From contig JALHDC010000003.1 in the NCBI GenBank assembly GCA_022840695.1, forward strand, positions 11,538-75,537: a stretch of DNA of 64,000 nt, in the 5' to 3' direction. The position numbers and the translations under genes were made by a program. Origin of the DNA: a bacterium (GTDB lineage: Bacteria > Patescibacteriota > Dojkabacteria > SC72). The notes below the pieces were generated by a model, which had not been told where the DNA came from, did not search any database, and saw nothing but the letters and a program-made list of their open reading frames with translations. Positions 1 to 64,000 of the stretch are shown here, piece by piece (position 1 is the stretch's first letter; each line of letters begins with the position of its first letter).

Positions 1-1759
1 TTATATTTCGAATAACGGCAGAGGATATGAATCTACCAACTTTGTTTTGTATTGGAGATATTGCTTCTGTTAACAATCGGTTATTCTGACTCATTTGAGC
101 AAACTCTTCAACCCAAAATTTGTAAAGAATTGGATCACCAACCTGCTTTAATATGAATTTTCGATAGTTTGTATCTACAAGCAAACGAATTATCGCCAAA
201 AGTGTTGTTCCCTGAGCCTCTAAAGCTGTAGCTATGGTATTTGTGAGAATATATTGCAACCTAGGTCCCCATGATTCTCCAAATTGTTTCTTAAACACCT
301 CCACTACACCATCTGCGATCAAATCTCTTTGTGACTTGTCCTTAAGTTCTAACATATTAAAACCAACAGGATTTTCTACATCAGTTGGATTAAAATATAT
401 GACATCATCTATTCTATTTGGAGGAATATAGTCAAGAAGCTCCTCTACTGTATCACCATGTGGATCCACGAAACAAGCTCCCTCTCCTGCTAATACATCA
501 GATATGAACATATTTTTAAATAGTGTTGATTTTCCTGTACCTGTTTTACCAAGAAGATAGAAATGTCTTTGTCTATCAGCTTTCTTAATGCCGAACTCAA
601 CTTTAATATCTCTGTAATCTGTTTCTCCAAATATTGTTACCTCGCCCTCCGTAGCCTTAGGAAGATTCATAGGAGGTTCCAGTTTTCTTGCCCTGCTCCA
701 GGCAATATTGGGTGTCTCTACTGAAATATTAGGGAGATGATATAGAGAGGCTAATTCTTCAATATTCAATATATCAGGCTCATCTTTAGGAATATATCTT
801 TTTATATAGTCATCATATACCTCTTTCCCTGTTTTCTCTGGAAGTATATGTATAAAGTTATTTAAATGGGCTGTGGTGAACTGCTTAAAACTAGCTACCA
901 CATCTCTTAACATCTGCTCCGATCTAATTTGAGTATCAGCCTTTGCTACAACTCTAACTTTAAATTCAAACCCAACCTTCAACATCTTATTCTCTATCTC
1001 AGACAATTCCTCCTCCTGCCCAGGAAGCAGTTTAACAACCTCCTTCTGATTCTTGCTGTCAGAACTTTCTGTTAAAGCTTTTCTCATTCCCCTTACCAAA
1101 TCTGTTAAGAAAGAAAGAAGAGTTACACCATTGGGGTCCTTCCCCTCTTTTATTGCCGTTATATATTTCTTTGATCTTTCTTGCCAATAGTTTGAGACAG
1201 GTCTAGCAATAATCTGCAACCACACCTTCTCTCCCAAATTTAATTCAGACATAGCACCCGTGATAGCTGCTAATGGATCTACTTCAAAACTTCGGAATGT
1301 CTTTATGGGAAATATATAATCCTTTTCCATCTCTATTTCTCCTGTTGTGATAAATGTCTCCTGACTAGAAGAATCATTACTAGCATAATCCTGCACATAT
1401 TTAATATCCGCATTTGGATATTGAGCATATATTTGGCCTTCAATGAAACGAGATAGATGCTCCGGAGCTACAACATAGAATCTAATTCCATCTTGTTCTG
1501 TAGAAGCTATTTCAAAACTAATAACATCTAAACATTTTTCATAGTCCTCCAAAATACCATGTATAGAAGCAAACATCTGTTCTGCTGCCAACGATGCTTT
1601 TTCATTTTCTCTTGGGACAAGTATCTGCATCACAAAAGGATTTCTAACCTCTTCAAAAACAGAAACCTCCTCTTTCTTTTTATTACCAACAACAAAGATA
1701 AAGATCAAAAATAGTATAGAAAGAAGAAGAAGAAAAAATATTACTAAAGTCATTATCAT
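1..1759 (-). CDS. VirB4/TraC/HerA-like P-loop ATPase (AAA_10/DUF87-type), N-terminal TM helix; 3' end lies beyond left window edge
   Basis: Continuous minus-strand reading frame from ATG at 1759 (MIMTLVIFFLLLL..) to window edge. It is absent from the ORF track because no stop falls inside the window. Walker A LLGKTGTGKST about 465 aa from the start, followed by FVDPHGD as in VirB4/HerA-family ATPases. Confidence 0.55.
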   Translation of the reverse strand, partial: MIMTLVIFFLLLLSILFLIFIFVVGNKKKEEVSVFEEVRNPFVMQILVPRENEKASLAAEQMFASIHGILEDYEKCLDVISFEIASTEQDGIRFYVVAPEHLSRFIEGQIYAQYPNADIKYVQDYASNDSSSQETFITTGEIEMEKDYIFPIKTFRSFEVDPLAAITGAMSELNLGEKVWLQIIARPVSNYWQERSKKYITAIKEGKDPNGVTLLSFLTDLVRGMRKALTESSDSKNQKEVVKLLPGQEEELSEIENKMLKVGFEFKVRVVAKADTQIRSEQMLRDVVASFKQFTTAHLNNFIHILPEKTGKEVYDDYIKRYIPKDEPDILNIEELASLYHLPNISVETPNIAWSRARKLEPPMNLPKATEGEVTIFGETDYRDIKVEFGIKKADRQRHFYLLGKTGTGKSTLFKNMFISDVLAGEGACFVDPHGDTVEELLDYIPPNRIDDVIYFNPTDVENPVGFNMLELKDKSQRDLIADGVVEVFKKQFGESWGPRLQYILTNTIATALEAQGTTLLAIIRLLVDTNYRKFILKQVGDPILYKFWVEEFAQMSQNNRLLTEAISPIQNKVGRFISSAVIRNI

Positions 1760-1804
1760 ACTGCAAATTGTAAATGAAAAAAGCTTTTTAAGCAAATATT
1801 AACA

Positions 1805-2998
1805 CTAGAAAATCTCTATTTGTGAAATATCTTCCCCAAGAAGTATTACAATGTCTCCCGTTGTCATAAAAGAGGGTCTTTCGGCAACTTCTTCAAATCT
1901 CCCGAGAAGGATTTCTGATACAATATCTAAAGAATTTGGAATATCTTGAGCATTTGATACATAGACAACACTTTTCTCTAGGTTCTTAGGTGCATTACCA
2001 AATCTAACTACATCTAACCCATTATTTAATACTTTTCTAGCATATACTCCCGCCCTACCAGCTTGACCACTTGCATTGTATACCTCTACCCGGACCCTCT
2101 CCTTCTCTAATTCTTTATCAACCATACCTGAAAGATATGCCCTCAAAGCTTTATCATATTCAGAAATATTTATATTCCTAACCTGTCCTCCACCTTCCGC
2201 AAGCTCCTCGGTAGAATACAAGGATAAGGAGATATCTAATGCATTTGTTTCAGAGGATCTTACACTAGATTCAAAAGTATCTATCTCTCTTAGTACATTA
2301 ACAAATGAAATATTTGAGTAAATATTCCCATCCATTCTACTTACTGTCTTAGCATTGAGTAATGTTTTTAAACTACCAAATTGCGATGAAAGAGTGTGCA
2401 ATCGAAAAAATGATTCAGAAAGGGTCGTTCCATTTTCCTTTTTATACATATCTCTATATCTTTCTTTTACCTCATTCATATCTCCATATACTTCACTAAA
2501 TACCTCGTAAGCTTCTGTTGTTACCCAAATATATTTATCTACTTTAAATCCAAGTATTTCACTTAATTGCCACAAGGCATACTCTACACCCCTGCCTTCC
2601 TGTAGGAAATCCCCTGCATATCTTAAAGATGATATTGCTACTGAATTTCCGAAATTTTCTTCTAATCCATTAAAGTGTAAAGATCCAGGAAGATATATCA
2701 GCAATGAAACAGCTTTCTCTCGATTTCTAAGAAATACATATACATCAGCAATTCTCCTTTTCTCGTTCTTCTCCCTTTCGAAAATGAAAATGGTACTTTC
2801 TAATGCATCCTCAGATTTAGATAAAATTCCATATCCGGGGATATTCTCTTCTATTGGATCTGTTGTTTTTATGTTAAAGAGAGTAAAGAAAGAAAAGATT
2901 AACAAACATATACTCCCTAAAAACAGTACAGAGGAAAGCAAAAGTTTCCAATTAAAAAGTTTCCCCTCTCTTTTTACTCTTCTCCTTCCTTTCCTCAT
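1805..2998 (-). CDS. LytR-CpsA-Psr (LCP) family cell-envelope polymer transferase-like protein
   Basis: N-terminal TM anchor. C-terminal segment RVEVYNASGQAGRAGVYARKVLNNGLDVVRFGNA matches LytR_C-type domain signature. Central region has LCP-like pattern. Confidence 0.55.
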   Translation of the reverse strand: MRKGRRRVKREGKLFNWKLLLSSVLFLGSICLLIFSFFTLFNIKTTDPIEENIPGYGILSKSEDALESTIFIFEREKNEKRRIADVYVFLRNREKAVSLLIYLPGSLHFNGLEENFGNSVAISSLRYAGDFLQEGRGVEYALWQLSEILGFKVDKYIWVTTEAYEVFSEVYGDMNEVKERYRDMYKKENGTTLSESFFRLHTLSSQFGSLKTLLNAKTVSRMDGNIYSNISFVNVLREIDTFESSVRSSETNALDISLSLYSTEELAEGGGQVRNINISEYDKALRAYLSGMVDKELEKERVRVEVYNASGQAGRAGVYARKVLNNGLDVVRFGNAPKNLEKSVVYVSNAQDIPNSLDIVSEILLGRFEEVAERPSFMTTGDIVILLGEDISQIEIF

Positions 2999-2999
2999 A

Positions 3000-3980
3000 C
3001 TAAATATCTTTTATTATTAAATCTTTTCCTTCTGTATCCTTAAACTTCAATAAAATTGATTTCAATTCTATTTTATCTGGCATACTCCTTTGCGATCCAT
3101 TGCCATACAAAGTATCTCCAATTATTGTCATACCTAAATATTCTAATGTAGCTCGAATTTGGTGCATTCTACCAGTTTCTATTATTACTAATATATCTTG
3201 ATTATTAATAGGTTTAATATATGAAATAGAGTTCTTAGCATTGCCACTCTTGAATATATTAAATTCCATCTTCACCCTATTTCTTGGACTCCTCCTTATA
3301 TATCCCCTAGCCTCATACCAAGAATTATCTAGAAGAAAATCGTTTTTTACGACAGCATCTATTTCCTTCTTTATATTTCTCCCTTTAATCGAGAAATATT
3401 CCTTTATCTCAGGTTTTAATTCAGAGTATTCTACCGTAGCAAGATATATCTTTTTAACCTTATGCTCTTCAAACTGTTTCTGAAGAAATTTCTGTGATCT
3501 ATATGACTTGGCAAAGACTATTAATCCTGAGACCCCTTTATCCAACCTATGCACAACCCCTGCTCGTTTAACTCTACTGTCATACTCCCCCTTTGATTCT
3601 AAATATCCACAAACCTTATTAGCTAAAGTATTTCCTCTATTCCCAATTCCTGGATGTACAACCATGCCCTTCTCCTTCTTTATAACTAGGAAATCTGTAT
3701 TTTCAAAGACAATATCTAAATCTCCTTCCTCCGCCTCTATCCTTACATCAGTACTCATGCTATCTTCTAATTCCTTAACCCTGTCCTCATTGACAAAAAT
3801 TTCATCTCCTTCGCTCAACTTATATCCTGGTTTTTGTACCTTACTATTGACAGTCACTAAGTCAGACCAATTGGATTTCAAAACGGTACGAGTTAATACA
3901 ATATGACCTACACTTTCTAAATATTTTGAAAGAAAAACATCTAATCTCTTTCCTACATACTCTCTAGATATCTTAATCAT
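3000..3980 (-). CDS. RluA-family (RluD/RluC-like) rRNA pseudouridine synthase with S4-like N-terminal domain
   Basis: Catalytic motif HRLDKGVSGLIVFAKS (HRLD..SG). Typical length of 326 aa. Confidence 0.85.
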   Translation of the reverse strand: MIKISREYVGKRLDVFLSKYLESVGHIVLTRTVLKSNWSDLVTVNSKVQKPGYKLSEGDEIFVNEDRVKELEDSMSTDVRIEAEEGDLDIVFENTDFLVIKKEKGMVVHPGIGNRGNTLANKVCGYLESKGEYDSRVKRAGVVHRLDKGVSGLIVFAKSYRSQKFLQKQFEEHKVKKIYLATVEYSELKPEIKEYFSIKGRNIKKEIDAVVKNDFLLDNSWYEARGYIRRSPRNRVKMEFNIFKSGNAKNSISYIKPINNQDILVIIETGRMHQIRATLEYLGMTIIGDTLYGNGSQRSMPDKIELKSILLKFKDTEGKDLIIKDI

Positions 3981-3983
3981 ATC

Positions 3984-4823
3984 TTATTTAGGTAATTTTA
4001 TTGGCTGATTTATATCAATAGAAGACACCTCTCTAACAGAAGAAACCCTTTCTATAGTGACACTACCCTTCTTTTTCCTACCGGCTATATTTAGAATTAT
4101 TCCAAATACAGTCCACACAAGGAAAAACACAACCCCACCTCTCTCAATATCGCTAATATCTATGGAAAGATATACATATGTTGTGTATATAACTAACAGA
4201 AGTGTAAAAAAAGTATCTAATACAGTTAAGACTTTTTCTTCCTTACTCCCTATCATCACAGCTTTTACAGAATTCTTCAAAAGAAAAAGTACAAATGGAA
4301 GCAAGATCATTACCAAACCCTGAGTTATCCAAGCAATATTCTTTGTTACACCTCCTAAAAGAAAGAATGACATACCCAACATTGATTGAGCTGTAAAGAA
4401 TATTGTGGTAAAAAGTTCGCTCCATTTCCATTTCTTAACAAAAATGACCCAGAAACCAGCAAATGTGAGGAATCCAACAAACATTAAAAGAATATCTATT
4501 CCCCAATCCCAAAATCTAAAAAATCTCCACGGAAGAACTCTAAACCAAAATATCTCATTACCATATTTCTCATATGGCAACCAATACCAGAAAAACGAAG
4601 AGAAATCACTCCAGTGAGTGATTATGTAAGATACTCTTCCTGTAAATAATCCAACAACAAAAGAAAGAAAAAAAACATCAAATATTGAAGTATTATTCTT
4701 CCTACTCTCCCAACAACCTCTCCAAAATATATATAATCCCAGAATTATCACAAAAGAGAAAAGAAACACTGGATGAATTTTAGAGAAAAGTTCACTAAAT
4801 TTTTCAATGAAAGTTTGATACAA
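3984..4823 (-). CDS. polytopic integral membrane protein, function unknown
   Basis: Multiple hydrophobic helices, W/F-rich. No recognisable catalytic motif. Lgt-like signature looked for and not found. Confidence 0.4.
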   Translation of the reverse strand: MYQTFIEKFSELFSKIHPVFLFSFVIILGLYIFWRGCWESRKNNTSIFDVFFLSFVVGLFTGRVSYIITHWSDFSSFFWYWLPYEKYGNEIFWFRVLPWRFFRFWDWGIDILLMFVGFLTFAGFWVIFVKKWKWSELFTTIFFTAQSMLGMSFFLLGGVTKNIAWITQGLVMILLPFVLFLLKNSVKAVMIGSKEEKVLTVLDTFFTLLLVIYTTYVYLSIDISDIERGGVVFFLVWTVFGIILNIAGRKKKGSVTIERVSSVREVSSIDINQPIKLPK

Positions 4824-4875
4824 CTCTGTTACAAAGGACTAAATTATATATCTTTATGATATCACAACTGAGATA

Positions 4876-5616
4876 CTATTTAGACTTTTCATTCTTCTTC
4901 TTTTTTGAATTTTCATTAACATCTACAACCTTCTCTTCTTTTTTAATCAAATTCTTAACTCTGTCAAACAATTTTTTACTTTGGTTAATGATAATTTCAT
5001 ACCCTCCGACAATTGACTCCCCTATCTTAACTGAAAATCCCTTTCTAATACTGTATCTTGTCTTCTTAGTCTCAACAACTTCTGTAGCTTCATCCTTAGT
5101 AGCCTGTATCTGTTTTTCCATGACTTCCTGAGTTGGTGCTAATTCCTCCACAACAGAAGATTTTTTCTTCATCTCCTGTCCACAGTAAGGGCAATATTTA
5201 TTCTTTTTGTCAACCAAAACCTCACATCTCTCACACCTTCTCTTTAACTTATACTTACAATTAGGGCAGAAGGTAAAACCTGGATAAAGCTGAGTTCCAC
5301 ACCTTGGACAATCACCTAACTCCGCAGTCTCATACTTTAAATATCTTCTCTCTAAATCTGCCCAATATATCTCCTCTATGGTCTGAGTAGGTCTAATAAT
5401 CAAATATATTATCCAACCAACTACATTTAATGAAGCAACCAAAAGTACGTATAAATATCTCACAGTCCTATTAGATGTTCTATCTCCAGAATCTAACCAA
5501 ACCCAATACAATACAACAAACCAAAATACTATCAACGCATAAAGGAATATATTCCAAACAAATTTGAAATCTATATTACCTATACTCTCCAAGAAATCTA
5601 ATATGAATTGTTCCAT
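4876..5616 (-). CDS. membrane protein with double zinc-ribbon (2x CxxC..CxxC) cytoplasmic domain and Lys-rich tail
   Basis: Two N-terminal TM helices, then CPRCGTQ..CPNC and CERCEV..CPYCG motifs. Confidence 0.45.
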   Translation of the reverse strand: MEQFILDFLESIGNIDFKFVWNIFLYALIVFWFVVLYWVWLDSGDRTSNRTVRYLYVLLVASLNVVGWIIYLIIRPTQTIEEIYWADLERRYLKYETAELGDCPRCGTQLYPGFTFCPNCKYKLKRRCERCEVLVDKKNKYCPYCGQEMKKKSSVVEELAPTQEVMEKQIQATKDEATEVVETKKTRYSIRKGFSVKIGESIVGGYEIIINQSKKLFDRVKNLIKKEEKVVDVNENSKKKKNEKSK

Positions 5617-5644
5617 AATGAATATAAATTAAAATACATCTATA

Positions 5645-5728
5645 TGGTCGAGGAGGGAATCGAACCCTCATGCTATTGCTAGCACGGGATTTTGAGTCCC
5701 GCGTGTCTGCCAGTTCCACCACTCGACC
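5645..5728 (-). tRNA. tRNA-Leu (anticodon CAA), type II with long variable arm
   Basis: Cloverleaf readable on the minus strand. Acceptor GGTCGAG/CTCGACC. Anticodon loop CUCAAAA. Long extra arm. T-loop GGTTCGATTCC. Confidence 0.85.
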
Positions 5729-5750
5729 TTAATATTGCCGTAATTATACT

Positions 5751-6188
5751 TTAGGGACAGACCCTTGTCCATTTATAGTCTTCTGCATTCTTTACAAAAC
5801 CTGCCTTAACAGGATTTTCTAATATGTATTTAACAACCCTATCTAAACCTTCTTGAGATCTAATTGACCTAGCATTATACCTACCTTGAAAAACATGGCC
5901 CACCCTTTTATATTTTTTGTTTATATAGATACAGTAGGCAGTCATAAAACGTTGCATCAATAGGGATAATTTAGAGGGACAGACCCCGGTTTTTATCAAC
6001 AAATGAAAATGATTATCCATAAGGCAATAAGCCTTAATTTTGATCTTGTAGCATCGGTTGTACTTATATAGCAAATCTAGAAAAATCCTCTTGTCATCAG
6101 AATCTCTAAACACTTTCGCTTTGTTATTACCCCTGTTATATATGTGATAATAGGTGTTTTTCTGGAAATCTCGTTTTCTCCTTGGCAT
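5751..6188 (-). CDS. REP-associated tyrosine transposase-like protein (RAYT / IS200-like Y1 transposase, COG1943)
   Basis: YHIYNRG..YCLMDNHFHLL (HxH) ..GHVFQGRYNARSI (catalytic Tyr) ..YILENPVKAGFV: hallmark RAYT/TnpA_REP motifs. Flanked and punctuated by GGGACAGACCC motifs. Confidence 0.8.
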   Translation of the reverse strand: MPRRKRDFQKNTYYHIYNRGNNKAKVFRDSDDKRIFLDLLYKYNRCYKIKIKAYCLMDNHFHLLIKTGVCPSKLSLLMQRFMTAYCIYINKKYKRVGHVFQGRYNARSIRSQEGLDRVVKYILENPVKAGFVKNAEDYKWTRVCP

Positions 6189-6242
6189 GATCCAAGAATA
6201 ACAAAGTATTATGAAATCTAGATTAAATGAAGGGACAGACCC
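5754..6242. repeat. three copies of palindromic 11-mer GGGACAGACCC (5754-5764, 5976-5986, 6232-6242) at the 3' end of, inside, and upstream of the RAYT gene
   Basis: Exact 11-mer seen three times within 500 bp. It encodes ..VCP twice in the RAYT protein. Related to the GGTCTGACC half-site of the REP-like elements elsewhere in the window. Confidence 0.5.
6208..6226. repeat. 19-mer ATTATGAAATCTAGATTAA (copy 1 of 3), between RAYT start and dnaB
   Basis: Same 19-mer at 28192-28210. 17/19-identical copy at 54694-54712. Contains the palindrome AATCTAGATT. Confidence 0.45.
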
Positions 6243-7553
6243 CTATTTTTTATACAAGTTTCTGAAACTTGCAATCTCATTAACAAATGCTAACTTTACA
6301 AGACCCGTAGGACCATTTCTATGCTTTGCAACTATTAACTCTCCCACACCCTTGTTCTCTGTTTCTGGGTCCCAAACCTCTTCCCTATCAATGAAAAGAA
6401 CTACATCGGCATCCTGTTCTATAGAACCTGATTCTCTAAGATCAGATAATTGAGGCCTCCTACTCTGTCTTTGCTCTATCGCCCTTGAAAGCTGAGAAAG
6501 TCCTACCACAGGTATATCCAGTTCTTTGGCAATATTTTTCAAACCCTGTGATATTTCACCAACCTCTAAAGTCCTACTCTCTTTACTATTTCCATGCATT
6601 AATTGAAGATAGTCTACAAAAATAATATCCAAACCTCTCTCTAATGCCAATCTTCTTGCCTTCGTTCTCAATGCATTTATATGCTGACCTGCTTGATCAT
6701 CAATGAAAATGTTCGCATCTGCTAACTCTCCCATTGTATCAGCTAATTTCATAAATTTTTTATCACTTAACCTTCCCGTCCTTATCTCCCAGAAAGGAAT
6801 ACCTGATTGCATACCAAGTAGTCTATCCATAATTTGGGTTTTGGACATTTCCAAAGAGAAAAAAGCTACAGTTTTATTCTCTACCAAAGCAGCATGTCTC
6901 ATCATATCAAGAGCCAAAGCCGTCTTTCCCACAGATGGTCTAGCAGCAAGTATTACTAAATCAGATTTTTGAAAACCACCCAAAAGGTCATCCAAATCTT
7001 TAAACCCTGTAGATATTCCCAAATATGCCTCATCCTTGTCTGCTCTCTCTGCTCTCTCATAGGCATCTTTGAGTAAATCCTTTATATGGACAAAGTTAGT
7101 CTTTGTCCCAGTTTGTGCTACATCAAAAACTTGCCTCTCAGATCTATCAATAACCTCATCTATGTTCACCGATTCATTAAATGCTAATTCTGTTATATTT
7201 CTACTTGCAGATATCAATCCTCTTCTTGTTGCACTTTCTTTAATTATTTCTCCATACTCCTCAGCATGTGCAGATGTTGCAACCATTGTAGCTAAATCAG
7301 CTAGATATGCCCTACCTCCAATATTTGTTAATTTCTTTTGCTTTTTTAACCTATCAGTTAATGTAATTAAATCAACAGGTAATCCTTCATTAAAAAGCCC
7401 TACAATGTTGGAATATATCAACATATGCCTATCATCATAGAAATGCTCGGGAAGGAGCCAACCTGAGACAGCAATTATTGCATCCTTATCCACAAGCATA
7501 CAACCAAGTAATGATTGCTCTACTTCTATATTTTGTGGTGGAACTTTTTCCAT
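6243..7553 (-). CDS. dnaB: replicative DNA helicase DnaB
   Basis: N-terminal DnaB domain (PPQNIEVEQSLLGCML). Walker A ARPSVGKTALAL. RecA-like C-terminal domain. 436 aa. Confidence 0.95.
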   Translation of the reverse strand: MEKVPPQNIEVEQSLLGCMLVDKDAIIAVSGWLLPEHFYDDRHMLIYSNIVGLFNEGLPVDLITLTDRLKKQKKLTNIGGRAYLADLATMVATSAHAEEYGEIIKESATRRGLISASRNITELAFNESVNIDEVIDRSERQVFDVAQTGTKTNFVHIKDLLKDAYERAERADKDEAYLGISTGFKDLDDLLGGFQKSDLVILAARPSVGKTALALDMMRHAALVENKTVAFFSLEMSKTQIMDRLLGMQSGIPFWEIRTGRLSDKKFMKLADTMGELADANIFIDDQAGQHINALRTKARRLALERGLDIIFVDYLQLMHGNSKESRTLEVGEISQGLKNIAKELDIPVVGLSQLSRAIEQRQSRRPQLSDLRESGSIEQDADVVLFIDREEVWDPETENKGVGELIVAKHRNGPTGLVKLAFVNEIASFRNLYKK

Positions 7554-7568
7554 TTTTTAATTATTAAA

Positions 7569-8213
7569 TTATTGCAAAAATACTACTTCCACTCCTGCTT
7601 GATCCTCCTCAACCCTTTTTTTATTAACATTCAAATAGTTTTCATCTCGGACATTAGCAAAACCAAAATGTTTTATGAATTCCTCTTTACCTTTCAGATC
7701 TTTATTATTTCCTCCCTCCTCTTTATATGCACAAGGGATCAATATTGCAGGATCTGTATTTGAAATAATTTTTTCTATTTTTTCAAAATCCATAAATGTA
7801 ACTCCATCCCCTACAGGAATGATTAAGACATCAACATCACCTAAATCTTTTGTATCCTTAGGATCGAATGAATTATCTGTACCTCCCATATACACTACTC
7901 GGATATTTTTTTCATCAATGAGATAGAAATTATCACCGATTCCCCTTCTAATCATTATTCCCCCAACCTCATACTCTCCAGGAGTGTATACCTCCATAAC
8001 CTTCTCTCTTTTATCTCCAACTACCTTATTATCCAACTTATTGTCCTCCAAAATACTTTTCTTTGGATCTTTGATATCTGTAAATATACATACATCTGCT
8101 CTTGTCTTTGGGAAATTTACACCAGAATTGGCTAACATTAAAGGATCTGTCAGTGCTGTAATATTATCACTTGTTAAAAGAAAACTTGTCCACCCTATCT
8201 TTTTAATTTTCAT
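7569..8213 (-). CDS. MBL-fold (Lactamase_B_2-like) protein, apparently lacking the canonical HxHxDH metal site
   Basis: N-terminus MKIKKIGWTSFLLTSDN..LTDPLM resembles UPF0173/MBL-fold hydrolases. No His-rich motif seen. Confidence 0.35.
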   Translation of the reverse strand: MKIKKIGWTSFLLTSDNITALTDPLMLANSGVNFPKTRADVCIFTDIKDPKKSILEDNKLDNKVVGDKREKVMEVYTPGEYEVGGIMIRRGIGDNFYLIDEKNIRVVYMGGTDNSFDPKDTKDLGDVDVLIIPVGDGVTFMDFEKIEKIISNTDPAILIPCAYKEEGGNNKDLKGKEEFIKHFGFANVRDENYLNVNKKRVEEDQAGVEVVFLQ

Positions 8214-8294
8214 ATATTGTTTTTAGTAAAGTTTAAAATACATGTACTAGTATGTAAGTATATCAAATTCTTCTATGGGGCAGTAATTTCTTTA

Positions 8295-8516
8295 TTAATC
8301 CACAAGACCTAGCGATTTTCTGACATCCTCAACCATTGATTCTTTCATCTGTTGCTTTATCAATTCTGTCTTAAGACTTTCCAATGAGGATATACTCGCC
8401 TGAAGTTGTGTCATTACCTTTGTATCATTTTCTGAAGAAAGAATCATCTTTTTAACACCTCCTACCTGTCCTTCGACTCTCTTAATTCTATTCTGAATAC
8501 TCTTTGAATATTTCAT
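8295..8516 (-). CDS. CsoR/RcnR/FrmR-family (DUF156) small transcriptional repressor-like protein
   Basis: NRIKRVEGQVGGVKKMI...TQLQASISSLESL matches the RLKRIEGQVRGI..Q..A family signature. No Cys/His metal ligands present. 73 aa. Confidence 0.6.
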   Translation of the reverse strand: MKYSKSIQNRIKRVEGQVGGVKKMILSSENDTKVMTQLQASISSLESLKTELIKQQMKESMVEDVRKSLGLVD

Positions 8517-8561
8517 ACATACAATATATCATGAACTTTCTTTCGGGCAAAGAGTAAAAGG

Positions 8562-9245
8562 TTATGCTTTTCTAAAAGAAGTCATCTTCTCTGTCAACAC
8601 TGACCCTGCAAATGCGAGTATGAATGTTGCGCCAAAAATCTCAAGAGATTCCTCTGCAATTACATATTCATTATATCCTTCTTGAAACATAATATGTGGC
8701 ATAGTATTTACATATTCTATGGCAATAGCGAGAAGGAAAAGTCCCCATCCAATTGCCATCATCCAAACATTCGGGATTTTTTCTCTAGCAAATCTAATGA
8801 CAAAGTAGGCAACTATCAGAGTAAGGATGATGAAAGGGCCTATGTAATATGGAAGCCAAGTTGTAGATGCATATCCTAAGTCAGTAATACTACTTTCATA
8901 CAGAACAGCACTCTCTCCAATAATTTCCTTCATATATGTAGAAATATTTTCATGGAGCTGCCCTATTTCATCTATACCTAAAAAGAAAGTCATACCGGCG
9001 AGTAAAACCCAAAACCATTCTCTTTTTAATGTCCCCTTTTTTAAATATATCAAGCACACAATCAAGAGTGATACAGTTGTAGAAAATATTAATTTGGAAC
9101 CTTGATATATTGTTGGTAGATTGGATTCGTAGTCTAAATGAAAAACAGCCATTTGAGGGAATATTAAATGTAACAGTATTACTAATACATCAATACTTAG
9201 AAACAGAAACAAGAAAGAAAATGGATTTTTAAAAAAGTTTTTCAT
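8562..9245 (-). CDS. integral membrane protein (about 6 TM), function unknown
   Basis: Hydrophobic helices throughout. No known motif recognised. Confidence 0.4.
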   Translation of the reverse strand: MKNFFKNPFSFLFLFLSIDVLVILLHLIFPQMAVFHLDYESNLPTIYQGSKLIFSTTVSLLIVCLIYLKKGTLKREWFWVLLAGMTFFLGIDEIGQLHENISTYMKEIIGESAVLYESSITDLGYASTTWLPYYIGPFIILTLIVAYFVIRFAREKIPNVWMMAIGWGLFLLAIAIEYVNTMPHIMFQEGYNEYVIAEESLEIFGATFILAFAGSVLTEKMTSFRKA

Positions 9246-9334
9246 ACCTCATTAACAGTATCATATTAAAACAGAAATTTGAAGATTAACTCTCCTTTAC
9301 TCCCCTATTATGTTCTGATATAATCACACTCGTT

Positions 9335-9673
9335 ATGAAGAAAGATATACATCCAAAGTATAATAATAAATTGCAGATCACATGCTCATGTGGAAACAGC
9401 TTTGTAACTGGTTCTACATTGGATCAAGACAACATTACTGTAGAGATATGCTCAAAATGCCATCCTTTCTATACTGGAGAACAGAAGATTGTTGATACAG
9501 ATAATCTTGTAAGAAAGTTTGAAGAGAGAGTTGCTAAATCTAAAACTTTGTCTTTCAAGAGTAAAAAGGAAAAGATGGAGAAAAGAAGAAAGAAGATTGA
9601 GGAGGCTGGAAATAAACCTACCTCTACCCTCACACTTAGAGATATGCTTGAAAACGCAAAGGTTTCTAAGTAA
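9335..9673 (+). CDS. rpmE: 50S ribosomal protein L31 with Lys-rich C-terminal extension
   Basis: MKKDIHPKY..CSCGN..CSKCHPFYTG: classic L31 zinc-ribbon signature. Confidence 0.9.
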   Translation: MKKDIHPKYNNKLQITCSCGNSFVTGSTLDQDNITVEICSKCHPFYTGEQKIVDTDNLVRKFEERVAKSKTLSFKSKKEKMEKRRKKIEEAGNKPTSTLTLRDMLENAKVSK

Positions 9674-9696
9674 CAAATTCCCTTAAATAATTTAAA

Positions 9697-10821
9697 GTGA
9701 TATTATCCATTATGGATATTGCTGTATTAGAAAAAAAATATAGTCAAAACAAAGCAAAAGAAAAAGCAGATTCATTGCAGAATGAGATTTCAGAAGCTAG
9801 TGTAAAAGGTAATACTCAAGAGATATCTCAATTGAGCTCTGATTTAGGGTATTATTCTGAACTTGCAAGAAATATATCCGATATACGAGCTAGTATTAAA
9901 AACTATAATGATGCCATATTAATGTCAAAAAACGAGAGCGATCCTGAGATAAGGGAGATGGCAACTGAAGAAGTATCAGTATTAGGAGAGAGAATTGAAG
10001 AGTTAGATAAAGAAATTAAGAAATTGCAGATATCAAGGAAATTCGAGGATCATGATGATAATAAATCAGCTATTTTGGAAATAAGGGCCGGAGCTGGAGG
10101 TGATGAGGCAACACTTTTTGCTGCAGATCTTTTCAGAATGTATAAGGGTTTCTCTGCTAGTAGAGGTTGGAATTTGGAGATAATACACAGTAGTGTTTCT
10201 GAATCTGGAGGATATAAAGAGGTAGTAGCACATATAGAGGGGAAAAATGTTTTCAGAGATTTAAAATATGAAAGTGGTGTACACAGAGTTCAACGAGTCC
10301 CTACCACAGAATCTTCAGGCAGAATACATACCTCCACAGCTTCCGTAGCTATCCTACCTGAAGCAAAAGAGGTTGACATACAGATTAATCCTGAAGACTT
10401 AAAAATTGAGGTTATGAGGGCATCTGGAGCCGGAGGACAGTGTGTAAACAAGACAGATTCAGCAGTTAGAATAACCCATTTACCAACTAACTTAGTTGTT
10501 AGCTGCCAAGAGACTAAGCATCAGGCACAGAATAAAGAAAAGGCTATGGCAATACTAAGAGCAAAGCTATACGACATGAAGCAAGAAGAGGAAGATACCA
10601 AAAGAGATTCTATGAGATCAAAATTAATTGGTTCTGCAATGAGAGCTGAAAAGGTAAGAACATATAATTTCCCACAAAATCGTATAACAGATCATAGGAT
10701 AAAGAAATCTTGGTTTAATATAGAATCTGTATTAAATGGTAACCTCGATGAATTGATTAATGATGTTAGGGAAGGAATTATGAATGAATTGTTAAAGAAT
10801 CAAGAGGAAAGTGGAGAATAA
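9697..10821 (+). CDS. prfA: peptide chain release factor 1
   Basis: GGQ motif (SGAGGQCVNKTDSAVRITHLPT). RF1-type tripeptide region RVPTTESSGRIHTS. Followed by prmC. Confidence 0.93.
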   Translation: MILSIMDIAVLEKKYSQNKAKEKADSLQNEISEASVKGNTQEISQLSSDLGYYSELARNISDIRASIKNYNDAILMSKNESDPEIREMATEEVSVLGERIEELDKEIKKLQISRKFEDHDDNKSAILEIRAGAGGDEATLFAADLFRMYKGFSASRGWNLEIIHSSVSESGGYKEVVAHIEGKNVFRDLKYESGVHRVQRVPTTESSGRIHTSTASVAILPEAKEVDIQINPEDLKIEVMRASGAGGQCVNKTDSAVRITHLPTNLVVSCQETKHQAQNKEKAMAILRAKLYDMKQEEEDTKRDSMRSKLIGSAMRAEKVRTYNFPQNRITDHRIKKSWFNIESVLNGNLDELINDVREGIMNELLKNQEESGE

Positions 10822-11617
10822 GTTAAAGGTTATTTACCAAATACAAGAAGTTCTTAAGAAGTATGGATATTTTGATATAGACAGAATATCCAATGAGATT
10901 TTAGAATATGCAACAGAAAGCAATATCGCGATTGAGGATATCCTTAGTAGGATTTCCAATTACGAGCCTTGGGAATATATTTGTGGGAAAGCAGATTTTT
11001 ACGACAATACATTCAAAATTAATAACTCTGTTCTAATACCTAGAATTGAGACAGAGCAAATTATCGATATATCAAAGGATTTTCTTAGATCTAACCCATC
11101 ATATGATTGCATAGTGGATATTGGAACAGGGAGCGGATGTATAATTATTTCCCTTGCCAAAATTTTCTGTAATAAAAATAACTTCAAATTTATTGGAATT
11201 GATATAAGTTCAAAGGCATTAAAAATTGCAAAAGAGAATTCCGTGTTACATAATGTTAACGAAAATATCTCCTTTAGAAAGGATTATTTACTAAGCAATC
11301 ATTCCATTGGAAAAAATTCATTAATAATAGCCAACCTACCCTATATACCAACTGATATGTATAGGGATTTAGATAAAAGTGTTAAAGATTTCGAACCAAG
11401 GGAAGCATTGGACGGTGGAAAAGATGGACTTAAATATTACAGAGAGCTATTAGACCAGTTAGAAAAGAATAATCCTTCTAAATATTTTGTTACTCTACTG
11501 ATTGAGATAGAACCATCTACTATAGAAACGGTTGAAGAGCTATTTACTCAATATAAATATAGAATTATTAAGGATTATAGAGGATTAAAGAGATTTCTTT
11601 TAATCCATCTCTCCTAA
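10811..11617 (+). CDS. prmC: release factor glutamine N5-methyltransferase PrmC/HemK
   Basis: SAM motif DIGTGSGCI. NPPY-type motif NLPYIP. Overlaps prfA stop. Confidence 0.85.
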   Translation: MENKLKVIYQIQEVLKKYGYFDIDRISNEILEYATESNIAIEDILSRISNYEPWEYICGKADFYDNTFKINNSVLIPRIETEQIIDISKDFLRSNPSYDCIVDIGTGSGCIIISLAKIFCNKNNFKFIGIDISSKALKIAKENSVLHNVNENISFRKDYLLSNHSIGKNSLIIANLPYIPTDMYRDLDKSVKDFEPREALDGGKDGLKYYRELLDQLEKNNPSKYFVTLLIEIEPSTIETVEELFTQYKYRIIKDYRGLKRFLLIHLS

Positions 11618-12790
11618 TACAACCTTTACTGTCTCTTCCACAGATTCCCTCATAACTTTTATTTCAACTTCCTCCCCTACTTTATGTTGTTGAATAATCT
11701 CTCCTAAAGATTTATTAACATCATATTCTCCAAATTTTGTTATGATATCCCCTCTTCGAAGTCCCCCTTCATATGCAGGAGATGTTGGATCTACTCTAAG
11801 AACTAAGGCACCAGGGACGACATCTGTATAGTAAAGGGCTTCATATTCTGAAATCATTTGATATGTCACACCTAGGTATGGCCTTATGAATTTTCCATAT
11901 GTTCTATACTCATCTATCCTACTCTTTACTTTATTTATTGGTATAGCGAAGGAGATATTATCTGCTCCAGATGTTGTTGCGAAGTTAATACCTATTACCT
12001 CTCCCTGAGAATTAAGTAGTGGACCTCCTGAGTTGCCAGGATTAACAGCAGCATCTGTTTGTATTACATCCTCATATGTTTTAGATGTACTACCAAACCA
12101 TCCAGAACTTGCTGTCACTGATCTATTCAAACCACTAATAATTCCTGTAGTCACGCTACCTGCATACTCTCCAAGGGGTGTACCTATTGCAATAACACTC
12201 TGCCCTACTAACAAATTTCCAGAATCTCCTAACTCTAATTCTTTAAGTTCATCACTTTCAGGATTAATCTTTATTAAAGCAACATCATTTAAATCATCCC
12301 TTAAAACCTCATCCACAGAATATTCTTTACCATCCTGTGTTACAACTTTGTATTCTGCTGTTAAATCAGATACAACATGTTGATTTGTTATTATTACACC
12401 ATCTTTATCTACTACAAATCCTGTACCTATATTACTACTTTGATCAATCAATCCCTGATCTTGAGAAAGAGTTAATTTTGAAATCGCAATACTTACAACA
12501 GATGGTGATGCCTGTTCAACGATATTTATTACAGCACTTTCTTCTGTAGTTATGACAACCTTTCTTTCTTCTAGAATAGTACTATCTTTATCCAAAAAAT
12601 TAGCAAGATATTCCTGTATTGGAGTGGAATATCTAATTGCTAAATATCCAGAAGCAAGAATGATTAAAAGAGTTACTAAGATTATCAAAAAGACCCCGAT
12701 TATTGCATATATATATTTACCTGGTTTTTGAAAAGAAATTTTCTTTTTTTCCTTAGGTATTTCATTTTTCTTATCATTTTTCTCTTCCAT
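11600..12790 (-). CDS. htrA: HtrA/DegP-family serine protease with PDZ domain
   Basis: N-terminal TM. Catalytic GNSGGPLLNSQGEVIGIN. C-terminal PDZ (LRRGDIITKFGEYDV). Confidence 0.9.
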   Translation of the reverse strand: MEEKNDKKNEIPKEKKKISFQKPGKYIYAIIGVFLIILVTLLIILASGYLAIRYSTPIQEYLANFLDKDSTILEERKVVITTEESAVINIVEQASPSVVSIAISKLTLSQDQGLIDQSSNIGTGFVVDKDGVIITNQHVVSDLTAEYKVVTQDGKEYSVDEVLRDDLNDVALIKINPESDELKELELGDSGNLLVGQSVIAIGTPLGEYAGSVTTGIISGLNRSVTASSGWFGSTSKTYEDVIQTDAAVNPGNSGGPLLNSQGEVIGINFATTSGADNISFAIPINKVKSRIDEYRTYGKFIRPYLGVTYQMISEYEALYYTDVVPGALVLRVDPTSPAYEGGLRRGDIITKFGEYDVNKSLGEIIQQHKVGEEVEIKVMRESVEETVKVVLGEMD

Positions 12791-12809
12791 GGTTTTTAAT
12801 ACTAAAAAT

Positions 12810-14036
12810 TTATTTAGCTAAAATCTCTAAAGCTTTCATCAGTTGAGGATCTAATCCTCTTACAAAATCATCATTTGTTAATTCAATTTCGACATTAGGT
12901 TTTACAGAACTTTCCCTATTTATCTGCTCTCCATTAGGGAGTAGCCATCTTAATGTGGTTAGATGAAGAGAAGATCCATCAGAGAGATCATATATTTTCT
13001 GTGCAGTACCTTTTCCAAATGTCTTCTCTCCAATTATTTCAGCTCTATCTGCATTCTGTAATGCTCCTGCTAAGATTTCAGAAGCTGATGCACTACCTTC
13101 ATTTACAAGAACTACTACCTCTATACTCTCCAAATTCCCTCTTATTGTAGAGGCATATTCTTGAATATTATTCTTTCCATCACTCTGTTTTGATATTACA
13201 AAACCTTCAGGAAGAAATTCATCTCCTGCATATATAGCAGCATCAAAATATCCACCAGGATTACCTCTTAAATCTAATATCATCTTGCTTATCTTAGAGG
13301 TAATGATTTCACTAACCTTTGAATCCCAATTCCTAACCCATTCGGAGTATGTAGATTCTGTGAACCTACTAACTTTTAATAAGGCAATATTGTCATTCTC
13401 TCCTATATATTCTAGTGTAATACTTGGAACTGTTATCTCTCTTCTAACAATTGTAATATCAACTGGTTTTAAATCACCTTTATGCAAGATATTTAGTACA
13501 ACTTCAGTCCCTGATTCCCCTCTTATCTTCGATACCGCATCATACACTGTATCTTCTGATGTTAATTCATAATCATCTATTTTCAAAATATAGTCACCAG
13601 GTCTAATTCCTGCTTCCTTTGCGGGAGATCCTTCTAATGGTGTCACGACTATTATTTGTCCATTGTCATACCCCAACTCAGCCCCTATTCCCTCAAAATA
13701 TTTTCCTTCACTTGCAGAATTAAATTCTTCTGTTTCTTCCGGAGTAAGGAAGACGGTTGCTGGGTCATCCAAAGAATTGACCATTCCCTTTATGGCACCA
13801 TATACCAAATCTTCGTTCTTCATCTTTGAAGAGTCTACATAGCTATCTTTGGTGATATCCAAAACTCTCCAAAACATTGAAAGATCCAAATCCTTAGATG
13901 AAGTTATATCTAAAAAAGTGGTATCACTATCAACATTCCTTCCAACAACTAAACCTAATGTGAAGACACATACTAAAAGTATTCCTAAACCAATGATACT
14001 GTTGTTTTTGTTGTTCTGTTTTGTACTTGTTTCCAC
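12810..14036 (-). CDS. ctpA: carboxyl-terminal processing protease (S41 family, CtpA-like) with PDZ
   Basis: ILDLRGNPGGY S41 motif. PDZ (GIRPGDYILKIDD). N-terminal TM. Confidence 0.9.
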   Translation of the reverse strand: METSTKQNNKNNSIIGLGILLVCVFTLGLVVGRNVDSDTTFLDITSSKDLDLSMFWRVLDITKDSYVDSSKMKNEDLVYGAIKGMVNSLDDPATVFLTPEETEEFNSASEGKYFEGIGAELGYDNGQIIVVTPLEGSPAKEAGIRPGDYILKIDDYELTSEDTVYDAVSKIRGESGTEVVLNILHKGDLKPVDITIVRREITVPSITLEYIGENDNIALLKVSRFTESTYSEWVRNWDSKVSEIITSKISKMILDLRGNPGGYFDAAIYAGDEFLPEGFVISKQSDGKNNIQEYASTIRGNLESIEVVVLVNEGSASASEILAGALQNADRAEIIGEKTFGKGTAQKIYDLSDGSSLHLTTLRWLLPNGEQINRESSVKPNVEIELTNDDFVRGLDPQLMKALEILAK

Positions 14037-14075
14037 ATTATTTCCTGCTTAATTAAAATCAGTATTTATTATACT

Positions 14076-15104
14076 CTAAAAAGACACAAATTCGACATTA
14101 GCAATATTTACAATACTCCTCTGTCCACCCTCCCACTCCACAGTGGCATACTGTTCATCTTCCATAGACAGTATTGTACCTAACATTCCATAAATTGAAA
14201 GTGAACGAGATATTACCTTGCTACCAATAGCATTCTTAACAAAAATATCATCCTTTGTTTTAAATACAGAATCATCTGTAACAAAAAACATCTGACTTTC
14301 ATCATAATCTACTACAACTAATTTCCTATTCATTGTGGATATGAGCTTTAGAATATCTTTACTTGTATACATTTCTCCAAATCCTCCAATTACTCCAACT
14401 GGTAATCCCTGTCTTCTAAAATCTTCATAATTCATTGAATATGTAAGGACAAATACAGCTCCTTTCTTGAAAAGATCTTGTAATAACTCAGGATGGAGAT
14501 ATTTCCCAACAAAAACAATTTTATCCTGATAATTCTCTTCCTCTGCTTTTAGTAGAAGATCCTTCCCTTCTCCAAGAACTGTAAATTCTCCTATCATTTT
14601 CCTCTCCCTACCCTTTCTTAACAAAATGTCCGATATTGTTAAAAGATCTAATGCATATGCACTAGAGAGTATGTTTATCCCATCTACAGGATTAATTTCC
14701 TCTACAATTCCATCAAACTTGCTTTGTACCAATATTTCATTCTCTTCTCCCAAAAGATCTATATATCCATTGCTTAATCTTGAAAGATCAACAACTCCCT
14801 GTTCAGGAGATATTAATTTTTTGATATTAAGTCCTCCAGAAACAACTTTTTGAGCTAAGACATCTCCTTTATTAACAAACTCTCCATCAATACAGTTGAT
14901 GTAATTGTGAATCTTTGCTACTTCGACATCAATCTGCTCAGGCAGGTAGAAAGAATGCTTAATATTACTTTCACTCTTTCGTAGAATATCTGTACCTGAG
15001 TTTATCCTGTCTCCCCTATTTACCAAAACCCTATCTCCAGATTTATACGGGATATTGAATACATATTTGTCATATTTTTCGAATATCTTATGCTTAACTA
15101 TCAT
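14076..15104 (-). CDS. conserved hypothetical protein
   Basis: 342-aa ORF with dense coding signal. No motif recognised. Start overlaps upstream gene by ATGA. Confidence 0.4.
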   Translation of the reverse strand: MIVKHKIFEKYDKYVFNIPYKSGDRVLVNRGDRINSGTDILRKSESNIKHSFYLPEQIDVEVAKIHNYINCIDGEFVNKGDVLAQKVVSGGLNIKKLISPEQGVVDLSRLSNGYIDLLGEENEILVQSKFDGIVEEINPVDGINILSSAYALDLLTISDILLRKGRERKMIGEFTVLGEGKDLLLKAEEENYQDKIVFVGKYLHPELLQDLFKKGAVFVLTYSMNYEDFRRQGLPVGVIGGFGEMYTSKDILKLISTMNRKLVVVDYDESQMFFVTDDSVFKTKDDIFVKNAIGSKVISRSLSIYGMLGTILSMEDEQYATVEWEGGQRSIVNIANVEFVSF

Positions 15105-16462
15105 TTAATCCATGTTTGTAATTTTAGTTTGTTTGAATAGCTATCAGGACCATATATTATTGGTCTAATCCTTCCATCTATAAGTATAGATTCATATTTT
15201 TTATTACCAGGGGTAGAAACAAAACCAAGGAGTTTTTCCTTGTTTGGAACCATATATGCACCATTCTTAAATTCCCCCTCTATCACCAACTTATCTTCAT
15301 GAGTAGGAAGTTCAATGTATGAATACTCTGGAGAAAGAGCATAGAATTCGTTTCTTCCTTCACTTAGAGATTGTATAACTCCAGCAAGAATAACTTTGTT
15401 AGATGCTTTAACAGGTTTTGAGTATGGAATAACTACTTTTGTAAGTAAAGAAAAGACCTCTTTTCTTGTTAATATTATATCTGTTGAATCAGTACCATTT
15501 ACATAGCTTTTCCCATACGAAAGTAACTTGGCATCTAAATCCCAATAGCAATCGAAGTCCCCCGACATTTCCAATCCATCAATTAATGTAAGTAGAGATT
15601 TTGATTTGCCTAATATCCTCGGGATATATCCAGATATTATTACTGCACTCTCATTCTTACTAATACCAAAACCCTCTAATTTCTCCTTATTATCCCTAAA
15701 TATCGAATGACTCTGAATTGTACAGTATGCTCTCAATATATCCATTAAATTAGGATCTTCAGAGAAGAATGTCCTGTTTAGTATGAAATTACTCCAATAA
15801 TTGTATATACCTTCTGATCCAAGATCTGTGGCAAGAAATGCCTTCAATCGAGAATCTTTTACAGAATCAATAACATCTAATTCATTTGGCCAACTAATTT
15901 TAGCTTGAGAAAATATCATTTTCTCTCTCTTTGCTTTTTTGTCATACACCTTGTTTACCCTGAATACCGAGAAATCCATGATATCCATATCCACATACAT
16001 CAAATCATCATATTCACTTTTATCTATCAAACTACTGAGGAGAGTTGACATATACCGATCATCTATTACTCTTAGAGATACATCATTCGAGAAATCCCTT
16101 ACCGAAAGAAATATTTTTTCAAAGAATTTCTGATTGTCATCTATCTGCATTCTGATTCCTGTTAATCCATCACCCTCGTTTTTAAATCTTCTGAATGTGA
16201 AAACAGCTTGACGACTTCTGTCTACTAAATTCCAATCGAATACACTCTCCAGATTATCAAAATATTCAAACCAGAAATTTTTTGTAAAAACTTCATCATC
16301 TAACCTATGTCTAAGTGGACTTAAATCTGTAAAATCAGAAAGTATATACTCTCTACTTACATCATGATCTGTGTATGCTAAATGAGACCATATACCATTA
16401 TCTTTTATAACGATACTTAGATATGCATTTTTTTCAAGCAAAGGCAGTTTTGACATTGTCAT
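15101..16462 (-). CDS. conserved hypothetical protein (translationally coupled to 14076-15104)
   Basis: 453-aa ORF. 4-bp overlap with downstream gene. No motif recognised. Confidence 0.4.
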   Translation of the reverse strand: MTMSKLPLLEKNAYLSIVIKDNGIWSHLAYTDHDVSREYILSDFTDLSPLRHRLDDEVFTKNFWFEYFDNLESVFDWNLVDRSRQAVFTFRRFKNEGDGLTGIRMQIDDNQKFFEKIFLSVRDFSNDVSLRVIDDRYMSTLLSSLIDKSEYDDLMYVDMDIMDFSVFRVNKVYDKKAKREKMIFSQAKISWPNELDVIDSVKDSRLKAFLATDLGSEGIYNYWSNFILNRTFFSEDPNLMDILRAYCTIQSHSIFRDNKEKLEGFGISKNESAVIISGYIPRILGKSKSLLTLIDGLEMSGDFDCYWDLDAKLLSYGKSYVNGTDSTDIILTRKEVFSLLTKVVIPYSKPVKASNKVILAGVIQSLSEGRNEFYALSPEYSYIELPTHEDKLVIEGEFKNGAYMVPNKEKLLGFVSTPGNKKYESILIDGRIRPIIYGPDSYSNKLKLQTWIK

Positions 16463-16493
16463 AATATATTACTGAAAAGTAGGTATCTTTTCA

Positions 16494-16520
16494 ACAAAAA
16501 AGGGGATCTTACGATCCCCT
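16494..16520 (-). terminator. rho-independent terminator downstream of rpsR
   Basis: On the minus strand: GGGGATCGTAAGATCCCC hairpin (7-bp GC-rich stem) followed by UUUUUUGUUG. Confidence 0.7.
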
Positions 16521-16541
16521 ATATATTCCAATCTTATATAC

Positions 16542-16886
16542 TTATTCGTTAGAAGAGTATGGTAGAAGTGCCATATATCTTGCTCTTTTTATTGCATTCT
16601 TAAGCTGTCTTTGGTGTTTGTGACATACTCCAGATTTCTCTGTTGATATAAATTTACCTCTTACAGATGTAAATTTTTTCAATTGATACACATCTTTGTA
16701 TGTAATACCTTTGACACCAGACTCACATAATGGACATTTAAGATTCTGAATAATCTTTTTTCTTCTTCTTGGTGCCCTTTTATGCTCAACAACTTCCTCA
16801 TCTTCAGTTATTTTAGTTTCATCAAAAACATCCTCTAATGTAGGAGCTATTACTGTTTCTTCTGTTTTCTTCTCTTCATTAGCCAT
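16542..16886 (-). CDS. rpsR: 30S ribosomal protein S18 with acidic N-terminal extension
   Basis: ..CHKHQRQLKNAIKRARYMALLPY S18 signature. Confidence 0.9.
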   Translation of the reverse strand: MANEEKKTEETVIAPTLEDVFDETKITEDEEVVEHKRAPRRRKKIIQNLKCPLCESGVKGITYKDVYQLKKFTSVRGKFISTEKSGVCHKHQRQLKNAIKRARYMALLPYSSNE

Positions 16887-16905
16887 TTAAGTATTAATTT
16901 CTAAA

Positions 16906-17382
16906 TTAAAAGGGCAAATCTTCTTCTAAAGGATCCTCATCAGGTGTTTCCTCTTTTACCTCTTCCTCTACTTCCTCAACCTCTTCTGTCTTTTCCTCTT
17001 TTTTCTCAGTACTACCACCCTCTTCTATTCCTGCTCCCTGTTTTCCTTTACTATCAAGAAGAATCATATCGTCTACTCTTATTTCTGTTTTATATCTTGT
17101 AACACCATCATCACCTTCCCATGATCTAGTATTTAATGATCCCTCGATATATACCTTCATTCCTTTTGCGAGTAATTGCTGACATATTTCAGCCATTTTA
17201 TTCCATGCTACTAAATTATGGAACTCTGCCAATTCTTTAGTTTCTCCATCTGAATCTTTCCAAGATTTATTTGTAGCCATTCCAAATGTAACTACTGGTG
17301 TCCCAGAGTTTGTATATCTCATCTCTGGATCTCTTGTTAAGTTTCCGATTAGGATAACTTTATTTAACGATCTTGCTGCCAT
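16906..17382 (-). CDS. ssb: single-stranded DNA-binding protein
   Basis: OB-fold N-terminus NKVILIGNLTRDPEMRYT. Acidic tail ending DLPF. Located between rpsF and rpsR. Confidence 0.95.
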   Translation of the reverse strand: MAARSLNKVILIGNLTRDPEMRYTNSGTPVVTFGMATNKSWKDSDGETKELAEFHNLVAWNKMAEICQQLLAKGMKVYIEGSLNTRSWEGDDGVTRYKTEIRVDDMILLDSKGKQGAGIEEGGSTEKKEEKTEEVEEVEEEVKEETPDEDPLEEDLPF

Positions 17383-17445
17383 TTTGTTTATATTATTTAT
17401 AATTTAACTTACCTTTAACTATACACCGCAATTATTAAATTTCGA

Positions 17446-17802
17446 TTAAATTTCTATTTCCTTCTTTTTTATACTTTTACCTATTGTACTAACATCTTCT
17501 ACCTCTACTATCATAAAACGAAGAACCTCTAATTTGAGTTTCATCTGTCTACCTATCTCTGCAATATCTTTTGGAAATGCTTTAAAGTCATACACAATGT
17601 AATATCCTTCATTATGACCTTTAATTTTGTATGAAAGATATCTTTTACCCCAAACATCAACATCCAAAACCTCTCCACCATCTTTGGAAACTAAATCTAC
17701 AAACTCTTTATGAATTTCTTTTCTTACATCATCAGGCAAAAGTGGTTTGAGAGCCACTATCATTTCATAATTCTTAAGCTTATTAACTTTTTTAACCAAC
17801 AT
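17446..17802 (-). CDS. rpsF: 30S ribosomal protein S6
   Basis: YEMIVALKP..WGKRYLSYKIKGHNEGYY S6 pattern. Classic rpsF-ssb-rpsR order. Confidence 0.9.
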   Translation of the reverse strand: MLVKKVNKLKNYEMIVALKPLLPDDVRKEIHKEFVDLVSKDGGEVLDVDVWGKRYLSYKIKGHNEGYYIVYDFKAFPKDIAEIGRQMKLKLEVLRFMIVEVEDVSTIGKSIKKKEIEI

Positions 17803-17939
17803 TAATCAGTAAACTAATATTTAAGTATAACGAGATGGATTTTAGCAGAAAATGTTACTTTACACAACAATCCTCTTGCATATTCCAAACCTTGTGTAGG
17901 ATAATTTTAACATGATAGAAAGGAAATTTCAAAAACATT

Positions 17940-18236
17940 TTACTTATATACCTTGTTCTTCCCCGAGTGTCCCCCCATATCGAGTAACAGTATTACCATT
18001 CCTTTACTTTGTTCTATCCATAATATTCTTAAATCTTTTGTAACCCTAGAACTATACACAAGTCCATGATTCCTACTCATAACTTTATGAGTATGCAAAC
18101 ACTCATCAAATGGATCTCTCCTTATCTTTTTAACAATATTCCTAATAATTAGAGTCAGTGAGGAATTTTTCTTGGACAATTTCTTGTAGGACCTATCAAA
18201 TGTCGTCGTTGCCTTGATAGTATAAATTTTCGACAT
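17940..18236 (-). CDS. RelE/ParE-superfamily type II toxin-like protein
   Basis: 98 aa, basic. C-terminal ..LRILWIEQSKGMVILLLDMGGHSGKNKVY resembles RelE/ParE fold signature. Lies 4 bp downstream of a small acidic ORF. Confidence 0.45.
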   Translation of the reverse strand: MSKIYTIKATTTFDRSYKKLSKKNSSLTLIIRNIVKKIRRDPFDECLHTHKVMSRNHGLVYSSRVTKDLRILWIEQSKGMVILLLDMGGHSGKNKVYK

Positions 18237-18240
18237 TAAA

Positions 18241-18516
18241 TTAAGAATCTAATTTCTTAAAATGACAATCTATATCCTTGTCGCTCTTTAACTCTGTAAC
18301 CCTACCCTTTTGTACATCTCTAAAAGCTTCATCTATATCCCTTTCCTGTTCTTTTGTTAAATAAAGAACATTATTAGACATCATTTTTGTATCAGCAAGA
18401 ATTAGATGTCTAATATACTCTGGGAATTTGATACCTAATTCATTTATCCTATCTTCCACAGCTTCTAACAACTGCCTAGACAATGGAACCTGTTTTGTTA
18501 TTTCTAAGTTTGACAT
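18241..18516 (-). CDS. putative antitoxin partner of the RelE/ParE-like toxin
   Basis: 91 aa, acidic. Immediately upstream of and co-directional with the toxin-like gene. Confidence 0.35.
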   Translation of the reverse strand: MSNLEITKQVPLSRQLLEAVEDRINELGIKFPEYIRHLILADTKMMSNNVLYLTKEQERDIDEAFRDVQKGRVTELKSDKDIDCHFKKLDS

Positions 18517-18582
18517 ATAAAATATACAAAATTAATATCCTAATACTATGATAATACTAATTCGGACCAAAGTCAACCATTA

Positions 18583-19689
18583 TTACTTGTTTGCTAAGAT
18601 GATAATATAATCACCATCTTTGACAATATATTCTTTCCCTTGATTCTTTACTATACCCTTCTCTTTTGCATTGACCCACCCTCCAACTTCTAACATGCTC
18701 TCAAGATTAACGACATCAGCTGTTACAAAACCTTTTTCCAAATCTGTATGAATAGCACCTGCTGCTTCCTTGACTGTACTACCATTTACAATACTCCAAG
18801 CATTACACTCCTTCTCCGATCCAGTATAGAAGGTTATTAAATTTAAACATTTAAAAGCTGCAACTATTACATCTTCCATGGTTGTAGGTTTTTCATCTAG
18901 CATAGAGACATATTCATTTACCTCCTCTTTTGACATACCAACCATATCATCAATGAGTTTGACATCTACAATTAGAACCATATCCTTAGTTTTTTCCTCT
19001 AATATCTCTTTCCACTCATTTACTCTTTCATTATTTAATCCTGCCTTATTATTAAGTATGAATAATCTCTTTTTACTTGTAAGTAACCAGAGTTCATATA
19101 TTATTTCGCTTTCTTCTTTTGTAAGATTCATATCAACTACTGGAATTTCATTATTCAAATTTTCTAGTACTTTCTTTAACAATTCATACTCCTTTGTAGC
19201 CTCTTTATCCCCTATTCTGCTCATTTTTTCGACAGACCCTATTCTCTTCTCTACACTTTCAATATCTTTAAGAATTAATTCTGACTGCACTATTTCAAAA
19301 TCTGCTACTGGATCAACTCTATCGTACACATGAGAAATACTTTCACTTTCAAAAGCTCTTAACATATACATTATTACATCTACTTCTCTAATATGTGAAA
19401 GAAATTGATTCCCCAATCCTTCTCCTTTGGATGCCCCTTTTACTAATCCTGCAATATCTACAAATGTCATTGCTGCAGGTACAATCTTCTTTGCATTAAA
19501 ATGATCTGCCATTTTCTTTAATCTTTCATCAGGAATTTCCACCACACCTACATTCTTATCAATGGTACAAAACGGAAAGTTTTCTGCAGGTACAGACATA
19601 TCCGTCAAAGCATTAAATATTGTAGATTTTCCGACATTGGGAAGTCCTACTATACCTAAAGAAAATGAATGTGATTGTTTAATTGACAT
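18583..19689 (-). CDS. ychF: ribosome-binding ATPase YchF (Obg-family GTPase) with TGS domain
   Basis: G1 GIVGLPNVGKST. NxxE-type G4. C-terminal TGS (ANKAGLNNERVNE..). Confidence 0.95.
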   Translation of the reverse strand: MSIKQSHSFSLGIVGLPNVGKSTIFNALTDMSVPAENFPFCTIDKNVGVVEIPDERLKKMADHFNAKKIVPAAMTFVDIAGLVKGASKGEGLGNQFLSHIREVDVIMYMLRAFESESISHVYDRVDPVADFEIVQSELILKDIESVEKRIGSVEKMSRIGDKEATKEYELLKKVLENLNNEIPVVDMNLTKEESEIIYELWLLTSKKRLFILNNKAGLNNERVNEWKEILEEKTKDMVLIVDVKLIDDMVGMSKEEVNEYVSMLDEKPTTMEDVIVAAFKCLNLITFYTGSEKECNAWSIVNGSTVKEAAGAIHTDLEKGFVTADVVNLESMLEVGGWVNAKEKGIVKNQGKEYIVKDGDYIIILANK

Positions 19690-19779
19690 GTGTGGATTAT
19701 ATAATAATAAATAAAGATATGATATATGTTATTATTTACAATCAAAGCTTTTGACAATTATTTAACCTCACTTAAATAA

Positions 19780-21615
19780 ATGAATACTTTTAAAAGAATA
19801 ACTATCTGGATATATATTTTGTTTAGCACATTACTACCTTTTTCTGTATATGCTGCTTCGGCAGATTTTGTAATAGATACATCTACTGAGGTGTCATATA
19901 TAACAGGAAATAATTTTGTTACTGTAACTACAACTTACAATCGTACAGTTAAAAATAGTAGCTACTACTTCCCTGCATCAGGAGAGAAGACTTTTCATAT
20001 TCCAGACATTTCAGATTCTAACGAAGAAGAAGTAAGAGTTGAGAGAGAATATAAATTGAATTCTCTTTTCATAAAGGATGACAAGGGATCTAAGGTCAAC
20101 TACTCTGTGGAAGAAGGGAATATAGGAGAAGGAATTTTTGTAAGTGTACCTAATTATAAAACCACTACTCCATCCTCTGCTTATAAAATATTCATTACCT
20201 ACAATACTCATGATTTAATTACGAAAGTGGGTAATTTTGTTAACATAATTGGTACATCTCTACCAACAGATACAGTTTTTGAAAGAAAAGATGAAGAAAA
20301 TGGAACGACTACACTTTTTAATTACTACTTTTCCATAGTTACAGATTCGGATATGCAACCACTATCCAAAGCTTTCCCAACATTTACCAAAGAGGAGAAG
20401 GATGGAAAAAATTATTACTATTTCAACCAAGCTGAGAGGATTGGAAATTCTCCATATCTTGAGTTTGGGACATCTGCTTTGTATAGATTTGAATTAGAAT
20501 ACAAGACAGCAAAGACAGACACTTTAATCCCGGAAAAGTATTCAGAGGTCTTTAAGGCTCTCTCTACAAACATATATGAGCTATCTTTACCAAGAGAGTT
20601 TTCTGAAACTAATCAAAAAGTATATTTTGAGAATGTCTCTCCCACTCCTTCCGACATATACAGAGATGCTGAAGGAAATATTTTGGCTCTTTTTGAAGTT
20701 CCTGCAAATCAAGAAGGTACCATTAAAATTGATGGATATATATTGGTAAATCAAGATGAGCTAAAGGAAGAATCTCCATCCTATGACATGGAGTATTCTG
20801 AATATTTGGAAAAGATTAAAGGTAGCGAATATATTAGGAGATATCTCTCTTCAACAAAATATTGGGAAGTGAGTGATGAGCTTATTCAACAGGAAGCCTC
20901 TACCTTGCAGAAAGATCAGAAGACCCTTTTAGATATTGTAAAAGCTAATTATAAATTCGTGAATGATCGTTTGGAGTATGATCAACAAAAAGCTACATCA
21001 GAGAACGAGAGAATTGGTGCTAAAGCAGCACTACTTGGAGGTGCTTCTGTGTGTATGGAATATGCAGATTTAATGATTTCACTACTCAGATCCCAAGGGA
21101 TACCTTCAAGAGCAGCAATTGGTTATGCAAATTTAGATGAACAAATTCCAGAAGAACAAGTCAGGCATCAATGGGTACAGATCTGGGTTCCTGACTATGG
21201 TTGGCTATCTGTAGATCCAACTTTTGAGAGTAACAATATGAAAATTGGGCAGATGATGGACAGGATTGTATGGGAGGTATTTAATAATGATTCCTTGTCT
21301 AACATTAGAGTGTATTCTGCTAATAATATTAAAAATTTAACCTCTGAAGGATATACAGTAAAAATATATGGAGTATCAGATGATGTTAAGCTTAATGAAT
21401 TAAGATCTTATGCTGATTTGGTGAGTAAAGAAGAGATATCAGAATTATCTCCAAGTATAGGGATCTTTAGTTCTACTATGTTAAAAACTACTACCTTTGG
21501 AAAAGCTCTAATCATTACAATCCCAATATTAATTGTGTTGGTAATATTAATAATAGGGATATCTGTAATTACACACTTTATTAAAAAGAGGAGAAAAAAT
21601 TCTCCTACTGTTTAA
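19780..21615 (+). CDS. secreted transglutaminase-like (Cys-His-Asp papain-fold) domain protein with C-terminal TM anchor
   Basis: Signal peptide. Transglut_core-like GASVCMEYADLMISLLRSQGIPSRAAIGY..HQWVQIWV..GWLSVDPT. C-terminal hydrophobic helix plus KKRRK. Confidence 0.75.
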   Translation: MNTFKRITIWIYILFSTLLPFSVYAASADFVIDTSTEVSYITGNNFVTVTTTYNRTVKNSSYYFPASGEKTFHIPDISDSNEEEVRVEREYKLNSLFIKDDKGSKVNYSVEEGNIGEGIFVSVPNYKTTTPSSAYKIFITYNTHDLITKVGNFVNIIGTSLPTDTVFERKDEENGTTTLFNYYFSIVTDSDMQPLSKAFPTFTKEEKDGKNYYYFNQAERIGNSPYLEFGTSALYRFELEYKTAKTDTLIPEKYSEVFKALSTNIYELSLPREFSETNQKVYFENVSPTPSDIYRDAEGNILALFEVPANQEGTIKIDGYILVNQDELKEESPSYDMEYSEYLEKIKGSEYIRRYLSSTKYWEVSDELIQQEASTLQKDQKTLLDIVKANYKFVNDRLEYDQQKATSENERIGAKAALLGGASVCMEYADLMISLLRSQGIPSRAAIGYANLDEQIPEEQVRHQWVQIWVPDYGWLSVDPTFESNNMKIGQMMDRIVWEVFNNDSLSNIRVYSANNIKNLTSEGYTVKIYGVSDDVKLNELRSYADLVSKEEISELSPSIGIFSSTMLKTTTFGKALIITIPILIVLVILIIGISVITHFIKKRRKNSPTV

Positions 21616-23119
21616 ATGTATATATCTTCTCTATATTCATTAAACCTTTACCATTCTCCAATCTCCCCTCTGTAGTTGCATATATTGTAATCAGCTTATC
21701 TCCTTTCTTAACACTTTCCCCTGGCATCTTATGTATATACAAACCAGCTTCCTTTATATTTGGATTACCTAAGCCTCTTGCTATCGTTACTAATTGTATA
21801 TTATTAATGGTATTTATAACTCCATCCCTATCAGAAAGAAGATCATACTCTAGATTGGCATGTTTAATATCTTCAGAGTTAAGTTTCTTTACTGCTCCCT
21901 GAGCAAATGCTATTTCCCAGAATTTATCCAATGCTTTCCCTGAATCTAATATCTCTCGAGCAAATTTCTTACCCTCCCCTCTTGGTACCACTTTTGTACT
22001 CTCAAACAACCTAGTTGCCATTTCTATGATGACATCCTCTAACTCCTCACACTTACCCTCATGTCTTTCCAATATTTTCAATGCTTCCTTTATCTCAAGA
22101 TTAGGCCCTACACTTCTTCCATCAGGACCTTTAATCACTCTCTTAATGGTTTCACATTCTATGTTGAATTTCTTAAACAGTTTCTTAAATTCCCTATCTA
22201 ACATTGCTACATCATCAGCCTTTTCTACTTTAGATCCTTTCCCATATGGTAAATCTATCAAGATATTTGTCACTCCCATTGATATCTTCTTAGCTACAAT
22301 ACTTACTAATACCTTTTGAAATTCTTGTATCCTTAATGATCTCTCTACATTGATAATGACATCATCTGCAGGAGAAAGCTCAAGAGATCCACCCCAGAAC
22401 ATACAACCTCCTGTTTGTTTAACAACATCCATAACTTTTTCTTTTGACAAAGCTACAGGCATTACAACTTCCAAAATGTCTGATGTTCCTGCAGGAGAGG
22501 TTATGGCCCTTGTTGAGGTATTAGGAACTATTAATCCACCAGCCACAAGTATTGGAACCAAGGTAGGGGTGATTGCTTTACCAGCAACCCCACCTATTGA
22601 GTGTTTGTCAGCAACTAACTCTCCATTACCTCTTATACCTTTAAAAGAGAGTATATCTCCGGATTCGGCCATACCTTTTGTCATCCAGTATATTTCATTG
22701 TCATTAAATCCTGGATTAAAGAATGTAGAAATGAAAAAAGCTATCTCTGTTTCCCTAAGCTTTCTTGAACCAATATCAGCCATTATCTGTTCCAAATCTT
22801 TTTCTGTTAAATCATGACCTAAAAGCTTCTTACTTATAGCTTCTAACGATTTGCTAGGCTGAGGAATATCAACAAATACAGAATATCCATTATCTATGTT
22901 GTAATGTTTCCAAATCTCTTCAAACAACCCTATCTCCCCTTCTGCGACTTTAGAATCCGTTTCCATTACATCAGCATGCAACTCTATCTCACCAAGACCT
23001 ATTACTGCTATTTCCCCTTCCCTTACACCTAATCTTTCAGCATCTTTACGATTAAGTACAATATTAAAATCATTATCTTCACCTAGATCGAGATTCTTGC
23101 TTCTTAAATAGAATGACAT
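21605..23119 (-). CDS. AMP phosphorylase / thymidine-phosphorylase-family enzyme (archaeal-type DeoA)
   Basis: About 500 aa with N-terminal extension. Phosphorylase core DKHSIGGVAGKAITPTLVPILVAGGLIVPNTSTRAITSPAGTSD. Adjacent to an e2b2-type isomerase. Confidence 0.75.
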   Translation of the reverse strand: MSFYLRSKNLDLGEDNDFNIVLNRKDAERLGVREGEIAVIGLGEIELHADVMETDSKVAEGEIGLFEEIWKHYNIDNGYSVFVDIPQPSKSLEAISKKLLGHDLTEKDLEQIMADIGSRKLRETEIAFFISTFFNPGFNDNEIYWMTKGMAESGDILSFKGIRGNGELVADKHSIGGVAGKAITPTLVPILVAGGLIVPNTSTRAITSPAGTSDILEVVMPVALSKEKVMDVVKQTGGCMFWGGSLELSPADDVIINVERSLRIQEFQKVLVSIVAKKISMGVTNILIDLPYGKGSKVEKADDVAMLDREFKKLFKKFNIECETIKRVIKGPDGRSVGPNLEIKEALKILERHEGKCEELEDVIIEMATRLFESTKVVPRGEGKKFAREILDSGKALDKFWEIAFAQGAVKKLNSEDIKHANLEYDLLSDRDGVINTINNIQLVTIARGLGNPNIKEAGLYIHKMPGESVKKGDKLITIYATTEGRLENGKGLMNIEKIYTFKQ

Positions 23120-23137
23120 AGTTGTATATATATAAAT

Positions 23138-24100
23138 TTATTCTTCTAATAACCAAGGATATTTTTCCTGAGCCACCCTATCAACTTCATTAGGTTTTAA
23201 AATACCAAACTCTGTTACATACCCTGTTATCAACATACTATCGACAATCTCAAATGCAGGGTTAAACATATGTAAACCTTTAGGAGCTTCAGGCCAAAGT
23301 TCACTATCTTCCCTTACCTCAATTTCAACCGAATGATGGAAAGAGTCTGGATCTATTTTTAATAATGGAGTTACAACATATAATGGTTTCCCAGCATAGT
23401 GTGCAGCTACTCCTAATCCCCAACTACCTATCTTGTTTATCGCATGACCTTTTGCAGTTATCTGATCACAACCTATAAATACCACATCAATTGGTACAGA
23501 TCCTCTACCTATTATGAATGACTCTCCTGCACTATCTGCTATTAATGTTGTTTTAACACCAGCAGCTAGAAGATTCTTTGCTGTGGTTCTTCCCTGAAAA
23601 CGAGGTCTAGTCTCAGTACATACTACTTCAAAATTACTATCTCCTTTAGAAAGTTCTATTATCAAAGAAACAACTGTAGAAGAATGGCAATGAGTAAATA
23701 TTTTATCTAAGTTTTTAAGAAGCGGAGCACATCTCTCAATCAACTGTTTTTTACTCCCTTTTTCTGTAAACCCACTTATCATGTCCAAATAATCATCACA
23801 TAGCTGAGATATATCCCGTTTCATAATATTTATTTCTGGTAAAACAGGAAATTTCTTCTTTAAAAAGTATTTCACGAACTTTACTCCATTCCTTGCTAGA
23901 GGTTCATTCATCCTTGCATTTGCAAGCTTCTGAGCAATCTCTAGGAATTCATTGTAAAACAGATTGGAGTCTTCTTGCTTACTCTGTTCTATGTAAAATT
24001 TAACTCCTTCGAAGGTTGCAATAGTGACATTGGTTGCTCCTTGAATGTTCAAATTTTGTATATCCTCATATATTTTTGTAATCTCTTTATACTCTTTCAT
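23138..24100 (-). CDS. ribose-1,5-bisphosphate isomerase (eIF-2B alpha/beta/delta-like, e2b2 family)
   Basis: GATNVTIA, THCHSSTV, TETRPRFQGRTTAKNLLAAGVKTTLIADSA and DQITAKGHAINKIGSWGLGVAAHYAGKPLYV match eIF2B/MtnA-family signatures. Adjacent to AMP phosphorylase. Confidence 0.72.
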   Translation of the reverse strand: MKEYKEITKIYEDIQNLNIQGATNVTIATFEGVKFYIEQSKQEDSNLFYNEFLEIAQKLANARMNEPLARNGVKFVKYFLKKKFPVLPEINIMKRDISQLCDDYLDMISGFTEKGSKKQLIERCAPLLKNLDKIFTHCHSSTVVSLIIELSKGDSNFEVVCTETRPRFQGRTTAKNLLAAGVKTTLIADSAGESFIIGRGSVPIDVVFIGCDQITAKGHAINKIGSWGLGVAAHYAGKPLYVVTPLLKIDPDSFHHSVEIEVREDSELWPEAPKGLHMFNPAFEIVDSMLITGYVTEFGILKPNEVDRVAQEKYPWLLEE

Positions 24101-24105
24101 AATAC

Positions 24106-25512
24106 TTACTCTAATGTAACTACTTCGTTATATTCAGGTATATGTATTTCATTTTTAATTTCTTCAGAAAGATTTTTAGAAAAATCTGCAATTATATCCT
24201 CATCTCCATGTATTAAGAATATTGTTCTAGGAGTATGGCCAAAGCTTCTTAACCAATATCTCAAATCTCTTTGATCTCCATGACCTGAAAAACCACCTAA
24301 TGTATATAGCTTAGCATTATTCTCATACTCTCTTCCCATAATATTAACAACCTTTTCTCCATCAACAAATCTTCTACCTAAGGTGCCATAGACTTGATAG
24401 CCAACAATTACAAGATGGGTTGTTGGATCTTCAATATTATTTTTTAGATGATGTAATATCCTGCCTCCTGTACACATTCCACTTCCTGCAATTATCATTA
24501 CTCCCTTCTTTGCAGCTAATCTCTTTGAGTCCTCTACAGAATCTGTTTTCTGTAGTCCTGGGAAATCAAAAGGATCATCCCCTTTTTCTAACAATCTCTT
24601 CGCATCTTCATCATAGAAATTGGGATACTGTCTAAATACCTCTGTAGCCTTCGATGCCATAGGACTATCTAAATATATGGGGATATTGTCTATGATTTTG
24701 TTTTCTAAAAAGAGATTAAGCTCATACAATAATTCCTGTGTTCTCTCTATTGCAAATGATGGAATTAATATATTTCCACCTACCTTTTGAGCACTTTGAA
24801 TAGCAGAGAGCAATTCTAATACAGTTTCATTTCTATCCTTATGCAACCTATTACCATATGTAGATTCACAAATCACATAATCTGCCTCCCTAATTAGATC
24901 AGGATCCTTTACTATCCTAGCTCCTGGCTGACCAAGGTCTCCAGAGAAGACAAACTTTCTCATCCTCCCTGCCTCATTCTTTATCCAAAATTCAAATATT
25001 GCAGATCCCAAGATATGTCCTGCATCTCTCATTCTGAATTCGCAACAACTGGTAATGTTTACAGAGTTACCATATGGATACACCTCAAATAGTCGCATAC
25101 TTTCTTCTACATCTTGCTCTGTGTATAGAGGTTTTTTAAGTAGCTCTTCCCCACTCTCTTGTGAATTCTTAGGTCTAGCTTGCCATCTTTCATATTCTTC
25201 TTTTTGAAGATTAGCAGAATCTAGAAGAATTATTCTTGTAAGGTCTCTTGTCGGTTGTGTGGATATTATTCTTCCTTTAAAGCCCTGTTTAACTAAAAGA
25301 GGAATCCTTCCACTATGATCAAAATGTGCATGTGTTAAGAATACAAAATCTATTTCAGCAGGATCAAATGGAAATGGTTCATAGTTTTTTGCTTCTAGTT
25401 CCTCTGGTCCTTGAAATGCTCCACACTCAACAAGAAATTTCATATCACCTGTTTCAATGTAAAAGCAGGATCCTGTAACTGTTTTAGTAGCTCCTAGAAA
25501 TTGTATTTTCAT
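24106..25512 (-). CDS. beta-CASP family MBL-fold ribonuclease (RNase J/CPSF-like)
   Basis: HAHFDHSG motif (FLTHAHFDHSGRIPLLV). Beta-CASP and RMMBL-like C-terminal region. 468 aa. Confidence 0.72.
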   Translation of the reverse strand: MKIQFLGATKTVTGSCFYIETGDMKFLVECGAFQGPEELEAKNYEPFPFDPAEIDFVFLTHAHFDHSGRIPLLVKQGFKGRIISTQPTRDLTRIILLDSANLQKEEYERWQARPKNSQESGEELLKKPLYTEQDVEESMRLFEVYPYGNSVNITSCCEFRMRDAGHILGSAIFEFWIKNEAGRMRKFVFSGDLGQPGARIVKDPDLIREADYVICESTYGNRLHKDRNETVLELLSAIQSAQKVGGNILIPSFAIERTQELLYELNLFLENKIIDNIPIYLDSPMASKATEVFRQYPNFYDEDAKRLLEKGDDPFDFPGLQKTDSVEDSKRLAAKKGVMIIAGSGMCTGGRILHHLKNNIEDPTTHLVIVGYQVYGTLGRRFVDGEKVVNIMGREYENNAKLYTLGGFSGHGDQRDLRYWLRSFGHTPRTIFLIHGDEDIIADFSKNLSEEIKNEIHIPEYNEVVTLE

Positions 25513-25591
25513 TAGGGCAGTAGAATTTTAAGTAAATTATGTATATATGATAATGGATTGGCATACTCAATGACAACCCTCTTCTATATAT

Positions 25592-27019
25592 TTATGTTCG
25601 TTCATTAAGTTCTTTTGCTTTCTCTAAAAGCTTCTCTTTACTATTTAAAAGAGGATCATCCAATACCATTTCTAACAATTCTTTTAATATTTCTCCTAAC
25701 TTTGGACCCTTTTCTATACCTAAAGACATTAAATCTTCTCCAGTAATGGCAAGATCTGTGACTTTCAATGCCATATCCTGTTTCCTTACCTCAGATATTC
25801 TTCTTTGCAATATAGTTATCTCATCAGGTTTGAAGGCTGTAGATGGATTAGATTGTGCATCTGCCATTCTCAATTTAAAAAGATCATCTATATTCTCCTC
25901 TCCGACTCTTTGTATAAATCTTCTTACAGCAGAGTCACTCCACTGATGCATCTCAATATTTTCTTTTTCTTCATCTGTCATATCTTCTTGGATATGAGGA
26001 TAGTAGAACATGTGGTTTTCAATTAGCACCTTTACTCTATTTATTTCCGATTGAGAGAATTTCATTCTTTTCATAATTTTCTCAGCAATATCAGAACCCA
26101 TTTTGTCATGGCCATAGAAATGCCCATTCCCCATATCTGTTCTGGGTTTTGCAATATCATGTAACAAGGCCGCTAATTTTACAGAGTCATGTGCTGCATC
26201 ACATGTCTTAAGAGAATGCCAATATACATCATGAGCATGGAAAAGCTTCTGTTCTACATCCATACCTTCTAGAAGTTCTGGCATAAATATCTGAATCAAC
26301 CCAGCTTCTCTCATTAGATCAATTCCCACAGAAGGTTTTGGAGAATTAAGAAGCATTTTCATAAATTCATCCCTTACTCTTTCCATTGATACCTGTTTTG
26401 CAACTGGAATAGATTCTTTCATTGCTTCAAATGTTTCTCTCTCTATTGTAAATCCTAATTGAGAAGCCACTCTACATGCTTTAAATGCTCTTAAACCGTC
26501 TTCCTTAAATCTCTCTATTGGTGTCCCTACAGCTCTAACCAATTTTTTCTCTAAGTCCCCTATCCCACCAAATGGATCATATATTTCAGCTTCCCTTTCT
26601 AGCTCTTGTCCATCTAATTCCATTTGAGAAAGATCCAATGCCATCGCATTAAAAGTGAAATCTCTCCTTCCTAAATCTTTGTCAACATCATTAACAAATT
26701 CGACATTAGTCGGCCATCTGCCATCTACATATTCTGATTCACTTCTGAAGGTAGTTACTTCAACCTCATGGGTTTCTCCCTGTTTATCTTGTATTAAAGC
26801 CATTACTGTACCAAATTTTGCACCTGTAGAAACAGATTTGGGAAATATATTTAACATCTCATCAGGAAGAGCATTTGTAGCTAAATCATAGTCATGAGGA
26901 GCTTTTTCTAACATTAAATCCCTTAATGCTCCCCCAACAAGATAGCAATCATACCCCTCTTTAATGAGTATTCTTGCAACTTTTTGTACATATTCTGGTA
27001 TTGTAATCTTTACTTTCAT
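25592..27019 (-). CDS. cca: CCA-adding tRNA nucleotidyltransferase with HD domain
   Basis: Pol-beta NTase motif GYDCYLVGGALRDLML..DYDL. HD domain (LLHDIAKP). Confidence 0.85.
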   Translation of the reverse strand: MKVKITIPEYVQKVARILIKEGYDCYLVGGALRDLMLEKAPHDYDLATNALPDEMLNIFPKSVSTGAKFGTVMALIQDKQGETHEVEVTTFRSESEYVDGRWPTNVEFVNDVDKDLGRRDFTFNAMALDLSQMELDGQELEREAEIYDPFGGIGDLEKKLVRAVGTPIERFKEDGLRAFKACRVASQLGFTIERETFEAMKESIPVAKQVSMERVRDEFMKMLLNSPKPSVGIDLMREAGLIQIFMPELLEGMDVEQKLFHAHDVYWHSLKTCDAAHDSVKLAALLHDIAKPRTDMGNGHFYGHDKMGSDIAEKIMKRMKFSQSEINRVKVLIENHMFYYPHIQEDMTDEEKENIEMHQWSDSAVRRFIQRVGEENIDDLFKLRMADAQSNPSTAFKPDEITILQRRISEVRKQDMALKVTDLAITGEDLMSLGIEKGPKLGEILKELLEMVLDDPLLNSKEKLLEKAKELNERT

Positions 27020-27027
27020 ACTACTTT

Positions 27028-28149
27028 TTAATATGTTAATTTTGCTGTTTTAGGTAGTACAAAATTTTCTGTATTCTGTATTCCTAAAACTTCTTTCAAT
27101 ATTTCTTTCTCTACTTCCTTCTCCTCTTTCTTTTCTACCACCTCCTCTTCTAATATATCATTCTGGGATTCTTTTTCATACTTTAAAGTCTCTGATGTGA
27201 AAGCATATGGAAGTCTTGTTATGCAAAAGCTCTCACATACCGGTTGTACATGGGCACCATTTATCCAACCTCCATCCTCTCTATATGCAAGTACTGTTAC
27301 AGCATTAGGACTAAGCCAATTGTAGTTATTGCTTCCATAAATTGCACACTCTGTTTTGATGTTTGGGTTAGTTATTTTGTAGTATCCTAAGTTCTCACTG
27401 TACGGGATTGAGTATTGCAGAGTAATTTCTTCAAGAGCATTCATATCAAATTGAGTACTGTATGTGTTGTGCTCAAAAGATATGTTATTTAATTTCTCAC
27501 TACTTTTGTTTGTAATCTTAATTTCAATATCCAAGAAATCCCCATTCTCAAAAATTTGAATATCCCCAACTTCTAAGGGATTTGCAATTTCAACTGTATC
27601 TAGGATCTTTAAACCTTTAACATCATCATCTACTATTCCTAATCCTGGGTACTCTTTCAAAATTCCTTCCTTTCTAATAACTTTGTTATCAAATGAGACA
27701 TCTATGATTGAGAATTTTGGAGTATGATCTGAGTGTTGTACTAGATTATTTAAATTTCCCATATCTGGAACACTTCTACTAAATGGTACAACTATTTTCG
27801 ATATATTTACTTGGTGCCCCGTGTCGTTGAAATATGAATAAAGGATATCTATTTTTGTCCCTGGAGAACCTGACACCTTGTCTAGTACATCAGGAAGCCT
27901 TTTCATATACCAGAGGGATGTTAGAGAGGATATTGTATGGTTTTGTATTGCAAGATCCGTTGTTGTGCCTACTAAATCATCTTCTTCATATGATATTGAA
28001 TTTTCTGTATCTGAATTATTTGGGTATTGTGAGATTGAGAATGCTGTAGTTTGATAGTATTCATTTAATGCACCATCTCCTGAGATATCAAAACCATCGG
28101 CATATGTATGATATGGAAAAAACAGAAGGAAAATGAAAAATATGAGCAT
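27028..28149 (-). CDS. secreted hypothetical protein
   Basis: N-terminal signal peptide (MLIFFIFLLFFPYHTYA). Acidic C-terminal tail. No known motif. Confidence 0.4.
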   Translation of the reverse strand: MLIFFIFLLFFPYHTYADGFDISGDGALNEYYQTTAFSISQYPNNSDTENSISYEEDDLVGTTTDLAIQNHTISSLTSLWYMKRLPDVLDKVSGSPGTKIDILYSYFNDTGHQVNISKIVVPFSRSVPDMGNLNNLVQHSDHTPKFSIIDVSFDNKVIRKEGILKEYPGLGIVDDDVKGLKILDTVEIANPLEVGDIQIFENGDFLDIEIKITNKSSEKLNNISFEHNTYSTQFDMNALEEITLQYSIPYSENLGYYKITNPNIKTECAIYGSNNYNWLSPNAVTVLAYREDGGWINGAHVQPVCESFCITRLPYAFTSETLKYEKESQNDILEEEVVEKKEEKEVEKEILKEVLGIQNTENFVLPKTAKLTY

Positions 28150-28191
28150 GTATATATGTTTAAAATTTATTTAAACATATTTTACTAAACA

Positions 28192-28210
28192 ATTATGAAA
28201 TCTAGATTAA
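28192..28210. repeat. 19-mer ATTATGAAATCTAGATTAA (copy 2 of 3), overlapping the stop codon of the GT2 gene
   Basis: Identical to 6208-6226. Confidence 0.45.
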
Positions 28211-29826
28211 CTCTTCTTGTCCTTAATCCTTACCTTTTCTGTTATGTAGAAATTTCTTTTGAATTTTCCCCTACCTAACATCATCTCCGTAATAGCTTGA
28301 ACGTATGGTATGAAAGAGAATGTTAGCATATTTACAGTTATTAGGTATGTCTCAAGGAAATCTAATATATGTCTCCACCATTTCCAACCTTCAGGAACAG
28401 GAGTTATTTTTCTTCTGTATATTACTATAGCGATATTGGAAAGCATAACTAGGGTAAATACATAGCTTAATATCCTAGGGAGATTGTAGGAGAAGATTGA
28501 ATACTGATAGCTTGGGTTTAACCAGCCCATTATGTTTAATCCAAAAGTAAGAACAAAAACAATTGTGAGAAACCAGAGATATTCAAACATCATTTTAAGC
28601 AGAGCTATTTTTCTTCTTATTGGAAAATCATCCTTATCTGTGGACATAACTGCAAGAGAGATTGGGTAATTAATTATTCCCCACCCCCATCTATATTGCT
28701 GTTTATAGAATGATACATGAGATTTCAGGAAGGTCTCGTTTTCAACTGCGTCGTTATATGTTGGTATATATACTTCTTGATTTTTAAATCTACCCTTAGT
28801 TCTCAGTATTGAATTCCAATAAAAGGCCGTATCATCATTTGGAATTTCTGGATCCCAAAACTCTACTTCTTTTAAAGTATTCAGGTTAACAATATATGAA
28901 GAAAATGTATCCCTAGTATATACTTTTTCATTCACAAAAGGGATCTCAAGTACCCTATCTAATACCCACATATGCATAACCACTAATGTAAGCATATTTG
29001 ACTGAGTTCTAATAATCGGAGGAACACTCCAAATGTTGTTATTAAATGTATGTATGGCAGAGGCGTAAAAGGTATAATCCGGATCATCTACGGTTAAATA
29101 TTTGTATGTAACTGCCGATAGGTATTTAGGATGAGGTCTTAAATCTGAGTCACAAGTTATGAGTAGATAGTCAGATATATCTTTTCCTTCTCTCTCTAGA
29201 TCTTTTACTAAGTTCCTTGCAGCCCAATTTATATTTGCTCCTTTAACACCAACTATCTCCCCAGGAATATTTGAAGGGTGTACATAATATCGCATACTAC
29301 CAAATTTATATCCGTACTTCTCTTTCAGTTTATTAAAGTTCTCTACTTGAAAATCCTTCTTCCTCTCCTCCATTGCCATGACAACATCCATTTTTTCTGC
29401 ACCAATGTCACTTTTTGCCCATGCTTCAAAGGATGGTTCCAAAATATCTAAGCTTTCCGAATATACCGGACAGAGGTATATATATCTTAAATTGTCCATT
29501 TTGGGAGAGTTTAATTCCTCTATTTTACCTACCCAATCAGTATTTATACTTTCTTTCATCCTCTTTATACCAATATACCCACCTATTACAAACTTAACAG
29601 TTCTAAAGAACCAATATGCTACAAGAAAAGAAATATATATTACCATTGCAACATCCCATTTCATTATGGCGAAGGATATAGGCAACAAGAGCAGAGTCCA
29701 TACGATAATTCCGGGAACCATTTCAAAGAATCTTCTTTGAAACTTAGGCATATCCGAAGGAAAACCAGAATCTCTACCTTTTGGTCTGTAGGAATTAGTA
29801 TCAGTGTGTTGTTTAATATCGTTCAT
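28207..29826 (-). CDS. membrane-bound processive family-2 glycosyltransferase (cellulose/chitin-synthase-like)
   Basis: DxD (LLITCDSD). QxxRW motif (QQYRWGWG). Multiple TM helices N- and C-terminal. Confidence 0.75.
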   Translation of the reverse strand: MNDIKQHTDTNSYRPKGRDSGFPSDMPKFQRRFFEMVPGIIVWTLLLLPISFAIMKWDVAMVIYISFLVAYWFFRTVKFVIGGYIGIKRMKESINTDWVGKIEELNSPKMDNLRYIYLCPVYSESLDILEPSFEAWAKSDIGAEKMDVVMAMEERKKDFQVENFNKLKEKYGYKFGSMRYYVHPSNIPGEIVGVKGANINWAARNLVKDLEREGKDISDYLLITCDSDLRPHPKYLSAVTYKYLTVDDPDYTFYASAIHTFNNNIWSVPPIIRTQSNMLTLVVMHMWVLDRVLEIPFVNEKVYTRDTFSSYIVNLNTLKEVEFWDPEIPNDDTAFYWNSILRTKGRFKNQEVYIPTYNDAVENETFLKSHVSFYKQQYRWGWGIINYPISLAVMSTDKDDFPIRRKIALLKMMFEYLWFLTIVFVLTFGLNIMGWLNPSYQYSIFSYNLPRILSYVFTLVMLSNIAIVIYRRKITPVPEGWKWWRHILDFLETYLITVNMLTFSFIPYVQAITEMMLGRGKFKRNFYITEKVRIKDKKS

Positions 29827-29865
29827 AGTGTAGGATATTCTATTCTAAATACACTTAAATTTCCA

Positions 29866-30774
29866 CTAGAGTTCTAATTTCTTAGGATATATACCTTCAT
29901 CCACTAATTTTCTTAACTTTTCTCTAACAATTGGTGCATCTTCTTTATATGTAACACCAAACCAGCTACTTGTACTTTCTAATATCTTTATTTTTATATC
30001 TCCATCCTTAACCATATCACTAAATATCTCAGGGAGAAGAATCTCATCTGTTAGATCATCTTTTATATTTTTAAGAAATATATCGAATCTGTTTTCTAAA
30101 TTTTCAAATACTGAAGGGTGTACTGCGTAGGAGCTCATTGCTGTGGGTATATCATCTTCGAATGTAGAAATTTCTCCTGTCTGTTTTTTACCTTGAATTA
30201 TTCCTTCATCGTTTCTAGCTACTTCAAATGTCTCTTCAATATGGTCTAGATATCCATCTTTTGTGAAGCATATTCCTCTTTTGACAGTACCATGTTCGCT
30301 TAATACATTTTTTAATTTGTAGGTAGGGATTGAGTATAGTTTTTCGGAACACTCTTCCCTGAGGAACTTAGCTACTACATCGAATGTATCTTTACCAAAG
30401 AAGTCATCTCCACTAATTATGTATGTTGGCTCCTTAATTACATCTTTTGCTACCAGAAATGCTTGTCCTGTCCCCCACGGCTTCGTTCTTTCGGGATTAA
30501 GTTTGTACCAATCAGGGAGCATATCTAGGGATTGGAATACATAGCTAATATCTATTTTGTCTTTATATTTTTCCATAAATACCTCATTAAATGCCTCTTC
30601 CATATCTGGTCTGATTACAAATACAAATCTATCAAATCCTGCCCTTACGGCATTATATATAGAATAGTCTATTATGGTTTCTCCACTTGGACCAAAGCCT
30701 TCCATCTGTTTAAGACCACCGTATCTACTACCCATACCGGCTGCTAGTACAAAGAGGGATATTTTTGAGTTCAT
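29866..30774 (-). CDS. sugar-1-phosphate nucleotidyltransferase-like protein
   Basis: N-terminal LAAGMGSRYGG NTP-transferase signature. Directly upstream of the GT2 gene. Confidence 0.65.
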   Translation of the reverse strand: MNSKISLFVLAAGMGSRYGGLKQMEGFGPSGETIIDYSIYNAVRAGFDRFVFVIRPDMEEAFNEVFMEKYKDKIDISYVFQSLDMLPDWYKLNPERTKPWGTGQAFLVAKDVIKEPTYIISGDDFFGKDTFDVVAKFLREECSEKLYSIPTYKLKNVLSEHGTVKRGICFTKDGYLDHIEETFEVARNDEGIIQGKKQTGEISTFEDDIPTAMSSYAVHPSVFENLENRFDIFLKNIKDDLTDEILLPEIFSDMVKDGDIKIKILESTSSWFGVTYKEDAPIVREKLRKLVDEGIYPKKLEL

Positions 30775-30929
30775 ATTTATGTGTGTATATGAAGTTATTT
30801 AATATATAGATGGTATCACATCTATGTGACTTATAGAATATTAAATTTCGTTAATAATTTACATATAGTCATTGAACTGGAGGGATTAGGTACTACGCTT
30901 GACGTAGATTTATTATGGGGAAGAAAATA

Positions 30930-31016
30930 CGGAGAGGGTGGGATTCGAACCCACGGTACAGTAACCTGTACAACGGTTTTCAAGACCGTCCCATTCGACC
31001 ACTCTGGCACCTCTCC
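30930..31016 (-). tRNA. tRNA-Ser (anticodon UGA), type II
   Basis: Acceptor GGAGAGG/CCTCTCC. Discriminator G. Anticodon loop CUUGAAA. Long variable arm. T-loop GGTTCGAATCC. Confidence 0.85.
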
Positions 31017-31076
31017 AAAAGCTTTAGAATTATATCAAAATTTGACTAATTAATATAACTAAAATATTATTATCCT

Positions 31077-32279
31077 ATGAAATCTGCCAATATATTTAGA
31101 GTATGGTTACTACTTTTTCCCCTGCTATTTTTTACTACCAATGCTCTAGCTAATGAATTAGATTCTACAAATTTTAAAATGATTGGAGTTTCTACATCTG
31201 GAGGTGGAGGTATAATGGAATCTACTAACTACTCCCTACTTTCCACAGCAGGACAGATAAGTGCAGATCCTAGAAATTACTCTACTAACTATCGTATTAA
31301 TCAAGATCCTTCAGCCAGATTTACTGCTGCACAGCCAGGAATTCAATGTTTTGAAACAACTACTAATGGAAGTACAGATTGTACATCTGGACCAACAGAA
31401 TTGCTAAGTGGAGGAATGGTTGCCATCTGTGGTCCTGATGGTTGCTATGACAAAGCTAGGTTTGAGATAGAGCCATATGTAAATCCAGTAGATACACTAT
31501 ATATGGTACAAATATCAACTGATAATTTTTCTTCTGATATTAAGTGTGTTGATGGTTCTGTATTTACACCAAAGACTTTAAGTAGTTGTGATATTAATGA
31601 TTTTAGAACTGAGGAGGATTGGGAGGATGAGGTTTTTAATATCAAAGGTTTGCAATCCAATACTCAGTATCATATTAGAATATCTGCATTGCATGGGGAT
31701 TTTAGCCAATCAGATTTTAGTATTGTAGAGAGTGCTACTACTGCACAAGGACTAATAGAGTTTGATATTGATATTGCAATATCAAGTGGAATAGATACTG
31801 AAACAACTCCCCCCTACTCTGTTACATTTTCCAGTGGTAGTGAATTAATTGCAGGAGCTGCAGCTTCCACAGCATCAAGTTTGATTTGGCTTGATGCTAG
31901 AAGTAGTTCCGCTGGAGGCATTGCTATAATACAGTTTGGTAAATATGGGGGTCTGTATAGCGCAACTACTACCGAAACTATCGAATCTGCAACTGAAAAT
32001 CTAGATACAACTGGAGCAGAGGGTTTTGGATTACAAAGTTATTATATAGATTATGAAAGTTCAGGTTACTTAGGAGAGATAACATCATCAACTGATTATG
32101 CAGGATCCAACAACGAGGTTGGAATTGTATCTACTACCGCCAACATGATTTACAATGGAGATGGCCCCATTAATGATGGACGAATGGGTATGTATGTTAA
32201 AGCAAGAGCAGGAGCTAGTAGAACAGCTTCTTCTGATTATTCTGAAGAAATCTATTTTGTTATAGTTCCGAGGTATTAA
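31077..32279 (+). CDS. secreted Ser/Thr/Gly-rich surface protein (first gene of 4-gene surface operon)
   Basis: Signal peptide ending ALANE. Low-complexity S/T/G-rich, several Cys. Single WxL-like SSLIWLDA segment. Confidence 0.5.
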   Translation: MKSANIFRVWLLLFPLLFFTTNALANELDSTNFKMIGVSTSGGGGIMESTNYSLLSTAGQISADPRNYSTNYRINQDPSARFTAAQPGIQCFETTTNGSTDCTSGPTELLSGGMVAICGPDGCYDKARFEIEPYVNPVDTLYMVQISTDNFSSDIKCVDGSVFTPKTLSSCDINDFRTEEDWEDEVFNIKGLQSNTQYHIRISALHGDFSQSDFSIVESATTAQGLIEFDIDIAISSGIDTETTPPYSVTFSSGSELIAGAAASTASSLIWLDARSSSAGGIAIIQFGKYGGLYSATTTETIESATENLDTTGAEGFGLQSYYIDYESSGYLGEITSSTDYAGSNNEVGIVSTTANMIYNGDGPINDGRMGMYVKARAGASRTASSDYSEEIYFVIVPRY

Positions 32280-32352
32280 ATACAGCTCTTGACTTAATTA
32301 AAGAGCTAATATATCTTTTATTATTAATTAAGAACTTGGCTGCCCTACTTAA

Positions 32353-33486
32353 ATGAAACACCAAATAAAACTTGTTTCCGCCATAACAATAACTCTACTT
32401 GTTTCATTTTTTTTCTTAGTCTTGTTTCCAGGATTTAAATCTAATGCAGGAACATTGCCTGCTTTGTATTTTTACCTAAGTAGAATGAAGGCCGATTTGG
32501 CAGGAACAACAGGACAGGTAGTTGAATATGTTTTGGCATTTGAAGTTTCTCAGAGTTTTTCAGCAGATGGACAAGTGGAGATCACTTTCCCATTAGCAGA
32601 TAGTAGTGAATGGTGTAGAACAGCGGGAAATCTTATTGCTACTGGTGTAACAGCTTCTGCTCCAGACATGGCTACAACCGATTTTGATATTGATAGTGCA
32701 TTACCTGATACAGGAAGTGGCTTAGTGGCTGCTTGTACTCAGGGGAATGGAACAACTACGGTTGATACAATAACAATTACTGAGGTTGGAGCACTTTCCA
32801 TAGATACAACCTATGGTGTGAAGATAACTAATGGCTCATCAGCCGGTGTGTTGGGTACATCCTCTACAACTGGACATAGAACAATAACAGTTGAAATTTC
32901 AGAGGGTGTTACTATTGATTCGAAAGCATTTAATGTATACATCATAGCTAATGACCAAGTAGTTGTTTCTGCAACAGTATCTGGTGCACCATCTGTAACA
33001 TGCCAAATCAGTACTAATACAGTAAGTTTAGGAACACTCTATCCAGGAGGTTCTTTTGTCACTGCTACACATACAATTGGAACAAGCTCATCCAACAGTG
33101 GTTACTATTGGGCCGCTTATGGAGAAGGTGACGGATCAACAGATGCAGGTCTTTACAAACCTCCAGCATCACCATACTTAATAGCTTCAACGGGAAGTAC
33201 TACTATCGACCTTACTGGTGGTAATGCGGAAGGTTTTGGGATGACTGTTTCTGATCCTGACACTGCCGGAACAGCTGTAGTACCAACAGATTTCCAAACA
33301 GGAACTTTAGGTCAGTTTGGATCATTAGATAGGGCTGCTGCAGGTGCCAGATTAATTCTCTACCAGCCTGATGAGCAGGGAAGTAATGAAAACTCAACAA
33401 TTACTTACGGTGCCAGAGCAAGTTCTGCTGCAGTATCTGGTAGTTATCAGGAAACTGTAACATTCGTTTGTGGTGGTTATTATTAA
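32353..33486 (+). CDS. secreted Thr/Gly/Ser-rich surface protein
   Basis: N-terminal hydrophobic signal/anchor, T/G/S-rich, ends ..TFVCGGYY. Co-directional with neighbours, with tiny spacers. Confidence 0.5.
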   Translation: MKHQIKLVSAITITLLVSFFFLVLFPGFKSNAGTLPALYFYLSRMKADLAGTTGQVVEYVLAFEVSQSFSADGQVEITFPLADSSEWCRTAGNLIATGVTASAPDMATTDFDIDSALPDTGSGLVAACTQGNGTTTVDTITITEVGALSIDTTYGVKITNGSSAGVLGTSSTTGHRTITVEISEGVTIDSKAFNVYIIANDQVVVSATVSGAPSVTCQISTNTVSLGTLYPGGSFVTATHTIGTSSSNSGYYWAAYGEGDGSTDAGLYKPPASPYLIASTGSTTIDLTGGNAEGFGMTVSDPDTAGTAVVPTDFQTGTLGQFGSLDRAAAGARLILYQPDEQGSNENSTITYGARASSAAVSGSYQETVTFVCGGYY

Positions 33487-33488
33487 TT

Positions 33489-34490
33489 ATGAAAAATCAA
33501 AACCTATATCCTGCCCCATGTTTTTACAAAAAAACTACCCTACTAGCAATCTTCCTCATTGCCTTTCTCTTTGTTTTTAAAACAAACACATTTGCACAGT
33601 CTTCCTTAACAATAGGAACATCTCCTTCTTCTGAAAAGCTTCAATTACAACCTGGAGAAACATATGAAGGAGAAATAGTTGTATGGAATCTATCTGACAA
33701 AACTACCACATATCAAATATACACAAGAGGATTTAGACAGGTAGAGAACCAACCTGGGACAGCAGTTATGCTTACAGAAGCAGAAGAAAGAAAAGCCCTC
33801 TACTCTGCTGCATCTTGGATTACTGTTAGTAAGACAGAGATAGAATTGATTCCGAATAAGAATGAAAAAATATTTTACAAAATCACTGTCCCTGAAGATA
33901 TTACCAAAGGAGAATATACTGCTATAGTTGCATTTATATCTGATACACAAGCCAAATCTCTAGGTACAACAGCTTTCACAAATCTTTCATCAGGAACACC
34001 ATTCTTAATTAAAATTGGTGATGAATTTGTAGAGAATGCTGAACTACTTAAATTTACATCAGATAAAAATTTCTATGAATTCCCTACCGTCACATTTGAA
34101 ACTAGGATAAAGAATTTGGGAGATACCCATATCTCTCCTGTTGGAGAAATCCTTCTTACAAACATATTCAATCAAGAAATTGGGAAAATAATATTCAATG
34201 CAAATGGACAGAGTATTCTACGAGATAATACGGGAAATTATGAAAGTGTATGGGATTTCGGATCTTTCCTAACAAATGATAATAAGCTCATACTAGGGCC
34301 AATAGATGCAAAATTAGTAGTAACCTATCGAAATTTTCAACCCGGTTTTGCTCCATTAGTAGCTGAAACTTCTTTCTGGATAATACCTTGGAAATACATA
34401 ATAATTGCTTTACTCATCATCATTACAATCATGATATTATTAAAGATGAGGAAGAATAGAAAAGAGCAACCTCAACCATTACCTAAGTAA
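33489..34490 (+). CDS. cell-surface protein with signal peptide and C-terminal TM anchor (DUF916/DUF3324-like architecture; inferred)
   Basis: Signal peptide, beta-rich body (..EIELIPNKNEKIFYKITVPEDITKGEYTAIVAFIS..). C-terminal IIIALLIIITIMILL plus KMRKNRK. Start moved to second Met just after upstream stop. Confidence 0.5.
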   Translation: MKNQNLYPAPCFYKKTTLLAIFLIAFLFVFKTNTFAQSSLTIGTSPSSEKLQLQPGETYEGEIVVWNLSDKTTTYQIYTRGFRQVENQPGTAVMLTEAEERKALYSAASWITVSKTEIELIPNKNEKIFYKITVPEDITKGEYTAIVAFISDTQAKSLGTTAFTNLSSGTPFLIKIGDEFVENAELLKFTSDKNFYEFPTVTFETRIKNLGDTHISPVGEILLTNIFNQEIGKIIFNANGQSILRDNTGNYESVWDFGSFLTNDNKLILGPIDAKLVVTYRNFQPGFAPLVAETSFWIIPWKYIIIALLIIITIMILLKMRKNRKEQPQPLPK

Positions 34491-34497
34491 AAAGTAA

Positions 34498-35418
34498 ATG
34501 TTTTTAAAGAAAATCTTTCTAACAATATGCTTTGTTTTGTTGTTTCTAATACCTTCGATGCAGAAAGCACTTGCTAATACAGTTTTTCCATACAAAGTAG
34601 AACGAATTATCTCAAATCAGGAAAGAACAAAAGAAACTGTTTCTTTTAGAAATGACGAAAGAAAAGACATCTATGTATCACCCTTAGTATATTCATACAA
34701 CCCCCAAACATTAGAAATTACTACAACACAAAGCTATATCTTTGTGAGGGCAGATATTGATATATTTAAAGTAGAACCAAATGAAGTTCTAACATTGAAT
34801 TACGAGATTGTACCACCACTTAACATAGAGCCTGGTACATATTTTAATTTAATTGTATTTAGGACAGAACAAGAAAATTCCTTTATACAAGAAGACAATC
34901 CCGTTGGAGTAACGAATAATCTGTCTCACCTTGTTGTATTACATGTAACCGACTCTGAAAGTGCAGTATATGGAATAACTACTGAATTTGCACAAATTAG
35001 CTTAGAAATAGTAGAGAAAGGAATACCATTTATTAGACCAACTAGAGTTAAATATGTTTATCAAAATATAACAAACTATGTGCTTAATCCTAAGGGGGAG
35101 ATACAGATATTTAGTAAAAAGGGAAAATACGCACCGATATATATAAAAATTAATTCAAAAGAAGAAAAGCTATACCCTGGGGGGATCATAGAAGAAGAAT
35201 TTGAAATAGACAGATATGATATTACAGATATATATACAGAAAGGACTATAATTGGAAGATTTTACAATGGTATAGATGAAAATATTATTCTCAAAGAAAC
35301 AACTTTAGAGGTAAACTATACGATATTAGCACTTGGAACAATTACATTGATTGCACTGATTGTTTTAGTAAAAGCTATAGTACAAGATAGGAAGAGATCT
35401 AAAAAGAAGTCTGCATAA
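34498..35418 (+). CDS. paralogous cell-surface protein with signal peptide and C-terminal TM anchor
   Basis: Same architecture as the previous gene (..FKVEPNEVLTLNYEIVPPLNIEPGTYFNLIVF..). C-terminal anchor plus RKRSKKKSA. Confidence 0.5.
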   Translation: MFLKKIFLTICFVLLFLIPSMQKALANTVFPYKVERIISNQERTKETVSFRNDERKDIYVSPLVYSYNPQTLEITTTQSYIFVRADIDIFKVEPNEVLTLNYEIVPPLNIEPGTYFNLIVFRTEQENSFIQEDNPVGVTNNLSHLVVLHVTDSESAVYGITTEFAQISLEIVEKGIPFIRPTRVKYVYQNITNYVLNPKGEIQIFSKKGKYAPIYIKINSKEEKLYPGGIIEEEFEIDRYDITDIYTERTIIGRFYNGIDENIILKETTLEVNYTILALGTITLIALIVLVKAIVQDRKRSKKKSA

Positions 35419-36289
35419 CTTTCTTTGTTGTCTTGAAGCTAATCTTTGCTACACTCTCCAACTCTTTGCTTCCATACTTTTTTACAAATTCTTGGGCAGA
35501 GGATATTACATTTGAAGCACCTTTAGGAAAATTGAAATAATATCTTTTATTCAATTTTTCCATTTCTTCTAAGAATATTCCCCTGGCTATGATAGATGCT
35601 GCGGCTACTGCCAAATCACTCTCTCCCTTATGAAATTGTACAAACTCTATTTCTTTTGCTAATGGACCTAATTCATCTATTACCCTACTCTCTTTTGAGG
35701 AGAATTGGTCTATTACTACCTTCTTACACTCAATATTTTTATTCTTAAGATCATTTAAACCCATTTCTATGACTTTAGAGTGTTGTTTAGCAAGCATAAT
35801 TGCCACATTCTTTAGCTCTTTATACTGCCTATTATATTCAGAAGGATCTAGCACAGAATGATAGCAATATTTATAGCTCTTTAGTTTCTCATACATTTTT
35901 CTAATACTGTTATCCGAAAACTTCTTTGAATCCCCTATTCCCAAAATAGAGAATTCTCTTAAGAAATCGGTATTAACAAAACAAGATACGACAATTAAAG
36001 GTCCGAAATAATCTCCTTTCCCTACCTCATCTACACCCAAATGAGATTCTATCGTTAACTCTTCATCTCCCTTTATATTATTTACTAATATATTGAAATC
36101 TTCATTTCCCTGAAAAACAACTTTCATACTAGTATAGAGGTTGCAAACGGAACCTTTTTGATTTTTCATTCTTAAGGAAATATATTCATTGTTTATACTA
36201 TCCTCAAACCAACCACTTCCTACTAGAATATCCTTTAGTCTATCCGCTTGATCTTTCGTTAATTGTAAGGAGACAGTGTTTTGACTCAT
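35399..36289 (-). CDS. rnhC: ribonuclease HIII
   Basis: GVDEVGKGDYFGPLIVV RNase HII/HIII active-site motif. About 85-aa N-terminal extension typical of HIII. Confidence 0.8.
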   Translation of the reverse strand: MSQNTVSLQLTKDQADRLKDILVGSGWFEDSINNEYISLRMKNQKGSVCNLYTSMKVVFQGNEDFNILVNNIKGDEELTIESHLGVDEVGKGDYFGPLIVVSCFVNTDFLREFSILGIGDSKKFSDNSIRKMYEKLKSYKYCYHSVLDPSEYNRQYKELKNVAIMLAKQHSKVIEMGLNDLKNKNIECKKVVIDQFSSKESRVIDELGPLAKEIEFVQFHKGESDLAVAAASIIARGIFLEEMEKLNKRYYFNFPKGASNVISSAQEFVKKYGSKELESVAKISFKTTKKVMQTSF

Positions 36290-37731
36290 AATTTCTCTAT
36301 TTGTTGTCCTTCTGAGGTATCTTTCACAATATATCCCAACTTAGAGATTTCATCTCTTAGATTATCTGATTCTTCAAAGTTTCTCTCATTTCTAACCTTT
36401 TGTCTTAAATCAAGTAATTCTTTTACTTGTGAAGGTATTTCTATGGGATCTTCATTCACTTTATCCAAATCTAGACCTAACACTCTATCGAAATCTAATA
36501 CTGTAGCCAGAATATCTTCTTTTGGATTATCTGACTTAAGCAATTCATTGAGTATTGATAATACTTCTGACATATTTAGATTATCTTCTAAAGCTTTCTT
36601 GAACCTTTCTACATATTCTTGTATTAGATTACCTTTTTCTTTACCTAGTTCTTTTACCTTTCTAGTAATCGCTAATCTAGCATTCCTAGAACCTTCTAAA
36701 GATTCTACAGAGAATTGAATTCGAGTTCTGTAATTAATTGAGAGGAGTAGATATCTAACATCCATAGCATCAAATCCTAACTCAATCAATGTTGGAAGAT
36801 ATGGAGCATTACCACTACTTTTAGATAATTTCCCGTCATCCTTATTTACCAACCATTCATTATGTACCCAATATTTAACAACTGGATGTCCAAAAGCTCC
36901 AATATTCTGGGCTCTTTCATTCGTATGGTGAACAGGAATATGATCAACTCCACCAGTATGAATATCAAACCTCTCGCCCAGTTTAGCTGTACCCATTGCA
37001 GTACATTCAATGTGCCATCCAGGGAAGCCAACTCCCCAAGGAGATTCCCAATTCATTAGATGATTTTCATACTTGCCTGTCTTTTTCATCCAAAGAACAA
37101 AATCAGCAGGATTTTTCTTGTCCATATCAACCTCAACTTCTTCCCTTACCCCAACTTCTTTTTCATCCAGGTTTTGACCAGTAAAAATACTGTATTCGGA
37201 TATCTTTGTTACATCAAAATACAAAGCTTGTTCTGTTTCGTATGTATATCCATTAGCTTCTATTTTCTTAATAACCTCTATCATTTCTTCCACATACTCT
37301 GTAGCTCTTGTAAAACCTAATTCCTCAACACCTTCATGTGTTAAATCCTTAGGAATTACTTGACCATTTGGAGCTAAAATATTTAAAGCTCTAAAATCGT
37401 CTAAAACTGTATCTATATATTTATTTGCTATATCTATTGGCTGTACTCCCTCCCTTTCAGCCTGTTTGTCCATTCTATCTTCTCCAAAATCACTACCAAA
37501 ATCATCCAAGGAGGTCATATGTCCAACATCTGTTATATTCATTATTCTCTTAACACCGTAACCTAGGTAAAGAAGAGATCTATGGAAAACATCCCAATTT
37601 ACATATGCACGAATATTTCCTATCTGCATTCTGTAATATACTGTTGGTCCACAACTATATATAGATATTTGACCCTCTTTTAATGGTTCTATCTCTACTA
37701 TCTTTCTATCCAATGTTGAGTATAGTTTCAT
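36286..37731 (-). CDS. cysS: cysteinyl-tRNA synthetase
   Basis: CGPTVY zinc site. HIGH position occupied by [22 protein letters not shown] as KLSKSSGN. 481 aa. Confidence 0.85.
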
Positions 37732-38354
37732 TATATATCTCTCCTTCCTTCTAATGCTTTCTTTAATGTTAATCTATCTGCATATTCTAAATCAGCACCT
37801 GTGGGAAGTCCCATTGCCAATCTAGTTATTTTTATTTTACCCTCTTTTAGCAAATTCTTAAACAGATCAATTATATAACTAGCTGTGGCTTCACCCTCTA
37901 GACTTGGGTTAGTAGCAACGATGATTTCTACTATATCTTTGTCTTTCAGAAGTTCCTTAACCCTACCCTCTAACTCTTTAAACCTCAATTCATCCTCTCC
38001 TACACCCTCCGCTGGAGATATTACTCCACCTAATACAAAGTACAAACCATCATATACTGCAGAGTTCTCAAAAGCTACAACATCTAAAGGCTCTTCAACT
38101 ATACATAGTTTATCCTTCTTTCTTAAGGGACTACTACATAGGTCACACTCCTCCTTGTCTGTAACATTAAAACAACTTTTACAATTCTTAACACTCTCGT
38201 CCATATCCTTAAGAGCATTGGCTAATTTAGTAGCATCTCCATTAGGAGATCTAAGATAGTGATATGCCATTCTGGAAGCTGACTTAGGGCCCACACCAGG
38301 TAATCTACTGAACTCCTCTATTACTTGTTCAACACTCCTAGGTAATACTGACAT
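37731..38354 (-). CDS. recR: recombination protein RecR
   Basis: HhH (LPGVGPKSASRMA). C4 zinc finger (CKSC..CDLC). Toprim domain. Confidence 0.95.
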   Translation of the reverse strand: MSVLPRSVEQVIEEFSRLPGVGPKSASRMAYHYLRSPNGDATKLANALKDMDESVKNCKSCFNVTDKEECDLCSSPLRKKDKLCIVEEPLDVVAFENSAVYDGLYFVLGGVISPAEGVGEDELRFKELEGRVKELLKDKDIVEIIVATNPSLEGEATASYIIDLFKNLLKEGKIKITRLAMGLPTGADLEYADRLTLKKALEGRRDI

Positions 38355-38355
38355 T

Positions 38356-38658
38356 CTACTTAAACATACTCTTTAATTGGTCTATATCCATATCCTGAAC
38401 CATTTCTTTTTGAAGCTTCTTTTGATAGTCTTTAAAAGCCTCTTTAAAACCCTTCTTTATTGCATCTTCCATATCTGGAGAAAGATACTCTTCATCTATA
38501 TGGACATCTTCAAATTCTTGAGCAGCATTCATATATATTTTAACCATACCATTCTTAGATTCCCCTTTTATTTTTCTTTCTCTTAGCTTATTCTGAAGCT
38601 TTTTAGCTTCACTTTGCATTTTTAATATTTCTACAGGATTTATCATTGTAATATACAA
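38356..38658 (-). CDS. ybaB: nucleoid-associated protein YbaB/EbfC
   Basis: 100 aa. ..KLQNKLRERKIKGESKNGMVKIYMNAAQEF.. matches YbaB family. Classic dnaX-ybaB-recR order. Confidence 0.85.
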   Translation of the reverse strand: MYITMINPVEILKMQSEAKKLQNKLRERKIKGESKNGMVKIYMNAAQEFEDVHIDEEYLSPDMEDAIKKGFKEAFKDYQKKLQKEMVQDMDIDQLKSMFK

Positions 38659-38701
38659 AAAAGTTAATTAATGAGTACTATTATATCCTAAATTGGAGAT
38701 T

Positions 38702-40258
38702 CTACATACCTTCAAATATTGCTTCTATATTTGTAGATATCTTCTTTTCTTCCTTTTTCTCTTTCTTTTTAATGATTGGAAGATTCCTTAAGACAAAATC
38801 TGCTTCTGATTTATTCTTTGGTTTTATACTTGCATTAACTACACAAGATATTCTACAGGCAGTACCATACACCTTTTGAAAAGTTTGAGATATGGCATTC
38901 CTACTAGTTGGAACCTCCATTCTCTCTTTATGAAATTGAAATGGAACCTCTACATACAAAGTACCTTTATCAAAATTTTTAATATCTGCACTCCCTAAGA
39001 ATGCATATAAATGACCATTAAATGGTTTTATTTCATTAACAAATTCCTCCCACTTCTCTTTTATTTCATTAATTGGAATATCTTTACACTCACTCTCAGC
39101 TATCTGAACCTCTTCCTCTTTCTTCTCTTCCTTTTCTTCCCCTTTTGGAATTCGATTTTTGACATCTCTATTTACAATCTCTACCTCTTGTCCAACATCT
39201 GCTTTCATCATTTCAGGAATTATCATCTCTATTACCAAAGCTTGATTGGTGGCATATCGTATTCTATTCTCAGCTTCCAAAAAGAGATTAATCAATCTAT
39301 GAACTAACTTAATATCTAAATCATTAGCAAACTCATACTTATCATCTAACTTCCCCCTTATTTTCCCAACTAATACTTCTCTTAAAATATCTAAAACATA
39401 ACCTGTGAATTGTTGTAAATTAACACCTTTGTTCTCTAAATCTACCACAATATCTAAAGCCTTACTCCCGTGTCCCTCTACTAAGTTCTTTAGTAGATGA
39501 ATCACACTATCAAAATCTGGTAATCCTAAAACCTTCCTAGCCTCATCAGTAGTTATTTCCGACTTTCCCCTTTCTTGTCCAGTATACACAACATCTAATG
39601 TAGAGAGAGCATCTCTATAGCTTCCCTTAGCATTTTGGACAACAATATCCAAAGCATCCTGATGTATATTTATCTTCTCCTTCTTTGTAATTTCTTTTAC
39701 AAAATCTTTTACCTCTTTTTCTGTTCCTAATCTAAAATCATATCTCTGACACCTAGAAAGAATCGTGGGAGGTAACTTATGAACATCTGTAGTAGCGAGG
39801 ATGAAAATTACATGTGCTGGAGGCTCCTCTAGAGTCTTTAAAAGAGCATTGAATGCCTCAGTGGTCAACATATGTACCTCATCGATGATATATACCTTAA
39901 ACTTGCCCTCAGAGGGCGAAAACTCTATCTTCTCTTTTAATTCTCTAATCTGATCAATACCTCTGTTTGATGCGGCATCTATCTCAATTAAATCCATGAA
40001 TCTACCGGTTGTTATACTAGTACAGTATTCACATTCATTACATGGATTACCATCAGCCTTTGGCTTTTTACAATTAACAGCCTTAGCTAATATTCTTGCA
40101 GTTGATGTCTTTCCTGTCCCTCTTGAACCTACAAAAAGATATGCTTGAGATATCTGATTACCTTTTACAGCATTCTTTAGAAGCTTAGTGACATGATCTT
40201 GTCCTTTAATTTCATCAAAGTCCATAGATCTATATTTTTGGTATAGGACTGAAGGCAT
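38702..40258 (-). CDS. dnaX: DNA polymerase III subunit gamma/tau
   Basis: Walker A GSRGTGKTSTARILAKAVNC with zinc module (CNECEYC). Walker B IIDEVHML. SRC motif. Confidence 0.95.
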   Translation of the reverse strand: MPSVLYQKYRSMDFDEIKGQDHVTKLLKNAVKGNQISQAYLFVGSRGTGKTSTARILAKAVNCKKPKADGNPCNECEYCTSITTGRFMDLIEIDAASNRGIDQIRELKEKIEFSPSEGKFKVYIIDEVHMLTTEAFNALLKTLEEPPAHVIFILATTDVHKLPPTILSRCQRYDFRLGTEKEVKDFVKEITKKEKINIHQDALDIVVQNAKGSYRDALSTLDVVYTGQERGKSEITTDEARKVLGLPDFDSVIHLLKNLVEGHGSKALDIVVDLENKGVNLQQFTGYVLDILREVLVGKIRGKLDDKYEFANDLDIKLVHRLINLFLEAENRIRYATNQALVIEMIIPEMMKADVGQEVEIVNRDVKNRIPKGEEKEEKKEEEVQIAESECKDIPINEIKEKWEEFVNEIKPFNGHLYAFLGSADIKNFDKGTLYVEVPFQFHKERMEVPTSRNAISQTFQKVYGTACRISCVVNASIKPKNKSEADFVLRNLPIIKKKEKKEEKKISTNIEAIFEGM

Positions 40259-40299
40259 GGTATATACTAGGACAAAGTTAATAACTTGCCAAGTGAAAA

Positions 40300-42723
40300 T
40301 TATTTACCCATATTTACCAATTCTTTTACTGCTTTTTGCAACATCTGAGAGTACAAACCGTAACCTACTGAATTGATGGTTCCAGACTGATTTTTACCCA
40401 ATATATCTCCTGCTCCCCTAATCTCCAAATCTTTATTAGAGAGTAAGAAACCTGAACCTAGTTCCTGAGAATCCTTTATAGCTTCCAACCTTAAGATAGC
40501 ATCACCTTTCAAATTATCAAAGTAAAAATATGCATATGCTTGTACATTAGATCTCCCAATCCTACCCCTAATCTGATACATCTGAGAAAGTCCCAACATA
40601 GTTGCATCATCTATGATTAATGTATTTACAGTAGGGATATCTAAGCCATTTTCTATAATTGTAGTACATACCAATATATCAATATTTCCCTTAACAAACT
40701 CACTCATACTATCTGAAAGTTTTTGTACACTCATCTGCCCATGAGCTATAGCAATACTGCTATGTGGAAACATTTTGACCAATTTCTCATATACTGCCCC
40801 TATTGTATTAACCCTATTATGCAAAAAATACACCTGGCCACCTCTTTTTAATTCATTGGATATAGCTTCTTGTATACTATCCCAACTAAATTTCTCAAAG
40901 TAATTGACTATCTCTTTTCTCCCAGAAGGAGGGGTTGCAAGTACTGAAATATCTCGAATACCTGAAAGAGCCATATTTAATGTTCTAGGTATTGGTGTAG
41001 CTGTCAATGAAAGAACATTTGTATCAACTCTCTTCTCTTTTATCTGCTCCTTCTGCTTAACTCCAAATTTCTGCTCCTCATCTATGACTAAAAGTCCAAG
41101 GTTTTTAAACGAAATATCCTTAGAAAGAAGTGCATGTGTACCAATTACAATATCCACTGTCCCCCTTTTTAATCCTTCCTTAACATCTTCCTTTTCTCTC
41201 GATAATGAAAATCTAGAAAGGGAAACGATGTTGTAAGGATAGTTTTTAAACCTTTCTTTAAATACAGATAGATGCTGTTCTATAAGGACAGTAGTTGGAG
41301 CGAGTATTGCCACCTGATACCCTGCATTAACAGCTGTAAACACCGCTCTGGTAGCTATTTCTGTTTTACCATAGCCAACATCCCCCACTAATAACCTGTC
41401 CATTGGCTTGCTATTTTGGAAGTCAGAAATTATATGATTTGTAGCTAAGATTTGATCATCTGTATCTTGAAATTCAAACTGTTTAACAAATATATTCAAT
41501 TCTTCTAAACTATCCTCTGTTGGAAGAAGTATTTCTGCCTTTGAGGTTTCTCTAAGAGCATACAATTGCAAAAGTTCTTTCGCTATATCTTCGGCCCTTT
41601 CTTGAGCCTTCTTTGAAATTCTTTTCCATATACCACTATTTAAACCTGTAAGAATGGGCCTTCTCTTTCCTGCCCCTATATATTTAGTTAATTTCTCAGA
41701 GGCTGTAAGTGGTACAAAAAGCCTATCTTTTCCAGCATATGCTATCTCAATATATGCCCCATGCTCCCTCTTCACTACATTAACAAACTGACCAATACCA
41801 TGATCCTGATGAACTACATAATCTCCAGGAATTATCTTCTTCAATATCTCAACAGAACCAGGATCTATTTCAATATTTCTTTTTTCATACAGAGAAAGAT
41901 CTAATTGTCCTAACATTTCTAAATCCGTTAAAAGCAATATCTTTCCCACAGAGGAGACAAAACCCCTTTTAATTTGCTTTTCTAACTGATCTTTTGCTTT
42001 AAATATTCTTCCAATGCTAATTTTTAAATCTTTCTCTAATTCTGTATCAAACTTTTCAATATTATTTGTTAAATACCAAACCTCATATCCTCTACTAACA
42101 TAGTTCTTTACAATTTCTAACAAAGCTTTTCTAGAAGTGAAAGACTCTATGTCTGGTATCCCTCTTATACCCAAATCTACTGCCCCCTGTGTATCTCCAA
42201 TATTCTTAACCATTACAATATTTGTACTTTTTAAGGAATCTTCGTTACCAACCAATAACTTACTGTTTTTTCCTAATATCACTCTCTCTGTAATATCCTT
42301 AACTGCTTTTCTACTCTCCACCTCAACTACGGATATTTTCTCTATGCTTTCTCCAAATAAGCTTAGTCTAATGATTCTATTCATGCTAAATGGCCAGACT
42401 ACAATAACATCACCTAAAATTGATATTTCACCTTCATTCCAAACTCTCTCTACTCTTTCGTAACCTATACTTAAGAAAGAATTAATATCAAAATTCTCAC
42501 CTACCCTAATAGTTAAGGTCTCTGAACTACTTTCCTTAGTTTCATCCTCCATAGAGAGCCATACACTGCTTCCTAGGAGCTTTCCTAAAAGCTCTGCAGT
42601 TAATTCATACTGATCTATATCTACTCCTGTCACTCGAAGAGTATCTGATATTCCCCCTTTGAGTATCTGATATTTCTCAACTAATGATTCTGTTAAATTT
42701 TTTGTTATATCTTCCTTTTTCAC
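40300..42723 (-). CDS. mfd: transcription-repair coupling factor Mfd (compact form)
   Basis: RNAP-interacting domain GDYVVHQDHGIGQF. SF2 motifs LLVGDVGYGKTE, DEEQ, QIRGRIGRS. 807 aa versus about 1150 in E. coli. Ends about 40 aa after motif VI. Confidence 0.88.
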   Translation of the reverse strand: MKKEDITKNLTESLVEKYQILKGGISDTLRVTGVDIDQYELTAELLGKLLGSSVWLSMEDETKESSSETLTIRVGENFDINSFLSIGYERVERVWNEGEISILGDVIVVWPFSMNRIIRLSLFGESIEKISVVEVESRKAVKDITERVILGKNSKLLVGNEDSLKSTNIVMVKNIGDTQGAVDLGIRGIPDIESFTSRKALLEIVKNYVSRGYEVWYLTNNIEKFDTELEKDLKISIGRIFKAKDQLEKQIKRGFVSSVGKILLLTDLEMLGQLDLSLYEKRNIEIDPGSVEILKKIIPGDYVVHQDHGIGQFVNVVKREHGAYIEIAYAGKDRLFVPLTASEKLTKYIGAGKRRPILTGLNSGIWKRISKKAQERAEDIAKELLQLYALRETSKAEILLPTEDSLEELNIFVKQFEFQDTDDQILATNHIISDFQNSKPMDRLLVGDVGYGKTEIATRAVFTAVNAGYQVAILAPTTVLIEQHLSVFKERFKNYPYNIVSLSRFSLSREKEDVKEGLKRGTVDIVIGTHALLSKDISFKNLGLLVIDEEQKFGVKQKEQIKEKRVDTNVLSLTATPIPRTLNMALSGIRDISVLATPPSGRKEIVNYFEKFSWDSIQEAISNELKRGGQVYFLHNRVNTIGAVYEKLVKMFPHSSIAIAHGQMSVQKLSDSMSEFVKGNIDILVCTTIIENGLDIPTVNTLIIDDATMLGLSQMYQIRGRIGRSNVQAYAYFYFDNLKGDAILRLEAIKDSQELGSGFLLSNKDLEIRGAGDILGKNQSGTINSVGYGLYSQMLQKAVKELVNMGK

Positions 42724-42781
42724 ACCGCTATTTTATCAACTACTCAGGAATATGTATAATGGAGAGATAATTTGAGAATAT

Positions 42782-44014
42782 TTGATTATGTATATAGCTC
42801 ACGCACCAATATCATATTTGTCCAACGAAATAGTACAGGCAAAAAACCTAAAAAAATTAAAGACAGAACAACAGATATTAGTAGCAATATTTTCCTTAAT
42901 ACTTGGAATACTCCCTGATTTTGATCTTTTCCTTAGTAATATACCAGGATTTATGCATCACACTTTTGTTACACATACTCCCTTCTTCTATATACTGATA
43001 TGGATTGTCTTGAAAATTCTCATTAATCCGATTTCCAGAATACTAAATAAAAGAGTGTCAAACTTTCTAGATAAAAATTTGTTAAATATATTAGTAAATA
43101 CATTCTTAATCGGGACAATATCACATATACTAGCAGACACATTTGTTAGCAGTATTATGCTTCTATATCCTCTTTTTCATATAAAAATACACATATTTAG
43201 GTACATATTCGAACCAAACCTCTTCTCTGGATACTTCCTTAGCACCCTGTTCGCTATTGAAATGGTATTTATTTCACTGTTTCTATATTTGATTTACAAA
43301 AACTTTTTTAAAAAGCAAAAAATCGCAGAAAATTTTTCAAAAGTATTAATAATTCTTTCTGGGATATATCTTCTTTTCTCAACATTCTTCTCACTTTCAA
43401 CCTACAATCGTAGCTATATGTATGACAACGAAGGAAATATTAGCTATGACACTGATTACGATACTCTGAAGGACCAAGATGATATGAACATTGGAAATAC
43501 AAAGGAAAGCAATATTTTAAAAGCAAATAACGAAGATATCTTAGACAGTACCTTGGATATCGTTAATTCAAAGAAATGGAGCAGTTATCACAAAAATTCC
43601 CTCATTGAGAAGATAAAGATGGTGTATGGAGGATTTGATTCATACAGTATCGTTTCTCAAGCATATTACAATTTACACTTACCAGTTGAACCTGTATTAA
43701 AGGATTTTGCTATAAAAGAAAATGGATTTGAATCATATACCAAAGTATATCCATATGAACAATTACTACTGGAATACCTGCAAAAAGAAGATCTTCTTGT
43801 AGAGCTTAATTTAGATTCTGACCCTACTCTCCCACATTCCAAAATATTCTTCTTAATTAATTCAAATAATGAAATTATTAACCTAGGGATTACCTTAGAA
43901 GGGAACTATATAGCTACTGTTTTTGAAAATGACACATACTTACAAATGCATTCTTACAAAGAGGTAAGGACAGAATATTTAGAAAGTATTGAAAAAATAT
44001 ATATACAGAAGTAG
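42782..44014 (+). CDS. membrane protein with N-terminal DUF457/YdjM-like membrane-bound metal-dependent hydrolase region; C-terminal domain unknown
   Basis: His-rich membrane segment (FMHHTFVTHTPFFY..SHILADTFVSS), TM helices, then soluble Asp/Asn-rich domain. Confidence 0.4.
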   Translation: MIMYIAHAPISYLSNEIVQAKNLKKLKTEQQILVAIFSLILGILPDFDLFLSNIPGFMHHTFVTHTPFFYILIWIVLKILINPISRILNKRVSNFLDKNLLNILVNTFLIGTISHILADTFVSSIMLLYPLFHIKIHIFRYIFEPNLFSGYFLSTLFAIEMVFISLFLYLIYKNFFKKQKIAENFSKVLIILSGIYLLFSTFFSLSTYNRSYMYDNEGNISYDTDYDTLKDQDDMNIGNTKESNILKANNEDILDSTLDIVNSKKWSSYHKNSLIEKIKMVYGGFDSYSIVSQAYYNLHLPVEPVLKDFAIKENGFESYTKVYPYEQLLLEYLQKEDLLVELNLDSDPTLPHSKIFFLINSNNEIINLGITLEGNYIATVFENDTYLQMHSYKEVRTEYLESIEKIYIQK

Positions 44015-44578
44015 CTAAAGGAGAATATCCGCTAGTATCCCCTGTATGGAGGTCTGTATAACCTCATCTATTATCACTCTCTCATCTTTAGAAAATTTCA
44101 TAAGGACATAATCTTCTCCAGGAATATTCTTATCCTCCCTTGCTTCAACCCCTATCCTAACTCTCTTAAACTGAGTTGTCCCAACCCTATCCTCTACATT
44201 CTTAACCCCATTATGACCCTGTGGCGACTTTCCTAGCTGTATTTTGAACTTACCTAAAGATATATCCAAATCATCATGTATCAAAACAAAGTTATCATCT
44301 AAATCCTCTATCTCAAATTTTTTTAATATCTTTGCAACAGCTTCTCCAGACTTATTCATATATGTAAGCGGTTTTTGGAATATTGCAACTATCTTTGATC
44401 CTTCTTTAAGAAAGCATAATTCAGAATTAAACATATCATCCTCTTCCCACTCTGTAATGTTTAAATCTTTCTGATATAGAAATTTCTCTCTGAGAGCATC
44501 TAAAAATAAAAATCCAACATTATGTCTTGTTTCTAAATATTTTTTTTCGGGATTTCCCAATCCTGTTATTAATTTCAT
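44015..44578 (-). CDS. pth: peptidyl-tRNA hydrolase
   Basis: MKLITGLGNPEKKYLETRHNVGF canonical Pth N-terminus. HDDLD motif. Confidence 0.95.
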   Translation of the reverse strand: MKLITGLGNPEKKYLETRHNVGFLFLDALREKFLYQKDLNITEWEEDDMFNSELCFLKEGSKIVAIFQKPLTYMNKSGEAVAKILKKFEIEDLDDNFVLIHDDLDISLGKFKIQLGKSPQGHNGVKNVEDRVGTTQFKRVRIGVEAREDKNIPGEDYVLMKFSKDERVIIDEVIQTSIQGILADILL

Positions 44579-44996
44579 ACTGTATATTGTCCAATATATT
44601 CTCCTGTTTTACAAATATTTCTTCCGTTTGCTTTATTCCATCCTTAAAATGCCCCTTATGCTCATATCCTGAAAGATGTAACAAACCATGAACTATATTT
44701 CTTAAAATCTCTTCTTCCTTATATTTCTTTGAAATATATTCTGGACATATATATATTTCTCCCAAAAGAGGTTTCTGCTCTATTGTAAAAGTTAATACAT
44801 CTGTTGGCTCATTCTTTTTTCTAAACTCAGAATTCAACTTTGTAATCTCATTGATACCCACAAATATGATATTTACATCTACAATATCAGAATTTTTGAA
44901 ATTTGAAAGAATCAGCTCCTTAAGTAACGACTTACTGAATGATATATCAGGAAAATATTTTTTTAATTCACTCCAGTTACTGAAATTTAGCCTCAT
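44520..44996 (-). CDS. ybeY: rRNA maturation endoribonuclease YbeY
   Basis: TDVLTF and HGLLHLSGYEH zinc-binding signature. 3' end overlaps pth start. Confidence 0.9.
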   Translation of the reverse strand: MRLNFSNWSELKKYFPDISFSKSLLKELILSNFKNSDIVDVNIIFVGINEITKLNSEFRKKNEPTDVLTFTIEQKPLLGEIYICPEYISKKYKEEEILRNIVHGLLHLSGYEHKGHFKDGIKQTEEIFVKQENILDNIQYEINNRIGKSRKKIFRNKT

Positions 44997-44997
44997 A

Positions 44998-45444
44998 CTA
45001 GCTAAGAAGCTCTTGAACTATATTTTTGACAGTATTTCCATCTGTTTTACCATCTAATTCCTTCATAACAACTCCCATAACCTTGCCCATATCTTTCATA
45101 TCTTTTGCTCCCAATTCATCTATCTTTTTCTCAACCACCTTTCTAACTTCATCTTCACCCATCAATTCCGGCAAGTATGATTCTAATACTTCTAATTGGG
45201 ATTTCTCTTTAGAAAGGAGATCTTCTCTTCCCATTTTCTCAAATTGCTCTATGGAATCTTTAACCTTCTTAACCTCTTTTCTTAATATTTTTTCAATATC
45301 TGTATCTGAAAGCTCTTTCTCAACCTCAATTTGAGCATTCTTGATTGATGCCAAAGCCATTTTTAATATATCAGATTTATTAACATCACCATCCTTCGAT
45401 GCCTGAAACATATCCTTTCGTAATGTATCTACTAGAGACATTGG
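44998..45444 (-). CDS. yqeY: GatB/YqeY-domain protein
   Basis: MSLVDTLRKDM..NAQIEVEKELSD..IEQFEKMGREDLLSKEKSQLEVLESYLP..DMGKVMGVVM matches YqeY family. Start placed at internal Met, because the longer ORF overlaps rpsU. Confidence 0.85.
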   Translation of the reverse strand, partial: PMSLVDTLRKDMFQASKDGDVNKSDILKMALASIKNAQIEVEKELSDTDIEKILRKEVKKVKDSIEQFEKMGREDLLSKEKSQLEVLESYLPELMGEDEVRKVVEKKIDELGAKDMKDMGKVMGVVMKELDGKTDGNTVKNIVQELLS

Positions 45445-45458
45445 GAAATTATTACAAT

Positions 45459-45659
45459 TTATTTTGCTCTTCTTGAAGCAGCTCTTCTTCTTCTCTTCAT
45501 CTTTGCCCACTCTCTTCTCTTCTGTATCTTTTCATCTGCTTCCTTGCTTCTATACTGCTTCTCTCTGTAGGTTTCTAAGATTTTCTCCCTTAGAACCTCT
45601 CTATGAAGTCTCTTGAGTGCACTATCTATATTTTCGTTCGAATGTACTATGACTGACAT
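45459..45659 (-). CDS. rpsU: 30S ribosomal protein S21
   Basis: 66 aa, basic. MSVIVHSNENIDSALKRLHRE.. and RRRRAASRRAK tail typical of S21. Confidence 0.85.
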   Translation of the reverse strand: MSVIVHSNENIDSALKRLHREVLREKILETYREKQYRSKEADEKIQKRREWAKMKRRRRAASRRAK

Positions 45660-45691
45660 AACTTTTCCTTAAATTAATATATAGCTTGGTG

Positions 45692-45720
45692 ATTATATCA
45701 TCTCCCCCTAGGAGGTTCAA
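45692..45720 (-). promoter_or_regulatory. sigma-70-like promoter for rpsU: TTGAAC-N17-TATAAT with G-rich spacer
   Basis: On the minus strand: TTGAAC CTCCTAGGGGGAGATGA TATAAT, 32-nt leader with AAGGA before ATG. Same architecture upstream of rpmB and the M50 gene. Confidence 0.5.
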
Positions 45721-45740
45721 CTCAATACCTCCACTCACAA

Positions 45741-45760
45741 GGTCTTACCTAGGTCTGACC
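45741..45760. repeat. REP-like 20-bp imperfect palindrome GGTCTTACC-TA-GGTCTGACC (copy 1)
   Basis: Exact 20-mer also at 45803-45822 and 63017-63036. Half-swapped form GGTCTGACC-TA-GGTCTTACC at 59572-59591 and 59668-59687. Central CCTAGG. Confidence 0.6.
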
Positions 45761-45802
45761 CTTTTAGATAGAGAAAAGACCTTTGTTAAGGGGTAAGAAT
45801 GA

Positions 45803-45822
45803 GGTCTTACCTAGGTCTGACC
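45803..45822. repeat. REP-like 20-bp palindromic element (copy 2), abutting the stop codon of the LPETG-protein gene
   Basis: Identical to 45741-45760. The two copies flank a 42-bp spacer. Confidence 0.6.
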
Positions 45823-47289
45823 TTAGAATCTAATTTTTTTCTCAAAAGTCTTTTTCCTTTTTTCGGATTTCTGAATGTCTTGCTCTTTCTTCTTCTTTTT
45901 CATATTTAATTTCATCTCTCGGTCTTTTTTTACAAACCAACTTCTGGTATTACTGAATAATTTTGGAATCATGAATATCCTCTGCCCTATCCATGTCCAT
46001 GTAAATCCTAGGAAAAGAAGTACAGCACCAACAGCTAATGAAGATTCAGTTTCGTCAAATATACCAGTTTCGGGCAAATCCTCTTCTGGAGGTAAAGGTG
46101 GTTCTGGTTGTGTAATTTCACAGTCAGCTGTGATTCTTGCAGATGCAGTTATCGGTTCACCTTCTTTAGGATATGCAGTTGCTACATTATTATATTCACC
46201 GAAGTTTTCTTTTGCGACAGCCATTGTATATGTGAATGTTTTTGTCTGACCAGCAGCAAAAATTTCTTCATTTCCCTGCAAATCCCACACTATCGTTCCA
46301 CTAGAGAATATTCCTCCGGAGGAAATTCCAGACAGATATGATTCTAACACCTTGGAATCTGGATCATCGACAACTTTATCCAAGCTTCCTGTACCTTTTC
46401 CTGTATTTGAAACAGATATTACATAGGATATTTCTGCCCTAGGATTCTCAGTATTTTCATCTACACACTTCTCCACAGCCTGTTTTGAAATACTCCAATT
46501 GGGATTTAGTACTTCTGCTAATACCTCGAAGGAGGTTGTTAAAGTACAACTATTTCCTCCTACTCCTTTTTTGTCTTTCCAACTTGTGGAAATGGTATAG
46601 GAGCCTGCAGGAAGACAATTTGTGGAAGTACTTAAAGTCTCAGAAACCTTTGTTTGCTTTGCTTCTTCTGTTTTAGAAAAACTGCCCCTTGCTATATCAT
46701 TCATCTTTACAACTATGCTGGATTCATCAATGCCATCTGAATCCTTTGCCAAGAAAGAATATTTAACCTCATCACAGTATTCATATGTACCTGTAGGCTT
46801 ATTCTCCCACTCTCCTCCATCGCATTTATTTTGAGGTAACTGTTTACAATATCTTTTTACAACAAACTTATTTAAACAATTCGTGCAAGCACCACTACAA
46901 GATGTTTTCGCTTTACAACCGGATGCTTTAGCTCCAGAATCACCCGATACTCCACAATTTGTCCAACCAGAAGGACATGCAGGAGGATTACATTTTGTTG
47001 CAGTACCACAAGCTTGACCACATGTGAAATTATTGGGAGTTCTACAACCACATGTCCTCCATGCAGGATTCGTATCACTACTACATCCACAATATGCCAC
47101 AGACGGCCATTCGCAGGCAGGACATTGTTTACCTTCAACACAGGTTACTGCATCACTATATTCTGGCGAAAGTTGCTCCTCTTGATTCACTCTCCAAAGA
47201 AGATATATTCCAGAACCTGCTAGTATAACGGCAAAAACAATCATAAAAATGATATTTCTTTTCCTTTTGTTAGGCAGTACTACTTTCAT
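45823..47289 (-). CDS. cysteine-rich cell-surface protein with N-terminal signal anchor and C-terminal LPETG-hydrophobic-basic segment (sortase-substrate-like)
   Basis: N-terminal TM. About 30 Cys in CxxC-rich region. LPETG at about residue 402 followed by hydrophobic stretch LAVGAVLLFLGFTWTWIG and Lys/Arg-rich tail. Confidence 0.55.
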   Translation of the reverse strand: MKVVLPNKRKRNIIFMIVFAVILAGSGIYLLWRVNQEEQLSPEYSDAVTCVEGKQCPACEWPSVAYCGCSSDTNPAWRTCGCRTPNNFTCGQACGTATKCNPPACPSGWTNCGVSGDSGAKASGCKAKTSCSGACTNCLNKFVVKRYCKQLPQNKCDGGEWENKPTGTYEYCDEVKYSFLAKDSDGIDESSIVVKMNDIARGSFSKTEEAKQTKVSETLSTSTNCLPAGSYTISTSWKDKKGVGGNSCTLTTSFEVLAEVLNPNWSISKQAVEKCVDENTENPRAEISYVISVSNTGKGTGSLDKVVDDPDSKVLESYLSGISSGGIFSSGTIVWDLQGNEEIFAAGQTKTFTYTMAVAKENFGEYNNVATAYPKEGEPITASARITADCEITQPEPPLPPEEDLPETGIFDETESSLAVGAVLLFLGFTWTWIGQRIFMIPKLFSNTRSWFVKKDREMKLNMKKKKKEQDIQKSEKRKKTFEKKIRF

Positions 47290-48419
47290 TATCCAAACAT
47301 ATTTCTCATATTATCTATATTCACAACATCCTTAATCATTATTAGAACAATGAGGATTATTAGAAAAATCATACTTGTATTAATTATTATTGCCTCTATT
47401 TTTTCATTTAAATCCTTTCTTAATATACTTTCTATCACTAATATGAAAACTCTTCCACCATCCAAAGCTGGTATGGGAAGAAGATTCATTATTGCCAAAG
47501 AAATTGAGAGATCTGCTATTAAAGAGAGAAATACTGCTATACCTCTATTTTTTAAGCTATCTATTAGGAGAAATATCCCTATAGGACCTGAAACAGTATT
47601 GGAAAGATCAGAATAGTCCCCTGTTTCTCTTGCTGTACCTATCATCGAACCTAATATCTTGAAGATGATTTTTAAATTATTTACTAAATATATTACTCCT
47701 GAAGATGCTTTGATATTTTCGTAATTTAGAATTGATCCCTCTAAAACATACACCCCTATCTTTCCATCATTAACTTTAACATCATAGCTCCCACACTCAC
47801 TTCCGCTATCATTACAAACAAATATATCTACTTCTTCCTTTTCCTTAATGATTTCAACTAATTCATCTCGGCTATCTATTTTTTCATCATCTACTTCATA
47901 AATGACACCAAAGCTTGGTAATCCAGCTCTTTCAGAATTCTCTCCAGGGATAACTTCATAACCAACAATATTTTCAACTTCTGCACCAACAATATTAATT
48001 CCCTTTAAATCAACATATATCGAAGATGTTTTCCAATTACTCAATCCTAGAATCACATAGTAGGATATTATGGCAAAGAGAATATTCATCACCACTCCTG
48101 CCAACATGACAAAAATCTGTGATAACTTAGATTTATTCTTTAGATTTTCATCACTATTCTTGATATCTCCATCTTTTTCATACTCCCCAGGATCCCCATC
48201 ACCCAAAATCTTTACATAACCACCAAGTGGGATAATTCTAATACTGTAAACAGTTCCCTTATATTTTTTTGATATTAATTTTGGACCAAAACCTAATGAG
48301 AATTCGTAAACTTTTGCTTTTACAGACTTTGCAGCTAGAAAATGACCTAGCTCATGAATGAAGGTAAGAAAACCTATTACAAAAATAAAGAGAAGTATGT
48401 TTGTTAGAATAGATAACAT
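47289..48419 (-). CDS. rseP: RIP zinc metalloprotease RseP (site-2 protease, M50) with PDZ
   Basis: HELGHFLAA HExxH in first TM. PDZ region. LDGG motif (NLLPIPALDGGRV). Confidence 0.9.
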   Translation of the reverse strand: MLSILTNILLFIFVIGFLTFIHELGHFLAAKSVKAKVYEFSLGFGPKLISKKYKGTVYSIRIIPLGGYVKILGDGDPGEYEKDGDIKNSDENLKNKSKLSQIFVMLAGVVMNILFAIISYYVILGLSNWKTSSIYVDLKGINIVGAEVENIVGYEVIPGENSERAGLPSFGVIYEVDDEKIDSRDELVEIIKEKEEVDIFVCNDSGSECGSYDVKVNDGKIGVYVLEGSILNYENIKASSGVIYLVNNLKIIFKILGSMIGTARETGDYSDLSNTVSGPIGIFLLIDSLKNRGIAVFLSLIADLSISLAIMNLLPIPALDGGRVFILVIESILRKDLNEKIEAIIINTSMIFLIILIVLIMIKDVVNIDNMRNMFG

Positions 48420-48435
48420 GAGTTGGAAATATAAA

Positions 48436-48981
48436 TTAAATAGTTAATAAATCCTTCTCCTTATCACCCTTTATCTCCTCTATCTTTTCATTTGATAATT
48501 TAACCTCTTTCTCTATCTCATCCCTTAATCTATCAGCTTCATCTTCAGAAAAGCCATCCTTCTGAGCCTCATCTATCTCCTTCATATATTTCTGTCTAAC
48601 CTGTCTCACAGCTATTCGACCATCCTCTATTCTCTCTTTCATTATCTTTACATACTCCATTCTCCTTTCCTCTGTAAGGTCAGGAAGTTTAACTAATACT
48701 CTATCCCCCTCTGTCATTGGGGAAAGTCCTAAATTCGCACTACTTATACCCTTAGAAATATTTTCTAATATACTCTTATCCCAAGGCTGAATATTTATAG
48801 TTTTAGCATCTACTGCACTTATCGTAGCAAGATTTTTAAGAGGAGAAGTGGTTTCGTAAGCATTTATCATTACTTCTTCTACTAATTCTGGAGTAGCTCT
48901 GCCTGTTCTTATCTGGGAAAGATCTTCCTTGACATGCTCAATACACTTGGCTATGTCTTTTTTAAATAATTCAATATCCAT
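48436..48981 (-). CDS. frr: ribosome recycling factor
   Basis: 181 aa. RTGRATPELVE.., LNLGLSPMTEGDRVLVKLPDLTEERR matches RRF. Confidence 0.95.
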   Translation of the reverse strand: MDIELFKKDIAKCIEHVKEDLSQIRTGRATPELVEEVMINAYETTSPLKNLATISAVDAKTINIQPWDKSILENISKGISSANLGLSPMTEGDRVLVKLPDLTEERRMEYVKIMKERIEDGRIAVRQVRQKYMKEIDEAQKDGFSEDEADRLRDEIEKEVKLSNEKIEEIKGDKEKDLLTI

Positions 48982-49058
48982 ACCAAAATATTAATATTTT
49001 ATTAGGATAATTGTATATTAAAAAGGAAGAAAGATAAAGAAGAAAGATTTATAAGGAA

Positions 49059-49766
49059 TTACAAATTCCAAACAACAAATCTAGATATCTCTATAGGCTC
49101 ACCTAACTTCTGTACAGCATCATCTAAAAGATTTCCCATAGTCTTAGAATCATCCTTAAACCACTTCTGACTCAACAAACATTTCTCTTCAAAGAATTTA
49201 TTCAACTTCCCCTCTACAATCTTTTCTACAATATTATCTGGTTTTCCCTCACTTTTTGCCTCTTTCTCGTATAATTCTTTTAATTTGTTTAATTCTTCTT
49301 CTTTTATAGAATCTTTTGAGACATACTCGGGCTTCATTGCTGCCACCTGAAGTACTATCTCATGAGCAAATTTTCTAAAATCTTCATTTCTGGCCACAAA
49401 ATCCGTCTTACACTGAACCTCAACCAACGCAGCTAACTTCTGCTCTTTTCCATGCACATATGCCTCTATAACACCTTCTTTCTTCTCATCTAAATCCTCC
49501 CCTATAGGCTCATCCCATCCTCGCTCTTTAATCAACTCTACTGTCTTTTCGAAATCCTTACCTGCTTCTTCGAATGCTAATTTACATAAACCTATCTTAG
49601 CTCCTGTTAAATTTCTCAACCTACTAATGACATCACTTCTTTTATTGATATATTCCACAGCCTTATTCATATCTCCATCAGACTTAACTAAAGCCTCTTT
49701 ACATAAAGCCATTCCTGCAGATGTTTTAGCTCTCAAAGTTTTAATATCTTCTACCGTTATTCCCAT
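49059..49766 (-). CDS. tsf: elongation factor Ts
   Basis: MGITVEDIKTLRAKTSAGMALCKEAL UBA-like N-terminus. Start placed at internal Met, because the longer ORF overlaps rpsB. Confidence 0.9.
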   Translation of the reverse strand: MGITVEDIKTLRAKTSAGMALCKEALVKSDGDMNKAVEYINKRSDVISRLRNLTGAKIGLCKLAFEEAGKDFEKTVELIKERGWDEPIGEDLDEKKEGVIEAYVHGKEQKLAALVEVQCKTDFVARNEDFRKFAHEIVLQVAAMKPEYVSKDSIKEEELNKLKELYEKEAKSEGKPDNIVEKIVEGKLNKFFEEKCLLSQKWFKDDSKTMGNLLDDAVQKLGEPIEISRFVVWNL

Positions 49767-49782
49767 TCTATTAATATTAAAA

Positions 49783-50913
49783 TTATTTAATAGCTTTTTG
49801 GATTTCTTCCACAGCCTTTGCTCCAATACCCTTAATTCCTAACAAATCCTCTTCAGTCATTCCCTTCAAATCCTTCACTGTAGATATTTTAGAATCCTTA
49901 AGAGATTTTACAGTCCTGGAAGTAAGACCTAGATCCTCTATACTAATAGATCCTTCCTTCTCTTCTTCTGCTGCCTTTATCTCGGCATCTATATCCTTCT
50001 CCTTCTTTACAACTCTTACTACGGACCCAACACTCTCTGCTTTTATCTTTCCTTCTCTCAAAGCCTTCATTCTTTCCCTCTCCTGCTCTTCCATCTTTTC
50101 CCTTCTCTCCTTCTCTTCCTTGTACTCTCTTGCTATCCTTTCTAACTTTGCTTGATGATCTCTTCTCAAAGATATCAAAGAAAGAGATTTTTTAGATTTA
50201 CCAACAACTTCACCAAAAAGATTTACAAACAATGAAATACTCTTTATGGAGTCATCATTTGCAGGAATTGGATAATCTATAATATCTGGATTACAATTCG
50301 TATCTATCAAAGCAATGATTGGAATCCCAACCTTTCTTGCTTCCTTTATTGCATTCTTTTCAACCTGACTATCAACAACAATAACAGCTTCTGGTACTTT
50401 ATCCATAAATTTAATACCTTGATATATTCTATTTAACCTCTCCACATCTCTCTCTATTAACAATCTCTCCTTTTTAACCAAATTTTCTAATCCCCCTGCT
50501 AAATCCTCTTCCATTTTTATCAAACCCTGTACACTTTTCTTAATACCATCATAATTTGTAAATAATCCACCCATCCATCTTTTATTGATATAAAACATAC
50601 CGTTTTCTTCTGCAACCTTCTGCACAATAGAAGCTGCCTGACCCTTAGTCCCAACTATTAAAATATTTCCTCTTTCCGCAAATTTGCTTAATTCTAACAA
50701 TGTACTTTCAAGTATCTCCCTTGTCTTAACAAGATCTATGATATGAATACCATTTCTCTCTTCATATATATACTTCTTCATACGGGGGTTCCATGCACTC
50801 TTCTTATGCCCAAAATGACACCCTGCTTTAAGTAAATCTAGAAGTTCAGGCACCTGAAAACTCTTGTTTTTAGTCTCAGCTTTCTTAGAGACTGTTTCTT
50901 TGACTTCTGTCAT
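49783..50913 (-). CDS. rpsB: 30S ribosomal protein S2 with about 120-aa C-terminal extension (charged linker plus helix-hairpin-helix domain)
   Basis: S2 core LLKAGCHFGHKKSAWNPRMKKYIY..IIDL. Tail EDLGLTSRTVKSLKDSKISTVKDLKGMTEEDLLGIKGIGAKAVEEIQKAI is HhH-like. Confidence 0.93.
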   Translation of the reverse strand: MTEVKETVSKKAETKNKSFQVPELLDLLKAGCHFGHKKSAWNPRMKKYIYEERNGIHIIDLVKTREILESTLLELSKFAERGNILIVGTKGQAASIVQKVAEENGMFYINKRWMGGLFTNYDGIKKSVQGLIKMEEDLAGGLENLVKKERLLIERDVERLNRIYQGIKFMDKVPEAVIVVDSQVEKNAIKEARKVGIPIIALIDTNCNPDIIDYPIPANDDSIKSISLFVNLFGEVVGKSKKSLSLISLRRDHQAKLERIAREYKEEKERREKMEEQERERMKALREGKIKAESVGSVVRVVKKEKDIDAEIKAAEEEKEGSISIEDLGLTSRTVKSLKDSKISTVKDLKGMTEEDLLGIKGIGAKAVEEIQKAIK

Positions 50914-50999
50914 AATATTTTTCCTTTCCTTTTATTAATATCTTTGTTGGACTATGTCCAGGATTGGAACAAAGATATATGAGATTAATTATCTGATGG

Positions 51000-51028
51000 A
51001 TTATACAAGTTCAACTTACCTTTGACAA
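51000..51028 (-). promoter_or_regulatory. candidate promoter of rpsB-tsf operon (TTGTCA-N17-TATAAT)
   Basis: On the minus strand: TTGTCA AAGGTAAGTTGAACTTG TATAAT, about 80 nt upstream of the rpsB start. Contains the recurring AGTTGAAC motif. Confidence 0.4.
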
Positions 51029-51139
51029 GAGCAAAAACCTTAATAATACATACACTATACTCAATTATTTCATCTTTTTTAATATACTATGGGAGAAGAA
51101 TTCATTAAATATTAATCTTTTAAAAAAGGTTTATCATAT

Positions 51140-51775
51140 TTATACCTCAACCCTTCTCCATTCATCCTTCCCTATCACAATATGATCCAACAAATTCAGA
51201 CCTACCAAATCCAATCCTTCCTGTATCCTCCTTGTTAAAACAATATCCTCCTGACTTGGCGAGCAGTCCCCAGAAGGATGATTATGGGCAATAACCACAC
51301 TACTAGCATTAACCTCTAATGCTGGAATTATTATATCCCTTGGCAAAATAGTAACCCCATCCAAACTCCCTATACATATAACTCGCCTATCCAACACTTC
51401 AAATCTTGAATTAAGAAACAAAGCTATTACATACTCCTGCTTCTTTTTCCCAACATCCCTCAAAGCAGCATATGCTTCTTGCGAATTTCTTATATATACC
51501 CTTTCCTTGCTACTCAAATCATACAACCTCCTCCCCAATTCAATACCACACAAAATCCTCATCGCAGTAACTATCCCAACACCATCAACTTTAATAATAT
51601 CAGCTATTTCTAATTCCTTTCCCTCTCTCAACAATCTGCGAATCTTACTTAGAACACCCCTAGCAACACTCAAAAAATCTCTTCCCTTAATTCCACTCCC
51701 CACAAGGATAGCTATTAAATCAATATCACTAAGATTATCAATCCCTTTTTCTAAATATTTCTCTCTTGGTAACAT
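51140..51775 (-). CDS. radC: RadC-family JAB/MPN domain protein
   Basis: HNHPSGDCSPSQED JAMM motif. N-terminal HhH region. Confidence 0.88.
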   Translation of the reverse strand: MLPREKYLEKGIDNLSDIDLIAILVGSGIKGRDFLSVARGVLSKIRRLLREGKELEIADIIKVDGVGIVTAMRILCGIELGRRLYDLSSKERVYIRNSQEAYAALRDVGKKKQEYVIALFLNSRFEVLDRRVICIGSLDGVTILPRDIIIPALEVNASSVVIAHNHPSGDCSPSQEDIVLTRRIQEGLDLVGLNLLDHIVIGKDEWRRVEV

Positions 51776-51810
51776 AATAACTATCGTATCAGACAGTTAT
51801 TAAAAAAAGA

Positions 51811-53946
51811 TTAACTCTCCTCCTTCTCACCTTTCTTCGCTTTCTTGCTCTTAACTTTCTTAATATATTTACAATTAGGATAATTACTACATCCTGTAAA
51901 TGTCCTTCCCCATTTCCCCCTTCTCTCAACTAAATGATGACCACACTCTGGACACTTTTCATTCAAAAGTAGCGATACTATACCCTTACATTCAGGATAC
52001 TTCTCGCAAGCCCAAAACTTGCCATACTTTCCATTCTTCAATACCATATTACTCTTACACTCTGGACACTCTTTAGGTTTGTAATACTTTTCCATATCCA
52101 ACTCCTCCTCTCCACCACTTAAATCCTTCATTCCCTTACACTCTGGAAATTTTACACAACTCAAAAACTTCCCATACCTACCAACTCTAACCACCATTTC
52201 ACCCCCACACTCTGGACATTTCTCCTCAGATTTTCCAAGTATTACTACATCTTCTTTATGTACATTTTTATCTGCAATACCAATACTCTCCATCAAAGGT
52301 TTATATTCATCATCTATGACCGGAACATACTTCTTCTTCCCCAAAGCTATTTGGTCCAATTCATCCTCAACCTTTGCAGTATACTTATAATCAACTAACC
52401 TTTTAAAATTATCTCTCAAGAAATTCGTTACAACCCTACCAATATCCGTAGGGAATATTGCTCTTGCTTCCATTCCTACATATCCTCTTGCCTGTATAGT
52501 TGAAATGATTGAGGAATATGTAGAAGGCCTACCAATCCCCAATGCTTCAAGCTTTTTAATCAAAGATGCCTCAGTATATCTTGCTGGAGGTTGTGTAAAT
52601 TTCTGCTCATTTATAAACTCTACCTTCTCTAACTCATCTCCTTTTTTAATTTTTTCTATCTCCTGTAATTCATCTTCTTCCTTTTTACTACCCAAGACCT
52701 TTCGAAAACCATCAAAAAGTATCCTTTCCCCACCCATCGTAAAGATATATTCTGGATTTTTTGGCTCCTTAGGTGAAAGTAGCACAGACAAAACCTCAAC
52801 CTCTTTGCTACTCATTTGACTAGATACGGCTCTTTTCCATATTAATTCATACAATTTTGCTGCTGGTTTACCATGCTCTTTTTCAATCTGAGCAAAATCA
52901 ATATTAAAATCGGTTGGCCTTATAGCCTCATGTGCTTCTTGAGCATTCTTAGATCTATTTTTGTAATAGTTAGGCTTCTCAGGGACATATTTCTCACCAT
53001 ATCTATTATTTACTAAGTTTCTAATTTCATCTACTGCTTTATTACTTAAGAAAACAGAATCTGTTCTCATATATGTAATATGACCTGATTGATATAGGGT
53101 CTGGGCCATTCCCATCGTTCTCTTAGATGTATATCCCAGTATATTGTTTGCTGCTTGCTGTAATGTAGAAGTTGTAAATGGAGGATATGCATGCTTACTT
53201 ACATTTCTCTTGGTAACATCCTTAACTAAGAATTTGCTATTACCTATCTTCTTTTCAAATTCTTCTACCTCGTCTTTGCTTACAGGAACATACTTTTTTC
53301 CATCTTTCTTGGCTAATTTGGCTATCAATACACTCTCAGTACTATCCCTTAATTTTACAGATACCTCCCAATACTCTTCTGATTTGAAAGCTTCCCTCTC
53401 CTCTTCTTTTTCTACAACCAACCTTAATGCAACAGATTGAACTCTTCCTGCAGAAAGACCATACCATATCTTTTTCCATATTAATTCAGAAAGTTTATAT
53501 CCCACCAGCCTATCTAAAACTCTTCTAGCCTTCTGTGCTTCTACCAAATCAATATTTACCTCTCCTGGATTTTTAACTGCCTCTTCTACTGCACTTTTTG
53601 TAATTTCGTGAAATGTAACTCTCTTAGGATTCTTCATCCCTGTAACATTTGCAACATGGTATGCAATAGCTTCTCCCTCCCTATCAGGGTCCATTGCAAG
53701 ATATACATTTCCCCCCTTGGGAATGGCTCTTTTTATCTCTTTTATAACTTTCGCTTTACCATATATGGTCTCTAATTGAGGTTCATAATTGTTATCTATA
53801 TCGACACCTAATTTACTCTTAGGAAGATCTATTACATGCCCAACTGTAGCGACAACTTTAAAATCAGTACCTAGATACTTATTTATAGTTTTAGCTTTGG
53901 AAGGAGACTCCACTATCAACAAATTTTTATATTTCTTATCAGCCAT
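51811..53946 (-). CDS. topA: DNA topoisomerase I with C-terminal C4 zinc ribbons
   Basis: Toprim N-terminus (LLIVESPSKAKTI). Catalytic region. Four CxxC..CxxC zinc-ribbon repeats at the C-terminus. Confidence 0.95.
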   Translation of the reverse strand: MADKKYKNLLIVESPSKAKTINKYLGTDFKVVATVGHVIDLPKSKLGVDIDNNYEPQLETIYGKAKVIKEIKRAIPKGGNVYLAMDPDREGEAIAYHVANVTGMKNPKRVTFHEITKSAVEEAVKNPGEVNIDLVEAQKARRVLDRLVGYKLSELIWKKIWYGLSAGRVQSVALRLVVEKEEEREAFKSEEYWEVSVKLRDSTESVLIAKLAKKDGKKYVPVSKDEVEEFEKKIGNSKFLVKDVTKRNVSKHAYPPFTTSTLQQAANNILGYTSKRTMGMAQTLYQSGHITYMRTDSVFLSNKAVDEIRNLVNNRYGEKYVPEKPNYYKNRSKNAQEAHEAIRPTDFNIDFAQIEKEHGKPAAKLYELIWKRAVSSQMSSKEVEVLSVLLSPKEPKNPEYIFTMGGERILFDGFRKVLGSKKEEDELQEIEKIKKGDELEKVEFINEQKFTQPPARYTEASLIKKLEALGIGRPSTYSSIISTIQARGYVGMEARAIFPTDIGRVVTNFLRDNFKRLVDYKYTAKVEDELDQIALGKKKYVPVIDDEYKPLMESIGIADKNVHKEDVVILGKSEEKCPECGGEMVVRVGRYGKFLSCVKFPECKGMKDLSGGEEELDMEKYYKPKECPECKSNMVLKNGKYGKFWACEKYPECKGIVSLLLNEKCPECGHHLVERRGKWGRTFTGCSNYPNCKYIKKVKSKKAKKGEKEES

Positions 53947-54009
53947 AGGTTTAAAATACCTTAATTATCTTACACTTGTCAATTTGTTCATTTTCCTTAT
54001 ACATCCAAT

Positions 54010-54675
54010 TTAGACTTTTAACAATACTTGATCATTTTCAATTCCACATACCTCTTTGAAATCAGCCAAACATGTAATTATCCCTGCCCCCATACTAGCA
54101 AGCAAGTTACAACCATGTGACATATTATTGTTGATATTACCAGGAATAATATACAAATCCCTGTTAAATTCTACAGCAAAATTCGCAGTTATTAACGAAC
54201 CACTTCCAATACCTGCTTCGACAACAATCACTGAATCAGAGATTCCAGCAAGTAGTCGATTTCTCAAAACAAACATCTCTTTTCCTAAAACCGTACCTTC
54301 AGGATACTCTGCTAGAATTAATCCTTTTTGTTTTAATTGATTAAATATTTCAAGATTACATTTGGGTATAGCCGAATTGATAGATCCAGGAACAATGGCT
54401 ATGGTACTAATACCTCTTTGCAAACATGTTTGATGCACATATGCATCAACTCCTCTTGCTAATCCACTTACAATTGCAATATCCAATTCTACCAAGAATT
54501 TTCCTAATAGATGATCTATGCACCATTTCCCATACTCTGTAATATTCCTAGTTCCTACAAAGGTTATACATCTTTTTTTAAGCAATGATGTATCTCCTTC
54601 ATAGAAAAGATGCTTTGGAAACCTATTCAATCCATCAAAAATTATCGGAAATGTAATAATCGAGGAATCTTTCAT
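54010..54675 (-). CDS. dprA: DNA processing protein DprA/Smf (Rossmann-fold core only)
   Basis: VSGLARGVDAYVHQ..RNRLLAGISD DprA signatures. Downstream of topA as in many bacteria. Confidence 0.85.
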   Translation of the reverse strand: MKDSSIITFPIIFDGLNRFPKHLFYEGDTSLLKKRCITFVGTRNITEYGKWCIDHLLGKFLVELDIAIVSGLARGVDAYVHQTCLQRGISTIAIVPGSINSAIPKCNLEIFNQLKQKGLILAEYPEGTVLGKEMFVLRNRLLAGISDSVIVVEAGIGSGSLITANFAVEFNRDLYIIPGNINNNMSHGCNLLASMGAGIITCLADFKEVCGIENDQVLLKV

Positions 54676-54693
54676 TCTCCATTATTACAAACA

Positions 54694-54712
54694 ATTATGA
54701 ACTTTAGATTAA
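54694..54712. repeat. 19-mer ATTATGAACTTTAGATTAA (copy 3, 17/19 identical), overlapping the stop codon of the PBP2 gene
   Basis: Compare 6208-6226 and 28192-28210. Confidence 0.4.
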
Positions 54713-56722
54713 ATCATTCTGAATTATCCATTCAATCATCTCTTTTGTTGTCCTGACTGCATTTATACTTTCTCCTCCATCTTCCAAGAAAATAGTGACT
54801 GCATATTTAGGATTTTCAAATGGGAAAAATGATGTAGTCCAAGCATGAGTATTCTCATACACACCATCTTTATTCAATGCTCCAAACTCCGCTGTACCTG
54901 TTTTAGCAGCTACTTTCACTTGCATCCCTGCAAGAGTCTTAATTGTTGCTCTGGAACCATTTACAGCTGACCACATACCCTCCCTTACAGTCTTTAGAGT
55001 CTCTTTTGAAGCTACATTGGTATATAGGGGATTGAATTCTAATGTTTCTCTTTCTTTTTTCTCATCAAGGAAATAATCTCCTACATGAGGTGTGTAAAGT
55101 GTACCTCCATTTGCTATTGCAGAGGTCCAATTTACCATTTGCAAAGGAGTAACTAAGGTTATTCCCTGACCAATTACTGAGTTGCAAGCATCTCCTTCTG
55201 GATACCAAACAGGATCTAACCATGGACTAGTAGTATTTGCCAATGCTATCTTGTTTGCAGGAGAAGGAACCCTACCTAATGCTTCTCCAGGAATATCTAT
55301 TCCTGTATATTGCCCAATCCCAAATTTTTCTAAATATGGAACTAATTCATTCATGTCCCAATTTCTAATAAGTTCACAGAAATATATATTCGAGGATACT
55401 GATATTGCATCTATCAAATTCAAAGCTCCGTATGCAGAATTCCTATAATCCTGGAATGGAGCTCCACTAGAAAATGTATACCCTCTTCTACTTACATAGA
55501 TTGTATTTTTTGTTATTACACCAGCTTCCAATCCTCCAACTGCCACCAATGTTTTAAATGTAGAACCTGGAGGCATCTGAGCAGCTATAGCCCTATTCAA
55601 TAATGGATTTCCCGGATTAGTTAATAAAGAAGAGTATTCTACTGAAGAGATTCCTCCAATAAAAAGATTGTTATCATAGCTTGGGAAAGAAACTATTGCT
55701 AAAATTTCACCACTATTTGGATCCTGAACTATCCCTGCTCCACCAACTGCCTCATACTCCCTTACAGCTTTCTCCATTATCTGGTACAAACTTTTTTGCA
55801 TTTCCAAATCTATAGTTAGATATAGATTCTTTCCGGATATTGGCTCTTTTATGATATAACCATCCTTCGAAATCGTTCGACCAATAGCATCTACTTCCCA
55901 AGCAATTTCTCCTGATTCACCTAATAGCTTCTCATCATATTCTCTTTCTAATCCCGTTCTACCAATAACATCAGTTGCTTGAACATAATCTAATCTATCA
56001 ATATCTTCTGCAGAGACAGTTCCTGTATATCCTAATATATGAGAAAGTATTTCTCTTTCTGGATACACCCTTTTATTCCCGTTATCAATGTATACACCAG
56101 GCAATTCCTCTGCTCTGGCCTTAATTTTAATTGCAGTATCATTATCTATATCTGTGGCAATCAATATTTCCGTAAAATATGGACTTTCTTTATGCACAAA
56201 GTAGATTTTTTCTGATATTGAGTTGTACTTTTGAATACCATACTCGTCCTCCTTCTCCCAATTATCTCCCAATATACCCCCCAGGGCATTACTGGAATTC
56301 TCGATAAGTTCTGTATCTATAAATCCATCTTTATCTAAATAATGCTCTAGTGCCAAATATACATTCATAGAGGACTCATTTGCTACCAATTTTTTACCAT
56401 TTCTATCAAATATAACCCCTCTATAAGCTGGGACTCTTCTAATCTTTATTTGATTCTGTTCCGATTTAACCAACATTTCATCCCCATGAACAATCTGCAA
56501 AGACGAAAGTTCTACTATCAACACCGAAAACAGAAGTAGAAAGAGCAAAAAGAGCAATATATAATTCCATCTTAGATCATGCTTTTCTAAAGAAGGCTCT
56601 AGAAGAGATTTTTTAATGTTTTTTGTCATATACCCTACATCAAAAAGCCTTTGTCCATCAAAGGAAGAAGCCCTTTTTCTTCCCTTTCCCTCGTTTAATT
56701 TTTTTGAAATCTTTAAATTCAT
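54704..56722 (-). CDS. mrdA: penicillin-binding protein 2 (class B transpeptidase)
   Basis: SxxK (PPGSTFKTL). SxN (SVSSNIYF). KTG (KTGTAEFG). N-terminal TM and dimerisation domain. Last gene of mreBCD-pbp2 cluster. Confidence 0.9.
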   Translation of the reverse strand: MNLKISKKLNEGKGRKRASSFDGQRLFDVGYMTKNIKKSLLEPSLEKHDLRWNYILLFLLFLLLFSVLIVELSSLQIVHGDEMLVKSEQNQIKIRRVPAYRGVIFDRNGKKLVANESSMNVYLALEHYLDKDGFIDTELIENSSNALGGILGDNWEKEDEYGIQKYNSISEKIYFVHKESPYFTEILIATDIDNDTAIKIKARAEELPGVYIDNGNKRVYPEREILSHILGYTGTVSAEDIDRLDYVQATDVIGRTGLEREYDEKLLGESGEIAWEVDAIGRTISKDGYIIKEPISGKNLYLTIDLEMQKSLYQIMEKAVREYEAVGGAGIVQDPNSGEILAIVSFPSYDNNLFIGGISSVEYSSLLTNPGNPLLNRAIAAQMPPGSTFKTLVAVGGLEAGVITKNTIYVSRRGYTFSSGAPFQDYRNSAYGALNLIDAISVSSNIYFCELIRNWDMNELVPYLEKFGIGQYTGIDIPGEALGRVPSPANKIALANTTSPWLDPVWYPEGDACNSVIGQGITLVTPLQMVNWTSAIANGGTLYTPHVGDYFLDEKKERETLEFNPLYTNVASKETLKTVREGMWSAVNGSRATIKTLAGMQVKVAAKTGTAEFGALNKDGVYENTHAWTTSFFPFENPKYAVTIFLEDGGESINAVRTTKEMIEWIIQNDLI

Positions 56723-56725
56723 TCT

Positions 56726-57226
56726 TTATTTTAACCTAATCTTAGAACTATCTCCCCTCTTTCTAAAACTAGCGAATATATATTCCAGAAGAACTAATAG
56801 AAAAGTACTAAGTACTCCCTTTAAGAAAGAAAATGCCACATCCTTAAAGGAAAGAATCCCAAATCTCCCATCTACGAAAAATTCAGGACAGATTTTTAAC
56901 AGAATATAGTAGATTGACAATATAAACACTCGAATCGAAAATCCAGTTATATCAGAATCGGTAGAAAAGAAGAATGAACCTAATACTAAAAGACCTAAAG
57001 TTACTCCTCCCATCAACAAATTACTTCCCATTGGGAGATTTCCTACGACATCTGATATAGAGAACAGGATTATAAAGATAACAAGAAGAACTTTCCAATC
57101 AACCTTTTTGAAAAGAAAAAATAAGAGGATAATTGTTAATTGGAAGCTAAACATACCTACAAAAAAGTTTTCTATAAAAACGAAAAGAAACATCCCAACT
57201 ATTATTGCCAATATATTTAAAAACAT
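56726..57226 (-). CDS. mreD: rod shape-determining protein MreD-like small membrane protein
   Basis: 166 aa, 4-5 TM helices, positioned between mreC and pbp2. Confidence 0.5.
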   Translation of the reverse strand: MFLNILAIIVGMFLFVFIENFFVGMFSFQLTIILLFFLFKKVDWKVLLVIFIILFSISDVVGNLPMGSNLLMGGVTLGLLVLGSFFFSTDSDITGFSIRVFILSIYYILLKICPEFFVDGRFGILSFKDVAFSFLKGVLSTFLLVLLEYIFASFRKRGDSSKIRLK

Positions 57227-57243
57227 TCCTATACAATTACAAA

Positions 57244-58074
57244 TTAATGATCGGTTCTTACAAAAACAGTAATTAATTTATCATAATCCACTATAGTAGA
57301 AACATAGCCGCTTCTTGATGTTGCTGCCGGATTTTCTGAGAGACCAACCAAGTAACCTAAAACTAAATATTCCCCTACTTTAGTATCATTAACAATTACA
57401 ACATCTCCATTTTTCAAATCGGCCTCCATCGACATATTCTCAATTCGGATACCATCCAAGGAACCTTTTACGACACCTTTAGACAAAGCATTAAAATTAT
57501 CCAAAATTCTGACCTCTTCAATCCCTCCCTTCACTATTACAACCTCTAAATTGCTACTATTACTGCTTGGAAGCCTTACTAGAGAGCCTTCTCTGTCAAC
57601 TCTAGTAACTATACCAACAAACATGTTACCCCAAACTACAACATCTCCAACTGCAATCCCTGAACTTTCTCCCTTATTTATTCTAATAATTTCATAATCA
57701 CCACCACTTAAAACCTTGGCCATTACATAAGCACTATTTGAACCTCCTAATGATATTTGTCTTTTTAGAGATTCATTCTCTTCCTTTAGAAGTATGAAAA
57801 ATGAATTTTCCACCTCTTTTTGGTATATATCTATACTTAATTCATTATATTCCTTTCTAAATTCATTAAGCCTCACAAAAGTTTCCAGATATTCTTTTCC
57901 CTCTCCCCCTATCCTATTACCCTCATATGCAACAGGTTGCATTACAAAAGAAATTCCGGATCTTACAAAATTCAAAATTCCAAGAGTATCCGAGAGAAAA
58001 AAAACAATTCCAATAAATATACAAAAAAGAGGAAAAAAATATTCTTTTGACAGTTGTTTATTATTAGATTTCAT
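57244..58074 (-). CDS. mreC: rod shape-determining protein MreC
   Basis: N-terminal TM. Coiled-coil region. Beta-domain with GDVVVWGN / LVGLSEN..VVIV pattern. Follows mreB. Confidence 0.8.
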   Translation of the reverse strand: MKSNNKQLSKEYFFPLFCIFIGIVFFLSDTLGILNFVRSGISFVMQPVAYEGNRIGGEGKEYLETFVRLNEFRKEYNELSIDIYQKEVENSFFILLKEENESLKRQISLGGSNSAYVMAKVLSGGDYEIIRINKGESSGIAVGDVVVWGNMFVGIVTRVDREGSLVRLPSSNSSNLEVVIVKGGIEEVRILDNFNALSKGVVKGSLDGIRIENMSMEADLKNGDVVIVNDTKVGEYLVLGYLVGLSENPAATSRSGYVSTIVDYDKLITVFVRTDH

Positions 58075-58089
58075 AATACATAATAAAGG

Positions 58090-59145
58090 TTAAACCAACT
58101 CTTCCCAAGATTTTTGCACTCTCTCAAGTAGATCGATATGGTCTAACATCAGAGCAGTACCCCTCGCAACAGTGGAAAGAGGATCTTCTACAATATTTAT
58201 GGGGATATTCAATTCCTTAGCCCAGAAAGCGTCCAAACCCCTAATTAATGCTCCACCTCCAGTTAAGCTAACTCCCGTTGTCAATAAATCCTTTAAAAGC
58301 TCTGGGGGCGTTTCCTCTATTGCATCCTTAACAGATTCTGTAATTATCGATATGGAGTTCATTATCGCCTCCCTAACCTCTATACTACTTAAATCTATAC
58401 TCTTTGGAAGACCCGTTAAAAGATCTCTCCCTTGCACATTCATTTTTTTCTCCTTCTTCATAGGCATTGCAGAACCCATAGATATTTTAATATCTTCCGC
58501 CGTTCTCTCCCCTATCAAAATATTGTATTTGCTACGAATATAATTAATTATATCTTCATCCATTTCATCACCAGCTATCTTCATTGTCTTATCTACAACA
58601 ATATCCCCGAGTGAGAAAATGGCTATATCTGTCGTACCTCCACCAACATCGATAATCATACTACCGGATGCATCCTCGATTGGTAGACCCGCCCCTATGG
58701 CTGCAGCCATAGCTTCCTCAACAATGAAAACTTCCCTAGCACCAGCTGTTTTTGCAGCATCAATGACTGCCTGTCTTTCCACCTCTGTGACAGAAGAAGG
58801 AATACCCACTATTACTCTAGGTCTAGGGATCTTAATTCCTTTTCCGAAATAATTATGTGCTTTATGGATAAAATGATGAATCATTGCCTGGGTAGTATCG
58901 AAATCAGATATCACTCCGTCTTTTAAAGGCCTAATGGCAACAATATTTGCAGGAGTTCTTCCAATCATCTGCCTTGCCTCTTTACCAACAGCAAGAATAG
59001 TTTTAGTTCTCTTTTCGATAGCGACAACGGAAGGCTCCGAAACAACAATACCATGATTTCGCATATATACCATAGTATTTGCAGTTCCAAGGTCTATCCC
59101 TAGATCATATGTGACTAATCCCCAAAGAGAATCAAAAAATTTCAT
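58090..59145 (-). CDS. mreB: actin-like rod shape-determining protein MreB
   Basis: DLGIDLGTANTMVY phosphate-1 motif. DVGGGTTDIAIFS. Typical length of 351 aa. Confidence 0.95.
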   Translation of the reverse strand: MKFFDSLWGLVTYDLGIDLGTANTMVYMRNHGIVVSEPSVVAIEKRTKTILAVGKEARQMIGRTPANIVAIRPLKDGVISDFDTTQAMIHHFIHKAHNYFGKGIKIPRPRVIVGIPSSVTEVERQAVIDAAKTAGAREVFIVEEAMAAAIGAGLPIEDASGSMIIDVGGGTTDIAIFSLGDIVVDKTMKIAGDEMDEDIINYIRSKYNILIGERTAEDIKISMGSAMPMKKEKKMNVQGRDLLTGLPKSIDLSSIEVREAIMNSISIITESVKDAIEETPPELLKDLLTTGVSLTGGGALIRGLDAFWAKELNIPINIVEDPLSTVARGTALMLDHIDLLERVQKSWEELV

Positions 59146-59190
59146 AATTAAAGAGATTCTATCATTTAGGAAAGATAATGACGAGAGGTA

Positions 59191-59415
59191 CTACTCTGCT
59201 AAAAGTGTCGCTTCCTTCTTAAGCTTTTTATAGCACTTCATACAAGCAGATACCTTTGTTAATCTACCATCAACTTCCACCTCTATATTTCTTAGATTTG
59301 GTTTAAACTGCCTCTTGGATTTAGGAGCCTTATATCTCCATCCTACTGAGTGCTTATGTTGTATTCTGTTTCCAGCTACTGTGGCTTTACCACAAATTTC
59401 GCATAATTTTGACAT
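59191..59415 (-). CDS. rpmB: 50S ribosomal protein L28
   Basis: MSKLCEICGKATVAGNRIQHKHS..KPNL L28 signature. 74 aa. Confidence 0.88.
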   Translation of the reverse strand: MSKLCEICGKATVAGNRIQHKHSVGWRYKAPKSKRQFKPNLRNIEVEVDGRLTKVSACMKCYKKLKKEATLLAE

Positions 59416-59424
59416 GATGGAGGT

Positions 59425-59453
59425 ATTATATCACCTCATCCCCCGAGGTTCAA
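59425..59453 (-). promoter_or_regulatory. sigma-70-like promoter for rpmB: TTGAAC-N17-TATAAT; transcript apparently leaderless or near-leaderless
   Basis: On the minus strand: TTGAAC CTCGGGGGATGAGGTGA TATAAT ACCTCCATC ATG. Only 9 nt between the -10 and the start codon. No SD. Confidence 0.5.
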
Positions 59454-59521
59454 CTTAGGTCATACATATCGAAAAGCCTTATACAATAACCATACAGAAG
59501 GCTCTACCAAAGTCAACTCTT

Positions 59522-59716
59522 TATACAAGAAAATAATCTTGTTACAACAACACTCTTGTGTACAGAATAAAGGTCTGACCTAGGTCTTACCTTCGTGCGT
59601 TTAAATTGCCAGAAGGTCATACAAGAAAATAATCTTGTTACAACAACACTCTTGTGTACAGAATAAAGGTCTGACCTAGGTCTTACCTTCGTGCGTTTAA
59701 ATTGCCAGAAGGTCAA
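59522..59716. repeat. tandem duplication, 2 x 96 bp (59525-59620 and 59621-59716), each unit carrying a REP-like palindrome
   Basis: The ORF track translation of 59513-59716 shows an exactly repeated 32-aa peptide, so this is perfect DNA duplication. Lies immediately 3' of the RT gene. Confidence 0.8.
59572..59591. repeat. REP-like 20-bp palindromic element, half-swapped form GGTCTGACC-TA-GGTCTTACC
   Basis: Second copy at 59668-59687 within the tandem duplication. Confidence 0.55.
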
Positions 59717-60740
59717 GGGCTAGCAACTCAAACAGTTGATGTCTGAGTGAAAAAATATTGGCGTAATTCGCGAAGGATAGCCAGGAGCGCACGGAGTCTG
59801 TAATCCCCGAAGAATTCGTTTTCTCCTTAATATTCTTCACAAATCGTAAAATTGTGCTTTTCCTAATAAGTTTATAGTGCCTGAACACTTTATAGCCCAG
59901 GAAAGATATCCCCTTCTCCACAGGGTATAGAGCCACCTTCTTCTTATGTAATTCCAATCGCAGCTCCCTCCTCAAGAATTCTCGCAAAATGCCCTCAAGT
60001 TCATGAAGTCTCCTCTTCTCATTACCCAAAATTAAAAAATCGTCCATATATCGGATATAATATTTCTCCCCCAGATCATGTTTAACAAATTGATCTAACT
60101 CATTCAAATACAAATTTGCAAAAAGCTGACTAGTCAAATTCCCAATGGGAATCCCCGTCTCACAAAAATTAAACAAATCATAATGAACCCTACGGGAAAA
60201 AGAACTCTTTATAATTTTTTCAACCAACCACAAAACATTAACATCCCTAACCTTCCTTCTTATCAAATCAAATAGTACTTGATGGTCAATACTATCGAAA
60301 TATTTAGAGATATCACATTTTAGACAATAAACGTTGCCCTCCCCCCAGCATTCTTCCGCAGATTGAATAAACTTATCCAAACGTTTAATTGCCTTATGAG
60401 TCCCTTTCCCTTTCCTACAAGCATAACTATCGTAAATAAATCCCCTATCAAATATCGGTTCCAAAACTGTACATAACGCATGATGAACCACCCTATCCCT
60501 AAAAGGCGCAGCCTTTATCTCCCTCTTTTTCGCATCATACAATGTAAATTGATAGTACTCCCCATGCTTATAAGCCTTATTCATTAAATCATCTTGCAAT
60601 TTCATTATTTCCCCCTCTACATCCCAAGAGAAATCCAAAACGTACTCTTTATACCTCTTACACTTTCGAGCTTTTAAATAAGCGCCGTAAAGGTTCTCAA
60701 AACTACACACATCTTCATAAAGATTCTTATACGTCTTCAT
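59697..60740 (-). CDS. diversity-generating retroelement (DGR) reverse transcriptase
   Basis: RT motifs FRDRVVHHAL, SYACRKGKGTHKAI, DISKYFDSIDH, DGR-type motif IPIGNLTSQLFANLYL (IGxxxSQ) and catalytic YMDD (YIRYMDDFLIL). 347 aa, with no maturase/endonuclease domains. TR lies 190 bp upstream. Confidence 0.85.
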   Translation of the reverse strand: MKTYKNLYEDVCSFENLYGAYLKARKCKRYKEYVLDFSWDVEGEIMKLQDDLMNKAYKHGEYYQFTLYDAKKREIKAAPFRDRVVHHALCTVLEPIFDRGFIYDSYACRKGKGTHKAIKRLDKFIQSAEECWGEGNVYCLKCDISKYFDSIDHQVLFDLIRRKVRDVNVLWLVEKIIKSSFSRRVHYDLFNFCETGIPIGNLTSQLFANLYLNELDQFVKHDLGEKYYIRYMDDFLILGNEKRRLHELEGILREFLRRELRLELHKKKVALYPVEKGISFLGYKVFRHYKLIRKSTILRFVKNIKEKTNSSGITDSVRSWLSFANYANIFSLRHQLFELLALDLLAI

Positions 60741-60928
60741 TCACCAATTAAAAAAGACCTATTAGCCCGAAACTGAACTTTCGCCTAAACTACTAGTACA
60801 ACTTCGGGGTACAGGTCTTAAATTTCTCCCTTTTAATTAAAATTTACTCGGGAAGGAAAAAGATCAGTATTCTTTTTGACCTTGGCTTGTATCCTTGGAT
60901 ACTTCACTCTAGTCTAGTACTCAAAGAG

Positions 60929-61047
60929 TACCACGCGCAACGGAACCCTATGTTACTGTTCGTATTAGATGGTACATTGTTAAGATTCATCGTAAATGCT
61001 CCTGCATTCGTTCCATTATTCCAATTACCACCCCGTTGAAGGGCGCT
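60929..61047 (-). other. DGR template repeat (TR), non-coding
   Basis: 117-119 bp almost identical to the 3' end of the gene 61489-62460. All 19 differences are at TR adenines (coding-strand sense). Confidence 0.85.
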
Positions 61048-61095
61048 GGCGATCTAATCCCCTGCCTCAATAAGGCACAAAATATATTGAAAGAA

Positions 61096-61431
61096 CTAAC
61101 TCACACTCTTTAACCAACCCCCTAACATCTTTCCTATTTCATTAATATGTCCCGATACAAACTCGTATTGGCGAATACTAATAAATTTAAAATCCTTACT
61201 TAGTCTTATCAATACCCTTAATTTATCTAACTTAGTACTTAGTCTTTTTAAGTAAAAAGCCTTATTCCTCTCAGAATTGGCCTCTATAATCCCCTCTAAA
61301 AGTTCTAGAGATGCATTTTCTATCTGTTGGCCTAAAACAAACCTCTGAGACTTAGGAAACTTGTTTATTGTCGGATACAACCACAAAATCAAATCGTAAG
61401 TTTTTTCAAAGATCGCTAAATTTTTGTACAT
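61096..61431 (-). CDS. avd: DGR accessory variability determinant (Avd-like four-helix-bundle protein)
   Basis: 111 aa. ..FEKTYDLILWLYPTINKFPKSQRFVLGQQIENASLELLEGIIEAN..KAFYLKRLSTKLDKLRVLIRL matches the Avd / four-helix-bundle family. Located between target gene and TR. Confidence 0.72.
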   Translation of the reverse strand: MYKNLAIFEKTYDLILWLYPTINKFPKSQRFVLGQQIENASLELLEGIIEANSERNKAFYLKRLSTKLDKLRVLIRLSKDFKFISIRQYEFVSGHINEIGKMLGGWLKSVS

Positions 61432-61433
61432 GA

Positions 61434-61463
61434 TTTTGAATCATTGTACACAATGATTCAAAA
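61434..61463 (-). promoter_or_regulatory. perfect 13-bp-stem hairpin/cruciform immediately downstream of the VR
   Basis: TTTTGAATCATTG-TACA-CAATGATTCAAAA. Position (about 25 bp 3' of VR) matches the hairpin element required for DGR mutagenic homing in the Bordetella phage model. Confidence 0.6.
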
Positions 61464-61488
61464 TCAATCAAATCATCAAATATCTACA

Positions 61489-61607
61489 CTACCACGCGCA
61501 ACGGAACCCCATGCCACTGTCCGCATAAGAAGGTACATAGGTAAGAGACATCGCAAATGCCCCCGCATTCGTACCACTACTCCAATTACCACCCCGCCGA
61601 AGGGCGC
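61489..61607 (-). other. DGR variable repeat (VR) at the 3' end of the target gene
   Basis: Aligns gap-free to TR 60930-61046 with 19 A-to-N substitutions. Encodes the C-terminal about 39 aa, ending GFRCAW*. Confidence 0.85.
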
Positions 61608-62460
61608 GTAATGCTGTAGTATTTCCTCCATAACGCTGATCATTAGTTGCTAGGGTATTTCCACATATACCGTCTGGGGTATTACAAGCTACCCAAACAG
61701 ACCAGTTATTTGCATATGGATAACTCTCATAGGTAAATCCATCTACCCTATCCCACACATTTCCTCCAAAGTCCCATACATACTCACCATTAGATAATTG
61801 GTATGTTCTTCTTTGACTATTCCAAGTCGTTATATTACATGTCTGCCCTGTCCCTGAGCAGGGATCATCATCTGTACTTGCCGCCAGTGAATTCCCTGGG
61901 GTACTATCACTATGTCCATCACTCATTTGCCCAGAACCTGCAGTACCTCCACTCCAGTTCCATCCTACCTGCTCAACATTTTTGGCTATCTGGAGCCACT
62001 CTCTTTCGGTAATTAAATGCTTGCCAGATGCTTCGCAGGCTGTCCTGGCATCGTATTGAGTAATAGAGACCCAAGGAGTCCCCGCTGCAACCGACACCGC
62101 AGCAGAACCACTCTGTTTAGCCTCATACTTGTCAACACAAAAACCCGTTCCACCGTTACCTGGTGGCACCGGAATCATCCCCGTCGGACAATTCGTCGGC
62201 CCCGATACAGTCTCCCCCGCCACACCCCGAATTCTATTCATCACAGCCCCCCAATCCCCCCACTCCCCCGATGAGTCACTCCCGACCCCCTCGTCCTTCA
62301 ATAACTCATAGATCTCCGTCAACCTCGAGGTCTTACCCGACTCCGGCGTCCCCACAAATTGCTCGGCAAACGTTGTTGCCCCAAGGAAGACTCCGAACAC
62401 CCCAAAGAAAAAGGCAGAGAAAATAAAGACGTAAAGCTTGTTAAACTTAGGCAATTTCAT
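61489..62460 (-). CDS. DGR target (variable) protein: secreted protein with C-terminal FGE-sulfatase/C-type-lectin-like fold
   Basis: N-terminal signal/anchor (MKLPKFNKLYVFIFSAFFFGVFGVFLGA). C-terminal RALRRGGNWSSGTNAGAFAMSLTYVPSYADSGMGFRCAW typical of DGR variable proteins. GC-rich relative to surroundings. Confidence 0.82.
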   Translation of the reverse strand: MKLPKFNKLYVFIFSAFFFGVFGVFLGATTFAEQFVGTPESGKTSRLTEIYELLKDEGVGSDSSGEWGDWGAVMNRIRGVAGETVSGPTNCPTGMIPVPPGNGGTGFCVDKYEAKQSGSAAVSVAAGTPWVSITQYDARTACEASGKHLITEREWLQIAKNVEQVGWNWSGGTAGSGQMSDGHSDSTPGNSLAASTDDDPCSGTGQTCNITTWNSQRRTYQLSNGEYVWDFGGNVWDRVDGFTYESYPYANNWSVWVACNTPDGICGNTLATNDQRYGGNTTALRALRRGGNWSSGTNAGAFAMSLTYVPSYADSGMGFRCAW

Positions 62461-62475
62461 ACTACTAATTAAACA

Positions 62476-62973
62476 TTACTCCTCAATACTTGTCAATCTC
62501 GCGTATAACCTATGTAAGACCTTTAGAGATCGCCTATTGATATATAACCATTTGTATTTACCCTTTTTCCTTACCAATCTAGCCTCCACCGGATTTTGCT
62601 TAAGATACTCTATCATATTCAGTAAGTCCTCATATCCATCTAATTTCCGAGCTTGAAAAGGATTCTGGAATACTGCCCCCAAAAGATTATATTTCCGATT
62701 GAAGTAGGAACAGTAGGCAGTCATAAACCTATGCATAAATTTTGATATATCGGAAACGCTGTTCCCCAATCTAAGTATCATATGATAATGATTGGGTATA
62801 AGACAGTACCCGACCAATACAATGTCATACTTTTTCAAATATTTAAGCATTAAATTGCAAAAGTGCTGATAATCCTTCTTTTCTTGGAATATCAAAGATC
62901 TCCTATGCCCTCTATTATAAATATGGTAGTACTTCTCTTTTTCATATAAATATTTGCACTTTGGTTTGCCCAT
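62476..62973 (-). CDS. second RAYT-like tyrosine transposase (IS200-like, COG1943)
   Basis: YHIYNRGHRRSLIF..YCLIPNHYHMILRL..RFMTAYCSYFNRKYNLLGAVFQNPFQARKL..YLKQNPVEARLV. REP-like element 43 bp upstream of its start. 15 bp upstream of DGR target gene. Confidence 0.78.
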   Translation of the reverse strand: MGKPKCKYLYEKEKYYHIYNRGHRRSLIFQEKKDYQHFCNLMLKYLKKYDIVLVGYCLIPNHYHMILRLGNSVSDISKFMHRFMTAYCSYFNRKYNLLGAVFQNPFQARKLDGYEDLLNMIEYLKQNPVEARLVRKKGKYKWLYINRRSLKVLHRLYARLTSIEE

Positions 62974-63016
62974 ATCTCTATTCTAGCAGGGGAAAATGAA
63001 ATTCCGATGAACTGAA

Positions 63017-63036
63017 GGTCTTACCTAGGTCTGACC
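63017..63036. repeat. REP-like 20-bp palindromic element (GGTCTTACC-TA-GGTCTGACC) followed by partial extra half-site TCTGACC
   Basis: Identical to copies at 45741 and 45803. Sits between divergent RAYT and M50 genes, abutting the -35 of the M50 promoter. Confidence 0.6.
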
Positions 63037-63038
63037 TC

Positions 63039-63067
63039 TGACCTCGGGAGGAGGATAGTGTTATAAT
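63039..63067 (+). promoter_or_regulatory. promoter for M50 protease gene: TGACCT-N17-TATAAT, leaderless transcript predicted
   Basis: TGACCT CGGGAGGAGGATAGTGT TATAAT. Start codon 63076 lies 8 nt after the -10. G-rich spacer as in the rpsU/rpmB promoters. Confidence 0.45.
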
Positions 63068-63075
63068 TTAGTATT

Positions 63076-63696
63076 ATGTTATCAGTTGAAACTATTTACT
63101 GGGTGGTTTTTGCGGTTCCGTCGATTTTGATTGCATCGACTATTCATGAGTATTCTCACGGGTTGGCAGCGTTTAAGCTGGGGGACCCAACGGCGAAAGC
63201 GGAAGGCCGTCTAACATTAAATCCCCTAGCCCATATCGACCCACTAGGCGCACTTTCAATGATATTTCTTAGATTTGGATGGAGCAAGCCAGTACCTATT
63301 AATGAGTATAATTTCGAAAGAAGGGAACTTGGAACAGCAATAACTGCACTAGCTGGACCACTCTCTAATATGCTAATAGCCCTGCTCATGGGTCTAATCA
63401 ATTTCGTTTTCAGAATTAATCCCTTCTCAATTTTAGGTTCCTTGCTCCTCACCTTCACTATGGTTAATCTAGGTTTAGCATTTTTCAATTTAATCCCAAT
63501 CCCACCATTAGATGGACATAAGATAGTAAGAGCTATATTGCCAAGGAAACTAAGATATTACTGGGAGGATTTGGAGAAATTCCGTATAGTATTGTTGATT
63601 ATAGTAATAGTACCAATAACCCCTCAGGGATCACTAGCATCCATATTTATTACCACAACTATAACAAAAAGTTTACAGTTACTAGGATTCCTCTAG
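63076..63696 (+). CDS. site-2 protease family zinc metalloprotease (peptidase M50B)
   Basis: HEYSHGLAA HExxH in TM helix. NLIPIPPLDGHKI LDG motif. 206 aa, polytopic. Confidence 0.85.
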   Translation: MLSVETIYWVVFAVPSILIASTIHEYSHGLAAFKLGDPTAKAEGRLTLNPLAHIDPLGALSMIFLRFGWSKPVPINEYNFERRELGTAITALAGPLSNMLIALLMGLINFVFRINPFSILGSLLLTFTMVNLGLAFFNLIPIPPLDGHKIVRAILPRKLRYYWEDLEKFRIVLLIIVIVPITPQGSLASIFITTTITKSLQLLGFL

Positions 63697-63756
63697 AATA
63701 GGCCTTATAGGCTCAAATATATTTGTATTACAACACTTTCTCAAGGTAAAATATAA

Positions 63757-63909
63757 GTGCTCTAGATGGAATCCTGTGGTTTCATAGCTCCATACAAAAG
63801 AGCTTAGGGATCCCAAACAGTAAAAATTACTTGGTCCCGTGGGACTGAGTTGCGGGAACCCACTTTAAATACAGAGCTCTATGACTCCACACCATCTAGA
63901 GCATTTTTT
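63757..63909 (+). ncRNA. candidate rod-shaped small RNA (or MITE-like element) of about 150 nt, closed by a 13-bp terminal stem and followed by U6
   Basis: 5' GUGCUCUAGAUGG pairs with 3' CCAUCUAGAGCAU; further pairing (UGUGG/CCACA, CAUAGCUC/GAGCUCUAUG) extends the helix. TTGTAT-N18-TAAAAT lies just upstream. TTTTTT at 63904-63909. Region is GC-richer than its flanks. Confidence 0.3.
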
Positions 63910-63959
63910 CTCTCATATTGACTATATTTTCTACATATATTAAACTTGCAACTGCGAAA

Positions 63960-64000
63960 GCCGAAGTAGCTCAGTTGGTCAGAGCAACTGTTTTGTAAAC
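63960..64000 (+). tRNA. tRNA-Thr (anticodon UGU), 5' portion; continues beyond right window edge
   Basis: GCCGAAGTAGCTCAGTTGGTCAGAGCAACTGTTTTGTAAAC: acceptor, D-arm and anticodon stem-loop with UGU readable. Confidence 0.6.

Follow-up and report, generated by a model that had tools for sequence, protein, structure and literature searches.

A conserved four-gene block in Dojkabacteria that probably encodes a minimal Pam-type pilus with WxLIP-related anchored proteins

The four-gene block and its export signals

The window, a stretch of 64,000 nucleotides from a Dojkabacteria bacterium, contains four open reading frames, here called g1 to g4, which were confirmed on the plus strand at the coordinates listed below together with the other features discussed.

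31042..31070, plus strand: best match to a sigma-70-like promoter (TTGACT-17-TATTAT), a candidate ending 6 nt upstream of the g1 ATG
31077..32279, plus strand: g1, putative PamT-like tip subunit or adhesin, 400 aa (domain models, NF058579, g2-like C-terminal domain)
31152..31316, plus strand: N-terminal extension of g1 with three STNY[KSR][ILM] repeats, strongly conserved, with disorder predicted for the monomer
32289..32317, plus strand: promoter-like site (TTGACT-17-TATCTT) within the g1-g2 spacer
32353..33486, plus strand: g2, putative PamA/B-type shaft pilin, 377 aa (NF058581, hhalign against distant CPR pilins, jackhmmer)
32953..32985, plus strand: g2 inter-domain linker D-Q-V-V-V-S-A-T-V-S-G, putative donor strand (invariant residues, low pLDDT)
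33489..34490, plus strand: g3, putative PamC/D-type membrane-anchored chaperone of the WxLIP (DUF916 plus DUF3324-like) superfamily, 333 aa (hhalign, HMM and PDB-profile links)
34498..35418, plus strand: g4, putative second chaperone paralogue, 306 aa (hhalign against g3, WxLIP and distant CPR chaperones)

The public gene calls on identical contigs likewise give products of 400, 377, 333 and 306 amino acids. All four genes are co-directional and are separated by spacers of 73 bp (g1-g2), 2 bp (g2-g3) and 7 bp (g3-g4). A TTG at position 33468 was rejected as the start of g3 in favor of the ATG at 33489, because all orthologues and the exact-sequence record have 333 amino acids. An AxA-type site comes after the N-terminal hydrophobic segment of each of the four products (ALA/NE, SNA/GT, TFA/QS and ALA/NT, with the slash at the site). 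A second hydrophobic segment, found at about residues 296-318 in g3 and 273-295 in g4, precedes a Lys/Arg-rich tail. The open reading frames, the AxA sites and the gaps of 2 to 73 bp agree with the initial annotation, which had described co-directional genes with signal peptides and short spacers, and the C-terminal transmembrane (TM) helix and basic tail that it had assigned to g3 and g4 were seen as well. Of the two promoter-like sites, both weak candidates, the one upstream of g1 could serve the operon and possibly give a near-leaderless transcript, and the one in the g1-g2 spacer could be an internal promoter serving g2; for both, the number of such sites in the region was not above that in shuffled controls.

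The block is kept in about 70 Dojkabacteria genomes, and the order g1-g2-g3-g4 recurs in essentially all complete loci of this class within a set of 79 that were fetched, which is far beyond chance and bears out the conservation of the four-gene arrangement that the initial annotation had proposed to check. The wider neighborhood, including the genes for GT2, NTP-transferase, RNase HII, CysS, RecR, YbaB and DnaX, is collinear too, and therefore synteny inside the class proves little. CPR loci elsewhere, among them those of Parcubacteria, Falkowbacteria and Doudnabacteria, have between one and three pilin genes adjoining one to three chaperone genes, so that the pilin and anchored-chaperone families are adjacent in other CPR classes though every flanking gene differs. 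In Actinobacteria and Firmicutes, a WxLIP homologue adjoins a small secreted partner.

Relationships of g1 and g2

The g1 and g2 products had been described as low-complexity proteins rich in Ser, Thr and Gly. The composition was confirmed (S/T/G content of 31.5% in g1 and 36.1% in g2), and the low complexity was not: AlphaFold2 (AF2) gave confident beta-sandwich models, with a mean pLDDT of 82.7 for one protein and 86.1 for the other, and the orthologues could be aligned, with 52 to 100% identity across the 79-sequence alignments. Foldseek searches against the PDB returned only generic tandem Ig-like adhesin matches (TM about 0.2).

The g1 protein consists of a signal peptide (residues 1-25), STNY-type repeats (about 26-80), an fn3-like region (about 85-222) matched by single fn3 chains at TM 0.6-0.7, and a pilin-type C-terminal domain (about 225-400). 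Within its N-terminal extension, where the pLDDT is 31-52, residues S30, P65, Y68, S69 and Y72 are invariant, and the STNY motif is also present in the g1-like protein of a distant CPR locus, L082. Some g1 orthologues have an inserted Laminin_G_3 domain. The segment SLIWLDA of g1, previously taken as WxL-like, holds no W-x-L motif, as Asp occupies the second position after the Trp.

The g2 protein has a signal peptide (residues 1-32), an N-terminal beta-sandwich (about 33-200), a linker (about 201-211) and a C-terminal pilin domain (about 212-377) that ends in ...SGSYQETVTFVCGGYY. Four of its cysteines (88, 128, 217 and 373) are invariant, and invariant cysteines are present in the g1 as well as the g2 alignments. 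The C-terminal domain is common to both proteins (aligned at E 1.3e-4 to 1.8e-3), and the hydrophobic linker strand is missing from g1, the segment being absent in the hhalign alignment with g2. In the g2 linker, which matches a DDVxVTAxV segment of distant CPR pilins, D201, V203, A207 and V209 are invariant and the AF2 pLDDT is below 50 at 205-211. Invariance in a segment left unstructured by the monomer model suggests an inter-subunit contact, and by analogy with PamA and PamB the linker may act as the donor strand. With its two beta domains and an invariant linker of low confidence, the g2 model fits the published pilin plan.

The NCBIfam models of Pam proteins gave no match for the window's own g1 and g2, and all matches elsewhere were below the curated cut-off, reaching at most 39.6 bits against 55. 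At this level, NF058579 (PamT) ranked first among the families for 6 of 79 g1 orthologues (best E 9.3e-6) and NF058581 (CPR_Pam_pilin_C) for 12 of 79 g2 orthologues. Among distant CPR homologues of g2, the latter model matched those of L082 (E 5.1e-10, model positions 2-148 of 148) and L078 (E 1.8e-9). The alignment of g2 with distant CPR pilins that match NF058581 had an hhalign probability of 97.6% (E 4.6e-12), and jackhmmer merged distant CPR pilins, g2 and g1. By these top-ranked, below-cut-off matches, g1 and g2 group with the CPR Pam pilins, g1 with PamT and g2 with Pam_pilin_C. Because of this grouping, the fallback offered by the initial annotation, an unrelated adhesin or pilus-like assembly, came nearer the mark for these two genes.

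Relationships of g3 and g4

Both proteins have a signal peptide (residues 1-36 in g3, 1-26 in g4) and two Ig-like domains (about 37-160 and 161-295 in g3), followed by the TM helix and the basic tail, which reads QDRKRSKKKSA in g4. A conserved hairpin, GFRQ.ENQPGTA in g3, is shorter in g4. Their paralogy, already suspected, was borne out by profile methods only: hhalign aligned them at 90.8% (E 1.2e-6, 218 columns) and an HMM of the g4 family picked up g3 at 20 bits, against a BLASTP E of only 0.22.

Several comparisons link the two proteins to WxLIP. The g3 product scored 26.1 bits against PF06030 (DUF916/WxLIP_PGBD; gathering score 27.3), a family matched by 71 of 72 g3 orthologues. The hhalign values for g4 were 99.3% (E 1.2e-20) against distant CPR chaperones and 97.1% (E 7.6e-11) against WxLIP, and hhalign comparison with the WxLIPs of Actinobacteria and Firmicutes gave 98.1% and 97.1%. 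When a CPR-only profile was compared with the PDB, Enterococcus faecium WxLIP1 (9i25_C, 9i1y_A) was the sole significant match (E 1.1e-7); a broader chaperone profile matched it at E 1.9e-10 with both domains covered. A tblastn search with the L082 chaperone found an annotated Arthrobacter DUF916 protein. PF11797 (DUF3324) had no match in g3 or g4. By sequence, g3 and g4 clearly belong to the DUF916/WxLIP superfamily, within which they are distant paralogues, and a PapD-like fold is assumed for them. This homology between Pam-type chaperones and WxLIP, which appears to be unreported in the searchable literature, ties together two surface systems.

A Pam-type pilus and the alternatives

The Pam pilus, a kind of pilus already known, was first described in 2026 in Candidatus Mycosynbacter amalyticus (Saccharimonadia), in a preprint whose text does not mention Dojkabacteria. 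It includes the pilins PamA, PamB and PamE (PDB entries 25PZ and 25QA for PamA/PamB), the tip PamT, the anchored chaperones PamC and PamD (WP_260763277.1, WP_260763284.1) and the terminator PamR, and its proteins were experimentally shown to form filaments (bioRxiv 10.64898/2026.03.03.709456; NCBIfam NF058579, NF058581). A hairpin strand of PamC/PamD is predicted to complete the partner's beta-sandwich (same preprint), as AF2-multimer predicts for WxLIP.

We consider it probable that these four genes form a minimal pam-type operon in a monoderm CPR bacterium, which builds a thin surface fibre from products that are all exported through Sec. The gene layout, the signals for export and anchoring, the conservation, the family links and the domain models are shown by the analysis. 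By analogy with the M. amalyticus cryo-EM structures and AF2 models of WxLIP-WxL pairs, we infer that g2 would be the shaft pilin, the linker of an incoming subunit filling the C-terminal-domain groove of the preceding one by donor-strand exchange to give a linear fibre. The g1 protein would have the same acceptor domain and, as it has no linker, could sit only at the distal tip, where its fn3 module, with an additional lectin-like Laminin_G_3 domain in some species, may be displayed as an adhesin. The g3 and g4 proteins would be L-shaped, two-domain Ig-like chaperones held in the cytoplasmic membrane by their C-terminal helix, capping the open groove of new subunits with a strand of the conserved hairpin before passing them to the fibre. 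Neither an usher nor an outer membrane would take part.

Likeness to the M. amalyticus proteins was judged through the NCBIfam models and published descriptions. On this basis, the two systems share a restriction to CPR bacteria, Sec export of every component, a tip subunit with no linker, paired cysteines in the pilins (reported for PamA and PamB), two paralogous chaperones in which a signal peptide precedes two Ig-like domains and the TM helix is C-terminal, and the absence of an usher. They differ in that the block has only four genes, with no third pilin and no ATP synthase or CorB neighbors; a PamR-like terminator or anchor (two FnIII domains plus TM) and PamE were looked for in the window and none was found. 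In addition, g1 is multi-domain whereas PamT is the C-terminal domain alone, and the matches to curated models lie below their cut-offs.

A true Csc/WxL cell-wall complex seems unlikely. In it, g1 and g2 would be highly diverged WxL proteins, one "large" and one "small", bound to peptidoglycan without covalent linkage and stabilized by the WxLIPs in a static adhesion platform; the genuine WxLIP-superfamily membership of g3 and g4 speaks in its favor. WxL/Csc clusters are known in Firmicutes and small-WxL plus DUF916 gene pairs in Actinobacteria, WxLIP being composed of DUF916 (PGBD), DUF3324 (HBD) and a TM helix (PMC9772566, PMC10599100, PMC1534035; PDB 9i1y, 9i25). The plan of g3 and g4, basic tail included, is that of WxLIP, as are approximately their sizes (306-333 aa versus 320-380 aa) and the predicted hairpin mechanism. 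[quoted passage not shown] Furthermore, the Paenibacillus WxL C-terminus, ...AGTYKSVFTYTATSGI before the stop, resembles that of CPR pilins, ...AGDYENTLTYIATPTF before the stop, DAGYTLSM resembles DDGYTVTV, and about 110 residues separate motif 1 from the C-terminus, matching small WxL proteins. Against these resemblances, g1, g2 and ten distant homologues had no match to PF13731 (WxL) at E<=1, and neither the two Trp residues nor the Asp and Arg conserved in WxL motif 1 are present. Profiles of g1, g2 and CPR pilins aligned by hhalign to WxL proteins of Actinobacteria and Firmicutes at E 0.01-0.5, no better than unrelated controls (g3 domain 1, E 0.013), in a test of low power, as two genuine WxL sets matched each other at only 25.7% (E 7e-4). 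The curated models that recognize the g1 and g2 families are instead those of filament-forming Pam pilins, while WxL proteins are believed to attach to peptidoglycan in monomeric form and not to polymerize. The block also differs from WxL clusters in having a pair of WxLIP paralogues where one WxLIP is usual and no LPxTG protein, and in g3 and g4 the PF11797 match is missing and the PGBD N-terminal motif NQIDKxxxYFDLK is not apparent. The DUF916/DUF3324-plus-WxL likeness drawn by the initial annotation thus stood for DUF916 and failed for WxL; as DUF916 similarity and conserved synteny were both found, its idea survives on its own terms. This explanation and the pilus would merge if WxL proteins prove to be donor-strand subunits.

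The collinearity of the whole Dojkabacteria neighborhood and the generic adhesin-like PDB matches would also suit a set of non-polymerizing proteins, in which g1 and g2 are independent adhesins or an S-layer-like coat and g3 and g4 unrelated anchored Ig-like receptors, co-located through collinearity. That is quite improbable given the adjacency of both families in CPR classes with different flanking genes, the small secreted partner kept beside WxLIP homologues in Actinobacteria and Firmicutes, and the contact suggested by the g2 linker. A classical chaperone-usher-type or sortase-type pilus is hardly credible. There is a resemblance to Pap/Fim in the Ig-like subunits, which have a C-terminal G-x-Y...T-F-x strand, and in the chaperone-like proteins of two domains, and the analogy, after the preprint, extends to incomplete Ig-like subunits, a chaperone strand, donor-strand exchange and an extra binding domain on the tip adhesin. 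However, the block has no usher, sortase or LPxTG motif, and no similarity of the chaperone family to PapD/FimC was found in Pfam scans or PDB profile searches, where the broad chaperone profile retrieved no such chain at E<=10. CPR bacteria are believed to have no outer membrane, and the candidate chaperones are membrane-anchored in a system with no periplasm. The donor strand is an N-terminal extension in chaperone-usher pili and would be an internal linker in the Pam-type fibre proposed here.

A conserved four-gene operon in Dojkabacteria

Four co-directional genes lie at 31077-35418 of the window, separated by spacers of 73, 2 and 7 bp:

31077-32279, + strand: g1, secreted protein of 400 aa
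32353-33486, + strand: g2, secreted protein of 377 aa
start at 33489, + strand: g3, membrane-anchored protein of 333 aa
34498-35418, + strand: g4, membrane-anchored protein of 306 aa

The start of g3 was placed at the ATG at 33489 and not at the TTG at 33468, because 333 aa is the length of its homologues and of the exact-sequence record. As the initial annotation had indicated, the four products carry signal peptides, recognizable as a hydrophobic stretch with an AxA-type cleavage site behind it, and g3 and g4 end in a hydrophobic helix and a Lys/Arg-rich tail.

Homologues with a named source belong to Candidatus Dojkabacteria (WS6), a class of the CPR/Patescibacteria. About 250 homologues were detectable for each of g1, g2 and g3, and alignments of 72-79 sequences per protein (52-100% identity to the window protein) were built for these three. 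The synteny check suggested with the initial annotation showed that the order g1-g2-g3-g4 is kept in essentially every complete Dojkabacteria locus (79 loci fetched). The block is a real, conserved operon. Gene order within Dojkabacteria is no proof of functional linkage because the whole neighbourhood is collinear in the class, and this objection is overcome by distant CPR loci in which the same families adjoin amid other flanks. On contigs of Parcubacteria, Falkowbacteria, Doudnabacteria and other CPR, genes of the g3/g4 family, one to three per locus and mostly in tandem, adjoin genes for one to three secreted proteins with the end ...QEAGDYxNTLTY[IV]xTPxF. The flanks of these loci, which include an FGE-sulfatase protein, a small TM protein and a dockerin-bearing protein, are wholly unlike those in Dojkabacteria. 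These distant secreted proteins are homologous to g2 (hhalign 97.6%, E 4.6e-12) and join both g2 and g1 in an iterative search.

Around the block, promoter-like and terminator-like matches did not exceed their frequency in shuffled sequence, and the best of the promoter-like sites ends 6 nt ahead of the g1 ATG. At the other end, g4 and a convergent RNase HII gene share 20 bp at their 3' ends (35399-35418), with no terminator-like site between the two genes. A tRNA-Ser(tga) gene (30929-31017, - strand) lies 60 bp upstream of g1 on the opposite strand. The 75-aa ORF antisense to it (30826-31053, + strand), which is a gene call in public assemblies (comparison locus L097, 5329-5556), is almost certainly spurious. 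Beyond it, a divergent trio at 27028-30774 (- strand) is collinear with the block in all Dojkabacteria loci examined. Its products are a secreted 373-aa protein without a family match, a GT2-like glycosyltransferase of 539 aa with multiple TM segments (weak match to PF13632) and an NTP_transferase. The three may be genes for envelope glycans, and in other CPR classes they were not found linked to the pilus genes.

Kinship of g3 and g4 with WxLIP proteins

BLASTP did not link g3 to g4 (E 0.22). The paralogy proposed in the initial annotation was recovered at the profile level, where hhalign aligned the two families over 218 columns (90.8%, E 1.2e-6). The DUF916 assignment proposed for them was also borne out. 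PF06030 (DUF916, now WxLIP_PGBD), the model of the first domain of the WxLIP proteins of WxL/Csc clusters, gives g3 a score of 26.1 bits, below its gathering score of 27.3, and is matched by 71 of the 72 g3 orthologues. Annotated DUF916 proteins of Firmicutes and Actinobacteria score 23-33 bits on the same model, a range that includes g3. Comparison sets were taken from annotated plasmids and consisted of Actinobacteria DUF916-type pairs and canonical Paenibacillaceae clusters. Against the combined WxLIP set, the g3 family aligned at 98.1% (E 8e-14) over 209 columns across both domains, g4 at 97.1% (E 7.6e-11) and the distant CPR relatives of g3/g4 at 99.0-99.6%. With a plain HMM of the annotated proteins, g3 scored 62 bits. 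When a profile of 24 CPR-only sequences was searched against all PDB sequences, the sole significant match was Enterococcus faecium WxLIP1 (9i25_C, 9i1y_A; E 1.1e-7); with Gram-positive sequences added to the profile, the same protein was matched at 1.9e-10 over both domains (profile positions 35-274).

The second domain is included in the hhalign alignment with WxLIP (g3 residues 57-285) and in the match of the broader profile; the CPR-only profile reaches only 6 bits there in the PDB search. DUF3324 (PF11797), the model of the second WxLIP domain, did not match g3 or its orthologues. On the basis of the hhalign, HMM and PDB-profile matches, membership of g3 and g4 in the WxLIP superfamily is established at the level of sequence, with g3 strictly below the Pfam threshold.

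Pilin-like proteins and the Pam pilus

The Pam system is the pilus of Candidatus Mycosynbacter amalyticus, with the pilins PamA, PamB and PamE. Further products of its operon are PamT, a tip pilin that lacks the linker, the terminator PamR, and PamC and PamD, two FimC/PapD-like chaperones with a C-terminal TM helix, whose strands are predicted to enter the open C-terminal domain of the pilins (2026 preprint, bioRxiv 10.64898/2026.03.03.709456).

The products of g1 and g2 had been described as low-complexity proteins. Though rich in S/T/G (31.5% and 36.1%, respectively), both gave confident AlphaFold2 models (mean pLDDT 86 for g2) and are not low-complexity. The g2 model consists of two beta domains (approximately residues 30-200 and 212-377) and a linker (201-211, DQVVVSATVSG) that is nearly invariant, yet has a pLDDT below 50 and is the sole low-confidence stretch of at least 3 residues. 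As modelled, g2 fits the Pam pilin plan of signal peptide, N-terminal beta-sandwich, single linker strand and putative open, Ig-like C-terminal domain. In g1, an N-terminal segment with STNY-type repeats is followed by an fn3-like domain and a C-terminal beta domain. The three STNY[KSR][ILM] repeats (residues 26-80; 31152-31316) are strongly conserved across the phylum, disordered according to AlphaFold2 and also found in a Doudnabacteria homologue (L082, 4359-5453); repeats of this type are absent from the text of the Pam preprint (bioRxiv 10.64898/2026.03.03.709456). Pairwise BLASTP of g1 and g2 was not significant and profiles were needed: the C-terminal domains align with E 1.8e-3 as part of the full-length proteins and 1.3e-4 when compared alone, with the AEGFG and ARA..Y.E..FV motifs in register, and in the hhalign alignment the g2 linker has no counterpart in g1. 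Foldseek searches of the PDB with both models returned generic tandem Ig-like adhesins only.

Matches to the NCBIfam Pam models were found among the orthologues, all of them below cut-off. NF058581 (Pam pilin C-terminal domain) was the top family in 12 of the 79 g2 orthologues (best E 1.6e-5) and matched the distant secreted CPR proteins with E values from 5e-10 to 9e-6, in each case below its 55-bit cut-off. NF058579 (PamT tip protein) was the top family in 6 of 79 g1 orthologues (best E 9.3e-6). The g2 protein of the window itself did not match NF058581, no NCBIfam model for Pam chaperones matched the g3 family, and the four window proteins, scanned by themselves against Pfam and NCBIfam, gave only the sub-threshold DUF916 match. 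Profiles of g1, g2 and the distant pilins found nothing in a copy of the PDB that lacked the Pam structures 25PZ and 25QA, and a tblastn search of plasmids with the C-terminal domain of g2 returned nothing.

By plan, g1 would correspond to the tip, g2 to the shaft, and g3 and g4 to the chaperones. The last two resemble PamC and PamD in being two paralogues with a signal peptide, two Ig-like domains (by the WxLIP alignment), a TM helix and a basic tail. The tip, donor-strand and chaperone roles would follow from these likenesses. Differences are also apparent: g1 has N-terminal domains added to the PamT plan, and the block has neither a third pilin nor PamR. No PamR-like gene (two FnIII domains and a TM helix) is present within the four genes, and the window's six-frame ORFs of 80 aa or more included no other protein of the pilin or chaperone families. 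The block is probably a new, reduced form of the recently described Pam pilus. If so, this pilus also occurs in the class Dojkabacteria, pared down to four genes and missed by the current curated models, which suggests that its distribution in CPR is much wider than has been reported. Most CPR bacteria are uncultured episymbionts and, to our knowledge, almost nothing is known of their host-contact organelles.

Several variants of the arrangement were observed. In one Dojkabacteria genome (L018, 3607-5993), the shaft pilin gene g2 is present in two tandem copies, recalling the PamA/PamB pair. Nine g1 orthologues (P0253, P0267, P0285, P0287, P0290, P0294, P0303, P0312 and P0313) carry a concanavalin-like Laminin_G_3 domain (PF13385); these tip subunits of 627-652 aa occur in a subset of Dojkabacteria (loci L010, L015, L027, L042, L063 and L071), and the domain looks like a swappable lectin-like module of the tip. 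Larger pam-like clusters in Parcubacteria and Falkowbacteria (L077-L083; e.g., L078, 2315-12736) have two or three pilins and three chaperone paralogues, after which come an FGE-sulfatase-domain protein (PF03781, 4e-19), a small TM protein and a protein of about 600 aa that combines a pilin-like N-terminus with Big_13 and a dockerin. In L078, the third chaperone (8092-9720) has a C-terminal LytR_C domain (3e-13).

Relationship to WxL clusters and a possible common mechanism

The initial annotation had proposed a Csc/WxL-type cluster. [quoted passage not shown] The WxL model PF13731 did not match g1, g2 or ten distant homologues, and the g1 segment SLIWLDA, initially read as WxL-like, is not W-x-L. 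Comparisons by hhalign of g1, g2 and the CPR pilins with true WxL proteins from plasmids of Actinobacteria and Paenibacillus (full-length and domain-trimmed profiles, default settings and -mact 0.05) gave E 0.01-0.5, equal to the negative controls, in a test that is weak because even the true WxL sets of Actinobacteria and Firmicutes align with each other at only 25.7%. WxL and the CPR pilins do resemble each other at the level of motifs, in the C-terminal strand and the hairpin before it, and the WxL domain may be homologous to the Pam pilin C-terminal domain. CscD, a small LPxTG protein, is frequent but optional in WxL/Csc clusters; here, no product carries an LPxTG motif and there is no fifth gene in the block. 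A WxL profile searched against the PDB produced spurious matches to ribosomal protein uS11 only and no recognisable solved WxL chain, and tblastn from Paenibacillus WxL and WxLIP toward Lactobacillales clusters returned Paenibacillaceae only. Other known assemblies were also considered. A classical chaperone-usher pilus was rejected: Pfam scans found no PapD-type chaperone or usher family, PDB profile searches found no PapD/FimC chain, and no gene in the block is of usher size. An S-layer protein, TasA/camelysin and a sortase pilus were set aside, as supporting domains or accessory genes are absent here.

The homology between the chaperones and WxLIP appears to be unreported and is the part worth following up: the Pam preprint mentions neither DUF916, DUF3324 and WxL nor Dojkabacteria (bioRxiv 10.64898/2026.03.03.709456), and a full-text literature search found no paper in which donor strands or pilus chaperones are connected with WxL or DUF916. 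The WxLIP paper independently predicts that a hairpin strand of WxLIP completes the WxL beta-sandwich. Because the sequences of g3 and g4 connect both chaperone families, a single conserved mechanism is the most economical reading. In Pam and WxLIP systems alike, a chaperone anchored in the membrane would act by strand complementation and, in the CPR case, linker-strand exchange would then build the fibre. We tentatively hypothesize that Pam chaperones and WxLIP (DUF916/DUF3324) are one ancient family, that the Csc/WxL clusters of lactobacilli, enterococci and Listeria could be usher-less, chaperone-assisted donor-strand systems, and that the WxL domain might be a diverged incomplete Ig domain of the Pam-pilin type, maybe capped or even polymerised and not simply stuck to peptidoglycan. 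If true, a monoderm-wide "chaperone without usher" fibre superfamily would span CPR, Actinobacteria and Firmicutes. The molecular role of Csc/WxL clusters has been unclear since 2006, and the homology, together with the solved structures 9i1y and 9i25, provides a concrete testable mechanism for these clusters in Gram-positive commensals and pathogens.

Descriptions of WxL systems usually confine them to Firmicutes. In Actinobacteria, small genes for secreted proteins were found with a gene of the DUF916 type directly downstream, and 7 of 10 of the small proteins match PF13731, one of them above threshold. This conserved pair, a small divergent WxL gene upstream of a DUF916-type anchored protein, is carried by plasmids of Arthrobacter, Streptomyces, Clavibacter and Curtobacterium (L084-L093) and often adjoins MarR-family regulators. 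On a Cohnella plasmid (L094, 1-6861), three adjacent small genes were scanned with no Pfam match, WxL included; there, a DUF916-domain protein follows the gene for a TadA-type Flp-pilus ATPase and four small hypothetical genes, which may be a further context of a WxLIP-like protein beside a pilus system.

Follow-up and report, generated by a model that had tools for sequence, protein, structure and literature searches.

The locus analysed here is a complete diversity-generating retroelement (DGR), a clean example of a well-known system and not a new kind, and, judged from its sequence, it is very probably a recently active chromosomal DGR of an ultra-small bacterium of the Dojkabacteria (candidate division WS6, CPR/Patescibacteria), in which it rewrites the binding tip of a single surface protein. 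In the 64-kb stretch of DNA that was analysed (hereafter, the window), the target gene, avd (accessory variability determinant), a non-coding template repeat (TR) and a reverse transcriptase (RT) gene were found as four co-directional elements on the minus strand (Table 1), the arrangement that the initial annotation had described. Its reading of these elements as a DGR is supported by an Avd protein that scores above the NCBIfam cut-off and by an RT that carries IGNLTSQ and YMDD and matches its best solved relative far better than group II RTs. The cassette is a minimal four-part set within a housekeeping neighbourhood, and a prophage-borne DGR was rejected because the flanks consist of L28-MreBCD-PBP2 and an M50 peptidase gene; the named relatives of the MreB protein are WS6/Dojkabacteria. 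A 67-aa ORF at 59513-59716 was rejected as a gene, being the product of a 96-bp tandem duplication with no family match. Searched against Rfam with gathering thresholds, the whole window returned two tRNAs only and no match inside the DGR, while the promoter and terminator scan of 59150-63150 gave match counts no higher than those in shuffles, which leaves the transcription unit undefined.

Table 1. Features of the DGR locus and its surroundings (positions in the window)
Feature	Position	Strand	Description
REP-like motif partners	59666-59689, 59570-59593		Just past the RT stop codon
DGR reverse transcriptase	59697-60740	-	347 aa; GIPIGNLTSQ and YMDD
Spacer (Sp)	60741-60927	-	Between TR and RT; 3' part of the DGR RNA
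Small hairpin GGUACUC-UUU-GAGUACU	60916-60932	-	Predicted; spans the TR 3' end
TR	60928-61046	-	Non-coding, 119 nt, 36 adenines; no coding-strand ORF spans it
Long-range helix, upstream strand GGGGAUUAGAUCG	61050-61062	-	Predicted; pairs with 60855-60866, closing TR into a loop
avd	61096-61431	-	111 aa; four-helix-bundle family
Perfect inverted repeat	61431-61466	.	16-17 bp arms, TGTA loop; 22 nt past the VR stop, ends at the avd start codon
Motif GTAGATATTTGA	61476-61487	-	Directly 3' of the VR stop codon; absent after TR
VR	61489-61607	-	Last 38 codons and stop of the target gene; gap-free 119-nt match to TR
DGR target (variable protein) gene	61489-62460	-	323 aa; ends GFRCAW*; VR at the C-terminus
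IS200-like Y1 (RAYT-type) transposase gene	62476-62973	-	Immediately upstream of the target; context, outside the DGR mechanism
REP-like 24-nt motif (two AGGTCNNACCT mini-palindromes)	63015-63038	.	Left edge of the RAYT and DGR block

TR lies in the 355-nt intergenic region between avd and the RT gene, 187 nt upstream of the RT start, and aligns without gaps, at an offset of 561, with the repeat at the end of the target gene (VR). The two differ at 19 positions, and pairwise comparison bears out the earlier claim of adenine-only divergence, since 19/19 mismatches are a T in TR on the plus strand, that is, a TR adenine on the coding strand; the chance of 19 mismatches all falling on 36 adenines among 119 positions is P 1.8e-12. 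The repeat had been described as 117 bp long, and, although the gap-free match and the 19 mismatches hold, its true extent is 119 nt, 2 nt longer. The additional nucleotides are the 'TA' of the VR stop codon, after which TR continues with C (TAC) and VR with G (TAG). The identical ends, previously given as 14 and 6 bp, were corrected: on the coding strand the 5' end is free of mismatches for 9 nt and the 3' end for 19 nt, or for 21 nt once the two extra nucleotides are counted. TR and VR part immediately after the 21 identical nucleotides, and the 3' segment common to both, GGGTTCCGTTGCGCGTGGTA, is GC-rich, at only about 65 % GC. No further VR-like copy of TR was found anywhere in the 64-kb window. 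Read in the VR frame, TR contains 10 AAY codons and 17 codons with a changeable amino acid, which were computed to yield about 1e16 variants of the binding surface, with no stop codon able to arise at any TR-adenine codon.

Avd and the RT are assigned by family models and, for the RT, a structural relative. The proposed Avd-like product scored 132.4 bits against NCBIfam NF033474 DivGenRetAVD (an equivalog model with a cut-off of 80) and matched Pfam PF22296 bAvd at 4.1e-27. Both RT motifs reported earlier were seen in the translation (Table 1), and the protein matched Pfam RVT_1 at 2.4e-23. Its best solved relative is the 328-aa RT of PDB 8ub7_A (E 1.1e-51, 179 bits, residues 2-332), whereas group II and retron-type RTs of solved structure reached E 1e-20 and at most 77 bits; by its motifs and similarity scores the RT is thus of the DGR type. 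The 8ub7 entry is named only 'Reverse transcriptase' and a literature search for the code 8UB7 found nothing, but its length of 328 aa and the agreement of nine entries with nine cryo-EM preprint complexes suggest that it is the Bordetella bRT. Against the NCBIfam group II, retron, Drt and Abi models, the RT remained under the cut-off for all, and an origin as a group II intron or retron RT was rejected, the scores being far under the family cut-offs and Avd, TR and VR being present. The nearest named RT relatives are annotated as Patescibacteria or Pacebacteria, and DPANN archaea follow closely.

Recent activity is suggested by the distribution of alleles across public assemblies, in which VR alleles were collected by way of the protein cluster and of look-ups of the exact protein. 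Samples that carry the element include SRR18493547, SRR29340345, SRR27710297, ERZ272492xx, and JGI 3300028593 and 3300028677. One and the same RT protein is encoded on 23 contigs, and TR is identical in 13/15 loci of the species, while VR occurs as six DNA variants in assemblies of the same species, with 35/36 TR adenine sites varying across the alleles. The genomes that carry the six alleles are 94-99 % identical over the block containing the DGR, with TR and RT nearly invariant. The five further alleles are changed at TR adenines, except at three positions in L008 (three non-adenine changes) and two in L106, whose VR lacks two of the three private changes of its own TR. In L107, a strain of 94 % identity, all six private non-adenine TR changes are also found in its own VR. 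Because six VR alleles are seen against a near-constant TR and RT, and because the L107 VR tracks its TR, unidirectional mutagenic retrohoming from TR to VR apparently is ongoing. Variation between assemblies could in principle stem from older activity, and on a rival reading the cassette would be a decayed, inactive DGR whose TR/VR differences are fossil and whose differences between assemblies are old strain polymorphisms. Such decay would fit the frameshifted RT of a strain that three samples contain (L104, L105 and L113; SRR31593245, SRR31593248 and SRR31593249), which indicates that the element is not active everywhere, as well as the scan of the JGI metagenome collection with a degenerate VR/TR pattern (N at each TR adenine), which gave just one contig, already known; the same pattern had no match in species-representative genomes. 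We nevertheless regard inactivity as highly improbable, given that the window and the 23 contigs share intact, identical copies of RT, Avd and TR, that the VRs of genomes 98-99 % identical over the block are unrelated, with differences at 15-22 adenine sites, that the L107 VR followed the substitutions of its own TR, that contigs break at VR, and that no VR allele contains a stop codon or indel.

In its N-terminal part the variable protein has three lysines and, after them, a stretch of about 23 hydrophobic residues; residues 8-32 were modelled as a helix. The secretion signal claimed in the initial annotation is upheld in part, as a hydrophobic N-terminal helix that may be either a cleaved signal peptide or an uncleaved membrane anchor. 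A linker of about 60 aa, poorly modelled, connects this helix with residues 90-323, for which fold comparison of the model indicated a C-type-lectin/FGE-type domain, as had been expected for the C-terminus. The sequence search against solved structures gave no match to any PDB chain, and no NCBIfam model matched the target. The solved DGR variable proteins TaqVP (Thermus aquaticus) and TvpA (Treponema denticola) share about 20 % identity with the target, whose residues 1-90 are unrelated to them.

In the proposed mechanism, diversification would begin with transcription of an RNA that spans the end of avd, TR and the spacer. In the Bordetella DGR RNA, a 'cPRT Stop' duplex and a TR:Sp duplex have been described (bioRxiv 10.1101/2023.10.23.563531), and possible counterparts of both were predicted here. 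The long-range helix around TR was obtained with RNAalifold from six relatives, three of its pairs being kept via two-sided changes in L101, and may be the equivalent of the cPRT Stop duplex. The small hairpin, which persists in L101 with a G-U wobble and a lengthened loop, is a candidate template:primer duplex for self-primed cDNA synthesis. The spacer, which is highly conserved in sequence across RT relatives of 58-74 % protein identity, contains the 60855-60866 helix strand and conserved predicted stem-loops at 60889-60902, 60827-60853 and 60755-60818. These helices derive from five informative sequences, four of them close relatives, with weak covariation; L100 adds nothing to the structure, since its contig is without the TR region and did not align. 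The sequences flanking TR would thus pair, and the TR 3' end and spacer would form a short duplex, whereupon an RT-Avd complex, as in other members of the family, would copy TR into cDNA with misincorporation opposite template adenines, an adenine-only outcome that is itself directly seen in the TR/VR comparison. The cDNA would then replace VR in the 3'-terminal part of the target gene, homing presumably being directed by the GC-rich 3' segment, the VR-specific flank and a DNA hairpin 22 nt downstream. The product would be a secreted or membrane-anchored protein of C-type-lectin fold, diversified at 17 codons and free of stops.

The sequence downstream of VR offers two candidates for such a target signal. 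The motif GTAGATATTTGA is present after VR and absent after TR, and is therefore a candidate part of an IMH-like target-recognition region that would tell VR from TR. It is found exactly in the window, L012, L014, L102 and L103, whereas L101 retains only GTAGATATT and L015 has the degenerate GTAGAAATTTGG. The second is the perfect inverted repeat, which folds as DNA at -15.1 kcal/mol (z -4.75, with 0/200 shuffles as good). Relatives carry a perfect palindrome at the same place with other stem sequences (ATTGTCATTCATTG in L012, L102 and L103, and GTTTGGATTTTTG in L101), so that perfect pairing, a 4-nt loop and a position after VR only are what is conserved. This palindrome is a candidate DNA hairpin or cruciform marking the retrohoming target, for which the DGR precedent is a hairpin/cruciform downstream of VR (Guo et al. 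2011, PMC3240598), where structure matters and the stem sequence is free. Characterised phage DGR hairpins have GC-rich stems of 7-10 bp and GRNA loops (PMC3240598), as in phage BPP-1 with its 8 bp GC-rich stem and GAAA loop; the hairpin here is AT-rich, with a stem of 13-17 bp (16-17 bp in the window) and a TGTA loop.

The same palindrome could instead serve the expression of avd-TR-RT, as a promoter, an operator or an RNA stem covering the avd start codon, and not be a retrohoming signal. Its 3' arm ends at the avd ATG, a sigma-70-like match (TTGATT-17-TACAAT, 61471 to 61443) lies inside it, and its AT-rich stem and non-GRNA loop are unlike those of characterised DGR cruciforms. However, promoter-like matches in the region are no commoner than in shuffles (10 versus 12.0), and neither the -10-like hexamer nor the overlap with the start codon is conserved, because the L012 palindrome is shifted, its last base lying 13 nt upstream of the avd start with 12 nt in between, and that of L101 is wholly different in sequence. 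The pattern of structure kept and sequence free is, moreover, the one reported for functional DGR hairpins, and the two roles are compatible with each other. An exclusive role in expression is consequently considered rather unlikely, while the role in target recognition stays a candidate, as the palindrome departs from the phage consensus and overlaps the promoter-like match and the avd start.

The surroundings of the DGR raise the possibility of its mobility. The product of the neighbouring Y1 gene scored 38 bits against Pfam Y1_Tnp (cut-off 23) and 59.7 bits, below the cut-off of 80, against NCBIfam REP_Tyr_transpos, and the source annotations name it 'REP element-mobilizing transposase RayT'. 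The REP-like motif occurs in 5 copies in the 64-kb window against 0 expected, and its copies bracket a block of about 3.6 kb that comprises the RAYT and the DGR. This block is missing from a close relative (L097, MreB 93 % identical), in which 58 bp separate the M50 peptidase gene from L28. The RAYT, the REP-like motifs and the DGR might form one mobile unit, a REP/RAYT or IS200-like element whose Y1 transposase moves the 3.6-kb block with the DGR as its cargo. Besides the absence from L097, this would account for motifs within about 10-60 nt of both block ends in opposite order, for the Y1 gene between the M50 peptidase gene and the target in 10/10 contexts listed (of 23 contigs of the species), and for a RAYT-like ORF that also adjoins the DGR RT in L100. 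On the other hand, only one insertion site is known, and the more distant L014 (RT 74 % identical) has the DGR at the same site, which fits vertical inheritance with loss in L097. Most related DGRs are without a nearby Y1 gene, the window has the same motif with no cargo at 45739-45824, and the intergenic alignment defining the block boundaries is weak. RAYTs are, in addition, generally regarded as domesticated and non-mobile, and a mobile unit of this kind appears improbable. As in REP/RAYT systems, an IS200-like Y1 gene adjoins a short palindromic motif that is present in inverted order and also in intergenic DNA; unlike in those systems, the protein is under the NCBIfam RAYT cut-off, the motifs enclose a whole DGR besides the transposase gene, and 5 motif copies were seen, a count that covers one 64-kb window.

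A broader proposal, to which little credence is given, has two parts: a REP/RAYT-bounded block with the DGR as cargo would be gained or lost as a whole, and this RT lineage may recognise its target by a signal of its own, made up of a long AT-rich cruciform with a TGTA loop and the GTAGATATTTGA box, where phage DGRs have a GC-rich GRNA hairpin. If this were true, the REP/RAYT-bounded block would be a route of DGR mobility in CPR genomes that is not tied to phages or plasmids.

In comparison with the prototype DGR of Bordetella phage BPP-1 (mtd-avd-TR-brt), which is phage-borne and has a tail-fibre target, the DGR described here lies on a CPR chromosome and its target is not a tail fibre. No (GC)14-type IMH as in BPP-1 is present, and Avd is too divergent from any solved structure for a sequence match, none having been found by the search. 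The closer parallel is with the CPR DGRs, 'DGR clade 2', which is restricted to Patescibacteria (Roux et al. 2021, PMC8144416); these likewise have a CPR host, are cellular and not viral, and have targets with a C-Lec VR domain and little else recognisable. The nearest named RT relatives, by proximity, make the RT a candidate member of this clade. CPR targets are typically without recognisable transmembrane domains (Roux et al. 2021, PMC8144416), whereas the target here has a clear N-terminal hydrophobic segment. The locus is a further CPR DGR and adds no new principle.

To our knowledge, DGRs are the only prokaryotic system that purposely rewrites a protein-coding segment. They are enriched in CPR bacteria, the lifestyle of which depends on attachment to other cells, and the target protein described here most likely serves in attachment, either to another cell (a host or partner) or to a ligand that changes. 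The six VR alleles, the copying of TR changes into VR in L107, the strain with a frameshifted RT and the relative free of the cassette together provide a possible natural experiment on how DGRs act, are lost and recognise their targets in a lineage that has not been cultivated.

Four co-directional minus-strand parts, namely a target gene, avd, a template repeat (TR) and a reverse transcriptase (RT) gene, were found as the initial annotation had claimed, with a gap of 355 nt between the avd and RT ORFs. The diagnostic IGxxxSQ and YMDD motifs are present in the translated RT ORF as GIPIGNLTSQ and RYMDDF. The TR aligns without gaps to the variable repeat (VR) of the target gene at an offset of 561 nt, as described, over 119 rather than 117 nt, since the first two bases of the stop codon, 'TA', also match; the next base is C in TR (TAC) and G in VR (TAG). 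All 19 internal mismatches fall on an A of the intergenic copy (coding strand), in agreement with the proposed adenine specificity, and the chance of this outcome is 1.8e-12, given 36 A per 119 positions. The identical ends, previously put at 14 and 6 bp, span 19–21 nt at the coding 3' end and 9 nt at the 5' end. No second VR emerged when both window strands were scanned with any change allowed at TR adenines. In the VR frame, TR contains 10 AAY codons and 17 codons with a changeable amino acid, none of its codons is mutable to stop via adenine changes, and about 1.1e16 peptides were computed to be reachable.

Coordinates of the retroelement, its associated motifs and related features (window positions unless another locus is named)
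Feature	Position	Strand	Remarks
Target ORF	61489–62460	minus	323 aa, ends GFRCAW before the stop
VR	61489–61607	minus
Post-VR palindrome	61431–61466		16–17 bp arms, TGTA loop
avd ORF	61096–61431	minus	111 aa
Long-range helix (predicted)	61050–61062 with 60855–60866		just upstream of TR, with TR–RT spacer
TR	60928–61046	minus	119 nt
Short hairpin (predicted)	60916–60932		across TR 3' end
RT ORF	59697–60740	minus	347 aa
REP-like motif	63015–63038		just outside transposase gene
REP-like motif	59666–59689		just beyond RT stop
REP-like motif	59570–59593		repeat of the preceding copy
REP-like motif	45739–45762
REP-like motif	45801–45824
Tandem duplication	59523–59714		96 bp, exact
Second Y1/RAYT-like ORF	5751–6188	minus
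Split RT, L104	3248–4290		176-aa + 159-aa ORFs
Split RT, L105	2973–4015		176-aa + 159-aa ORFs
Split RT, L113	2880–3922		176-aa + 159-aa ORFs

The suggested population test for site-specific VR heterogeneity was approximated by comparing public assemblies instead of reads. At 90% identity, the RT cluster consists of a single exact protein sequence, present on at least 23 contigs; the cluster of the target comprises ten different members, which are near-identical outside the last 39 residues and display seven VR peptides there. At the DNA level, among 15 loci of the same species, TR is identical in 13, and VR occurs as six alleles. As had been anticipated, variation is concentrated at TR adenines, 35 of 36 such sites being altered in at least one VR allele, compared with 10 of 82 other sites (Fisher 9e-20). 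Six of these ten non-adenine differences are accounted for by one locus, L107 (94.4% identical over the block of transposase gene and DGR), whose VR shares all six substitutions with its own TR, and in which all 22 internal VR/TR mismatches are at adenines (stop-codon base excluded). Judged from these sequences, this pattern bears the mark of information passing from TR to VR after the strains had separated. On the other hand, L008 carries three non-adenine changes, and the VR of L106 has just one of the three private changes of its TR. Three contigs (L006, L008 and L009) terminate within, at or just after the VR, which fits assembly-graph breakage at a hypervariable, sample-heterogeneous site. 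The DGR is well preserved and, judging from the assembly comparison, evidently active. In one strain, represented by three sequencing runs (L104, L105 and L113), the RT gene is frameshifted in an A-run near nt 525; its VR is still a distinct allele with 20 adenine changes, and this strain constitutes a natural RT-dead control.

The protein assignments concur with the reading of a complete DGR. With 132.4 bits, Avd clears the cut-off of 80 set for the NCBIfam equivalog model NF033474 ('diversity-generating retroelement protein Avd'), and it matches Pfam bAvd at 4e-27. The RT matches Pfam RVT_1, and its closest solved structure, aligned end to end, is a 328-aa 'Reverse transcriptase' that nine entries contain, 8ub7 among them (179 bits, E 1e-51), while group II intron and retron-type RTs among solved structures reach only ~77 bits and the NCBIfam group II, retron, Drt and Abi models all leave the RT far under their cut-offs. 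8ub7 is presumably the Bordetella phage bRT, as the length fits and the nine entries equal the nine complexes of a cryo-EM preprint (10.1101/2023.10.23.563531). At an E threshold of 1e-20, the RT has more than 7,900 protein matches, and relatives with IPIGNLTSQ or YACRxxKGTH occupy at least 598 loci in species-representative genomes, largely of Patescibacteria and DPANN archaea, with other phyla scattered.

The target has only a sub-threshold match to Pfam FGE-sulfatase (6e-4) and no PDB match by sequence. Its AlphaFold2 model (105 homologues) is confident over residues 90–323, with pLDDT >90 for most of the domain and 78–89 near residues 241–280. The N-terminus is lysine-rich, followed by ~23 hydrophobic residues, and is either a signal peptide or a membrane anchor. 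Many C-Lec/FGE-type homologues (P0049, P0055–P0061, P0066, P0069 and others) carry an N-terminal prepilin-type cleavage/methylation domain (PF07963) in place of the plain hydrophobic N-terminus seen here, so in related organisms this domain family is often displayed on pilin-like proteins. At 49.7% G+C, the target gene is also a marked compositional outlier: the window has 34.5%, the RT gene 37% and the transposase gene 34%.

Relatives with RT identities of just 58–74% still show strong conservation of the avd–RT intergenic region. RNAalifold predicts a long-range helix, three pairs of which are kept via double changes in the related locus L101, and a short hairpin, from five informative sequences, four of them similar, so that the evidence is thin. 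A perfect palindrome lies 22 nt past the VR stop (folded as DNA, -15.1 kcal/mol, z -4.75), and in related DGRs the corresponding position likewise holds a perfect palindrome, with a loop of 4 nt and differing stems (ATTGTCATTCATTG in L012, L102 and L103; GTTTGGATTTTTG in L101). The box GTAGATATTTGA, immediately 3' of the stop codon, occurs unchanged in the window, L012, L014, L102 and L103, in shortened form in L101 and as a degenerate version in L015. In phage BPP-1, retrohoming requires a hairpin/cruciform downstream of the VR, of which the stem structure but not the stem sequence matters, and hairpin elements lie 4–34 bp from the VR in other DGRs (Guo et al. 2011). The palindrome is a candidate target-recognition hairpin, although its stem is longer and AT-rich and its loop is not GRNA, unlike those of characterized phage DGRs; a promoter or translation-control element for avd is a live alternative.

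An IS200-like Y1 transposase gene, called RayT in the sources, lies directly upstream of the target. A REP-like 24-nt motif composed of two AGGTCNNACCT mini-palindromes has five copies in the window, all intergenic (0 expected), and at two positions brackets the transposase–DGR block. In L097, a close relative (MreB 93% identical), the M50 peptidase and L28 genes are 58 bp apart without transposase gene or DGR, while L014 (RT 74% identical) has a DGR at the same site; the 3.6-kb bracketed block is thus an indel, either acquired in one piece or lost from L097. A second Y1/RAYT-like ORF in the window is 40% identical to the DGR-adjoining one, and a similar ORF adjoins the DGR RT in another locus (L100, 1604–1984). 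The tandem duplication begins within the final 18 nt of the RT ORF, with one REP-like motif per copy; RT–L28 spacing is 282 nt here and 186 nt (single copy) in all other species assemblies covering the region, and the duplication is either strain-specific or an assembly artefact. A 67-aa ORF (59513–59716) is its spurious product.

The DGR lies between the M50 peptidase gene and a run of L28, MreB, MreC, MreD and PBP2 genes, and so belongs to the chromosome rather than to a phage. Named MreB relatives at ~75% identity belong to candidate division WS6/Candidatus Dojkabacteria, a CPR lineage. One contig, L110 (GCA_022839185.1, JALHFM010000005.1), is 100% identical to the window until 56 nt into the target gene, and beyond 3570–3571 carries unrelated phage-like genes (AntA/ANT and family A DNA polymerase), with the remaining DGR on another contig of that assembly; an assembly chimera is the probable cause of the junction, a structural variant a possible one. 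The DGR of L012 (229–4251), in which the RT is 68% identical and the TR and post-VR hairpin are of almost the same design, lies beside AbiEii toxin genes in a different neighbourhood and diversifies a far larger target (1,340 aa), which indicates that the same TR/RT module serves different target proteins.

All other defining DGR features testable in silico are present, and the target-recognition elements are candidates; the interpretation given in the initial annotation is supported. CPR bacteria are known for an enrichment of DGRs, including an RT clade confined to them and targets of the C-Lec type (Roux et al. 2021, PMC8144416). The locus would not surprise a specialist. Only two aspects are less ordinary, namely that REP/RAYT elements bracket the cassette and that the hairpin is long and AT-rich; both are leads of low probability. 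The locus may nevertheless be used as a natural case study.
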